The notes under the pieces: model-generated
What the model saw: the letters and a program-made list of their open reading frames with translations, nothing else
Databases searched by the model: none
Told to the model about the DNA's origin: nothing
Shown: positions 1-64,000 of the stretch, in pieces
How positions within the stretch are numbered: the stretch's first letter is position 1
Layout of the letters: every line of letters begins with the position of its first letter
Origin: Epiperipatus broadwayi
Lineage: Eukaryota; Animalia; Onychophora
NCBI GenBank assembly: GCA_028023455.1
Contig: JAQFVV010000005.1
Coordinates: 8,866,001 to 8,930,000 of the forward strand
Reading direction: 5' to 3'
Length of the DNA: 64,000 bases
Program-made: the position numbers and the translations under genes

Positions 1-2760
1 ATCGGCTGTGATTTGATACTCTTTGCATTTTTTTAATACATAGCTAGAGGTCTGTATTTATTCCTGGCCACCATATATAGCTGTGTGCCAAGATTTTTCC
101 TGGCCACCATATATAGCTGTGTGCCAAGATTTTAGCTCTTAACTATTCCCAAATGATCTTGATAGTACTGTTCCATGATCATAACTAGATATAAGTACTT
201 TCTCATCTATCAATATACAGTTTTTATTTAGGGACATTCTCTTGCATACTTTCCACAGTCCTTTATTTAAACAGGGAGGACATCTGGTTGGCCATTTTCT
301 CCCTAACCAATTTTTTTAAGAATTCTGTAGCCAGTCTTCATTAGACCATTCTGCTATTGTTCACCTATTGATAATTTTTGATGCTACCTGATCAATGCAA
401 TTTACATAGGTTTCTGTCCTAGGCAATTCAGTTTTATCTGGCCATCTAAATAATGCATCCACATATGATATTTTTACCCTTCTTGTATATGAGCTCTAGT
501 CATAGCTGATAAGAATTGTAGCCAATGAATCATTTGAGGGCTTAAGTAGTCAGAGATTACTCAATTTTTCATTAATATTTCTAGTAGAGGTTTGTGATTG
601 GTTATGGCCTTAAACTTCCATCCACAGAGATATTGATGAAACTTTTTAATTCTGAATATTATAGCCAGTGCTTCCTTATCCAGCTGACTGTAGTTTATCT
701 CAGCTAACGTTAGTTTTTGGAAAGCGTATGCTATAGGATAATCACCAAGTTTTGATGGATGATGTGTTTCAGCTCTCAGTCCATATTTTAATGTGTCTAT
801 TGTTAGTATGACTTGTTGCTTGGTGTTAGTAAGGCTTTGGCTTATTCATATACTTCTTCCCCAGTTTTATACTTCATTTTTCTGTAACAGGTTATATAAG
901 ATTGGGTAACATGTGCCTTGCCTTTTAAAAGATTTCAAAGTACTTCAATAGTCCAAGGAATGCTTGGAGTTCCTAACATTTTTTGAATGTGATGCTTCTT
1001 TTACATTCTTCACTTTTTCAGGTGCAGGTTTCTTCCCCTGCTTATTGATAAGGTGTCCGAGGAGCTTAAAAAAACTCTTGTTATTCCAAATGCATTTTTC
1101 AGAACTTAATCTGGCTTCAAATCTGTCAAGCAGTTTGCAGATTTTCATTACTTGGTTTTTCAATGTTTCTTCAGAATTCACCATTATTAATATCATCAAA
1201 GTATGGTAATGAGTTCATTTTGGCCTGGAATATATTTGGAACCATTGTAATTTCCAAGAGTAGCCTATTGTAGTTGAATAAACCTCTGTGGATTGTCACT
1301 ATCTCTACTGTTTTCTTGGTAATGGTTATTTGATGAAATCTACTATTCAAATCTAGTTTGGAAAAATACAAACTTCCTATTGACTTTTGTTTAAATGTCT
1401 ATTTACAGTGGTACAATAGTTGCCACAAATCCTTATTTTTCCATTTGCTCCTACTATTACTATAGGAGTATCCCACTCTGCAATCTCAACTAGTTTCAGA
1501 ATTCCTTGTTCTATCTGTTTGTCTAGGCTCTTTGCCAGGCTAATGGCACTTTCCAAGGTTTTGTAATAATAGGTTTTGCTCTGTTGCATAACTTTGTATC
1601 AATAGGTGAAGTTTTTAGTTTTCCTGGTTCTTTTTTGAATAGATTGGGATAGTTATTTTAAACTTGCGATTCTATATCGATTTTCTTACTAATGCATATC
1701 CTCATATTTAGGGCATAAACAATACTTGGCCTATGATTAGATTAAGTTTGCCACTCACTACTATAGGGATAGTATTTCTTTGCTCTCCTTTGTTTCTGCC
1801 TTTACTTTTGTGACTCCTAGTATTCTTATGAGATTTTTCTTAGCATCTCAGGCCTCAAGATGAATTTTCTCTACTTTTGGTAGGAATTTTAAATTAGACT
1901 TTCCCAATACCTGCATTTCATCAGTGATATCCCTGCCCCACTATCAATTTCTATGGTTATTGGTTTGCTGATTATTTTTTACATTCAGCATAATTTGATG
2001 CAATTTGTCTATAGTAGAATTTTTTATGTAGCTATTTTCCATTGCACCACAGGTAAATTTTCTGTTCAGCTGCATATGATTGTGCTTTTTTCAAGGTTAT
2101 CAGTTATTTTCCTACAACTTTAACTTTCTTGCTTATTGTAATCATGGGCATTGTGACTGATTTTTCCATATCAGAAACATTTTACTTGTCTGTTTTAGAT
2201 TCAACTTCTGATATTTTTATAAATTGTAACTTGAAGTGGTTCTGGTCTTGTGAAACTTCTAAACTTTCACTTTGTTTAGTAGTAGTTCATATTATTGTCC
2301 ATGGCTGATTGTTTCCTCATAGGTTAGGTCTTTTACTGCTAATAATATTTTCCTAAACTGATCATCTATTCGCCCATATAATAGTTGCTCAAAGAAGGCT
2401 TCATCTAAATATTTGTCACAAATGCTTGGTTTTTCCATCTGTCTAAGGCCCATATAATCTTTTATTTTTTCATGTTTTCCCTTGCCTTTGCCCCACAATG
2501 TAGTCAAGCAATAATCTTGGGTGGCTCGGAGCTGAAATAATCATTTAGCTTTGTTACAAGCTGATCATATTTCTGTGTTGCTGGTGATTCAGGTTCACAC
2601 AGTTTGTTAGCTATCTCGATTATCCTTTGGTCTCTGAAGAAAAGTAAAGAGGCTAGTTTTATGATACTCTTAGTAATACTATTTAATGTAAAATAATTTT
2701 TTATCCTCCGAACATACACTGGCCAATCATGGATTATCTACACTGAATTCACATATACCA
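1..2760 (-). mobile_element. Degraded Ty3/gypsy LTR retrotransposon (gag, protease, RT, RNase H, integrase Zn-binding start); runs off the window start
   Basis: Minus-strand motifs in gypsy order: gag-like YVRRIKNYF...QKYDQLVTKLNDYF (2292-2719); protease IEIDSGAGISL (~1925-1955); RT WDTPIVIV..NGKIRICGNY, FSKLDL, IHRGLFNYNRL..IFQ, YFDDI (1171-1589), LLGHLI (945-1199); RNase H PIAYAF.KL..AE.NYSQLDKEALAII, TNHKPL (~590-810); integrase KILAHSYIWWPG (~45-135). Many stops and frameshifts. Confidence 0.9.
61..132. repeat. Perfect 36-bp tandem duplication inside the gypsy integrase Zn-binding region
   Basis: ttcctggccaccatatatagctgtgtgccaagattt at 61-96 and 97-132; on the minus strand it reads KILAHSYIWWPG twice in frame. 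Confidence 0.95.
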
Positions 2761-2859
2761 ACTCGTGATATGCCTACCATTTTTCTGTTAGTTTAAATCC
2801 AGTTGTGTCAAGGCAATTACTTAAGGTTCGACTTCTGTGGTGACTGTGCCAATTTATTG

Positions 2860-3420
2860 TGCAATAATTGACAAAAGCAGAATTGAAATGGTAAGCTAAT
2901 AGTTTAAGTAATGTATGAGAATATTTACAAGTATGCATAGCTTATTTAAGATGCATTAAAATAATAAAAGATAGTGGTGATCTCCACATAACAAACCTTA
3001 GCCCGTGTTTTTTGATTTACAGAGGCAGGAGTCTCTGAATTACATTAATACCAGAATCCAAATACGAGGTTTTGGGAGTTTATATACCTCTCAAGACTTC
3101 TGGATATGGTATTTTTTACATTCCTTACCATATATGGCATTTTTATATATATATACATGGTATTTTTTACGTACCTCATTATGTATAGCATTTTTTACAG
3201 TTCTCTGATCTTATAAGACCAGGTATATAACTCTATGACCTAACAACATTACTACACATTGTTACATTGCTACACATTTATTGTTACACAGTTATTTATA
3301 TAATCATTATATACAATTATTTCATACAATCATTATATATAATTATTGTACAAAGTTATTATTTTTATTCTACACAATTATTATATATTTATTGTTGCAC
3401 ACACATGTAAATTCCTTGCT
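2860..3420 (-). repeat. Possible 5' LTR of the gypsy element, with degenerate short tandem repeats
   Basis: Lies upstream of gag; contains degenerate ttacacatt/attatatacaatt repeats (3240-3410); a weak PBS-like TGGCACAGTC on the minus strand at ~2842-2851. No second LTR is in the window to confirm it. Confidence 0.3.
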
Positions 3421-4299
3421 TGACCTTGAACACTGCACTTTCACATCATGAGAAAAAGCCTTTGGATGAAACTCCCCCCCCCCCCCACTTATAGGTAATG
3501 AGGTCAGAAATCTCTATTTATTATTGATATAGATGTAGTCAAAACAACCACAAATCTCTATTTACATATTTACTATTAATAATGAATAAGATGAAATATA
3601 AAATTCTCACATATGAAAAAACTGAAAAAAGTTAAGTAAATATCATGATGGGAAATACTTAGATAGGTCACAAATTTCCTTACTTACATATTTATTATTA
3701 ATATTATATGCAATTTTTGTAGCCAAACTGTGAAAATGTTAGGTTTATTGCTTAGAATGTTATTAGTCATTCAGTGGCTCTTCCAGGTATATAAAAAATT
3801 CCAGAGCACATAATATATCTATACCTTCTTGCTGCTTGCTAGACCAACTATCCTTTATTTATTTCAAGAGTATATGGTAACCAAGGTTGGCTTTATCTAT
3901 GCTGCTATTTCAGTCTTTAACATACTTTACTGTTTTTTTTTAATTTTCTCTTTCCACAATAGTATTTGGTACATGTGAGAGTGCATCTACGTGCTTTATC
4001 TGGTTGCCTAATCTCTAATGTTGTCTTTTTATTGGAGAATATATGTCCTGTAATAGATGATGATCCCTTATTATATTAAATGGATAACCATATCTAATGA
4101 AATTTCATAATAATACAAATAATAGTAATGCCAATTTGATTAATTTTTTTCAGATTTTGACATCACTCTTGATACAACTGCTGTTGGACATTCACCTTCA
4201 TGGGACGAGTCACTGAGTCCAGGCTTAATTCTGTACTCTTTGCATCTATTATCAGAGTTGCATTTAAATTGTCCAAATTAACAAATAATTTATCCTAAG

Positions 4300-4960
4300 T
4301 TCAGTATTTTCCCATATAAAATAATTCTTACAGAGATGTAGATTTATGCATTATCTCTGTAAAAACTATCAAAACATTCATGAACTCCAGGAATACCTAC
4401 ATTTCTTTTATATTCCTTGACTTCTGTATATTTTTAATCACTTTGAACTTTTCATATTCTCCTGAAATGATGTAGTCTAAAATTTTTTTTTTTTTAAACA
4501 ATCATATGCATTTACCTGAATTGAATTTACTTCTGAAGTCAGAAAATCGATTACATACTTTTTAATGCTATGCACTGAGTTTGAAGTTATTAACATCATT
4601 GAAACAGAACTAATTTTGGCTTGGAAAATGCTTGGAACCACAGCTAATTTGCAAGGAAAACAATTGTTTCTAAACAATTCTTTATGGATTTACAATAATG
4701 GGAATTTAATTGTTTCTTAAAATATGATATTTAGTGGAAAGGTGCATTAAAACCAATCATTGTGAAGAATTTTCCAACTTTCGTAGTGGTATCTCTTTTA
4801 CATTGGGAACTTGATAGAAACCTTTTTTATTAAATCTTTATTAACAATCATTTGGTAATCACTGCATATTGGAATTTTCTCATTGGGCTGCAAGGTGATA
4901 ACTATGGGAGGGTAAGCCCTTGCTGCATTTTCACTGGATGTACTTTCAGTTTTTTATAAG
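4300..4960 (-). mobile_element. Second, more degraded Ty3/gypsy RT fragment
   Basis: Minus strand PIVITLQPNEKIPICSDYQM (~4855-4915) and IHKELFRNNCFPCKLAVVPSIFQAKISS (~4605-4690) parallel PIVIVGANGKIRICGNY and IHRGLFNYNRLLLEITMVPNIFQAKMNS of the first element. Confidence 0.6.
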
Positions 4961-7089
4961 GGCATCCAAAAATTTTTTTGACTTGCGCTCTCAGTACAAA
5001 ATGCTTTTCAGAGTAAGAGTTTTGCTTTCTCATGTCACTCGATGACAGCTGGATTTGTATTAACTGATTCCCTAATCTGAATAATTTATGATATTTAGTC
5101 TATTTTTCATTATGTCTAAGACTTAAACCATTTGTGATCTAATAATTGTTTATGACTCTTTTTAACCTTAACTTTTGTATTACATTGATAGGTTTACCAC
5201 TGCATCTCTTATCTTAATATCAATTCTCAATGTTTGATCTTTTTGTTTAATGATACCATCTATATATGGTATGATATCATAATTCTTCTAATAGTCTATG
5301 TTAATGGATTTGTTACAGATTTTTCAATTACCATTATTTGCCAAAGGATATTACTACTTGCTTTATTAATTTCAGTGTTGGATTGATTTGTGGTGAGTTT
5401 ATTCTCCAGAAACTTATTTTTGTTAATTTTAGTTCTTGCTATTTGCACTTTACACTATGCTAATTATAGTTTTAGCTAAGTGCTTTGTGTTTGTACAGTG
5501 ATAGCATTTGATTTTTTTTTTTTTTTTTATGAATTTCAGATTTGGCTGCAAGAATGATTATTTGTTTAATATATGGCATTGGTATGCATAAAGTTAGAAA
5601 TTGCTATCACAAATTAAAGTCAGCCACTCCCCACAATAATTATTATAACAGCACCTTTCAAGATATTTATATACATAATTGTTTGCCATTTTTTCAAAGT
5701 CATATAGTCATTACAAGTCTCCCCTTTCATGATTCTATCTCAGAAATGTAAATGATGTCAGAACTAAATAAATCTGTAAGATTTTGACTAGTTCTCCATT
5801 TAGTTTATTTACTGGCTTGCCAAGTTTGCAAAACTTGTTTTCTATTTCTATTCTGTGACCTCCACATAGAAGTAAGGCAATATTATTTCTAACATCATCT
5901 TTTGTAGAATATTTGTCAAAATATCTTACATAGGTTTGCTATTCCACAAGATTATTCATATCAAATTCACTGATGCCCCAATTTATTTTTTATAGATTGA
6001 TGCTGATTGAAGCTCTTTAAGGGATTACAGATTTTCTAACTGTTTCAATTATTATGTTTAATTCAAGCACCAACAATTGTGTACTTGACTGCAGACAAAG
6101 AGGGTCAAATAAATGATTAAAGATAATGAAAGTTCCATAATAACATAATTTAAATATATTTTTAGTTCAAACCAGTAAATTGATTACATAAACTATATAA
6201 TAAGCAAACAGCTATAATTCTAGGTTTAAACTAGTAAATACAATAAATATAAACAAATGTATATAGTATACATTTAATCTGTAATGTCAAAATCACTACT
6301 AATGATGACAGTATTAATTGAGCTGGATTTTAAATTCACAGTTTCTCTTGTGTCAAAAAGTTCTTGGGATATCATTAATAAAAAAAGTTAACAAATCTAA
6401 ATAAACTGTAAGATAATTACAAATTTTAAGACAACTAAATTCACTTATTAGAAGAGAAAGATTATAACCCCGAGAAAGATATATTTGCTTCTTATTATAT
6501 CTGCAGAAGAGATTTAAAAAAAGTAATATCTAGACCTGTCTTTTGATTAACTGAGTCATTATCTAAAACCACAGCTCTGTAAACAAATGAAGTTATAAAA
6601 CAGAATCAATCAGCAATTCTAATATAATAGATTTAAAAACAAAGACAGAGATAAACAATAAATCTGTTAATGTTGAATGATTGGTAACTCTACAATCCAA
6701 ATAAAAGACCAAAAAAACTGTATCTAACCTAGTGGATGCTTAAGCTAGAGATTTCAATTGAAAATGTATCTATTTTCTAAAGATCAAAGAGAAAGCAACT
6801 TTAGGGTCAAGAGATTATAAACACTGGCTAAATCATGTTTCTGATAATCTATCTTAGCAAATATCAAGTTTAAGACCTTCCAGTGGTGGCATTATAAAGT
6901 AAACTAAAGTATGCTAGCAAGGAATAAAACCACTCATATCTAACCAATGTGCTGAAAAAGAAAATTGACTAAATGCCATATGTTTAATGGGATTATGAAA
7001 TATGTATCGGCAATGACTCTGAACACAATGATCTGCAAACATTGATCATTCAAACTCTGGTTGAACAATATCATTATGAACACATAGAG

Positions 7090-7680
7090 CTGGTGAGGTT
7101 TGACTATTAAATACTATAAAGTATCAAAGAATTGAAATGAAGATAAACAAAATAGAATATTATTTCATAACACTCACAGAAACTAGACCAGATGATGATG
7201 AAGCAAAATGATCTGAATATCCACTAACTTATCTCATATATTATGTATATTTTAGGGTTATCTTCAATCAGGGTGAAGGAATGTTGTGAACTCATCTAAA
7301 GCTTATTTTCAATGATAGACTAATCCAAATTGTAGAATTCTCTAATTAGAATCAAGATAGAATAGAACTGATTAATTGAATAATAAAATAAACACCCAAT
7401 GACACAAACAGGTCTGTCATGTAAACTAATCGGTGAATTCGATATGGCTTATATTAAGATAGTAAAGTTGTTTATAAAAGCTGAAGGTCATTTCAGAGTA
7501 TTGAGTTATTGGAGTGAGTTAATGGAATTATTTAATAAATCTAGTCAATTAACATCAACTTGGAATTATTGTCTAATTAAAAGTAACTCACATTGCATAT
7601 CATTTATTGAATGCAGTCATGCGTGCTTAAACCTGGAGCAGGAAACAGTTGGTAGTGTAAAACATTTCATGAGGTAGCTA
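7090..7680 (+). pseudogene. Highly degraded LINE apurinic-endonuclease relic
   Basis: FITLTETRP (xIxLxET motif) near 7165-7195 and LIGEFD (GDFN-like) near 7425-7445. Confidence 0.35.
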
Positions 7681-8339
7681 GAAGCAATAGATTTTATTAA
7701 GAGTGAGTCATAGTATTTTTCCAATCTAAATGGTTTGTTTAAAAGGACTGGTAGATATATTTAATTTTTCAGTCTGTGTTTTTTGTATTTTAATATGATA
7801 AAAATAAATTGATTGAAATATGTCACACTATCTTCAAAGTCATTTGAGTGATATTTCGATGTCAATGATAAGTGTTTATTGGTAGTGCTTCTCTTATTTT
7901 TTTTTTAATTAAACTGTTCTGATGACTTTGATAGTGAGATAGTTTTTCTTCATTGGATTTTACAGTGAATGTTTGAAAATCCTGTTTTCCATACAATAAT
8001 AATTAAAATAATTAACTTTATATTCAAGCTTAGTATATATCACAGCACTTTGATATCCATTTCATTTTTCCTTAAAATACAATTTATAATTTATTCTGCT
8101 GGAGTTTTACATGTAATTGAATTCTGATAAACCAGTAATCCAAGTTTTGTTTGTGAATTTTTTATGTATTTATTTACTTTTTTGCCATTTATTCTTCTTG
8201 CCTGCTGTCTAAGATAATAATACTTCTTTAATTGGTTTGTTTTGAAGACTTTTTCATTGAAGCATTTTTGTTACTATGTTTAAAAGCTATGGAATTGAGT
8301 GATAGTATGTTGACCATCTCCAATTATTTAGATATCGTT

Positions 8340-8700
8340 TTTATTATAATCTTTTGGGAAATGCCACTATGAGTACCAATATACTCTCTGTGTATAATTG
8401 ATCCGGGGCTTGCAAATTATTTTGTAAAGCAGGGCAATGACAACAATTAAAATGTTTGGATTACATTGGCAACAATATTTGGCCATCAAGTATATGATCA
8501 ATCTAAATTTATGTGTCTTCATATTTTTTGGGTGATCATAGTGCAGTTATTTGAACATTAAGTTTAGGCTTCTGGAATAATGAAACTCAGATAATGCAAC
8601 CATTGCTGCTAACAAGTCAAGCCTTGTCCAATGTGATTAATGCTTTTCATTAGTTATTTGATCAAACCATTTGAATCTAATTTAGTCTCTGAAATCATGA
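8340..8700 (-). pseudogene. Possible RTE-like LINE C-terminal relic
   Basis: Minus strand FKWFDQITNEK resembles the RTE post-RT W.D.(V/I)TN motif; very degraded. Confidence 0.25.
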
Positions 8701-11700
8701 ATGGATTTTAGTCTAACTAATAACTAATCTGCTGTTGGTGTTTATGTTATTTTCTATTTATCATGTTGATAGAACTGTGACATTTATTTTTAACTCATGC
8801 AAATTCAGTATGAGCACATAACTAATGACATCAGTGTGTTGAATGTTTTTACTTGCCTTGTAGTTTAAATACATATGAGTGAAGATTGAACAATCTTCCA
8901 CTTGTAAGGGAGTGAGGTTGAGGTTTGCCTTTTATCTGCTAAAAAATATCCAGAAATGGCTTGTATTTGACCTACAAAATAAGCTAGCCAGATACCTAAG
9001 GAATTTTTTTAATCTTTTCTATTAAACTAAGTAATTTTTTTATACATTTGATGAATACTCAAGAGGAAAATGCACTAGATATATCAGTTCTATCATCCTA
9101 TGAGCAAGTTAAAGAAGCATATCAAGTAAATATTCAAGATTTTATAATATTGAGAAGGCTTTTTTTTTTGTCATTGGACATCTTGTTTGGGTTCCCTAAA
9201 AAAAATTTTAGCTTCAAGTCTCAAATATTGCTTTATATTATTTATAATTAGTGAATTAAAGCTATAACTAAAAAAATCTAGTTTTTTTGTTTTATGAATA
9301 CATTTATTTCAACTGATTTGTTTTGCAGACTACTGATGGATTTACTCTGTTGATTAGGAATTTTTGCTTCTAGAAGAAAATCAAAGCAAGTGTGAAATAT
9401 TTTGGATATTTGACTTGTAAAGTGTGACTACTTCATACCATAAATGAATTTTTAGTCTAAATGCATTATAAAGTCCTTGAAGTCAGAAACTAAAATTAAT
9501 TTGTTTAATTTTGTGGCTTCTCACATTATATTTGCAGTATTGAAAAAGATTTAAGGTAGATGTTTTTAATAAGTGAATTGTCTTGTTATACTTAAATTTG
9601 GATAGTTGTTTAATTGCAACCTGAGATCTAAGATATCATATAATACTGATCTACACACATTTTAGATTTGCCTGAATTTGTTGATACATTTATTAATTTG
9701 GTTTGCCTTCAAAAATAATTTTAATTTAAGTTATAAATTGCGCTTTACGATAAGCCGACACACAAGATAGGTTATGAATATGGGAACTAAAGTTCCCCAA
9801 AAGTGCTCAGCCTAATAATTCTTATAATATTGAGCTTCACTTGTTTGCATAAAGTGCAATTTACAACTTAATACTCGAAGTAGAAACAAGGATTTTATTT
9901 TAATTTAAGTATATGCCAATATTCTAATCAACTTAGACTGAACTCTTCCATAGATAAACTTTTGTCATCATAAAACAATATTCAGTGCAATATTATTTTT
10001 ACTGCACTTTTTATTAGTCTGACTCTCTGTGATTAATGCTACAGGCATTTTTTTTCTAATGGTAGTCTTTATCTATCATAACTGTAAGTTTTGTTTATCC
10101 AAATATATCTTCTGACTTTATTAATTTATTGTATTTGAACAAATGACTCGAATACAGTAAAGGTTATCTCAGTAGTTCTTAAATTGTAAGAATATATTTA
10201 GTCTACATCACTTTAGATTAAATAACTTACTCCATTATTTTCTAATGATTCAAGGCTTGATTAAAAATGGCTAGTAAGTAAGCAGTGTTTGCTTGGTAAG
10301 TAAGTGATGTTAATTTATATTTAAAATAAATAACTGTTATATTTAGTTAGGATAGGAAGTAATCTGTCTGCTATTCATTACAAAATATCATAATTACTTT
10401 ATGATTGTTGTGTTCTCTTAATCGAGTTAGTGCCAGATTATCTGAAGATAGCATGATTAAAATTGCTCATAATATTTTCTTTTTTTTGGCTCCATAAATT
10501 TTTTATACGTGATCACTCATATAATGATTTTGATTTTTACTTCAGGTTTTGCTTTTGTATTTCTAAGGTGACTTAGGATCAAATGCATATTGTAGAAGGC
10601 TGATTTTGTGAATATTTAAATTTATCTATTCTTTAATCTTAAGAGTGAAATTTATAGATATGCACATCTTGATGTAGCTAACTAACACATGTTTAACAAA
10701 ATCAGATAAATATTATTAGATACTAGTCTTTAGAGATAATACTGGATTAAAGAATAAGATTTTGTTGTTATTATTTAAAGGGCTACCTGATTTCAACAAA
10801 TATATGGATATCAGCATATAATAGTAATTTAAGTTTATGATTTATAACTGTACAGTTAATAAATTTGTTTTGTTTGCTTGTTAGATCAATTTTTAGCATT
10901 TGTTTATTGTTGTTTGCTTTTGCCAATTGATGCTTCTAAAGATTCTTCATTTTCCATGATCCTAAGGCATTAAATTATAATATCTGTTTAATGTCTTATG
11001 AGAATTCCAAATGATAAGTTTAGTAACACTCTCTAAGGTTGGATATTGATCATGTTTACAGAGGAATGAGTGGCAGTCCATTACAATATATTGCAGATTT
11101 CTTTGTATTTTGTCATGGGAAATTCATGTGCTCCATGTCATGAGCTATAGTTAAATATTAATGTTCATTAAAGTTGAAGAAATTATACATTTATCCATTT
11201 TGCTGTATGCTATTAATAAATAAATATTTTTTACTGTAAACTGGTGTAAGAAATATATTGCAATATCATTAAGCTGTGCAGTTGTTGATATTTTGTATAT
11301 AATAAATATTATTGTTGTATTAGAAACAGCTATATATCATTATCTATTGACCTATGATGGAAATAAATTACTAAGTGTAAACATCTCAGAAAAGAAACGG
11401 GAATAGTGAATGAAGACAAAAGCTGTGGAAATGAAGGAAGAAGCCAGGCAAAGTTAACTACTTATGATTATTATTATAGATTTTATTGTTGATATTGTTA
11501 TAATAATTTTTTATGGTATACCATGCTTACACAAAATGAATGTATTTTACAAAAAATTGTTTTGAACTCACTCTTATTCATCTTCCTGTTTTGGAAGATC
11601 AAAATAGCATCCAATGAACAAATAGACAAAAGAGTGGTATAAAAAATGTAATATTGTAGGGGGGTAACTGTTACAGTATAGAGAGAAGACAAAGACAATC

Positions 11701-12946
11701 ATTTCAAATAAAGCAAATAATTATGTAATATACATTTTAATATCTGCATTAACAGCAGTAGTATTCTATAATATAACTCCAGAAGTATCTATGTAAATGT
11801 AAACAGTGAAAGATTATTCAGATAGTAGTGTAATCTGGATTCTCAGATTTTCCAGCTATTAATGTGAGATAATCCAGAACATTGAATTACACAAATAGCA
11901 GATTCTTTGACTTCTATTATACTATACATGTTTTTGATTTTATAATATTAATATTTTAATGATTTGAATCTAAGTGATCTGCTTCTATAAATCTTTCAAT
12001 AAGCCATTTATTAAAATTTATAATTAACATATAATTATGCAATAGTTTATAATGAAGCTTTTGGTTGTTAATAAAAATAATGATGGCTGATTGTTGGATA
12101 TGTGCAGTTCATTGTTCTTTGAATCTAATATTTACTTATGCTTATGTATAAGTTTTTTTATTTAAAGTTATATTGAAACTTTTATTGTTGTTGAGACAAA
12201 TAGATAAATTCAAATAAATAATTAAAAAATTAAGAAGTTTTTTTTTTAGAAAAAATAGTGTTTAATTATTGTTATTATTATTATTATTAATTTTTTGGCA
12301 TTTATGGCATGTATTTTTTTTCTTTAGATTAGTGGTAAATGTAAATTTGGATATATTGTAGTCTGTCTGGAAGCAATACCTAAGTTACCACATGCCATGG
12401 AGCAATATATGTTTTCATACACCTGGAAGTGATTGGAACTGTATTCAAATTTATTTTAAATCCACTTTAAATTATCCTGGATGAATGAATAATGTCTATA
12501 AAGCCATCTCTTGCTATCAAGTTTATACCTTCTGGGAATTGTATCCATAAATATTTACTTTAAGTATGTGATCCTGGTTTTATTATAAGTTAGAAAAAAT
12601 ACTACTACTACTTATAGTGAATGTGGCTTCTATTTTTAGTTTTAAATTCATATAAATAAAAAAAATGAAAACTCATATTTGACTGAGTTTCTGTACCATT
12701 TGATTATAAAAAGATACTTAGAAATAGTCAACTATTAGTTGTAAAGAGTACAGTAGAAAACATTAATGGATGGAAAGTTTAATAGGTCAACATTACTTAA
12801 GAACATTCACATTAATAAATTAAACATTTCTATCTATCTATGATAGAAAATTTATGGAAAACAAAATTAGCTTTTTTGAATGTGACTGATGCTGTAATAT
12901 CAAAAACTAGACACAAAGTGCAAATAGCGTATTGTTATAGGAAAAA

Positions 12947-14425
12947 ATGAACTTTATTGGAATACAAGAAAAAAATCAGATCATAGTAAAACCATTTCAA
13001 TGCAGAGTGTGTGGCTACCAAACTACTACCAAAGGTAATTTCAAAATGCATTTAAAATCTCACCCAGGAGAAAAGCCTTTCTATTGTCATTTGTGTGATT
13101 ACATGACTATTATAAAAAGTAGACTAAAACACCATGAATTAATTCATACAAAAGAAAAACCTTTACACTGCAATTTGTGTGATTACAAGACTGCTTTCAA
13201 AAATAGGTTGAAGCATCATGAATTAATTCATACAGAAGAAAAGCCTTTCCATTGCAATTTATGTGATTATAAGACTGCAATAAAATGTAGCTTAAAGTTA
13301 CATGAACGATCTCATAGTGGAGAAAAACCTTTTCAATGCCCTTTGTGCGATTACAAGACAAGTAGAAAAGATACTTTAAAAATTCACGAAAAACTTCATA
13401 CAGGAGAAAAACCTTTTGAGTGCCATTTATGTGATTATCAGACTGCTGTAAAAAGTAGATTAAAAATACATGAATTAATTCATAAAGAAGAAAAGCCTTT
13501 TCAATGTAATTTATGTGATTACAAAACTGCTTTCAAAAGCAGTTTAAAAACACATGAATTAATTCATACAGAAGAAAAACCTTTTCATTGTAATTTCTGT
13601 GATTACAAAACTGCATTCAAAAATAGATTGAAGCAACATGAATTAATTCATACAGGAGAAAAACCTTTCCAGTGCAATTTATGTGATTACAAAACAGCTT
13701 TTAAAAGTTGCTTAAAATTACATGTAAGATCACATACTGGAGAAAAACCTTTCCAATGTAATGTATGCAATTATCAAACGAGTAGAAAAGATAGTTTGTT
13801 AAGTCATGAATTTACTCATACAGTTGAAAAACGTTTCAAATGCACTTTGTGTAATTACAAAAGTATTTCAAAATATAGATTCAAAATACACGAATTAACT
13901 CATGCAGATAACAGTTCTTTCCAATGCGGTTTGTGTGATTACAAAACTGCTACAAAAGCTGATTTGAAAGCACATGAAACATTCCATGTAGGGAAAAAGC
14001 CTTTTCAATGTAGTTTATGTGATTTCGGGGCTACTTCTAAAAGTAATTTAAAATTACATGTTAAATTCACTCATTCACAAAATAAATCATACCACTGCAG
14101 TTTCTGCACTTACAAGACTGCTACCAAGCGTAATCTAAAAATACATGAGCAAATTCATAAAGGAGTAAAATCCAAAAGAAATGCAAAAGATAATTTAAAA
14201 ATACAAGAAAATATTAACATAGTAACAGAGACTGTTAATATGTTTTCTTTAAAAAATTTATATATAGAACAATCTATTCTTAAACAAAAACAACTAATAA
14301 GAGAAAAAGTGTATACATGCTGTTTATGTGATTATAAAGTTATAGAAAAGAATCTTTGGGAAAGTCATGAAATAAATCATTTCACTGATTATGAAATTCT
14401 TGAGATTCTCATACAGTTGACTTGA
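12947..14425 (+). CDS. Tandem C2H2 zinc-finger protein (14 tandem fingers plus 1 isolated C-terminal finger); probably the last or main coding exon
   Basis: Uninterrupted 492-aa ORF with repeated C-x2-C-x12-H-x3-H units and TGEKPF-type linkers; candidate splice acceptor ttgttatag just upstream (~12940); ends ...HEINHFTDYEILEILIQLT*. Confidence 0.95.
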   Translation: MNFIGIQEKNQIIVKPFQCRVCGYQTTTKGNFKMHLKSHPGEKPFYCHLCDYMTIIKSRLKHHELIHTKEKPLHCNLCDYKTAFKNRLKHHELIHTEEKPFHCNLCDYKTAIKCSLKLHERSHSGEKPFQCPLCDYKTSRKDTLKIHEKLHTGEKPFECHLCDYQTAVKSRLKIHELIHKEEKPFQCNLCDYKTAFKSSLKTHELIHTEEKPFHCNFCDYKTAFKNRLKQHELIHTGEKPFQCNLCDYKTAFKSCLKLHVRSHTGEKPFQCNVCNYQTSRKDSLLSHEFTHTVEKRFKCTLCNYKSISKYRFKIHELTHADNSSFQCGLCDYKTATKADLKAHETFHVGKKPFQCSLCDFGATSKSNLKLHVKFTHSQNKSYHCSFCTYKTATKRNLKIHEQIHKGVKSKRNAKDNLKIQENINIVTETVNMFSLKNLYIEQSILKQKQLIREKVYTCCLCDYKVIEKNLWESHEINHFTDYEILEILIQLT

Positions 14426-14658
14426 AATGATGGATAATTTTTTATAAAACTTATTATGAAGAAATTTTTTACATTTTAATGCAATTTGCAAAAATTGACA
14501 TTAAATCTTCAATATCATCAGCAGAATATTAATAAAATCAGAATTTTTATCTTTTGTGTAATATGAAAATTTGATTGAAAAATATAAATTGATTGGGATG
14601 TAGCTTAAAGATTTTAGTACTAATTAATATGTGACTGTAAAGTTTAATGTCGATTTTT

Positions 14659-15355
14659 ATCATTAGCTGAAGTGAGAAATAAATCATTAAAATAAAATAA
14701 TAAGTAAATCAATCAATTCAAGGGAAAAATAGATGTTATCAGCTGAAATGAGATGTAAATCTTCAACTGACATAAGTAGATCAGTCAAATGTCAAGTCTA
14801 TCAATCATCACCTCATTCAAGTGAAATGAGAAGTAAATCACTCATCAACTGAATTAAGTAGATTAGTTATCACTTAGAGAAGTAAATTAGTCATCAGCTG
14901 AAGTTAGGAATAGACCAGTTGAAATAAGAAATACATTAGTCATCATTCTAAGTGAGAAGTTAATCAATCATTAGGTCAAGTAAGAAGTATATCAATCAAC
15001 TAAAGTAAGAAGTAAGTCAAGCTGAAGTGTGGAATAGATCAATTGTAATAAAAAATAGATCAGTCATCAGCTGAAGTGAATAGATTAGTTGCTGATGTGA
15101 GAATTATATCAATCTTCAGCAGAAGTGAAAAGTAGATAAATTATCAACTGAAGTGAGGAGTAAAATGAGAGTTAGATCAGTTGAAATAAATACATTTATC
15201 ATCAGCTGAAATAAGAAATATACCAGTCATTGAAGTAAAAAAATTATTAGTCATCAGCTGATATTAGAAGTAAATCAGTCATTGAAGTGAGAAGTAAATC
15301 AATGCATCAAACTAAAACAAAAAGTAAAATAGCAACTGAAATGAATAAATATGTT
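14659..15355 (+). repeat. Degenerate minisatellite with ~21-bp and ~28-bp units (consensus about TCAGTCATCAGCTGAAGTGAGAAGTAAA)
   Basis: Recurrent agtcatcagctgaagtgagaagtaaatc variants and shorter cagttgaaataagaaata variants; CAGCTG at ~14740, 14895, 15068, 15203 and 15255. Confidence 0.85.
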
Positions 15356-15729
15356 GAAATAAATTGATTAGTCATTAACTTAGCCATGTGTTATTGTTGT
15401 TTAATTTTGTATTTGCACCAATTTTTAATTTAAACTGTATGGTTGTGTTATCAAAAGCAGCATGTCATATTTATGTCGCTGATATTTTTATAAAGTTATT
15501 TTTCTTTTTGATTTACTTTTTGGGACTAATATAGTTCCAGTGATGTGTCTATTTCTCTGTAAATTGATATTAAATATTTGAGGTGGGTTATAATCTTTGC
15601 TATAAACAGTAGTTTATAGATAGTCAGTATCTCATAATTGTGGAAAATGTTTTTATTTTCTTATTAAGGAAGTTTTAGTTTGCCGTCAGTTATGTGACAT
15701 ACATATTCAAGTACTTCAGTAAGGTTAAA

Positions 15730-17150
15730 CTAAAGAACACTATCTCTTATGTTTCTCCTAATAGAAAATCTATATTGATTTTTGATTTGACAATAGTTAT
15801 CAAGTTCTAACTTTACACGGTGATCTAAAAAACCAACCAGCGATGTATTAATCACTGACTCATTGAGCTTATGCCCAGACACAAAGAAAAGGTCTATAAG
15901 AGAAGAGAACCTGCTATTAAAGAAAGTGTATGCGTTATCTAGATATTTTTCATGCAATGGATACAGTGAAATTTCATTCATTTTATTTTGTAATGCAATA
16001 GGAAGAGATCGGAATAAGTCACCAATCAGAATTGAAATCCCTGGTTTTGCAAGAACCTATTCTGAACATTATGGATTATATTTACAACATCATTTCCCTT
16101 AGCTATAGAGTATGCAGCAATTAGATAGTGCAAGTCGGCCTGATAAACAAGGAAAAGCACAATGTAGTTTGTTTGTAAAAACAATAACTGAATTTTTTCA
16201 ATCCCCGAATGCATATATATTAAAGCAGCTATGCCTTGGGCAGGTCTATAATTAGGTATAAAAAGCAAAATATTCTGTTGAGATAATTTATCAATTATAT
16301 AACCAGGTATTTCATATTATTCTTTAGATAAATAGTGAACAATTTTATCAACTATGCCTGGGCTATTTAAACCTCTAATATTAATAGTTAGTACATGAGA
16401 GATTTGTTCATAATTACTGGAATTAATTGACCCTTTATCCACAAATATATCACTTATAGTTTCATTAATCATTTCAATTGTATCCTTGTAAAGCCAATTT
16501 CGATATTAAACTCAGAATTACTACCAAACCGATCTAGCATCGTAAAGTTATTCTTTATATCATTAGTATTGACATCAATTCCTTCTTGTGTATTTATTCT
16601 AGAATGCACTCAGTAACGGTATCATTATTGATCTCTATTCCTTCACCAATATTTATATCAGAATTTACATTGTTGGAAACACACTCAATATCACTGGGGT
16701 AAACCAACCCATCTTCTTGAACACAACTATTTATGTAAGATGATACTTTCAGTAAGCTCAGAAGATTGGCTGAGACTCACACCAATGTCATCAAAATCAC
16801 AAAAATCATTATTAATATTTTTATTAATATTACTACTATGTCTATCCACATTTTAACGTTATTAGTTCCACACAAATGATTGCTTTTATCGAGCTTATTC
16901 CATTTCACACAATTCCCAGCAATGCACAGTGCAGCTATATGACGAACTCTGTTGCATTTAAAGCACAGGGGGAGGGTCTTCCTTTCAATATAATAGGCAT
17001 TGGTCTTTGAACAATCTGTGTGGTAATTGATCTTTCACAATACCTTTTTTCAGCTTCAGGACAACTTTCCATGAGTTTATAGGAATTTGGAAAGAGATAT
17101 CAGAGGTCATCTCCCTCTCCAAAGTAATTACTTCAGCATGATTGTTTAAC
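15730..17150 (-). mobile_element. Degraded L1/Tx1-type LINE (ORF1 zinc-knuckle region and endonuclease), an older relative of the 44.9-51.2 kb element
   Basis: Minus strand LKLKKGIVKDQLP and CFKCNRVRHIAAHC knuckle (~16926-16965), compared with LVLKKGIPSQSVP/CFHCRQRGHLKKDC at 46.6-46.7 kb; endonuclease INIRGLNS (~16360-16390), LIGDL, SLIDLFFVS...LDH. Confidence 0.8.
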
Positions 17151-17528
17151 TGGGTTTTAAAGAACTCTACGTTAAAGTTAGGGTGTGTGCAAAACCCTAC
17201 CGAATACTAAAGGATTAGAATCTTTTGATACCTAATATATCTTATGCCTCTGTACCTCTTTTATTGGACTCTCTGCTAGATCTTTCTGTTCCTTATTAAA
17301 ATATTCGATAGAAATAGCCTCTTGCTGGGAAGAACGCAATGTGTTTAATCGATTGTAAACCATTATTACTCAACAAAATTAGATATTTATTTAAATCAGA
17401 CTTCTCCAAAATGTGCTCACCGTTTTTGTCATTTGTTTATATTATCAACCTAAAAATGGAAGTATTAGGGGACGTGCAGTTAATAAAAAAAAATTTCCAA
17501 TACGAATTTAACTTTATAAACATTTTTG

Positions 17529-18362
17529 GGTAAACACGAAGTTACCAGGTCACAACAAAATTCGAATTTTGTTTCAAATTTTTCTCACCAGAGTTTCTTG
17601 TCGAATTACTGTGCATTGTAGTTTTCGTTTACAGAAAATATAAAATTCGCAAAGCAAATTCTTATAGGTAAGATTGGAATAAAGTATTGCTGGTAGTGTG
17701 AAATTGTTATATTGTCTTGGAGCACTTTTTACAAGTTTTTCAAAGTTGTAAGATGTGGCTTTCTAAGAGTTTTTCAGTTTTCAGATGTAGTCCATAAAAT
17801 GAATCCTGTAAATGGTAATATAGTTGTAGTGCCAGAGAAGGAAGTGTTACATGCTGTTGATCCTCATGACCCTGATATCCACACACAAAATGTGGAAAGT
17901 ATGTGGATGAGAGCTAAACGCAAGCTCAAACATCAGTGTGGCACCAGCAGTACTTTATTCGAATCCTACTTACAGGAATTCGCCTTTAGGATGCTGTCTT
18001 TGCGAATTTTATCATTATAAGCGAAAACTACAATGGACAGTAATTATGAATAAACTTATTAATTATGAATGAACTTATTAAACTACAATGGACAGTAATT
18101 ATGAAAAACTTATTAGAGAATATGCGTAAAATGTTGACTGCGTAATATCTGGGCCGTTTATTTTGTTATTATTTTAATAAATATTTTTTATCAGATATTT
18201 TTTATAATATAATTGTTATTAATTATTTTTCATAATATAATTTTATGCTGCCGTGTATTTGATATTTCACAACAAATTTTTAAATAATTCGACAAGAAAT
18301 ACTCTGGTGAAAAAAATTTAAACTACAAAATTTTGTCATGACCTGGTAAATTCATGTTTACT
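17529..18362 (+). mobile_element. Merlin (IS1016/ISXO2-like) non-autonomous deletion derivative
   Basis: ~80-bp imperfect TIRs (GGTAAACACGAAGTTACCAGGTC... at 17529; ...GACCTGGTAAATTCATGTTTACT at 18362); 8-bp TSD CATTTTTG/CGTTTTTG; internal transposase C-terminus. Confidence 0.9.
17712..18020 (+). pseudogene. Merlin/ISXO2-like transposase C-terminal fragment
   Basis: VDPHDPDIHTQNVESMWMRAKRKL..CG....FESYLQEFAFR matches the HTQxIExxW...YLxEFxxR pattern. Confidence 0.85.
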
Positions 18363-18599
18363 CGTTTTTGAGGGTTGTCACGATAACAGTTGAGCATGCG
18401 ATAATTTATCATTCAGATTGGCGAATTGTGTCGGTTTGTTAATATTTTCAGCTGATTTATTTGATTCAATTTTATCATCTAATATCTTTGTGTTATTGCT
18501 AGCATCATACCAGTTGTTAGGTTGATTTTCGTTAATCAAAGTTTAATATCTTTGTTGTGGCTATCGGTTTTTCTTTTTTTTTGCACCTAAAGAGGATGT

Positions 18600-19600
18600 T
18601 CCAATCAGTGCCTTGACAAGCAAAGAAAAGAAAGGGTTTAGTAAAGAAATTAACAGTGTTTTCATATAATAAATATGATGTAGCTCGAATTGTATGGAAG
18701 GGAGTTGTAGTAGCAGAGTTAACATATGGTAATGATGCATTGTGTTAGTAAAAGGGTATTAGATTACTTAGAGAAAGTACAAAGGGATGTAGGAAGACAT
18801 GCATTAGATGCAGAGGTATGGACAGCAAAGGAGGCAATTCAAGGAGAAATGGGATGGTCAAGTTTTTATATGAGAGATGCAAAAAGTAAAATGAAAATGT
18901 TTGGTAGGTTGCAGTTTATGGATGATAAAAGAATAGCCAAAATAGTATTTAATTGGGTTATGAGTAAAGGGCAGGCAACAAGATGGGTGAGAAAGGTAAT
19001 GCGGTATGCAAAGGATTTGGATAAAGAATTTATATCAGTATACTTGTATAAAAGGTGGGATGATTGTGTTAGGAGGATTGTTGAGTGTTATAGTGGTAAG
19101 GAATGGGATAAAAGAATAGATGCATTAATAAAGAATAGGGAGTTGGAGAGATGGAGAACTAGTATGGAGAGTAAAAAGAGTTTAAATATATATAGAAGTA
19201 AATGGAACATTGGGTGCGAGTTAATTTATGATAATAGTAAGGAAAGTAGCTTATTGTTTAAGGCTCAAATGGGATCTTTAGCAACAAGAGAATATACATG
19301 TAAATGGAAAAATATGGGTGATTTAGTTTGCAAATTGTGTAAGGAAGATATAGAAAATATTAGGCATCTGTTGATTGAATGTAAATGCTTGAAAGCAGAA
19401 AGGGTACAAATAAAGAAGTTATGGGAGAGTAAATATGAACAAAGTGATTATACAGAAAGTGGGTTATTGGTATTTATGCTGGGTTTCGGAAAAGATAAGA
19501 GGGATTTAGATATAAAGGCCATAGAGTTGACAAAGATTATGTTGTGGAAATGGGATGGAGCAGATTATGGGAAAGTTTAGGGTGGGGAATGGAAGGGGAA
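18600..19600 (+). mobile_element. 5'-truncated non-LTR retrotransposon 3' fragment (post-RT domain with C-terminal CCHC zinc-binding motif)
   Basis: 284-aa ORF 18726-19580 with EAIQGEMGW and CKLCKEDIENIRHLLIEC (C-x2-C-x8-H-x4-C); no RT core present. Confidence 0.8.
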
Positions 19601-19676
19601 GGTAAAGTGACTAACAGATGTCTTTGGGCATAGTTGCTGAGAGATTCCTGACTCCATTAAGGAGAAGTCATGGTAC

Positions 19677-19970
19677 ATCACATCACATCAGCTTCAATGT
19701 TACCATTTATGTTCGTAAACTCTGGGAGACCAGCATTTTCAACAGCGGATGAGGTAGCATATCTTCCTTTTTTAGGATTTATTTTCATATCTACACCATT
19801 TTGGGAAGTATTAAATTCATGGTTTCTAATTAAATCAGGGTTACTAATTACTTCTCTTAATTTTAGCTTAATATTGTTAGCATTGGTAGAAGGCTGTTGA
19901 ATGTTTGAGCCACCATTTTCTGTTATGCTATTATTGGCTTTTTTGTTCGGACAAGTATATACAGATTGAG
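19677..19970 (-). other. Asn-rich open frame of ~95 codons with no ATG, possibly the ORF1 N-terminal region of the minus-strand L1/Tx1 relic
   Basis: QSVYTCPNKKANNSITENGGSNIQQ...GNIEADVM*; the frame is closed by a 5-bp TGATG duplication; composition resembles the Asn-rich ORF1 N-terminus at 45.1-46.1 kb. Confidence 0.35.
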
Positions 19971-20339
19971 CTCATTATTATCTTTTAACTCACTCACCTT
20001 AACCTCATGGGTCTTCTTGCCTTTTTTTTCCCATTGCAAATTGTGCCAGGGAAAATACGATATAAATTTTATACAGCTGCAGAAACTTCACAAGCTAGTG
20101 TAACGCTGAGCATGCGCTCTAGCTTCCCATTTTAAACCACAAAATACTTGCTGAAAAATTACTGGTTTTGAGAATATGGAGTTAAATGCTGTGTTTTGAT
20201 ATTCTTCAAAATTTAACAATATCTCAGGAGTATGGCTATTATTTTTTTCTTTTTTAAACATTAATATACTATTATTTTTCCAAATATTTGGTCTTTATTA
20301 TTTTAAATATTTAATATATTATTTTAACAATTTCTCTAT

Positions 20340-21230
20340 TTCTTTACCTGCATTCTTAAGATATTGGTAATAAATTCCATTACTTTTTGAAACGTTTCCA
20401 TTTTTCATAAATTTAATTGCATGTCTAATTGTTTTCTTATTCTTTATTACTAAGCATTCTTTGTATAACTCTTCCTTACACTTTACAATGTCATTGCTTT
20501 GTCTTCTTACTGGTAAAACAACCTTCCTTCCAATACCAAGATTTGTTATATATTCTTCAAATCTTATTTTCTTCTTTAGCTTTCTTTGCCAATTGACAGT
20601 TATAGTTTCTTATTGTTTGTACTATTTTGCAGAATATCAGACACTCAATTCATTTAAATCATTTTAAAATATTTTCACATTTGAAATTTTTTCATATATT
20701 ACTTTGTCTCAGTTGGAAATTACTAGTAAATTGCTGCATTTTTATAGTGCTATCTGTATAGCTGATTTTACTTTAGTAAATAACCTTACTGAATTTGTTC
20801 AAAAATTCAAATATAAACCATAGCACTTTCATTTTTCAATTGTTTTCCAATTCTAGCATGGAAATCTTTCATGACAACTTTAAAATATTACTTGATCTGA
20901 AGCATAAAAATCATTCATTTCTTCAAAAGAGTAAGAACTTGTGGTCTAAATCTGAGTTATCTACATTAAATCGCCAATCCATCTAATGCATAATCAATCT
21001 CCACAAACTTACTTTTCCATTTTTTAATAATGAATCCCATCCTTTTTGTGTTTCATTATTTTTGTCTTTATAACAAAGTATTTCCATTTTTCAAATTCTT
21101 TCACCTCTTCTGATTTCATAAAGTCTGACAATGTCCCACTTAATATTTGATAGTTCTTCCAATTCATACAATGATCCTTCATTTGAAAGTAGTAAGGTAA
21201 TTATAGGTAATTGATTAAAACTCATTATCA
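20340..21230 (-). mobile_element. RTE-clade LINE 5' relic (endonuclease and start of RT)
   Basis: Minus strand ELEELSNIKWDIVRLYEIRRGE (RTE endonuclease N-terminus, ~21100-21170) and AIKFMKNG..S.GI...YLKNAG (~20345-20420). Confidence 0.7.
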
Positions 21231-21899
21231 AATGATCGCCTTAATCCACAAGTGAAGATTTTTAGCATTTCTATCTTGGCTGGTAATTTTACAATCAACA
21301 GGAAGGTTATAATTTAGTTTTGCCAATCACGATAATAAATATAAAAGTAAGTGATCATTCACATACACTTTATCCTGTCTTCAAGAAAATATAACTGATG
21401 TTTTAGTAAAGGACACACATCTGAGAAAAAGACTATGGTCTTTCATGCTTTAAATTTCAAAGCAATGAACTCATCATACTGGATAATGCATGTTGATGAG
21501 TAGTGTTTTTGTTTATCATATGAAAAATCGCAATATTAAGAAATATGATAAAAACATGGATTTCAGAAATTTCTTAATAACTCAAAGAATCATTTTGTCT
21601 CTTTCAGTTAATAGCAACTACTTACTGTAGCAAATACTATTTTTACATAATAAAAATACTGAAAAATCCATTTGAAAAAAATATTTAGTCCCTACTGAAA
21701 ATTATTTTCAGTCCTTAAAAATTGGTAAAAATAACATGATAAACCAGTTAATATGCATTCAAGGCTGAAGTGCATTATTTATTTCATAAACATGTCAAGA
21801 CATACACACATACTAAAATAAAATAAGCATGAATTTATAAGTTTTTAATAGATGTGTTTTACTTCTGGATATAAGATTTGGACACATAACAGAAGAACA

Positions 21900-22240
21900 A
21901 TACAGAGACTTCAAATTCTTCAATGAATTTTGGATATATGTTGGGAATAACATAAAAGCAATGAAAATAAAATATTTGAGATATAGAACAAACAGATATC
22001 ATTGAAAGAATTAAGAGACTGAAATGGATATGGGTTTCACCTATTACTAGGAGAGATAATAATAGATGGACAGTTGAATCTTAAACTGAATCACTAAAGA
22101 TTATAAAAGACCGTAGCAATAGATCCCATATGAGATAAATGAAATAAAAAAGCTTGTGTAAAGTACAGAAGCGATGAATCAGAGAAACTGGACTAAGTTT
22201 GGAGAACCCATCGATTTGTAAATGATTATGATATATATAT
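21900..22240 (+). mobile_element. RTE-clade LINE 3' end
   Basis: TDIIERIKRLKWIWVSPITRRDNNRWT resembles the RTE DI...I..LKW.WAGH..RR.D.RW motif; ends in a tgattatgat(at)n tail. Confidence 0.75.
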
Positions 22241-22249
22241 TATAATGGG

Positions 22250-22440
22250 ACGGTCCTTTTCAGGACTCGAGGAAGTTGCATCTAACTATAGTCAGACTTT
22301 GAATCTTCTTATAGAATGCCATGGATGAAATAATGTAAAATATAATCCAATACACTCCTCTATTAATAACCTCATTACTCTCGGAATTCGAACTCAGGGC
22401 AGAAATCGCAATTGACTCTCTTCAGGCATTTCCACAAATA
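22250..22440 (-). mobile_element. tRNA-derived SINE-like element
   Basis: Minus-strand B-box GTTCGAATTCC (22383-22393), with a degenerate A-box-like segment upstream; no complete cloverleaf. Confidence 0.45.
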
Positions 22441-24379
22441 TTCCATAGTAATGATAAGCTGTATATAACTTATTTATAAATATTAAATCATTAAGTTGAT
22501 TTAATATATATATGCGTGAGTATGTATTCTTATAATTATATATTTTATAAAATAACTAAATAAAATAAACAAATGAGACCAGTTGAATTTTAAAATCAAG
22601 TTTAACGCAGTTATTAATCAGTAATAGAAACAAAAATATTATCACGTAAACAATAGAAAATATTAAAAGTTATAACTATAACCTGTGCTTATATATAATA
22701 CAATAATAAACTATGTGTACAATAAAAAATAATAATATACATCATTAAAATGATTCTGTGCGTGTTATATGTTTGTACAAGATATTATCCATTCACACCA
22801 GAAAAATAATAAAATATATTCCTATATTAATTACGTTAGTGATTAAAAGGAAATTATGATAGATGTCAAGTAATGTTCAATTTGGAAAATAATAAACTTA
22901 CTTCCAAATTGAAATGATTTAAAATTTTTACCTTAGTCAACCGTCACTTTGATTAATACATATATATGCATCAACACCTAGATTTTATTAAAATAAATAA
23001 TAATAAAAGTATTCAACTTATTAGTTTTCTTCTTATCCTATTAAAATCAATTTTATGAAAAGAACTAATTTTCCATGTAAATAATAATTATCCACAAAGG
23101 AAATAAAGTTTAAGAGTTAATAAATTACACAACGATGTATTCCAAGACGAGAAAGAATAATGGTTTTATGTTCCTCCTTAGATGAAATAAAACGACCATG
23201 AATATTGAAAGATAAAGTTCATTGGTGATCATCCTTCGAAGAGGCAATCCAAATATTCATCCTTTTATATGTTTTACGTAGTAAATAATTAACTTCTGTA
23301 AAATACTCCATTATTAAGGCAGCTTTTTATTGGAAATTATGACGATTATATTTTAGGCATTAAGTAGGAATAAATTTACATCTTTAGATTTAAAACATCA
23401 GCAGAAATCTTTGGCATTAATTGTCTAGCCAGAGAACATCTTCGTAAATTTTTGTTTTCTTAAACATATAATTTGAATAATCATTTCGAAGAAGTTGCTT
23501 TCTCTTAAAACTTTATCAATTTAAATGATTTTTTTTAGATCTTTATAAATATTAAAAATTACTTTTTACAAAGAACATACAATAAAGTTCATAAGTAAAT
23601 TAATTACTTGAAGAAAGTTTTGAAATAGTGAATCTTCTTTTTTCTTAACTGTATTCTAAATTCGAACACATTTAAATTTACCAACATAGTTATTGCTTCG
23701 ATAACTAAATAGAAGATAATTATATAACAATTTTTGTTGGTTTTTATACTTGGATTAATTTCTTAAAGCATATCACATAATCACGCTCTTTATTGTTTAA
23801 ATATACTTACAATTTGTAATGAACTCCAAACATTTATTTTCTTTGTTTCAACTGATAAAATGTGATGTTGACTTAAGGCTTTGTCAGTGTCAAGTTTTGG
23901 TAAATAAAAATACCATTAGTTGGAAACATTTATTTATGTGTGTGTAAAAATAAATTAGAATAATTCATTTTTAGAATTATTCTTTTAATATTTAATTAGT
24001 TTATGTATGTAGATGATATATGAAAAGCTTAAGATAGGTGTATGTTATTTATATCTTTTGTTGATTTGATATAGGCACAATTAAATTCATAAACAAACAT
24101 AAATTGTTTAAGTGAGGCTCATATGGTACTCTCACAATATATATATATATATATCAACATTTATAACTAGTTTTTATTCCATGTCACTTTCAATTATAAT
24201 AAAGAATGTTGAATGTTTATAAGGATAATTTTTATACTATTACTTAAAAGGTATAGAATCAGTGGAAGTTAAATGTAAAATTGGCTTGAAACAGATATCC
24301 ATTATCATCTTTATTATGTTTTATTTAAGAACATTGATTCCTATAATCAAAATCATGAGAATTTATAATTTAATGGCAT

Positions 24380-25380
24380 AAATAAAAGTTAAGGATGGAA
24401 AATGAAATATATTTGAGATTTGATGAAGTGGAGAAATGTATATTTAATAAAATTAATTACAAAGACATGAGAATTAAATTTTAAATGAAAAGCAAGAAGA
24501 GAATGGGATTGATTAAAAAACCTGTCATATTTTTTCTTATAATAAATAGCAGGATATTAAAATGATTTGAAATGGGGTGATAATAGCTGCTTTAACATTA
24601 GAAAACAAGGTGCTTTGTATCATCAGGGAACTCAGAAATTTTTAGTTAGAATTCAAAAAGAGATAGGTAGATAAACATAGAGTTCTGAATTGTGTATAAC
24701 AAATATTTTTTAAAGAGGGAAGTTCAAAATGTTTAGAAGGGTACAATCTAGGAATGAAAATAAATTAATATAAAGTATTCAATTGTGTTATATGAAAGGG
24801 CCAATGAATATGTTGGGCAAAAAAGTTTTTCAATACATAAAATTTATTTCAGTATATATAAGAAATGAAATGAATGACTAAAGAATGCACTTCAGGTATG
24901 TAATAAATAAGGAGAAGGAAAAAAAGATAAATTGGTTAGAGAAAAAGAAGTGATGAAAAAATGAATAAAAAATTAATTTGAAATTATCTTAAAACAAAAT
25001 GTATGCAAAATAAAAAGGATGTTACAGGGAATTTTTTATTGGAACTTTATATACCAGTAAAGACAATAATGAAATAATTTGTATTACATGTAATTTATGT
25101 AGAGACAGGAAAGTTTTAAGTATTTATTTTTGAAGTGTAGAACATTGAAAAATCAAGATAAATTGGAAAAAGAATGGCAGAAACTTAAAGATAAAAGGAT
25201 CACACACACACACACAAAAAAAGAAGGATTTTGCATGATTGACTTTTGCAATTAGAATTTTCTGGCTCTGTAATTGACTTTAAAACAAAAATGAGGGATA
25301 TGAAAAGAAGATTGTGGAATTAAAGAAATAACTTTATTTGGATATAAAAAGAGAGTTTTTGAGGGTGAAATATTTAACTT
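24380..25380 (+). pseudogene. Very degraded LINE 3' relic
   Basis: Purine-rich coding-like strand bias and an ICITCNLCRD Cys cluster (~25080-25105) resembling the CCHC region of the 18.7-19.6 kb fragment. Confidence 0.3.
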
Positions 25381-25822
25381 GGCTAACAAATTCTCTGGAC
25401 ACATTACTTATGTACAGAACCTTCAGAATTTCTCAAAGAAGCCATTTAATATTACATCATAAAAAAATTCTATATTAAATAGTAAAATTGTTTTAAAATT
25501 TATAATAAAAAAAACTATTATGTTGCATGTACGCTACTCTTTTTTATTCCTTTTGCTAATTTAGCATGTGATTAACTTTATGATTATGTTAAAAAGCCAA
25601 TTGAAGTAATAAACAATATTTTTATTTTATCTAATCATCAAAGTAATTTCCAATATTTATTTTCTAATATGTAATATTGGAGCTAATAAACTGATTTCCA
25701 GCCACTTACAGAACTAAAAAAATCAGATTGAAAAAATTAACCGTATAAACAATCCACTTGTCAGTTTAGAAACAAATTAGCCAATAATGAATTTTAGAAT
25801 GTGCAGAAAGGATGGATTATGG

Positions 25823-26169
25823 CAGGGGTCCCCAACCCTATGCCCGCGGGCACCATGGTGCCCGCCGCTATACGAACACGATAAAAAATTATTTATCTGA
25901 TACAAATAAATTTAATTTTTAAAATTTTATATAAATTATTGTATTATATTGTAATCAAATTGTAGGACATACTATACTTTTACAGTGTAAAAATATAAAC
26001 ATTAAATTATATGTTAAAATTTTATTTTTGAAATAAATCTTTTTTTGTACATTATGTGTATTATTAACAATATCCAACTATAAATTTACATTGAAAAAAT
26101 AAATGGTGCCCGCCACCTGGCTGGTATTATAGAATGTGCTCTTAAGTGCAAAAACGTTGGGGATCCCTG
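25823..26169. mobile_element. hAT (Charlie-like) MITE, 347 bp
   Basis: TIRs CAGGGGTCCCCAAC / GTTGGGGATCCCTG; 8-bp TSD GATTATGG/GATTATGT; subterminal ATGGTGCCCGCC at both ends. Confidence 0.9.
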
Positions 26170-26199
26170 GATTATGTGTTATGCAATTAGTAGGGTAAA

Positions 26200-26780
26200 G
26201 TCATCAATATTTGTAAATGAATTAGGAAGTATTATACTAATAATAATTAGTCAAGAAATAATACATTATTCTAGATATATAGAAGATATTTTAATAATTA
26301 ACAATAAAAGTGATATAATATTTATGACTTTAATAACATATATATATTACATTTACAAAAGTAAAATTTGAAGATAAATTTAAAAAAATAATTCCTATAA
26401 ACTCACAAAAAGCATGGATACAAAAGATGGCAGTTATTAAAATTTTTAAATATAATACAGATAAAAAATGTAGCTAATTTACAAAAGAAACAATTTATTG
26501 AATTATATAAAGATTAAATAATATTTCCATGCAAAATGATAATAGTAGCAATAGTTTAAATAAAAAATGAATCAAATTTATATATTATCCCAAAATTTAT
26601 AATACACTAATAAAAAACAAAAATTATATTGATAAACATAAATATTGGATTGTTAAATAATAAGTTTGAAAAATTAATACACACAATTATAAAATAAGAG
26701 ATGGTATGAAATATATATAAAAAAGGAATTCTATATAATATTGTGATAATTGTAATATGATTTACTTACTATTCTTGATT
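26200..26780 (+). pseudogene. Degraded Penelope-like RT/GIY-YIG relic
   Basis: YSRYIEDILIIN (RYVDD-like, ~26265-26300) and a GIL..I.CDNCNMIY GIY-YIG-like stretch (~26725-26765). Confidence 0.5.
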
Positions 26781-26879
26781 ATTTTTTAAATAATAATACA
26801 AAAATTAAGATGATGACTTTTAATAATATGTTTTATCTATTCATTTAGATATGGGCAAAGATATCCAGCTTAATGAGGT

Positions 26880-28320
26880 CAAAAATTTTTTTGTAATCTG
26901 CAAAGTGAAAAAGCTGCAGATCCTGATGAAATATCCAAAGTTTTAAAATACGATGTTGTATTAGCTTCAGAAATATTGGAATGTTTTAGGAATATATAGA
27001 CTCATGAAGTTATGTTATCTGATATTAAGGATGTTCCTATTCTTCCAATTTTTGAAAACAAAGAGAACAGACAAGATTGCAGTAACTACCATGGAATATC
27101 ATTATCCATTACAGTTAAAATACTTTCAAAAATTTTGTTGAATAGATTGCTTCCAGTTATAGACAAATAGTTAGCAAAGTTTTAATGTGGTTTTAAAATT
27201 GCAAGAAGCATTATAGATATGGTTTTTGTTTCCAGATAAATGCAAAATAAATATTGGGAATAAAGAAGTAATTTATATATTGCTTTTATTGATTTGGTCA
27301 AGATATTTGATTCTGTTATTAGGATAGGTGTACGACATATATTATAAAACATCTACATGATGGGCTGAGAGCAAGTGTTATTGCTACATGTGGAAAATCT
27401 GAAGCATTTGAAATGAAAACTGGTGTTAAACAAAGTTGTGTACTTGCTCCAACATTGTTTTCAATTTTTATGTTTTGAATTACTTAGGAATTGCCTAATC
27501 AGGCAGAAATCAAGAATAAAGGTTTGATGGAGAAATTTTTATTTAAATCAATTAAAAGCAAAAACAAGAACTTCATTTTCTTGGATTCTGGATATACAGT
27601 ATGACGATGATTGCCAGTTCAAAAGACAATTTAGAATTTTAATGTTGAAATAACTGAAGTTCTTTATCAACTAGTGATGGGTAAAAATCCTCAAAGTTAT
27701 AATTTGGATAGATATCAACTTGAGAATGTAAACCAGTTTAAATACCTTGGTAATTTTATAACTAGAAAGATGGACTTAGACATTGGAGTCCGGCACAGAC
27801 TTTAATGTACTGCTGTTTATAACAAGTTAAAAAATAGAAGCAGGGAAATAGCTATTGCCACTAAATTAATTATATATACAACTGTCATTTTACCCAATTA
27901 ACTGCAAGAAAGTAAAACTTGAAACACCCTATTGGTACAATATAAAAGCATTAGAAAAGTTTAATTTAAAAATGATGCATAAAAGTTTAAAAATACAAGA
28001 TCATAAAATCAATAAATATGTTTTTCAGCTTACTGGCTGTGATACTATTGAGTTCACTATTATAAAATTATACCCATGCTATATTGGACATATAAAATCA
28101 ATGAAAAGTGGAGTCCTAAAAATTTTTCATGGTGAACTTAAACATGGATTTTGTAGAAGAGGTAGAGCCCATCTATTATAAGCATTATCACAAAAACATT
28201 CTAAAGAAGTGTTATGTCAATTATTTCCATTGGAAAGGTATAGCAGAAAAAGGATTACATTGGAGAGCTATAATTAGACATGATATTGAAGTATTTCAAA
28301 ATAAAAGTTTCTGCTGATGA
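26880..28320 (+). mobile_element. RTE (BovB-like) LINE RT relic, 5'-truncated
   Basis: Ordered motifs KAADPD, LPIF..K..R.DCSNYHGISL, FIDLVK.FDSV, GVKQSCVLAPTLF, QYDDDC, LENVNQFKYLG, IGHIKSM...GELKHG..RRGR. Confidence 0.85.
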
Positions 28321-29103
28321 AACTAAAAGACAACATCATAAAATATCAAATAAAAAAATGGACTAGTTTGTTTTCTAAGTGGATGTATTTGTGGATTATA
28401 AATTAATTTGTATAATCATCACAAAACTCATTTTTAGAAAAGTTTTTTTATGTCTCTATTGTTGTTTTCTTTTGAAGATGGATTGGCCATACTCATTTAT
28501 GAATAAATGGTTTTTTTAAAAAAAAAAACATTCAAAACTGTAATCTCTACCAAAAAAAAAAAAACTGTAATCTCTAAATTTGATCAGTTAATCTGTATTG
28601 TAATATTTATAGATTGTAGGGATGGAGTTAATAAAGAACAATGATATTTAAAATAGAAGCAGGAAATGCCTTAGATTTAAAAATAGTAACCTAAAGAAAA
28701 GATTAAAAAATTAATAAATACAAATAAATCATTATTACAATTACTTAAATTAAAAATGATAAGATTACATGTGAATGGGAAAGTGTGTCAGCATTTACAT
28801 TATAGAATAATATTAAAGGATTATGACTAAAATAAAAATACACATATGTCATCATGAATATAAAGAGAATAGAGCGTAGAATAATTAATATCACATGATT
28901 TCTTACAAAAATTATAAAGATAAAGTAAATTATAGTAATATATATATTTGGCAAAGAATGTAAAATCTATGAAATTGAATATATCAGTTATATAAAATAG
29001 AAAAATGTACATTTCCTCAGAATTAAAAATGTATGACATCAGATATTGTTGAAATATTCAAGAAAAAAGCTCAAAAATTAGTCTTTAAACAATATTCAAA
29101 ATA

Positions 29104-29892
29104 TACAATGAATCTACCTATATTTTAGACCCAACCATATATGTATGGGCAAATCTGAAGTGTTTGAAAAGAAGAGCGTGAAGTTATTAATTGATCACTT
29201 TAAATTACTTTTTCACATCGTAAATGAATGACGCCAATGAAATTTCTAGAATTTACGATACGTCATTCCTATAATTAAACATATGTAAACAAGACATTTA
29301 TTTTTTATATAGCACGATGTTTTCTATAATCTATAATATTAATAAGCCAATAAGCTGATACACATGTGCTTTGCAGATGTCACAATATAAATGAATACTT
29401 CCACTTTTTCAAATCCAAGATAAAGTCTTTAAGAAAATATAGAATGAATCCATTTATATTGTGACATCTGCAAAGCACATGTGTATCAGATTATTGGCTT
29501 ATTAATATTATAGATTATAGAAAACATCGCGCTATATAAAAAATAAATGTCTTGTTTACATATGTTTAATTATAGGAATGACGTATCGTAAATTCTAGAA
29601 ATTTCATTGGCGTCATTCATTTATGATGTGAAAAAGTAATTTAAAGTGATCAATTAATAACTTCACGCTCTTCTTTTCAAACACTTCAGATTTGCCCATA
29701 CATATACGGTTGGGTCGAAAATATAGGTGGATTCATTCTATATTTTCTTAAAGACTTTATCTTGGGTTTGAAAAATGGGAGTATTCATTTATATTGTGAC
29801 ATCTGCAAAGCGCATGTGTATCAGCTTATTGGCTTATTAATATTATAGATTATAGAAAACATCACGCTATATAAAAAATAAATGTCTTGTTT
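29104..29892. repeat. Fold-back concatemer of a ~336-bp unit flanked by a 13-bp direct repeat (AATATTCAAAATA)
   Basis: Inverted arms 29098-29393 and 29451-29746 with about 6 mismatches; the spacer 29394-29450 recurs reverse-complemented at ~29730-29790; 29786-29893 directly repeats 29451-29558; direct repeats at 29091-29103 and 29893-29905. Confidence 0.92.
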
Positions 29893-32800
29893 AATATTCA
29901 AAATAGTAAATTGAAATCAAAAGCACTTCTAGTAAAAATAAAATATAAAATAGGCTGACAATATTAGAAACCTTTAGCCTGCATTTATTCCAGCTATTAA
30001 TAATACCATTGATCAACATGTTTAGCAGATAACATGGATTGAACATATGCAAATTTAGTAATTATGTAATGAGGTAATCTCAACTTCACAATACACATAT
30101 AATATTTTTGTTAATGCGTTAAGTTTCTAAAAACTGTATGAAACAGTAATGTTTGTAATAAATATACTTGACAGAATATTTTGGAAGAATGATTCATTAG
30201 GAAATATAGTATTTAATCTAAAGTGATCATTAAACTTAAGAGGATAAAGATATCCAAAGTAAAGAACTAAGCTATCAGAAATATATAAATGATTATAAAT
30301 TTAAAAAGAGGAATAATCCAGTGTTATGTACTAAATATTTTTCCCAAAGAAATTCCTAGTCATCATAAATGTCCAGAGATATAGAACAGATATATTTAGG
30401 AATCTTATTTGTATCATATTATTTTACTTTACTAGATCAGTAAAAATCTTTCAAAAGAAAGGATACTGTAATGAACAAGTTGGCTATTCAGGACAATAAA
30501 ATATTAATCATAAGAACATTATAGATTACTTGAATATCACAGGGTATTGTCAAACTCAACATATAATTATTCGTTTCTTTTATATTATATAATATGTTAA
30601 TAAACATTTTTTGTCTAAATGTTTATTTAATTAAAAAAATATTAACTATAACAATAATTAATTTTTATTAATGATTTACATATAATCATGTGAAAGGAAA
30701 CCAAAACATTTAGACACGCTCTATTGGTATGATTACATATAACAATAACTGCATAATCCATGTACTTAAAAGAGCCAATGAGATTGGCTAGATTGTGTAA
30801 TTTTTCCGGGTTGCTTTGCTTTTATGTGATTTCTGAAAACTATAGAACCTATCCCCCATTTTTCAAGGTAAGTTAAGTATTTTTGTGCGATTTCTTTTGT
30901 GCACGTTTTCTGAGAAACCTATCTACCGCATAAAATGAGACCCAGGTATAATTATTGAAGAGAGAGTTAAAAAACTTGTTTACATTTTTTTATAGTTTTC
31001 TTTTTCTTCTACAATCATTTATAACTTATTAAAATATTCCCATATTATAATCATATTACTATTTAACAAATTTAATGTTTGAGAAATTTCATACTATCAC
31101 TTTGGGTCTTAATATATTTAGTTAATTGAAGAGCCATTATTATTAGTAGTATTATAAAAAAACATGCACAAGAAAATTAAATATTATTTTCCTCATTAAT
31201 TAATTAAATAACCTGAGGAATATGCTGCCATTTTTCTAATTATTTTTAATACAGGTATGTAATCAATTGGTTGCAATATATATAAATAACTTCAGTTTAA
31301 GTTTTTTTATCTTGCAGCAATTCCTTTTGTATCTTCATGCTGTCATATATATATAAAAAGTTCAATAGACATTTTAATTCTTGAATGTTACCAAATTATT
31401 TTCCTTTGTTAATATTACAATATGAGTAGATTTTGCAGTCTTAAATTCAATGGGGGTCAGTATAGCATTTTATTGTTAATGATTCTGTTTAAATCATAGA
31501 CATCAAATGGAAGGAACCCCTGTTTCTTCCCTTTCAAGATTTTCTACTCACAATACATTTTCTTTATTGCAAGTTCAGAATCTGTTTATAGAATAAGGTA
31601 TGATTAAAATACAAACCTTTAAAGGAAAGAATGTATGTACATGTTCTTTCTGAAAATTATTTCTATCTCTATAGTAACATAAACAATGCAGTCTACATTT
31701 GTAAACATCAATTTTGGACATATAATTTATTTCTTCCAATTTTAATAAAGTATTATCATCTTATATAAAAAAGTATTTTTTTTTTAAATTTAATAAATAA
31801 ATGATTCATTAATTCCAGATTTATTCAACACAAAATAAATAAACTTTTATTAAATATTTGACCTCAAATTGTTTTTATTTAATAACTTATAAACTATAGA
31901 AAAATAAATGAAGATATGTGCATACCACTGTATATATATTCTAATCTCAAGTCTAGAAAAGTCGATTGAAAATAATACTGGAAACGAATAAGGAATGCTG
32001 GTGTGTTTACCTAATAATAGTACTAAAAGACTATGTATACCCGGGCACCAAATTGTAACTATTAAATTGTAATGCCCACCAGAGATCATTATCCATGCTT
32101 ATTACTATAGGATACAATGAAGAAAGTAATTAAAATGTCTTCATAAAAAATATAATATTGATACATCCAATTTAATTTATTATGGTCTTAATTGTGAACT
32201 TAATAACAATTATGTAAATACTCTCATGATAAGTTATTACTACTAACAAAATAATATAGACAACTTTCGTCCACAACTTTATATAGATATATGATCTCTA
32301 ATGGTAATTTTCTCTTAATTTTATTTTATTTTGTATCATTTGTTTGCCAAAATTAACTAGTACTTTTTAAATCTATGACATTTCATGAGTCGGGTATCTT
32401 CTTGATCCACATGAAATGATCATTCCCCCCCAACAAAATCTTTCTTGGTTGATATTTTATAAAGATAAATTATGGAAATCAACAAATATAAGACAATTCA
32501 TAAATTTAAATGTGATCTAGTATTAACACATTGTATTCATACCACATTTATAAAATTGGTTATGGTAGTATATAGAATATACCTTTTATAAGGCGGTGTA
32601 AGGTTCTAGATATCCAAAATATTAAAACACAAGACACATGTAAATTTATAACAATAACAAATGTTTATTATACTTAAATAAGAAAAGAAACACACATATG
32701 TAGTATCACAACAATCTCAAATATTATATCTATTATAAAAATAAAAATTTAATTTCTTTCCGAATGAAATTCACATTACCTGCGTTTTCAGGTTAGCACG

Positions 32801-35800
32801 AAATCATTCTAATAAGGTATACTATTTTAAGCACTATAAAATAATAATAATAAATATATATACTTTCATATCATTTAAATTTCAAAATTAAAATTTAATT
32901 ATTGTTTTGACCCATAGTTCAACTTAAATGTTAATGCACTTAAGCACAGAATTAGAATTTTGCATTTAAATATAAATATATTATCGCATCACTTTAACCA
33001 ACAGCCTATTCAATTTCTTGGCCCACTTCACTGCAATAACTATAAATTTAACTATTCCAACAAGCAATAAGATATTTTATTTTATATGTAAAGATAATAT
33101 TATATCCAAATTTTCTGACCATTCATTAATTGTAAGTAATTGCTTGAAATAAAAAACAAACAATAGTTTTATTTCCATGCATACTAAATATTCATTGGTA
33201 CCCCCCCCCCCCCGGTAATCCTGATCATTATGTTACCAGTCTAGTGATGGTATTCATCTGGATAGGCTAGTATGTGGCCACAGCTTGACGATGTTTAATT
33301 TTTACCTTCCATAAATTTTGACTACAGATCGGCCAGTGTATAAATTAAAACAACTCTCTGTCATCTCCCACATCAATATCTCATCTGGTTATAACCCTAA
33401 CCCTGCCATAGCAACTTTTATACTACCTTGCCAAAACCATCCATACCTTCTCTATCACTATGCAGCACTTCACAATGCACACATTAGTGTGTGCCTTTGT
33501 AAGGGAAATTAAACAAATTATTCCTAACTTTCAAATGTTAGCACAAACCAGGGAACTGCCTTCTTCCTGAGGCTAAACATTATGTGAGGAACTAGTCTCT
33601 GCACATTTATTTTTAAAAGGCATGCAAAACATTTTATCATAATTACATAAATAATTCCCTACTTAGATGAAAAGTACAAATGGAGCTGAGATCAAGTCCT
33701 CGATCTCCCAATACCTGCATACATAGTAATTAAAGGATGAGATAGCTATTCTCTATCTATCCCTTTGAGGTGGTATGATAACTCTACCTCAGCAATAATT
33801 GACATTTACAGCTTCACACATACACCCAGGGTTATCATAGTATTGATGCAAGGTGAGAAGTTTAACCGACCATGAACACTCATCCAAAATTTATGATCAA
33901 AACAGATTGCATCTATTTGTCAAGGCACAGTGACTATTCAAACAAAATTCATAAATCTAGCAATAGGCATATAATGTTGATTTGAAAATTTTATCATATG
34001 ACAAATATATAAGCTTTCTCACTTTTATTATACATTAACAAATTTTTTTTTTAAAAAAAACTTCAATAGTTTCTTATGGGGTCAAAATCTTTTTTTTTTT
34101 TTTACTATGAATGTTAACTATCTACTAAACATAACAACAAATATATAAATAAAAGGCAAAATAAATAAAATATTACACATTATCTCTTTGGATTTCTTTG
34201 GAACTAAATTTGAATATTTTGCAAGGTTAATACCAATTTAACAAAAAAATACTCGCGTATTGTACATAAATGTTATTTACCATTTTTGCTCCACGACCAT
34301 CGCAAACACATTAGATTTATCTCACTTTAGCGATTATGGGAGTACATAAAAATATTTCATCCAGGATGTAGCTACATTAATAATAGGTATTATCATATTT
34401 AATCACAATAATTCAAAACTTGAAAAATAGTCCTGCAGATTACTTTCGTTTTTTGTTTTTTTTTACACTTTTGTTCCCAGGTTCGAATCCAGATGCTTGG
34501 TTTATCACATTTAGTCCATAACTTTATTTTCCACGCTTCATTTTCTGAGTTTTTCCTTTTAAGAGAAGATTTTATACAAAACTAGTGTTATAGATGCTAT
34601 ATTTCCACATATTTTTAGGTTTGATTTCATAATTAATGAAGAAGAATTGCTAATTTATTTTCAGCAATTATTTTCTGTACATTTGACAAGTGTCACTTGC
34701 ATATTCGAGTGATTCAAATAAACTATATTAGCACATTAATTCTTACTGGTGTCACAATCAAAATAATAATAATAATGAGAATTTTGAATACATCTACAAT
34801 TAATAGTATTAAATTCCAGTTATTCCTTGAAGTTTTAATTAAGCCACAGATAAAATACATAGTATTAAATGTTTGTTCCTGAGATATCTTCTTTAAACAA
34901 AATTTTAAAAGCCAAATACAAAGATTGAAGTATAATGTACTAAACTTTTTGCTGCGAATTAATTTTGCCATCATTGATTTTAAAGGAGAAACTGGTACAC
35001 CCATTTATATTTTCTTTTTAGCCCTTCATATCAAATTCTAACTATACTTCTTAGTTTTTCCAATTGTTATCAGAGGCAATGATCAGAGTTTAGAATTATC
35101 AGCAGCAGCCCTTAACGGTTCATCTTCACTAGCTTTTATAAAAAAAAAGCCACCTGCAAATTTTGCTTTATCTTTTTTTTTATCCACTGACTCTTTTTGG
35201 CATACCTCAGACAACCTTTGACAACATTTATTAAATGTTGGTTTTGGTTTATTGACTTCAACTCACATTATGTTTATCTTATCTTTTTCTACTCTTATCT
35301 TGACACATTTTTCCGCTTTGATCTACGAGAAATATTCAACTAAGAAAAAAAATTCAATAGTCGGTATTTTATAGACTGATTTTTAATAAATAATTTTTTT
35401 TTTAAACTTAAAATCAAATTTAGAACTGAAAACAATAACCAATTCCTGTAAAACCCATACAAAATAAATTCTTTTTTTTTACATTATATTATCAAATAAT
35501 ATTGCATAAATTTCCATGATCAAAAAAAATCTATATATAGATCATACACACACCCATATTTATAATACTAAATAGTGATCCACTTATTCAAATTCTTAGT
35601 ACAAAATATACTTCATAATTTCCTGAAAATTTAAACCTATTCTCCTGTAAAGAACTGTCAAACAAATACTATCTATGACAAGTTCAATTTTTACTCGTAA
35701 TATTTTTATTTATAAATATCACGATTAACAAGACCTTTCTGTTTAGATTTATATAAATCAACATTTTAAGATATTACAATGCATGCAATAGTCAATCCCC

Positions 35801-35937
35801 CTTCTCTCTACATAATAATACACTATAATTTTAAATAAAATGCAAACATACTTTTATCTATACATTAAATTCAAGCCACGTGGTCATTGGTCTCTTTAAA
35901 TAACGCTTTTAATTTTTCTTGAACTTAAAAAAAAAAT

Positions 35938-36010
35938 TATTCAGATATAGTTGTCTACTAATCCAGTAGGATTAGTAGGCAACGAATTAGTAGGCAACTA
36001 TATCCGAATA
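35938..36010. repeat. Tiny palindromic MITE-like element
   Basis: TATTCAGATATAGTTGTCTACTAAT pairs with ATTAGTAGGCAACTATATCCGAATA; internal duplication of ATTAGTAGGCAAC. Confidence 0.75.
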
Positions 36011-36068
36011 AAAAATTTATTTCCCAATCAGTTTCTTTACGAAAGAAACTAAGGGTTACAATATATAT

Positions 36069-36343
36069 ATATCTAAACCATTATACAATTACAAATATCC
36101 AGTAACGCCCTCTGTTTAAAAGTCTATATCTCAATAATAGCGAACTTCAAAATGATACGACTTTGTATCTTCGTTTGCTTATTTAAAATTTCATGCTGTG
36201 TTTGAGTTAGTTTGTATTTCAATATTTAATATCATCTAGCGTACAACTTCAAAGTGATATTTTGAAGTTCACTATTATTGAGATACAGACTTTTAAACAG
36301 AGGGTGTTACTGGATATTTGTAATTCTATAATGGTTTAGATAT
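36069..36343. mobile_element. MITE with ~85-bp terminal inverted repeats
   Basis: 36069-36153 is the reverse complement of 36259-36343; mismatches include CpG versus TpG/CpA. Confidence 0.85.
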
Positions 36344-36904
36344 TTGTACGATTATTTCAGTTAGTGTTAACGGTAACTTTATTTTCATATATATATAAAA
36401 TTAGAAAATACCAGTTAGTGAATATATCTTTACTTTTCTTGTTCAATTTTACTAAATTGGTTAGACAAGTTGTTAAAATGATTAAGTAACCAATATCAGT
36501 CATTTATTTAAAGAAAGTCAATAAATCTTTAATTGGAGACAGTACATCATGAAGAAAGAACTGAGTATGCAGACTCAAATACTAAGATTAATTCTTATTT
36601 TTCTAGAAGACATCATTTTGAACATAATAATAATCATATAAGATGGTAATAGTACATAATGTTCTGTATATTTAATAATTTTTCAGATATCAGGTTTCAA
36701 GTTGCAGTGAGAGAGATATTTCTCAGACTGATTGCCCTCTCCTATAACACCATTCTAATATTCTGTACTTACAACTACATGGTTACTTTAATAAGCTTTG
36801 ATATTTTCTGCTCCTTTGTTAAATTAATAGAAGGCTCTGACTTCAGTGAAGTATATCATACCATTGACACCTTCTTTGACACTTTATCAATACTTTTATT
36901 TTTA

Positions 36905-36965
36905 TTATTTGTATTACACTAACAGTTTCGACTGTCCTGCAGTCATCATCAGAGCTACAATATTC
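36905..36965 (-). ncRNA. Hammerhead ribozyme core (type I-like) downstream of the Penelope-like ORF
   Basis: Minus strand CUGAUGA-U-GACUG-CAGGA-CAGUC-GAAAC: intact catalytic boxes and a 5-bp stem II; stems I and III are imperfect. Confidence 0.7.
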
Positions 36966-37485
36966 AAATATATAATTATACAATTATTACCCTTATCCAT
37001 ATATATATACATAATTAATACACAATATAAACAAAAATAATAATACATTTTAATATGATCTTTATAAATAATCATTTCCCATTTTATTATCTTATCTTCT
37101 AAATAATTTTATCAATATTTTATATTAATTTATTTTATATCACTTTATTTCATTTTTTAAATATTATTTAATATAATAATTATAACTTTATCATTTATTT
37201 TACTATTTAATGCATATTATTATCATTTTCTTATATTATAAAATCAACTTCTAATCTTGTCTTATTTTTATTAAATATTTCTATCAAGTAACTTTACCCA
37301 CATTGCAAATTATTATTATTATTATTTTATTACAAAAATTACTTACTTCTTGTTGATTCTATTACCAAAACCCAACTGACAAAAAAATTCAAATTTTGTA
37401 TTTGTTTAACCTCCCTCTATTGTCATTTTCTTTAACTATTTTCTTTTAACCTTTTCAAATTCTAATTATTACTAACAATTTTTTA

Positions 37486-39300
37486 TAAAATTATTGTTCT
37501 TACCCCGAAATCTCGATTAAGACTTGGTTTTATACTCTTAATCAAGATTGCTTAATTTTTCTATCCCTACTATTATTTGTGTAATTAATCATTTTTATAC
37601 AATCTTTTTCAAACCTATGACCTGTTTTTAATGAATGCAAATAAACAGGTGATCTCTTATCATATTTATGCTGAATTAATCTGGTATAAATTGAGTTCTT
37701 TGTTTCTCCCACATAATTAGTTTTTATATTTTTACTTTTGCATGATTTGCATTCAATTTTATATACCCCATTTATATTTTTTTCTACTTTTCTTACATAC
37801 TTATTATCTAATATATTAAGTATATTCTTCCTTCTTTTATTCACTATCTTAAACTTTATAACATTATTAAACTTTTTGTTAATTCTAATAATTATTCTAT
37901 TCATACCTTTTACAATACTGTTATTATAAGTTTTAATACCTATATATTTATTTTTATCTATTTTATTTTTTCTACTTACTATCCCATTGTTTGTATTAAA
38001 TTTGTCTTTCAATTTTCTTATATTTTCTTTTATAACTTTTTCTGGATATTCATTATCCCTAAACTCTTTAATTATTAATTCTATCTGTCTTTTATAATCT
38101 TCCTTATCTGAGCAATAATTCCTAGCTCTATATATTCTTGAATTTACACTACTTATTTTATATTTAACATCTATATTTGAATGCCAATTATTTATATTGC
38201 TATCTACATTACTTTTTTTATATACAGATGTCTCTATCTTGCATTTACCATTTTTATATGATTTTTCTAACAAAATATCCAAATATGATAATTTATTATC
38301 ATTTTCTTTTTCTACTATAAATTTTATATTTTTATCCAATCTATTAATCTCTTCAAGATACATATCTATTTGCCTTTGACTCTTGTTGAAAATCAATAAA
38401 TAATCATCAACATATCTTTTCATAAAAATTGGACCATTAGTATTATTAATCATTAAATCTTCCATATTTTCCATATATATATTACTAAGTACCCCACTCA
38501 ATGCCCCTCCTATTAGTAATCCTTTATTTTGCTTATAATATTCTCCATTAAATTCAAATGTAATATCCTTACAACAAATTCTCATTATTTCTCTCAATTT
38601 TTCTATTGGTATTTTAATTTCTTTATGTTCATCTTTTCTATATCTTTTTATTGCTAACTCTATTGCTTCTTCTACATTTATATTTGTGTACATTGATATT
38701 ACATCTATTTTTACCATAGTTAACTTATAATTATTATATTCATTTATCTTATCTTTCATATCATTTATTAACTCTTTATTATTTTTAATATAAAAACTAC
38801 TTTTATCATTAATATATTTCTTAAGAATATTACTTGATAACCATTTAGATATTCTATCAAAATATGAATTTGTACCATTTATGACTGGTCTTAAAGGCAC
38901 CCCTTCTTTAAATATTTTTGGTGCTCCATAAATTCTTGCCATAGCACAATCTTTATTACCCAAAAATGCAAATATTTTTCTATCCATTAACCCATTATTA
39001 TATAATCCTTTTACTAACTCATAAATCTTCCCATTTTTTAATTTTGTATCATCTTTCTTTATTTTAATAAAATACTTCTCTTCCAACAATTTATTCATTT
39101 TACCAATGTATTCTTCTTTATTCATTAATACCAATTTATTACCTTTATCTGACTTTATAAACACTATTTCTTTTTCATATTTATCCCTTATTTCTTTAAC
39201 CTCTTTTATTTTAATTACATTATTTAAATTATTTATCCCCTTATTCAACTTTTTATGTTTATTTTCAATATTTACTTTTTTTATTTTATATATCATATAA
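37486..39300 (-). mobile_element. Penelope-like element (RT plus GIY-YIG endonuclease), 5'-truncated, with one C-terminal frameshift
   Basis: 584-aa ORF 37542-39296: SDKGN, YGAPKIFKEGVPLRPVI, IDVISMYTNI, GLLIGGALS, RYVDD, YLDI, GVYKIEC..C...YVGET....R..QH; after the shift near 37550 it reads AILIKSIKPSLNRDFG. Confidence 0.93.
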
Positions 39301-41559
39301 AAGAATAATCATATGAGCAGATGCTCAGGGGACATGGGATATTTGAGCACTTAGTTGCACCTTGAACTTGATTCAATTAATCAAACTGAGTTATTTTTCT
39401 ATTTGTATTTATATAATCAGAATAAATCCTAGAAGCATTAACTGACTTTAACCACTTGAAATTTGAACTGAAATGACACAGGATAAGATGTGTGAGAATT
39501 GAGCACTATTCATTTCATGGAAGCTTGATTTGATAATCTAGAGATGTGCTAAGTAATAAAAACTATAATATTACTAATAAAAAAAAAGTAGTGGTGGATG
39601 GCATTTATTTAAATTATTTTAGAAATAATAGATATGAAGACATGAGTATGCTGAGAGCAAAAAGCCAAAACTTAGCATAGACTTTATAAAATGAGATTTT
39701 GGTAGACTGTGAGCTGGAAGAAGAGGGGGGAAGTTTAATGATTTTGACCAGAATAAAGTAATTTGAATAATAGTTGAGGACAAGAATTCTAAACCAATCA
39801 TTATACTATTTAACACATAAGTTGATATGTGTAAGGAATAAATAATTTGGGATAAATCAAATGAAAAATAAAACTCTGATAGAATATTCAGAATTCAATA
39901 AGGTAAAGAGCTAGTACATACATGAAGTTCTTTTACTGTTAATTATTTATGACTTCCTGTACCTTAACTATAGAGAAGTAAATGTTTTAAATTTGTGTAG
40001 TAATAAATTACAGGATCATATATCAATATGTTGAAAGAGAAAATATTTCTTTGTCTTAGAATTCATGTAATACTTATAAATATCACCAAATAAAATATTT
40101 TGTTTTTTACTATTTATTATTTTTAATATTTTCCATTCTACTTATAATCATCTTGCTTGAAAAGGATGAGAAAATCAAAATTCAAATACCAAAGAAATAG
40201 AATATGACTAACCCATCAGGAGATTTCAGCTTTGTAGAATATTTACATATTTTGTGGGCCTTTTTTGCTTAATAATGATTTAGTGTTTTTTTGCTTTAAT
40301 ATTTTAGAAATAATACATTTATTTAGCATAATATCAACATAAATTCAAGCATATTAAAATATTAGCTAATAAAATTGAAATGGGCTGCTGTGCTTACGTT
40401 TATGCATGTATAATCAATGTTTGGCAATGAATTCCCTGTTAGCTTCATCATATTTTCTAAATAAATCACTGATGACTTATTTGCAAATTGAATTTTATGG
40501 ACTGACTGCTATAATTAACTTAATACTTGTAAACTGCCCCCTGATGAGACTATAATGGGAGGCCAAGTTTCCAGTATAATATATTTCCAGATAATTGGTC
40601 CTTCAGTGAATGAAAAATCATTACTCAAGCAGGTTAGTAGTTAAAGATTATTTCTGAGCATAGCAATATGCTGCTTGAGCACCATGTAGGCATGACTTAA
40701 TCAGAAATCTACCTTCTTACTAGTATAGGCAGTCTATGCTTGAATTTCAGTTTTCCATATCTAGGTTAGACAGATTAATACATATATATTATTCAAACCA
40801 CAACTATATTTTCAGGTAACTTCTAATAAAATGACCAAATATGAGAGTTGTTTGACCAAGAATATCTTCTGTTATCTATTGAATAAGACGATATTTTTAT
40901 ATTATATAAAAGGCTACATACTGTTTTCGGTACAAAAAGTCGCTGCCTTCCTCTTTTTTGCATGGTTTTCATTCATGTAGCATAGTATAAAGCCCTATTA
41001 CCATGAGCCTCTCTTGCCACCAGTTATGTCTAGGGTGGTAGTGTGTTGTGCAACTACTTTTCCATATTTTAATTAAATGTATAATAATTCTGACTCTAAC
41101 CTCCTTTTTCATTTTTAAGTAGAAATTCTCGTATCCAGTACTAACAAAAATAGTTTTTCTAAAGTACAAGTTTTCAATTGTAATCTTTTCTTGAGGCATT
41201 AGGCAATCTATTTAGAAATATCTTATTTACACAGCATAGAAATGGAATAGACATTGAAAAGTTGCTTCAAAAACAATTTATATAACGTTGTGTTTATTAA
41301 TCAGGAAAGTGATAGGAGTGTAAAACCAGAAGTAATGGGTCCAATATTAAGGGCCGCATTGCACTCAGGCGGAGTATTTTACAATAAAGATATATATGTG
41401 CAGATATATGAAATTATTTAAGCACATGATAGTTAAAATTTACTTATTTATACAAAAATATTTAAACTCATATATGACATTTTTAATAGAAATAAATCTT
41501 TACCTTGTTTTAGAATTGATATATGTAATTTAAACGCAGTATTTTTTTTTTCACAATAA

Positions 41560-42600
41560 TAAAAAATTTTTTCCCAAAATATAAACAATATAAATGTCAC
41601 ATTACCGACTTTTTAAAAAATTCGGAATAAAAATAAAATCGTTGCTTATATTCGGTAAACTTCAATGTAATTTTAGGTGTATGTTGCAATGCATGATCGT
41701 ATATTGCATTTGATAACCTTAGCGAGGGAAATTTAGACCCGTCTGAGATTATATCTTATTTTTAACATTAACTAATAGAGAGCGCTTAAGTGTTATATGT
41801 AAACTTCCGGACGTAAGTTGTATTAATATTATCTTAAGCTATTTTAACGAGTGCAGTGAGGTTCAGCAGTATCTCAATTTATTTCAATTTTCAACTATCT
41901 GCGTTTCGCAAATTAACATATTACTTAAGCTATATTATTTTGTTTGCATCTTAAATTTATGTTCAATTAATTATTGCATAGTGAAACAAGAATTGAAAAT
42001 ATATTTGAAATGCTTATTTAGTCATGAAGATTTTGATAAAATTGCTTTTATTGAAAGAAAGTTAAAATCAAAAATTTTTGTCTATTTTTTTACATGGCGA
42101 TAGAGAAAGGCAGTGACTCAACTGAGAAAATATTATGCAATGTGCATCTATGTGGCAAGTATATTAATGCAATTTAATGAAAGCCAAAAGTTCGTTTAAC
42201 GTAAGTTTAGTGGGGATAAGTGACAAATTTTATTTATTTTTCAGATGTTCATGCTAATATTCTCTTCCGTTATTTTTAGAACTCTACTATTACACTAGAA
42301 AAAATGCGAAAAAAGAGAACAATATCTTATTAGGTTGGCGTTTTTTAAAAAAAAAAGTCGACAAAAATAATATTTTGATTGTTTTTATTTTTAGAACTTT
42401 TTATCCATAGAGTAGTAACTGATATGGCATTCTCTATTTCTAACACGATTGCATAGTAACAGATAAAGTGAACACAATATATTGTGATATTTATAATACT
42501 CGTATTAAAGAGGGTAATGTTGGAATCTCATATTAAAACTTACCATTGGAAAACTGATTTTGTAAATATATGTATTAAAAATTATCGCATGCAAAGTATA
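41560..42600 (+). promoter_or_regulatory. CpG-retaining, promoter-like patch with an ETS motif and splice donors
   Basis: About 23 CpGs counted by eye in ~1 kb versus almost none at 51.2-52.2 kb; ACTTCCGG at 41803-41810; GTAAGT at 41813 and 42201; acceptor-like ttttttcag ending at 42244. Confidence 0.5.
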
Positions 42601-43213
42601 TAGAATCATGCAAAGAAGCTGTTGTTTAAATATCAAGTCATTAAATTAGGTTTCTTACTCAATACTTGAAATCTGAAAAAATCTCATTAATAATAAATTG
42701 AACAAATGTTTGTATGAAGCCTTTCACTTTCCAATTCTTAAATCAAGAAATTTTTTTTTTTTTTTTAGTAAGGAGGATGCTATGAGTGATGTCGATGTTT
42801 TTGTTACATTCCGACTTAGTAACCTATTTTTATTTGACATTAATATAAGTGCAAGAAATAATTCTGATAAAGATGAATTTTAGGAGAATAGATTTATTGG
42901 GGAAATTTTTTTTACATTATGATAAATTCTTTAGAGATTCAATGGGTTTGTGAAATTAAGAGGAGATACAATGTATTATTGGATGGTGCAACATTTAGGG
43001 AATATGATAATTAAGGAGCAAAGGAATAAGAATGAAAGTTTATGTCTTCCAGATGGTGAATAAGATAACCAAATATGAAAACAATGTGTTATTGGGAACA
43101 AGTTCTGAGAAAACAACAAGATTTGAGAAAGTGTTTAATAAAAATGAATAGGTGTGGTATGTTTATAGTCAAGGTTTGGCAACATGGTAAATTTTAACTT
43201 GAAGGCATAGATT

Positions 43214-43232
43214 GGGGGGGGGGGGGGGGGGG
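43214..43232 (+). repeat. Poly-G tract (G19)
   Basis: Direct read; C13 tracts also at 3474-3486 and 33201-33213. Confidence 0.9.
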
Positions 43233-43579
43233 TGTCAAATATTAGATTTTTTTCAATTATTAATTTTAGTTGTTAAACTAAAGAAGAGGTAGCTTTATGT
43301 ATATATAAATAATAATAAAACAAGTGTCAACATATGTGTGGAATATTCTTATTCTGAAAAATATCTATCTTATCATAAGATCAATGATTAGATCACATGG
43401 TCATGCTGAGAAAATTGTTATTGATAAGGGAATATGATAGAATGATTTCATATCTACACAACATTTTAGCAAATTATTTTGTAGATTAAAATTATGAATA
43501 TGTGAATTAAGGAAGTTTGTTGATGTAATGTGATCCTAGCACTTAATATTTCTATATTTCATAAACTAGAATGAATCTT

Positions 43580-43900
43580 ATACTTTGTTGATATAAAGGA
43601 CCTTGAAGGATATCAATAGCACATCTTTCAATGTCTAGTTATTCTGCCTGCATTTGATCAGAGATTTTAACAGCTAAAATGAATTTTTTCCTGGTCAGCA
43701 TATTTAAAAAAGTCCTTATGAGAATAGTGATAGCACATCTGTCTATGGCCACAACTTGGGTTCCAGATAACATTGAAATTTTTCCAAACAACAGATAGAC
43801 TTATTATTTTTTACATAACCTGCTATTATAAGTTGAGCTATCCATAAAAATGAATATCTAACTCTTAAAAATGAGATTCTAGTTAAATCTATCATAATAA
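43580..43900 (-). pseudogene. Possible CR1/L2-like RT relic
   Basis: Minus strand MLSGTQ (SGVPQG-like) and KYADQ (YADD-like). Confidence 0.3.
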
Positions 43901-44794
43901 GAACTAATTCACTGATTTGTATTAATAAAAATGCAATTGTAATATGATGTAATCTTCAGGGCTGAGTATGTATCACACTATTGAGGTCATGATTATCTTT
44001 AACTCATTTAAGAAGTTTTTGATATTTTTAAAACTACATATATTGAGTTTTGCTTTCCTAAGTATTTACTGAAAATAGAAAAAAAAAATTCAAGAAATTG
44101 ACTGACTAAATCTAATTACTATATTAAGTTCTATTAATTGCCAAAGTTAAATCTTTTCTATATGCATGTTTTTATTTTACAATGAAATATTTTGACTGTA
44201 TCTACTAGTTTACATCAATATCGAATTACAGGTGTGTTTTTCTTTTATTAATACAGGTAAATATGTTCAATGAAATGTATAAGTAAATACAGAAGTGAAA
44301 TTTGTATGAAAAGAAATAATTTATACTAAAGTGAATTTACTAATAGTATTATGCACTTAACACTTGTAGAATTCATTTTCAAGCATGCATTTGACCATAA
44401 TAAATACTGTATTTATCAATTGTAATGGTTAGCATAGGTTTGTCTTGTTCCCAAGATAAAGGTGATCATGGGATACTCCAGACTTTATGTATTATATATT
44501 TACCTTTTGATCAATATATAAAAAAAATGTCTGTTAATAAAAATTGTTTTTATCTTTGTTTTTGCAAATTTTTTCCCATAGAAAATAAATATATTTTTCA
44601 AATTAAAGTTAAATTTTATTTATAGAAACATTATTCCTACTTTTTAAACATTGAAGAAATGCTTTATATTATTGTAGATGATTTTATGCTCATTTTTTAA
44701 AATACATTTTGATTTTCCAGTTTATAATTTTCTGCACTTTAGTAGTTAATTTTATATACTGTACAATGTTAGTTATTTTTTTTTTTTGTATTCT

Positions 44795-44890
44795 TATATT
44801 TTTAAAAACCGGTCAACACTTAGACAATCCCAATATCAATAACAATCAACAATCATACTGTTGTCAAGACAATCTTTTAACAATAAAGGT
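44795..44890 (+). repeat. Left half of the host repeat interrupted by the L1/Tx1 insertion
   Basis: aaaaccggtcaacacttagacaatcc...cttttaacaataaaggtcc aligns with aaaaccagtcaacacttggacaatcc...cttttaacagtaatggtcc at 52298-52383. Confidence 0.8.
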
Positions 44891-44912
44891 CCTTCCGGTT
44901 TAATGGCGGCCT
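44891..44912 (+). promoter_or_regulatory. Candidate internal Pol II promoter (ETS-like and YY1-like motifs) at the LINE 5' end
   Basis: CCTTCCGGTTTAATGGCGGCC immediately after the 5' TSD. Confidence 0.6.
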
Positions 44913-45117
44913 CTGAATGCAGATCTTCTGCATCATCTCTCATCTGATGTGAATATATTTGCACTAAAAAGGGAAAAATTCGAGAGAAAATTACAAAACT
45001 ATATCTGTGAGTACAATCTTTATTATTCTTTGCAATTATTTAGCGCGATTTACTACTTCAAAGTAGTTTTGAAACATTAAATTAAATAACGTTTATTAAT
45101 TACGGTTAACCGCTAAA

Positions 45118-47270
45118 ATGGACTCTGTAATAAAGCCTATACTAAGGCCTAAACGCTCTAATGGGAGGAAAAATATATATACTAACCTTAAAACCTCTCC
45201 ATGAGTCCCAAAGTTTGGATTACAACAATAAACCCTCCAAAGAACCAAAGAATAAATCTACAACGGTAGAAAGCATTTCAAATAATCAAAATCAATTTCT
45301 TCTTCGACTACTAACAACCTGATAATAAAATCTATGCTAAAATCGACACATTGTCACGTGAAAGGGGAAAATAATTCGAAATTATCTAGTGATTTCCAAA
45401 TTGTAAATGCAAAGATTCCCTAATGAACCTAAAAATAGCGGTGAAAATGTTCGAAATGATCATACCGTTAAAAAAAGTATAATTCCGCTCATAAACTCGC
45501 GAAACAACGGGAAAACTTTGCAACAGGGGAAAAATGATGATTCCCCATTTACAGCCTCGAACAAAAAAATGAATCACTTAGAGAATACCAAAACTTTCAA
45601 ACACCATCAAAAACTAATCTATCTCCACTAAATAATCCAGAACTGGGAAAACAGATTAACAACAATAATTTATATAACAACACAAATCTAAATCTCATAA
45701 AATCTCCAAAACAATTAAAGGAAAATAAAAATTCCAAAACTACAATAATTAAACCAAATCAGAAATCGACCTTAAACCATAATGATATGCACTCTCCCAT
45801 TCCAAAACAATCTTCACTAAGTCACCCAGAGTTTGACAAATTCAATATCACAGGCCCTGAATACAGGGATTCAAACCAACTACCTCACAACTCTGAGCAT
45901 AATAAAACCACAAGCCCAATGATGAATGAAATGACATATGCAAACAAGGTCAGAGCTAACATAATGATAAATACACATCATCAAACATCACAACCTGATA
46001 AATACATGGAAGCAATTCGACTTTTACAAGAAATAGAAACAGAACAGTCTACATCAAACTACTCTAATCCTCAAACAACATCTACAGATAATCCTACTTG
46101 TGATATTCAGAACCATGAAATAATAAATGAACAGTTTAACCAAACCATACCATTGCCACTCCACAAATCTCTACTCAACTATTATAATGAGTGTTCTCTC
46201 ATACTTTCCACTACAGATAACTGTTTAAATCTATACACATTCCCTACATCATCACTATATGAACTATGTAAAGCACATGGCTGGTGGAAATCGATCCATA
46301 AGATCCTCTTTCATCCAAATGAAAGATATCTTATCATCCAGTTCACAAACCAACAAGTTAAAGCTGCCTTTAGAAATAGTCATAAACTCCTAAACAACAA
46401 ATTTCTTGTCTACATTGACTTCAACCGCCCAGTTGTTTTAACAGGGTGAATTCAAAAATGTACCATGGACTTTGAAAAGGCAGACCTTCAGCGCCACTTC
46501 AAAGACTATGGCACCATTACCAAATTTCAATACCTAGTAGCAGACAACGATGATCCCACAGTATACATCAACACTGCACAATTTCAGCTTGTTCTTAAAA
46601 AAGGAATTCCATCTCAATCAGTCCCATCTCTAATTCAACATGGCGAATCTTCACTCATCATCATCTTTCGTGGCCTTCCACCCCAATGCTTTCATTGCAG
46701 GCAGAGAGGCCATCTAAAAAAAGATTGTCAAGAGAGAAAATGCATAATTTGTGGAGAGATTCGGTACAAATTCCACAAATGTGATAGCGATCAAGAAAAT
46801 CATCTAACAAATACATACCCAAGTCTCAAGCAACAATATATCACTAGCAATACCACAGATCACACTACATCATCATCAAAAATTCCTAATGATAAAACTT
46901 CCTTGGAAACAGAATAATTTCAACTCACTCCTGAACAGCTGCATACCAATGACAATTGCGTATCATCATCAGATACAGCAACAATCAGCCAAACAGACAT
47001 GGACACCGATGCTGAATAAAGCGACACTACAATGGCCAGCAACAGAATTCCATGTAAAAGAAAACAAAAAAAAACAATAGCTCTGAACAATCACAAGAAA
47101 GTAGCAATAGCAATGAATGTGACAATCTTCGAGATGCAACAAAGACCAATATTCCCCCACCAAATAGACCTTGTGAAAAAAAACGAAGAGACCGTTCTCC
47201 AAAAGTCACAAGTTCATATAACCTCACAAATGAAACAAAAACAATAGACCAAGATAACAACATGCAACTG
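45118..47270 (+). pseudogene. LINE ORF1 (Asn-rich N-terminus, RRM-like middle, zinc knuckles), interrupted
   Basis: Fragments 45787-46449 and 46465-46917 are in the same frame, separated by one TGA; CFHCRQRGHLKKDC knuckle; the second knuckle has Y in place of H; further frameshifts. The ATG at 45118 is inferred. Confidence 0.75.
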
Positions 47271-47532
47271 ATTGACCCTTTGTCTCAAAATAAAGTAGCC
47301 TCATGTCAACATGAAAATGACAATGAACGCTTACTGATAGACTTATCTCCATCATTGTGGCCTATTCCTGAACCTATTTCACCAGACCTCAACTTATCTA
47401 AGAACCTAATACAATCTGAACCTTATCATCACCCCACCAATTTGATGCTGGAACAGAATATTATGGTCTTAGAAACTGGATCACATTCCAATCAGGCAAA
47501 CTCTCCCACATGAGAGAGCGGTTTCACTATCA

Positions 47533-50500
47533 ATGATGACTTTCAACATAACATCGATTAACATCAGAGGCATGAACTCCCTTGGCAGAATCCAAGCATT
47601 ATCATTCTGGCTTAAGCATAATACACCTGATGTTCTTTGCCTCTTCACACACTATCTGACCAAAACATCATACAGAGAATACAAAAATTTGGATACTTCC
47701 ATTATTCCTTCTCCTCCTCTGCATCTGGTGGAGTAGCAATTCTTTTTAATAAAAAATCTAAAATAACCTTTTTCAAAATAATTCATATAGACTCTAACTG
47801 CCTCATAGCCATTATACAGGTAAATGGATGGACACTTAACATAATAAATGTTTACATGACCAAAGCATCAGATATAATCTATAGAATCATCCACACTATC
47901 AACGCGGTCTTAAGAACTAACCCTTTTCCTGCATTGATGTTGGGTGACTTTAATCATACATACGATTCTTTTGAAAGGAGTCACCTAAAATCACTGAGCA
48001 ACACCTTTAAGAACTAACCCTTTTCCTGCATTGATGTTGGGTGACTTTAATCATACATACGATTCTTTTGAAAGGAGTCACCTAAAATCACTGAGCAACA
48101 CCTTTACAAGTGGAAGACAGCTTTTTGATGTGTCTGCCTTCTCATTCTATTCATCACGGTTTAAGTCCCTCATTGATCTTTTATACTTCTCTCCTTCACT
48201 TGCTCCCTTCATTGAAGCTAACCTGTGGCCTGTTGTCTTTACGGACCACATGGCACTAGAGGTCCTTATCAGAATTGTGGATAACACATTCATATGGCAA
48301 CATTCCACGAACAATGAGGATCCTCACAAAGGAATCTGCCACTATACAACTCATCTCTGAGATTTACATATCATTCAACTCTGCTAATATAAACACACTT
48401 TCACCATGTGATAAATGGAAAAACTTCATAAATATTCTACAATCACATATTCATAACATAATAAAGGTCCCCTCAAATTACTAAGTCAATTGGACAAGAT
48501 AGCCGACACACTTAAACATTTGCCCATACAAAGGCAAAATATCCAAGAAATTACTCGCCTTAAACTACAATACAAAGCTACCCAACAATCCCTGGCTGAA
48601 TACCTATCAATTAAACGAGCGTGCAGTTACTTAGCATATCAACACTGCTGGACTCGAGGTTACATCAGATGGGCCCTAGGATCCAACCAACAAAACAAGG
48701 CACCCTCATCGATCAAGATACACAGTAAACAATATATTGGCCTCTCCATGCTTTCCAAAATAAGAGACTTTTACAAAAGAAAATTACAACATATTGGTGT
48801 CACTAACATCCGTAGAGTTTTTGTTACTAACAACCCTATAGAACATAACATCACAGATGGTGATATTCTTGACAAACTGCAATCACTCCCAGAAAGTGTC
48901 CATCCTGGCATGCATGGAATTTCCAGATTTCTACTTTTACACCTAAGAGCTTTTATTATCCCAGTAATCCACGGAATGATAGACCTCATCGCCACTAGAA
49001 GTCATCACCTAATAAACCTATGTCCCATCTCCATGGTACCCTTTTTAAAGAAGCGAGATGCACAACCAGATCTCAATAACCTGCGTCCTATCTCGATGAT
49101 TCCTCTATTGACAAAGATCATTGAGATTATCATTAAAGACAAGATTCAATATAACATAATTAAACAACTTTCGCGCTATCAATTTGCAAAAAAAGGCACT
49201 TCAACATCTGACGCTGTCAGCCGCTTCAGACTTCTGGTCGATCATGTGCGGAGACAAAGGAAGTCCCGGCCCATTGTAGTCCAACTTGATATAGCTGGGG
49301 CATTCGACTCTGTGAGAATTGATGTTCTTCTCAGTGTTCTGGAACAGCTAAATGTACCACCCATATACATTCAAATGATTGAGAATCTTCTTTACAATCG
49401 GGAAGTGTTCTTGTCCCTAGATGGTCGCATTGCCCCAGGTTTTATGCCCTACATCTCCATCCCCCAAGGTTCTCCCCTGAGTGCACTTCTCTTTGCTGCC
49501 TATATCAATCCAATGCTGTTGAACATCAAGGCCACGTTTTCTGGTATCGCTGTTCCGTTACTTAATGAGAACATCAATCACATCTCCTATATGGATGATG
49601 TAGTTGTGTTTCTTTCATCCCATGATGAACTGGGTAAGCTAAAACAACTTCTTGATCACCATGCCAAATTATCTGGTTTCCTTGTCAACCCAAAAAAATC
49701 AACTATTTGGTCAATTCTTACTGGCCAGAAGATCTCTGGTGGATTTGAAGCAGCACCACAGAAATTTCTAGGATTTCACCTATCAAAAACACCCACGGTG
49801 ATGCGTAAAGAGATACAGGACTCATTATTAGAGAAAATTGAAACCACAATTGCATCTTTGTCAAAAATATACCTTTCCCTATTTGGGAAAGTAGCCCTTT
49901 TAAATGCTCTCATTCTTCCAAAAATAATATACTATTTGGCAGGGTTCATCCCCACCAAGGTATTCATCAACAAAGTAGAAACCGCCTGTAGAAAACTGTG
50001 TTGGGCGGGCCGATCACCTGTAATTAGCTTGAGAATCCTCCAAAAGCCCAAAACTTTAAATGGTCTTTCACTACACTTGCTAACTATATTCAACTTACAA
50101 CGCATCCATAATGTACTCTACAACATCTTCAAGGAAAATGAACGTGCTCAATGCCCACTTCCGGAAAAGGACATTCAACCTACTGATCGGCCATCCCCCA
50201 GAGGACGTGCCTTGCTCCTTCAACAGCAGATCAACTTTATCTTTGATAACTTCAAACCAACATCAACCCTATTTCAAAGAAAACTTGCATATTGGGAAGT
50301 GTTTGATCTCCTTGACCATCAAAAACAGAGGATCCCCAGCTGCCTTTCAATCGACATCCCTCGAATGATAAGGATGACCAAGCTCTGGAAGTTGCCACCA
50401 AAAATCGTGGACTTCCTATTGAAATCGAACCTGCATGCCCTCCCAACAAATGCCTTCCTCCACTATAAAAGGGGACAAGATATTGACTCTAATTGCACAT

Positions 50501-50775
50501 TGTATCAAAGACAGGAAGAGACTACCGATCACTTCCTCTTCGAATGCACAACTTTGAACAATTTAAGAACTCATTTTCAACAAAACATGACAAGAAATCA
50601 AATTGAAATGAACCTCAAGACAGCAATTGAAAAGGGCATATTCTCTGAGATCCGGCTTTCGGCCATAATTAACTTTTCCATCTGGGCATTGCGCTGTAAG
50701 CTGGTGTTCCAGGCTGAGACCTTGAATAATATATTTCACAGTATTTTGCCAAATACTAAACAAGGAAAGGGATAG
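47533..50775 (+). pseudogene. LINE ORF2 (APE endonuclease, RT, CCHC); endonuclease half frameshifted, RT half open for 761 aa
   Basis: SINIRGMNS, GGVAIL, LGDFN, SLIDL, TDH; LRPISM, LDIAGAFDSV, IPQGSPLS, YMDD, KFLG, KVALLNALILPKIIY; E.TTDHFLFEC. Confidence 0.92.
47910..48106 (+). repeat. Perfect 97-bp tandem duplication in the endonuclease domain
   Basis: 47910-48006 is repeated at 48007-48103, with TTA microhomology; both copies encode LMLGDFNHTYDSFERSHLKSLSNTF. Confidence 0.95.
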
Positions 50776-51159
50776 AGATATGCGCACTGCTGACCCCTTC
50801 ACAGCTGCACAAACCTGGGACTCCATTGCAATTGGATAGCGCTCCCCGCAACTTTGCTGTTTATTGGGTGGCTGTTGCTTTTCATCATTTCATAAAACTC
50901 AAACATGGATATTAATACTACCTATTAACAGCATCTCATTTTAATCTTCCCTGCTATGAACTTTAGACAAATTGGGTTTCTATGGTCTATTTTTGGAACA
51001 ACAAACAAGTCACAAAAGTTTCCTGTGCAAACATTAACTCAAATATATCCTTTTTTTATTTGCATGCTATTTCATAATCATTTACTTGTTTTTTTTTTAC
51101 TTTTTGGTCTGTATTTCTATGGTCTAAATGTACAATAAATTTGGTTTTTGAAAGATAAC

Positions 51160-51185
51160 AATAAAGGTGGGATCCCACCTTTATT
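51160..51185. repeat. Perfect 26-bp palindrome overlapping the 3' TSD
   Basis: AATAAAGGTGGGATCCCACCTTTATT is its own reverse complement. Confidence 0.95.
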
Positions 51186-51989
51186 TATGGTTCAATATAT
51201 TTATATAGATATTAAAGATTACAACTTGACCACAGAGATTGAAATCATTGGTACAAAGAAGTTTACATAAATCTTCTTAAACAGATAAATATAACCTGTT
51301 CTGAATACAGACTAATAAATACTATGTTTCTTCAAAAATAAGACCTAACCAAAAAATAAGCCTTGGCATGATTTTTGAGGATGCTTATAATATAAGCCCT
51401 ATTCCAAATATAATCTTTAGTTAAGATCAGCAACCTAATAGATGGCTTATTGAATTACAGAATAATATGTAAATAAACAATATTATTGACATTAATGCTT
51501 TTGTCAACTATTTTCAACAAATATATAGGACAATTTTTAATTTCATTTATATATATTTAGGTACTTATTTTATTTATATTTAATACTATGATTTAAAATG
51601 CTTGATTTAGTTTTAAAGTTTCAGTATATAGCTTTCAAATATTCAAGATAAAGAAATAATTAGTTTGATTTCTTAAACATTTTGTATTCTGAAAAACTTT
51701 ATTAAAATAACAAAATTGATTTTAAAAATCAAAGTTTACCTTAAGTTAAATCAGATTCTTTTTCTCCTAAAGAAAAGTTTTTAAAAAGAATACCAAAGCA
51801 GGGTTATTACAACTAATTTAAAAAGTGTTTACAATTTGTGTACTTGATAACTCCTGTCTACCAAGTCTTCAATTAACACTTGATTTAAGAGTAAATTTAA
51901 AAGAATAATATTCTGATTGCCAGATAAGATGAATGCAAAAAGTAAGAGCTATTCTAATGAGTAAAGAAAGATATTGTGGAGGTGGTTGT

Positions 51990-52006
51990 GGGTGGGTGGG
52001 TGGGGG
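51990..52006 (+). other. Canonical G-quadruplex motif
   Basis: GGGTGGGTGGGTGGGGG. Confidence 0.7.
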
Positions 52007-52297
52007 CTCCCAGGATAATAATCTTGCAGCTTTTTGTAAAGGAAAAAAGTAATTTAATAAATGTACATTTGAATAAATCTAGATTTTTGTACATGAAAAA
52101 TAAGACATCCTCTGCAAATTAGTCCTACAGTGTCTTTTGTTGCAAAAATTAATATAAAACACTTATTTTGAGGGGAAAATAGTAGTCAAATATAACATTA
52201 CAGACTGCAAATGTAATTTTCAAATTGCACTCAAAGTATTACTTAAATAATAAGGGTAATAATGCTCAAGGCTAAATGGGTTTATAAGTCATCATTA

Positions 52298-52440
52298 AAA
52301 ACCAGTCAACACTTGGACAATCCTAATGTCATCAACAATCTCAGACCGTTGTCCAGGTGCCCCCTTTTAACAGTAATGGTCCATTATATTCATATAATCA
52401 CTAAAGATTACATCTTGACCACAGTGCTTGAAATTATTGA
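52298..52440 (+). repeat. Uninterrupted (empty-site) copy of the repeat split by the L1/Tx1 element
   Basis: First half aligns with 44795-44890; second half (atggtccattatatt...taaagattacatcttgaccacag) aligns with 51188-51250. Confidence 0.8.
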
Positions 52441-53385
52441 TATTTTTATGTTTTAAAGTCTATTCCAATTGGCATTATGCTATATGTTGCATTAAAATAT
52501 TTCATACTGAGCATTTTCACTTTATTATGTTTGCACACTTCCATGAATGAAGAAAATACTCATTATTATATTTGTAGATTTATATTTTAATTATTTAATG
52601 TTGTTGAAGTTGTTTATTTTATGTCCCATAAATTATATTTCTTATATGTATTTATCTTTATCCTCATTTTATTTCCATATTTTTATTTTTTATAAGATAT
52701 TTATTAATCTTTCCATTTTATATACCAAATGTGCTTAAAATGTAAAATAAGTAAAGCCAATTTCTTCAGATCGTTTTAATAAAGAATCATCTCTCTACAT
52801 TTGAATCCTAAGCTTCAATAGCAGATTCTCATCTGGGATCAGAATATAAATTCATTATCATACAATAATGAATAATCACTCAACTTTAGTATGGGTGACA
52901 ATAGAGTAGAGAGCTGTTCTCATTTATTCACTTAATTTATATACATTTCATATCAATTCTTTTTCTGTTCTAGATAAACCTGGCAATTCCAAATCCACAA
53001 TGTTATAAAAAGATGGCTGTTTGTATAATTTTAGAATAGATCTGAGACTTGAATTTTACAATTTTAATTTCACTTATTCATTGTGGCTTTTTCATTTTAT
53101 CTGTTATATCACTAGAGGAACAAAAAGAAAGATAAAGTAAGATTTTTTTAAAGAATGAGTAATGTCTTAATATATAGTTTTCAAATTCACCATACCCTAT
53201 ATACATTTTTCAAATATCCATTGTGTATTTTAGAACTTTGTACAGTATTTAATTTTTTTGTTAAGAATTTTTGATGATGTCTTAATGTAACTTTTAACTT
53301 GTATTGTATGTCAGTATTATGAGGGGAATGATGATGCTTAAACCCATCACAATTTAATATCAACTAGCCCTATAAACATAGATGT

Positions 53386-53587
53386 AAACAAGCAAAACTC
53401 TTTATACAGTAGTGCCACTCAGTGCAAGTCAGAGTAATCAATGGATGCCAGAAAGCTTGTGCATAAAATCTCTATCTAGTGCCTACTCATCCAATATCCC
53501 CAGACTAGTTTCTGGCTTGTGGCCTTAGTCAATGATTACTCTGGCTTGTACTGAGTGGCACTACTGTTTGGAGAGTTTTGCCTGTTT
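53386..53587. mobile_element. MITE-like inverted repeat with ~55-bp arms
   Basis: 53386-53440 pairs with 53533-53587 (cagtagtgccactcagt / actgagtggcactactg). Confidence 0.75.
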
Positions 53588-54759
53588 TAATAACAGTTAT
53601 GAGCAAGCATAAGAAATGGTGATCGTGTGATGTTTAAACATAGATGTATTAATGATATGTAAATATTGATTTTTTGCCTAAATAAATGTTCAAAAAAAGA
53701 AATCTAGATTAAGATTTAAATATATAGACCTTCATTATATATGCAACGTGGTGTAAATGTAAAAAAATTAATAGTAATATTTATTTTCCTTTTTTTTTTG
53801 TTGCAAAGAAAGAATTTTATATTTTATTTTGTTTTATATAAATAAAATTAAAAAAAAAAGAAAAAATTAAGTTTATATTTATCTTATAAAGGTGGAATTA
53901 ATTAAAATATATAATGTAAAATTATTAAAAAAAATTGTAATTATCTTTTATATGATTTTAATTTTATCAGAGTTACTGAAACACTCACAATTTTGTTTTA
54001 AATTCTGTATTGATTAGATATTTTTGTTACTTGTAACATTCTTGTCATTAATTAATTAAAAGATTTATGGGGTGATTTATTTAGAAAAAAAATATAGATT
54101 AAGAAAAACGAGGCCATTTGGGATGATTCAGCTTTTTTTTTTTTCATGTGTCAGACTATAAATGGGATTTTGAAACAAAGGTCAAAGTTGTTTGGATTAT
54201 TGTTTGATTAGAGTTATAAAGACAAGCTGTGATTGAGAAGGCGTTCTTCTTAAAAGAATTTTAGGCTGGCAAAAATTTAGTTGAAGTCCCAACCGAAAAC
54301 TCTGGTTTGATGTTGAGAATTGTGAGAATGTAATTACTTATAGAGTACAAAAATCAATCCCTAGGAATCTTTGTTGTATTACTAATTGACATACTGCTGA
54401 TGAATAATTTTATTGAAGTAAAACAAATGGAGGAGTAAACGTTTGCCATTTCCTGAGTATAACTCATCATCATCATGTGAACCTATTAATGATTGCTGAG
54501 TACCACTGCCTGCTTCTTAAAAAAGTACAATGAAGATGTTTAAATCAAAATCCTTATACTACCATAATTCTGAAGTCTTGCATATGAGGAAAATGCCTGA
54601 AACCCTGAATTGGTTATCAATTTTTAAAAGAAGAGAAAAGAAAAAAGAAAGAATTAATTAAAACTTTTATTTATTGAAAATAAATTAGCTCCAGATATTT
54701 ATTTTTATTTGTAAATTAAATATTTGAAAAGAAAACCATACATCCCAGAAAGTAAGGTT

Positions 54760-55140
54760 AATTATTTATTGATTTAATGTTTTTTTATATAAATATAATT
54801 GACTTAATAAATGTGTCAATATATGTATGTTTGCTTATGAAATGATTTTTTTTTTTTAATTTAAATATATTTAATCTCTTACATTAATAATTGAGGACTT
54901 AATTTATGTGTCCATATATACATATGTGTGTATGGAGTGGTATTATTTTATTTGTTTGAATTTAAACATAATTAATCTCTTCCATTGATTTAATATTTTT
55001 TTCATATAAATACAATTATTTAATGTATACATACATATATGTATGTGGAATATGGAGTGATATTTTTTATTGACTGAAACATTTAATCCTTCAATTGATT
55101 TATTTTTCCTTGTATATAGATATAATTATTTTATTTAATT
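54760..55140 (+). repeat. Degenerate ~120-bp tandem repeat, about 3 copies
   Basis: Recurrent catatatgtatg...tatggagtg(g/a)tatt...ttaatctctt.cattgattt. Confidence 0.55.
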
Positions 55141-56644
55141 TACAAATACTTGAGTTTCTATATATATAATGATCTCATGATTTTTGATTGAAATTGAATT
55201 AACATCTTAGATATAGTTGTCTTTGTTTATTTTTTTTTTTAATATTATGTATGTGTATATAGCAGATATATATATATGCCTGTGTATATGTATAGAGCAA
55301 CATATATTTTCATGTAATTCGGAAAAAAGGCAGGGGAATTTCACTCATATTTTATCTATACGGTATTTTTTCCCCAAAAAATTATGATTATGGCATTTCA
55401 TTAACATTAATAAATTAAATTAAGTTGAAATCATCATTTGAGGTTCAGTTTATCTTCTCATCGCACTCTACAACAAATCTAAAGTATTAATTTTGGTTTC
55501 TCTTTTTTTTTTTTTGTCACTTTGAAAAATTAAGAATACTGAGCTTCAATAGGAGATATTCTATAAGGAATTGTAGGTAAATATCTTTTTATCTATTTAA
55601 TGCATTCTTTCTTAGGAAAGTAGTGCGAAAAGCTCATGTGATTCAGGTCTTATAAAAGTGTTTTCTTAATGGCAAGTTTTACCAATCCATATAAAGTTTG
55701 ATATGAAGAGAGAGATCAGAAAATGTAACTAGAGACTATTACTTTGATCTTTTTAAATAATAGAGACATGGTTACTAATGTGTCTGTTTATTTAGTAATT
55801 TTAAAAAATAACATATATGAGTTTGTGTACTTGTCAAAAGTTGATTTGTGTGCACCATGTGTAAGGCCTACAATAGACAGATTAAGTCAGTAATCCATGA
55901 AGTAGAAATAGAATTCACAGTATAGAAATTTAGAGCACCCCATGTTGATAATATACTAAATATGTACAATGTGGTTACATACTTGTTAAAGTCATCAACA
56001 TTATATATGTGTATTTTCTACTACCCATGAATTTTAGTTTCTATGAAGGCTTGGAAGCAAATGAATTTAATTGTAAAGGTCTATTGGGGAAATATACATA
56101 TTCAACTCCTGGGCTGGAGATGTCTTAAATAGTACATACTGTAGTAAATCTTCTTACATTCTTTCACAAAAGAAAAGCAGAGTAAAAAAATATTAATAAG
56201 TCAGTGAATGATGATCAGTGCAATTAAGGCTTTAGTTTTTTATTTTATTAATTAAAAGAAAATAGTTATTCCTTCACTAATTTACAACTAAACAAAATTT
56301 TAGTCCATCTAAATTTTTATCTCCCTCTTGATCCATTCCATGTATATGTTTGTTTATATTATGCTTTTTTATAGAAATATATTTAAAATTCTATATTTCT
56401 CAAGATTATTGATGACTAGTATATAGTAAAGACATTCTCTATAAAATAAAAACAACATATGTATATAGTTTGTAATTAATTTATGAGTTCTATAATAATA
56501 GTGTAATGCACTTTAGAATGTGCAAAAATTAGTAATATTAAGTTGGATAATGAATAAATTTGAAGAATAATATTAAAAGAGATTCTTTTCTATTGTTATC
56601 ATTGTTTATATAATTACTGACTTCATTATTTGGTTTCATTTAGG

Positions 56645-58340
56645 TTGGACATAAATCTCATCTGAAAACTCCCATTTAAAAACAAATCAAGTTACTCATG
56701 AACAGCAACCATTGTGTAAATTGGTTATATATATCTACATTCTATTACTTATTAAGTTTAGTTGGTGATTTTAAATAGAAACATCAGCTCTCTCAAGATG
56801 TTTTCCAAAAAGGGTGTCATTGACAAAACCTTAATTAATTATTTTTAAATGTATAATTAATTTTGATTTTCCAGACAGGTATATCATAAACCTAATGTGT
56901 GGATGAATGGATATTTTAATTAGTTAATAGAAACTTGTTTAAATTTACTATGAATCTCATCTGAAAATCGAATTTTGTGTGAAGTCACTGTGATTTTATT
57001 TTTGCAGTAATTAAAGCAGCAGCATAAAAGACCACATTGTGTAATTTAAATCACAAAGTTCTTGGAATCTCATTAGGAAGAAAACTTCAGTGGATGCTAG
57101 TAATAAATTATGTGATTTTTTAAAATTAAAAATATATTCATCTGAATTTTAAATTTGGATTCATGTTTAAAATAAATAATAAATGCTGAGTAAAAATTGT
57201 ATTTTTAAAAAAATATTATGATGATATATATGTATTTAATAATATTTGAAGAAAACTGCCATATCACTAATTATTTAATATGATGTCAAAAATTGGAATT
57301 TAAGAATATATTAAAAATTTATTACTGCTTTAAGCAGATGATAATTAGCATGTAAGTTGTTCCTCCATTCATTGTGATTGGTATAAAAGATTTCTTACAA
57401 TGTATATATGTAGAAATATTAATTGTTGTGTAGTAATTTATAGTGATTAAAATGGTGAAAATTTTTTTAGATTTTCCTATCATCAACAAACAGTATTATT
57501 ATTTAATTGTGTGATTTATTTTGAAATTGAAGTAAAAATGGCTTAACATTTGTATATTAAATATTGGCAACTATTATTTTACAAGAAATTGTTTTAAGAT
57601 GGTGTCTTGATATTAATTTTTAATCACTATGTGATGTGTTTCTAAAATTTTCAAGTTAAAGAAAGCAGTCCTAATATATATATTTAAAGGATAACTCAGC
57701 TTAGAAAATTTCCTGTATTTGCAAAAATCCTTAAAAGATTCAAATAGCAATACTTGTATTAAGTGTGATTTATATATTTGCAAGGAAAGAAAAATATTCT
57801 TTTAATGTAGAAATATTTATAAAAAAGTCAATGGCTATTTATGAAGTTAATTCTATTTATAAATATTATACAGGGTGCAAAAGACTTTCTGATTTAGTAT
57901 TTTAAGTTGCTGTGAAGAGTATAATAATACTTAAAGATATACAGAGAAAAATATTAATTTGACTATTTCTATTCATTAGTGTTACATTCAAAATCTTCAA
58001 AGGAACTTACAAGTGATTTCAATATATTCCAAATAAATACACAGAACAAGTCATAAAGAATGAAGCATTTTTTATTCTAAGGATCATCTGATTATAAAGT
58101 TGCTCAAAGGCAGCTTTTATCATTACGAATCTTCTGTACAAATTGGTTCAAAAGTATGTCTAAAAGCTCTTGTAGAAAATATTTTTTGAAAACCACTTGC
58201 AAACGCAATTACAAAAGATATTTACAAATGAATGAAAGAAATGATTAAAAAACTAAGAAATGATCTTTATGTTATTGGAAATTTAAAAATTCATAAATTT
58301 TTTTTATCATTACAAAACTGCTAGTGAATGTTTTAATAAA
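56645..58340 (+). pseudogene. Heavily decayed zinc-finger remnants upstream of ZF locus 2
   Basis: SHLKTNQVTHEQQPLC (~56665-56720), HCDFIF (~56985), DYKVAQ (~58090), HYKTAS (~58308). Confidence 0.45.
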
Positions 58341-58342
58341 CC

Positions 58343-60531
58343 ATGAAAGATCTCATTCATGAACAAAAACCATTTCAGTGTGATATCTGTAAATATAAAG
58401 CTTCTCAAAAAACTCAATTAACACTGCATAAAAAAACTCACACTAGAGAAAAATCTTTTAATTGTAGTTACTGTGGTTACAAAACACATATTATATGTAA
58501 TTTAAAAGTACATCAAAGAGTTCATATTGGAGAAAAACTTTTTAGTTGTTGCTTCTGTGATTACAGAACTCCTTTCAAAAGTAATTTAAAAGCGCATGAA
58601 AGAACTCATACTGGAGAGAAACCGTATATCTGCAGCTTCTGTGATTATAAGACATCTCAAAAACGAACTGTACAATTACATGAAAGAACTCATACAAAAG
58701 ATAAACCATTTCAGTGTAATTTATGTAATTACACTGCTTCTAACAAAGCCAGTTTAAAACAGCATGAAACAAACCATAGTGGAGAAAAGCCTTTTAATTG
58801 TAGCTTCTGTGCATACAAGACTTGTAGAAAAAGTAATTTAAACCTGCTTGAAAGAACTCACACAAAAGAAAAACCTTTTAATTGTAATTTGTGTGACTAT
58901 AAGACTTCCAGGAAAAGTAGTTTAAAACTACACGAAAGAATACACACAGGAGAAAAACCATTTCAATGTACCCTATGCAACTACACTACTTCTCATAAAG
59001 CTAGTTTAAAACAGCATGAAACAAGTCATACTGGAAAAAAAGCTCTATAAATGTAATCTTTGTGATTACAGTACTGCTAGGAAAGCTCATTTAAAACAAC
59101 ATGAAAGGACTCATACTGGTGAAAAGCATTTGAATAATAGCTTTTATGAATATAGTACTTATCAAAAAGCTAACTTAAGAATGCATGAAAGAACTCATCC
59201 AAAAGAAAAACGTTTTAAATGTACTTTATGCAATTACACTGCTTCCTTCAAAGTTAGTTTAAAACAGCATGAAATAAAATGTGGAGAAAAGCCTTGTAAA
59301 TGTAGTGTCTGTGGCTATACTTTTGCTCAAAAAGGTCATTTGAAGCGACATGAAAGAACTCATAATAGCGAAAAGCTATTTAATTGTGGCTTCTGTGAAT
59401 ACAAAACCTCTGAAAAAACGTATTTAAAAGTACACGAAAGAATTCATACTGGAGAAAAACTTTTATTGTAGTGTATGCAATTATAAGACTTCGCAAAAAC
59501 TTAATTTAAAAGTATTGGAAGAATTCATACAAAAGAAAAACCTTTTCATTGCACTTTATGTAATTATACTGCTTCTCACAAAGCTGGGTTAAAACAGCAT
59601 GAGACAAATCATAGTGGAGAAAAACCCTACAATTGTAATTTATGTGATTACAGCACTTCTTTGAAAAACAATTTATTATTGCATAAAAGAACTCATACTG
59701 GTGAGAAATCCTCCATTGTAGATACTGTGATTATAAGAGTTCTCAAAAACCTAATTTAAAATTGCATGAAAGAACTCATAGCAAAGAAAAATCTTTTAAG
59801 TGTATTATATGTAATTATGCTACTTCTTACAAGGTTAGTTTAAAACAGCATGAATCAAGTCATAGTGGAGAAAAACCTTTTAATTGTAGCTTCTGTAACT
59901 ACAAGACTTGTCGTAAAAGTAATATAAAACAACATGAAAGAATTCACATGAAAGAAAAACCTTTTAATTGTTATTTATATGATTATAAAACTTCTAGGAA
60001 AAGTCTATTAGAACTACACAAAAGATCACATACAGGAGAAAAACCATTTCAGTGTATTTCCTGTAGTTACAAGACCTCTAAAAAGCAAATTTAAGAATTC
60101 ACAAAAGAACTCATACTAGACAGAAACCATTTCATTGTAGTGTCTGTGATTATAAAACTTCTATAAAAGTTTGTTTAAAATTCCATGAAAGAATTCATAT
60201 CAGAGAAAACTTAAATTTAAGTAGATACAGGTTTTCTGGAAAATGTACTGAAATAGAACTTGAGAATAATTTGTGTCATTACAAAACTGATAGAGTTAAG
60301 GAAGCTGCTTCTCAAAGTAAACTGACATATAATCAAAATATTCACACAAAACATACTTTACTATTGAATCACAAGCAGATAAAAAACATTAAAAATGACT
60401 TTCATAATAGTGTTGTATTTAAGTGTCATTTAAGTGATTATGAAGATGCAGACAAAAATGTTTTAGATAATCATGAAACAAATCATTTTACTGATTCTAA
60501 CACTATTGAGATTCTTATTCAATTGACTTGA
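58343..60531 (+). pseudogene. Tandem C2H2 zinc-finger paralogue (~22 tandem fingers plus a degenerate terminal finger) with about 5 frameshifts
   Basis: Finger-coding frames join across shifts at ~59040, ~59462, ~59518, ~59711 and ~60088; some fingers have lost Cys or His; ends ...HETNHFTDSNTIEILIQLT*. Confidence 0.88.
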
Positions 60532-61444
60532 AAATCCTGGTAAAAGTGATTATTAAAAACTTGTAATATTCAAATGCAATGATATTTTTATCAGGAAAAT
60601 ATTTTTCTCCTTCATTATCATAAAACAAAACATTATTGAAAAAGTAAAATAAAATAAATGGAATCTCTAAAAGGATTTCATTGGAAAGGAGAAATACATT
60701 TTTAATCTGTGTAATCCCTATGACAATACGTAATTGTTGTTTAAAAACATTAAATAAAACTATTATGTAAGCAGGTAATTTTAGAATTTTGCATAGATAG
60801 ATATTATGCTTTAGCTAAATTTAGATCTTGGTATACATTTTGTATTATGCTGAATTGTGTATTGTTTCAACTGCATTATCTCTCATTTGTATGTCCTTGA
60901 TAAAAACCCAGTATAAATTTTGTTTAGTATTCTTGTATTTTATCATTAAATGTCACTTATTTGACAATTAAGTGTCATAACAATGTATTTATACCCAATA
61001 AATACCTTGAAATTTTGTACATTATCATTTTTAATTTGATCTAACAAATATCATTATTAAATATGAATAAATTTTTTTGCTGTTTCTCTAGTCATTTACT
61101 TTATGTATCACAGGTATAAATTGCTACCTATTTAATATGATTATTGTTAACATTTTTATTTTATTTATTGAAAGTCATGATTTACACAGATATAAATTAT
61201 TCCTCCTGCATCTAAAACATTTGTTCCCAAACTGCTTTAGATAGTAGCAGGATTAATATAGTTTCAACATAGTTGTATTAATATGTTTACATAGTGTGTA
61301 GGCACTGTGATCTAGAAAGTTAAAATTTACATTTATTAGATAATTATTTATGTATAATTTTTATTGGAAATTATGAAGGACTAACTACTGTATAGCATTT
61401 TATGCTGACATAACTACTTTGCATACTTAAGTTATTAAAATATC

Positions 61445-61560
61445 ATCATAAAGCTGTTGCACATGCGCTTTGCAGATTTTAACTATAAATGACTGAATAC
61501 TAAACACTTCAAACACATGATAAAGTACAGTTTATAAAACATTGCGTTATATAAAATAAT
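61445..61560. repeat. Diverged relative of the 29-kb fold-back unit
   Basis: acatgcgctttgcagat..aactataaatga matches acatgtgctttgcagatgtcacaatataaatga; aaaacattgcgttatataaaata matches aaaacatcgcgctatataaaaaata. Confidence 0.6.
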
Positions 61561-64000
61561 TGATTTATTTTAAATATCATCATGTAAATTTAGATGAATA
61601 ATTGAAATACAGATAATAATAAAAAAAGATATAGACATTGATTTTGTTTGTTATAAGCCAATTTATTATTATTTTACCAATTTATGTTTTAACTGATCTC
61701 ATTTTCTTTTTTGCTATTGGCTAATGTTAAATTTATTTAATTGAGCAGTTCTTTGAAAATAAAAAAATGATTTAGAATTGATTTATCCTGCAGGTAAAAT
61801 CTGGATAGAAGTAGTTTATACTTAAAAATAATTTTCAATTTCTTGAGAGTTTATAGATTTATTCAAAATTTCAGTTCTGCTTTATAGTCAATTAACCATT
61901 CATTCATCATTTTAGAATAGATTTTATTAATTGTACATCTTATTTTCTGAATATTCTCTGATATTCAATTTAATTATGAACAATTGAACTTTAATAAACA
62001 GTTTATTATTTTATGGTGATGATTCAAATACTAGAGCTTATTGAAATTTATAATTTAACATATAAAGATGTCAATTATAAAATTATCAATGAATAATGGC
62101 TTTTATTAATGGGTCTTTACTCTTAATGGCAATTTCCAGAATGTTATCTGCAATTGGAAATAAAATTGCATTACCATCCGATCATCACTAATAACTCCGT
62201 CTTACAAAAGATGGTATTACTGTACAATCATAGAAGTTCATACTAAGTGTGCTTTGAAATCTAAGAGATAATTTGATGTTAACAATGTTTTAGCCAGGAA
62301 AAAGAATGTCTAAGGCTTATACATAAGAGAGTCTATCAAAATGTGAAGTTATTGATCTGGTATGAGAAGTATACTAGCATACTAGCTTTAATTAAAAAGC
62401 TTGCTTTTTAAAAAATTTCAGATAGAAAGTCAATAAAAAAAAATTAAATTGGATCCCATTGACAAAAATGTGTTGGTTATATCTCTGAATCAAAGTGATT
62501 CTCTGGAAAATGCCATATACTGGTCTGAGGATGGGATTAAATTGCAATGCTTTAGATATCATTAATTTCACAGGAGAATAAAGTTTTAAAATTAAATGAT
62601 ATACTTTTATTACTGAAATTACATTAAAACATGATTTATGGATCAAAAATGAGTTACATTTATAATTAATTAAATATTTTCAGAGATAATTATAAGTTCC
62701 TTTATCCTAGTATTTTAGTCATTGGTGTAAGAATCATCACCTGTTTAGCAGAAAAAAAATCATTAATTCACTTGATGTGTAATTTTTGTTGAAATATAAT
62801 TGTATTTATATAATGGTGAATAAATTATTGCTATGTTCAAAATATATAACAAAGTAATTTTGCTTCACTTCACATAGAAGTACTATGGCTAATTTAAGCT
62901 AGGTTTATTGAAACATTATATCATAACTTATTACAGTTGTTACTCTCTTTGTGTAATCTGTATAATGATGATTTCATAACTGAAAGATATTGTAACTTTT
63001 ATATTTGTCCCCTTGTTTGTGCAATCTCTATAAGTATGGTCATGATTAAAAAAATATTAGATATAAAATTATAAATTAATAAAAATAAAGTTAAAATTTG
63101 TTACATTTGTTTCTTATTATATGGTGCATATATAGTATATAATCACTTATATACACTAATATTAAAAATGTATATTATAATACAGTGTACTGCTCTATGA
63201 ATTTCTGTATGAGCATTGATCTTGAAAATAATATAGATGCAGTAGGGATGATTACTGCATTTACTTATATAAACTATTGTGGTTAAGAATTGAATACAAA
63301 ATGAGAATATTTTTTATGTTTTCAACATTTTTGGACATCGGCTAACACAGGAATAAAAATAGATACCTTGGTAACATTTTTTTCTCTGGTAGTGAAAGAA
63401 CCCAAGAGTATATATTTACCAGGAAACATATTTTTATAAGTTTTGAGAAAAATTTAAAATATGCAAGTTCAAAAAAATTAAACAATTAGTCTCCAGTCAC
63501 TTAAAGCTTTGTAAAACTGATTAAAATATAAGATCGATAACATCAAGGCTGGTGTGTATTCACTGAAACTATAAAACCTGTTGAATATTACAAAGAGTAG
63601 TTATTCACACAACACATTGGAACCAAAGATCCATAGCATTGAATATTTTTACGTCTTCTATAAGATTTATGGTGATCATATCAAAGCCAATGATTTCTGG
63701 TGTGAAAGCAGCTGTAGCAAAAACATAACTGGAAGTATGTTGTACACCTGGGAAGTTATCCAGTTTGTTTTTGCCTCTTGCATTGTGAAAATGTGATAAT
63801 TTGGGCAGACATATAGTATTTTTTGATCCAGTTATTTCTCCATAAGGATACATCTCAAATGCATATTTTAGTAATCTAGATTCTTTTATGATGCAAACAA
63901 TGTTTCCAGGCAACACTTTCTTCCAAATGATGTTTCATTTCATGCACTTAGTGGAACTAAATTTCAGTTTGAAAAAGATAAATGTGAAATATTTCTATGC

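Follow-up and report, generated by a model that had tools for sequence, protein, structure and literature searches.

Which function, if any, keeps the last residues of two zinc-finger loci identical is the question raised by the 64-kb stretch of onychophoran DNA analysed here as a whole (the window). Large animal zinc-finger families repeatedly combine a fast-changing DNA-reading array with one constant docking piece, and to our knowledge only a few such pieces have been described (KRAB, SCAN, BTB, ZAD, and FiNZ), all of them N-terminal. A constant piece at the C-terminus, here a lone acidic finger followed by a peptide of 14 residues, would, if true, be a new solution, and so short a peptide would provide a handle, by deletion or as bait, for asking what role the gene plays in a little-known animal lineage.

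The window has a G+C content of 28%, is rich in transposon remains, and contains two zinc-finger loci and no further ones. The first, locus 1, is organized as follows:

12947–14425, forward strand: locus 1, an intact ORF of 492 codons coding for a poly-C2H2 zinc-finger protein of 15 fingers with every zinc ligand kept
13001–14158, forward strand: tandem array of 14 C2H2 fingers, CDYKT-type, with mostly TGEKPF-type linkers
14159–14308, forward strand: spacer of 50 residues, basic, rich in K, N, and Q, net charge +6
14318–14380, forward strand: isolated (detached) C2H2 finger, acidic, C-x2-C-x12-H-x3-H, complete
14381–14422, forward strand: tail of 14 residues, FTDYEILEILIQLT, followed by the TGA stop codon at 14423–14425

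The locus 1 product is a poly-C2H2 protein of the Krueppel type, with tandem C-x2-C-x12-H-x3-H units joined by TGEKP-type linkers; its fingers match the C2H2 regular expression perfectly (15/15), and Pfam returns zf-H2C2_2 with E=2.8e-85 and zf-C2H2 with E=1.8e-25. The array has a strict period of 84 nt and a net charge of +28. Neither a KRAB nor a ZAD domain was found by Pfam in the ORF, and no domain in its C-terminal 91 amino acids. The HExNH residues, which the original prediction counted as part of the tail, are the second His pair of the complete isolated finger and belong to that finger. Several array fingers are of recurring types (13169/13505/13589, 13253/13673, and 13337/13757); since the types recur, the sequence suggests that the array grew by internal duplication of several fingers at a time. 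Tandem Repeats Finder also reports a period of 168 nt in the array.

An acceptor-like ttatag lies at 12935–12940, just 5' of the locus 1 ATG (12947), and includes an in-frame stop. The gene may be spliced or trans-spliced, with this ORF as its final exon, preceded by an upstream exon or a spliced leader, and as upstream exons are possible, an N-terminal effector domain is possible too. Poly(A) signals were dropped as evidence, AATAAA/ATTAAA occurring here 5 times per kb. In the single public sequencing run found to share words with locus 1 (X1; small, contig-only, and possibly of RNA) one contig of 166 nt matches exactly within the locus 1 array, and none of its contigs, which are mostly from paralogues, covers the locus 1 tail. 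More than 100 contigs of this run match the finger array (13000–14340) at 85–95% identity and then diverge into unlike sequence, so the organism sequenced there carries many related finger genes.

Several mobile elements were recognized in the window. Fragments at 17712–19580 on the forward strand, 3–5 kb downstream of locus 1, comprise a piece of an IS1595/ISXO2-like DDE transposase (17712–18020) and the C-terminus of a LINE reverse transcriptase with zf-RVT (18726–19580). A LINE-type retrotransposon on the forward strand (45787–50775), with a G+C content of 0.37–0.40, above that of its surroundings, comprises an ORF with a CCHC knuckle (46465–46917), endonuclease fragments, apparently duplicated (47637–48360), and a reverse transcriptase of 761 amino acids with a zf-RVT end (48490–50775). 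On the reverse strand, an ORF of 584 amino acids (37542–39296) has a reverse-transcriptase-like YVDD and a GIY-YIG-like C-terminal stretch; by eye it looks Penelope-like, but Pfam has no match for it at E <=0.01.

The second zinc-finger locus, locus 2, ends in the same manner as locus 1:

58340–60531, forward strand: locus 2, a decayed paralogue with ca. 23 finger units, a spacer of 72 residues, a counterpart of the isolated finger, and a tail
60424–60486, forward strand: equivalent of the isolated finger, with Ser in place of the second Cys
60487–60528, forward strand: tail, FTDSNTIEILIQLT, followed by the TGA stop codon at 60529–60531

At least five frame changes are needed to read locus 2 through (near 59040, 59465, 59508, 59705, and 60085), and zinc ligands are lost in six units, the isolated finger included: the units at 58799 and 59469 have Leu for His, that at 59136 lacks both Cys, that at 59220 has a shortened His pair, and that at 59969 has Tyr for Cys. 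Some of the frameshifts fall in A-runs and may be assembly errors, an explanation that does not hold for the lost ligands. Locus 2 is a pseudogene, a dead member of the putative family. Thus, of the two zinc-finger paralogues originally reported, locus 1 stands as an intact gene and locus 2 does not, which leaves a single living tail-bearing gene in the window, while the module formed by the isolated finger and the tail is present in the window in two copies. Locus 2 also contains an internal duplication of 251 nt (59437–59888), corresponding to about three fingers and 79% identical.

The last seven codons read EILIQLT in both loci (14402–14425 and 60508–60531, with the stop codon) and differ by three changes, ctc/ctt, ata/att, and cag/caa, all of them silent, exactly as had been claimed; the FTD residues at the start of the tail are likewise the same in both loci and differ, again as claimed, by one silent change (ttc/ttt). 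By contrast, the four codons between them (YEIL vs. SNTI) have accumulated five replacement changes. The constrained parts of the tail are thus FTD and EILIQLT, with four intervening residues free to vary, so that the constrained part is very short. In the last seven codons there are no replacement changes in 16.3 sites and three silent ones in 4.7 sites (Fisher p=0.0075), and with FTD added the Fisher p is 0.0005.

The ungapped C-terminal block of 47 codons, in which 48 of the 141 nucleotides differ between the loci, was used for a neutral simulation, with 48 differences scattered randomly across the block and windows of seven codons scored when their residues were identical and three or more of their changes silent. 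Such a window arose somewhere along the block in 0.4% of trials (p ~0.004) and at its very end in 0.03%. Comparison with the fingers, which had been put forward as a check on the original prediction, agrees with this: the core sequences of all locus 1/locus 2 finger pairs have a median pN of 0.31 and a median pS of 0.60, while the last seven codons have a pN of 0 and the pS of the tail, 0.64, equals the silent divergence of the fingers. The isolated finger has a pN of 0.26 between the loci against 0 for the last seven codons, and the spacer is weakly kept (pN ~0.66 for its last 10 codons). Among the best-partnered finger units, the only other windows of seven codons with identical residues are the CxLCDYK knuckle, one SLKLHER helix stretch, and the HTGEKPF-type linkers. 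By these measures the tail is kept as tightly as the finger parts that hold the fold, and the isolated finger, the four middle residues, and the spacer are not.

With silent sites near saturation (pS ~0.6), the two loci are, judging by their codons, old paralogues. Since silent sites are near saturation, no replacement is found, and the neutral p is ~0.004, the comparison supports maintenance of the tail peptide by purifying selection at the protein level, as the original prediction held, and speaks against the tail being a remnant of a recent duplication. Nucleotide similarity between the loci is lost 2 nt or less from the stop codon, the flanks have nothing in common, and no conserved exon common to both loci was found upstream of the arrays within 6 kb; the conserved block is therefore coding. 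A conserved 3' UTR element, an RNA structure, and the end of a mobile unit were ruled out, as the similarity ends at the stop codon and there are no common flanks. With ~6% of the ligand codons of locus 2 damaged, the survival of seven undamaged tail codons after the death of the gene is unremarkable, and for this reason the identity of the tails records selection from the time when locus 2 was alive.

Relatives of the tail were sought in several collections. In a word-indexed library of 5.8 billion proteins the tail region inside the full-length query had no match. When the same library was queried with the whole protein, the tail was in none of the best 120 matches, the best named ones coming from vertebrates, Lepidoptera, ticks, and Hydra at 33–54% identity; a query of 155 amino acids containing the tail, meant to reach fragments, also found none there. 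When 1.84 billion representatives were searched exhaustively with a profile, each of the 90 matches ran through generic fingers and did not extend to the tail, and an exact look-up of the 492-amino-acid product found it absent from the records. The DNA pattern coding for the tail had 34 matches in metagenome contigs, all attributable to chance and without finger context, and viral contigs had no match. Among PDB sequences the matches were confined to the generic finger, with E of at least 0.08 (ZFAT, Aiolos, ZFP64, CTCF, and Ikaros), and the ESM Atlas weak generic C2H2 and hunchback-named clusters under the recognition threshold. The blanks in the libraries mostly reflect the absence of this organism's genes from them and are no proof that the module is rare.

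What the selected peptide does has to be judged together with the finger that precedes it. The isolated finger and the tail, 38 amino acids in all, carry a net charge of -5 in locus 1 and -6 in locus 2, and acidic isolated fingers that stand apart from a basic array typically bind protein and not DNA. Ikaros and Hunchback dimerize through C-terminal fingers distinct from those that bind DNA (PMC5393059). The C-terminal module, presumably lineage-specific, is probably a protein-docking surface; that it also marks a lineage-specific family of poly-zinc-finger proteins, of which locus 1 is a living member, and provides that family with a protein-binding surface, is moderately likely. The 14 basic tandem fingers would presumably read DNA and be followed by a basic, flexible spacer and then by the acidic module, composed of the isolated C2H2 finger and F-T-D-x4-E-I-L-I-Q-L-T-COOH, which would bind a protein, be it by docking a cofactor or by self-association. 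The module would in this way give the DNA-reading array its downstream effect, as the N-terminal add-ons KRAB, ZAD, and FiNZ do, and on the most economical reading the tail would be the most constrained contact of a 38-residue docking module. With two copies, one of them dead, the module is a lead and not a discovery.

Two AlphaFold2 runs draw the tail as a short helix with low confidence (mean pLDDT 69.8 and 48.0) and were given no weight, and analysis of the hydrophobic moment does not separate helix from strand; periodicity of the strand type exceeds that of shuffled sequences only in the last nine residues of locus 2 (p=0.019) and not in locus 1. The loose core of a SUMO-interacting motif (SIM), the PhixxPhiPhi pattern, and an LxLxL-like pattern fit both loci equally well, while NES, LxxLL, and CoRNR patterns fit the tail of neither.

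The alternative that fares best, although still unlikely, is a purely structural one, in which the tail is a short helix or strand packing back on the isolated finger and stabilizing it, with no partner of its own. Such a role agrees with the position of the tail directly after the last zinc-binding His, with the resemblance, on our own reading, of T-D-Y-E to a helix N-cap, and with the retention of FTD and the hydrophobic end around a variable middle. However, the finger to be stabilized is far less conserved than the last seven codons, the reverse of what would be expected, and the models contain no confident packing of the tail.

Decidedly unlikely is the wider proposal in which a sizeable and so far undescribed family of clustered poly-zinc-finger genes in this lineage shares the module as a constant effector end, the module recruiting a silencing cofactor, SUMO or another, to transposons, as an independent C-terminal counterpart of KRAB or FiNZ.

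The tail as a SIM, as originally suggested, has a low probability. The core ILIQ or LIQL would pair with SUMO as an added beta-strand, the D/E residues ahead of it would lie on the basic patch of SUMO, and SUMO-dependent silencing factors would thereby be brought to the sites bound by the array. We take the resemblance of the last five residues, LIQLT, to VIDLT of the PIAS motif as a point for this reading. By a recent definition, a SIM comprises four core residues, three or more of them hydrophobic, and acidic or phosphorylatable residues that stand before the core when the SIM is anti-parallel and after it when it is parallel; the motif is described as loose (PMC12751080). Cores of the psi-psi-x-psi form, with at least three of V/I/L in four residues, occur in both tails (ILEI, LEIL, and LIQL in locus 1; IEIL and LIQL in locus 2), and acidic residues lie ahead of the core, in the order described for anti-parallel SIMs (PMC12751080), with D, E, and E within six residues upstream of it in locus 1. 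A core with at least two flanking acidic residues occurs in just 2% of random 14-residue ends and in 2% of the 203 zinc-finger C-termini fetched. The bare core, however, is also carried by 31% of random ends of 14 residues, taken from six-frame segments of the AT-rich window, and by 5% of the fetched zinc-finger C-termini, and locus 2 falls short of two acidic residues within five. The acidic/serine run that follows the PIAS core is impossible here, the stop codon coming directly after Thr in both loci. Moreover, the tail matches patterns of other motifs equally well, both low-confidence models have it as a helix and not as a strand, and the strand periodicity is confined to locus 2. On the sequence, a SIM is not favoured over other short-motif readings, and the story of a SIM in a KRAB analogue is speculation. 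The corepressor peptide and the degron that were originally offered as alternatives, and a role of the genes in silencing transposons, find no support here either.

One of those other readings, that the tail is an acidic-hydrophobic motif for activation or coactivator docking, of the PhixxPhiPhi type, with the proteins being activators and not repressors, is improbable as well. ILEIL, LEILI, and IEILI match PhixxPhiPhi, the module is strongly acidic and contains F, Y, and W, and a short tail helix is drawn in both low-confidence models, but the pattern is as loose as that of the SIM, and the hydrophobic residues of the tail are mostly Ile and Leu and not aromatic, while known activation motifs favour aromatic residues. 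The view that the tail has no function, its identity being due to chance or to a patch of gene conversion between the loci, might appeal to the reading of only two sequences, one of them dead, and to a stretch of codons picked after the data had been seen, but it is very improbable, as the neutral scan speaks against chance and gene conversion would also have erased the silent differences, yet the silent divergence of the tail equals that of the fingers.

The acidic docking module, the reading preferred here, can be compared with several known systems. The likeness to the SIM of PIAS proteins (V-D-V-I-D-L-T followed by an acidic/serine run) consists in a hydrophobic core with acidic residues nearby, but it goes no further than I-x-L-T: the acidic residues come before the core here and after it in PIAS, and the protein ends here at Thr. 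ZAD genes of insects are a lineage-specific, expanded poly-zinc-finger family with a constant protein-interaction part, as the present genes would be; however, ZAD is an N-terminal, zinc-binding dimerization domain of ca. 80 residues and was not found in the ORF by Pfam. With the KRAB zinc-finger proteins of tetrapods the locus would share the combination of a variable DNA-reading array with a constant protein-docking part, and it shares clustered, duplicating genes with dead copies among them, but Pfam finds no KRAB in the ORF, what is constant sits at the opposite end and is far smaller, and the partners of KRAB include TRIM28.

In Ikaros and Hunchback, C2H2 fingers at the C-terminus stand apart from the DNA-binding array and serve in protein–protein contact (PMC5393059). 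The array fingers of locus 1 are of the same CxxC-[DN]-Y type, and the nearest PDB sequences include Aiolos, Ikaros, CTCF, ZFAT, and ZFP64. In Ikaros and Hunchback, however, there are two C-terminal fingers without such a tail, while here there is one isolated finger; the profile matches to Aiolos and Ikaros in PDB have E of at least 0.14 and concern the generic finger only.

The closest described parallel in design is FiNZ of cyprinid fish, an acidic N-terminal motif of 28 residues without known homology, which marks ca. 700 zinc-finger genes tied to transposon repression (PMC10547256). The FiNZ motif is N-terminal and has an exon of its own, whereas the add-on described here is C-terminal, lies in the same ORF as the array, and comes with an isolated finger; a link to transposon repression, as in FiNZ, is speculative here. 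Both systems nevertheless join a poly-C2H2 array to a very short acidic add-on, in the present case a presumably lineage-specific one, that resembles no known domain (PMC10547256), and in both the paralogues are clustered in transposon-rich settings.
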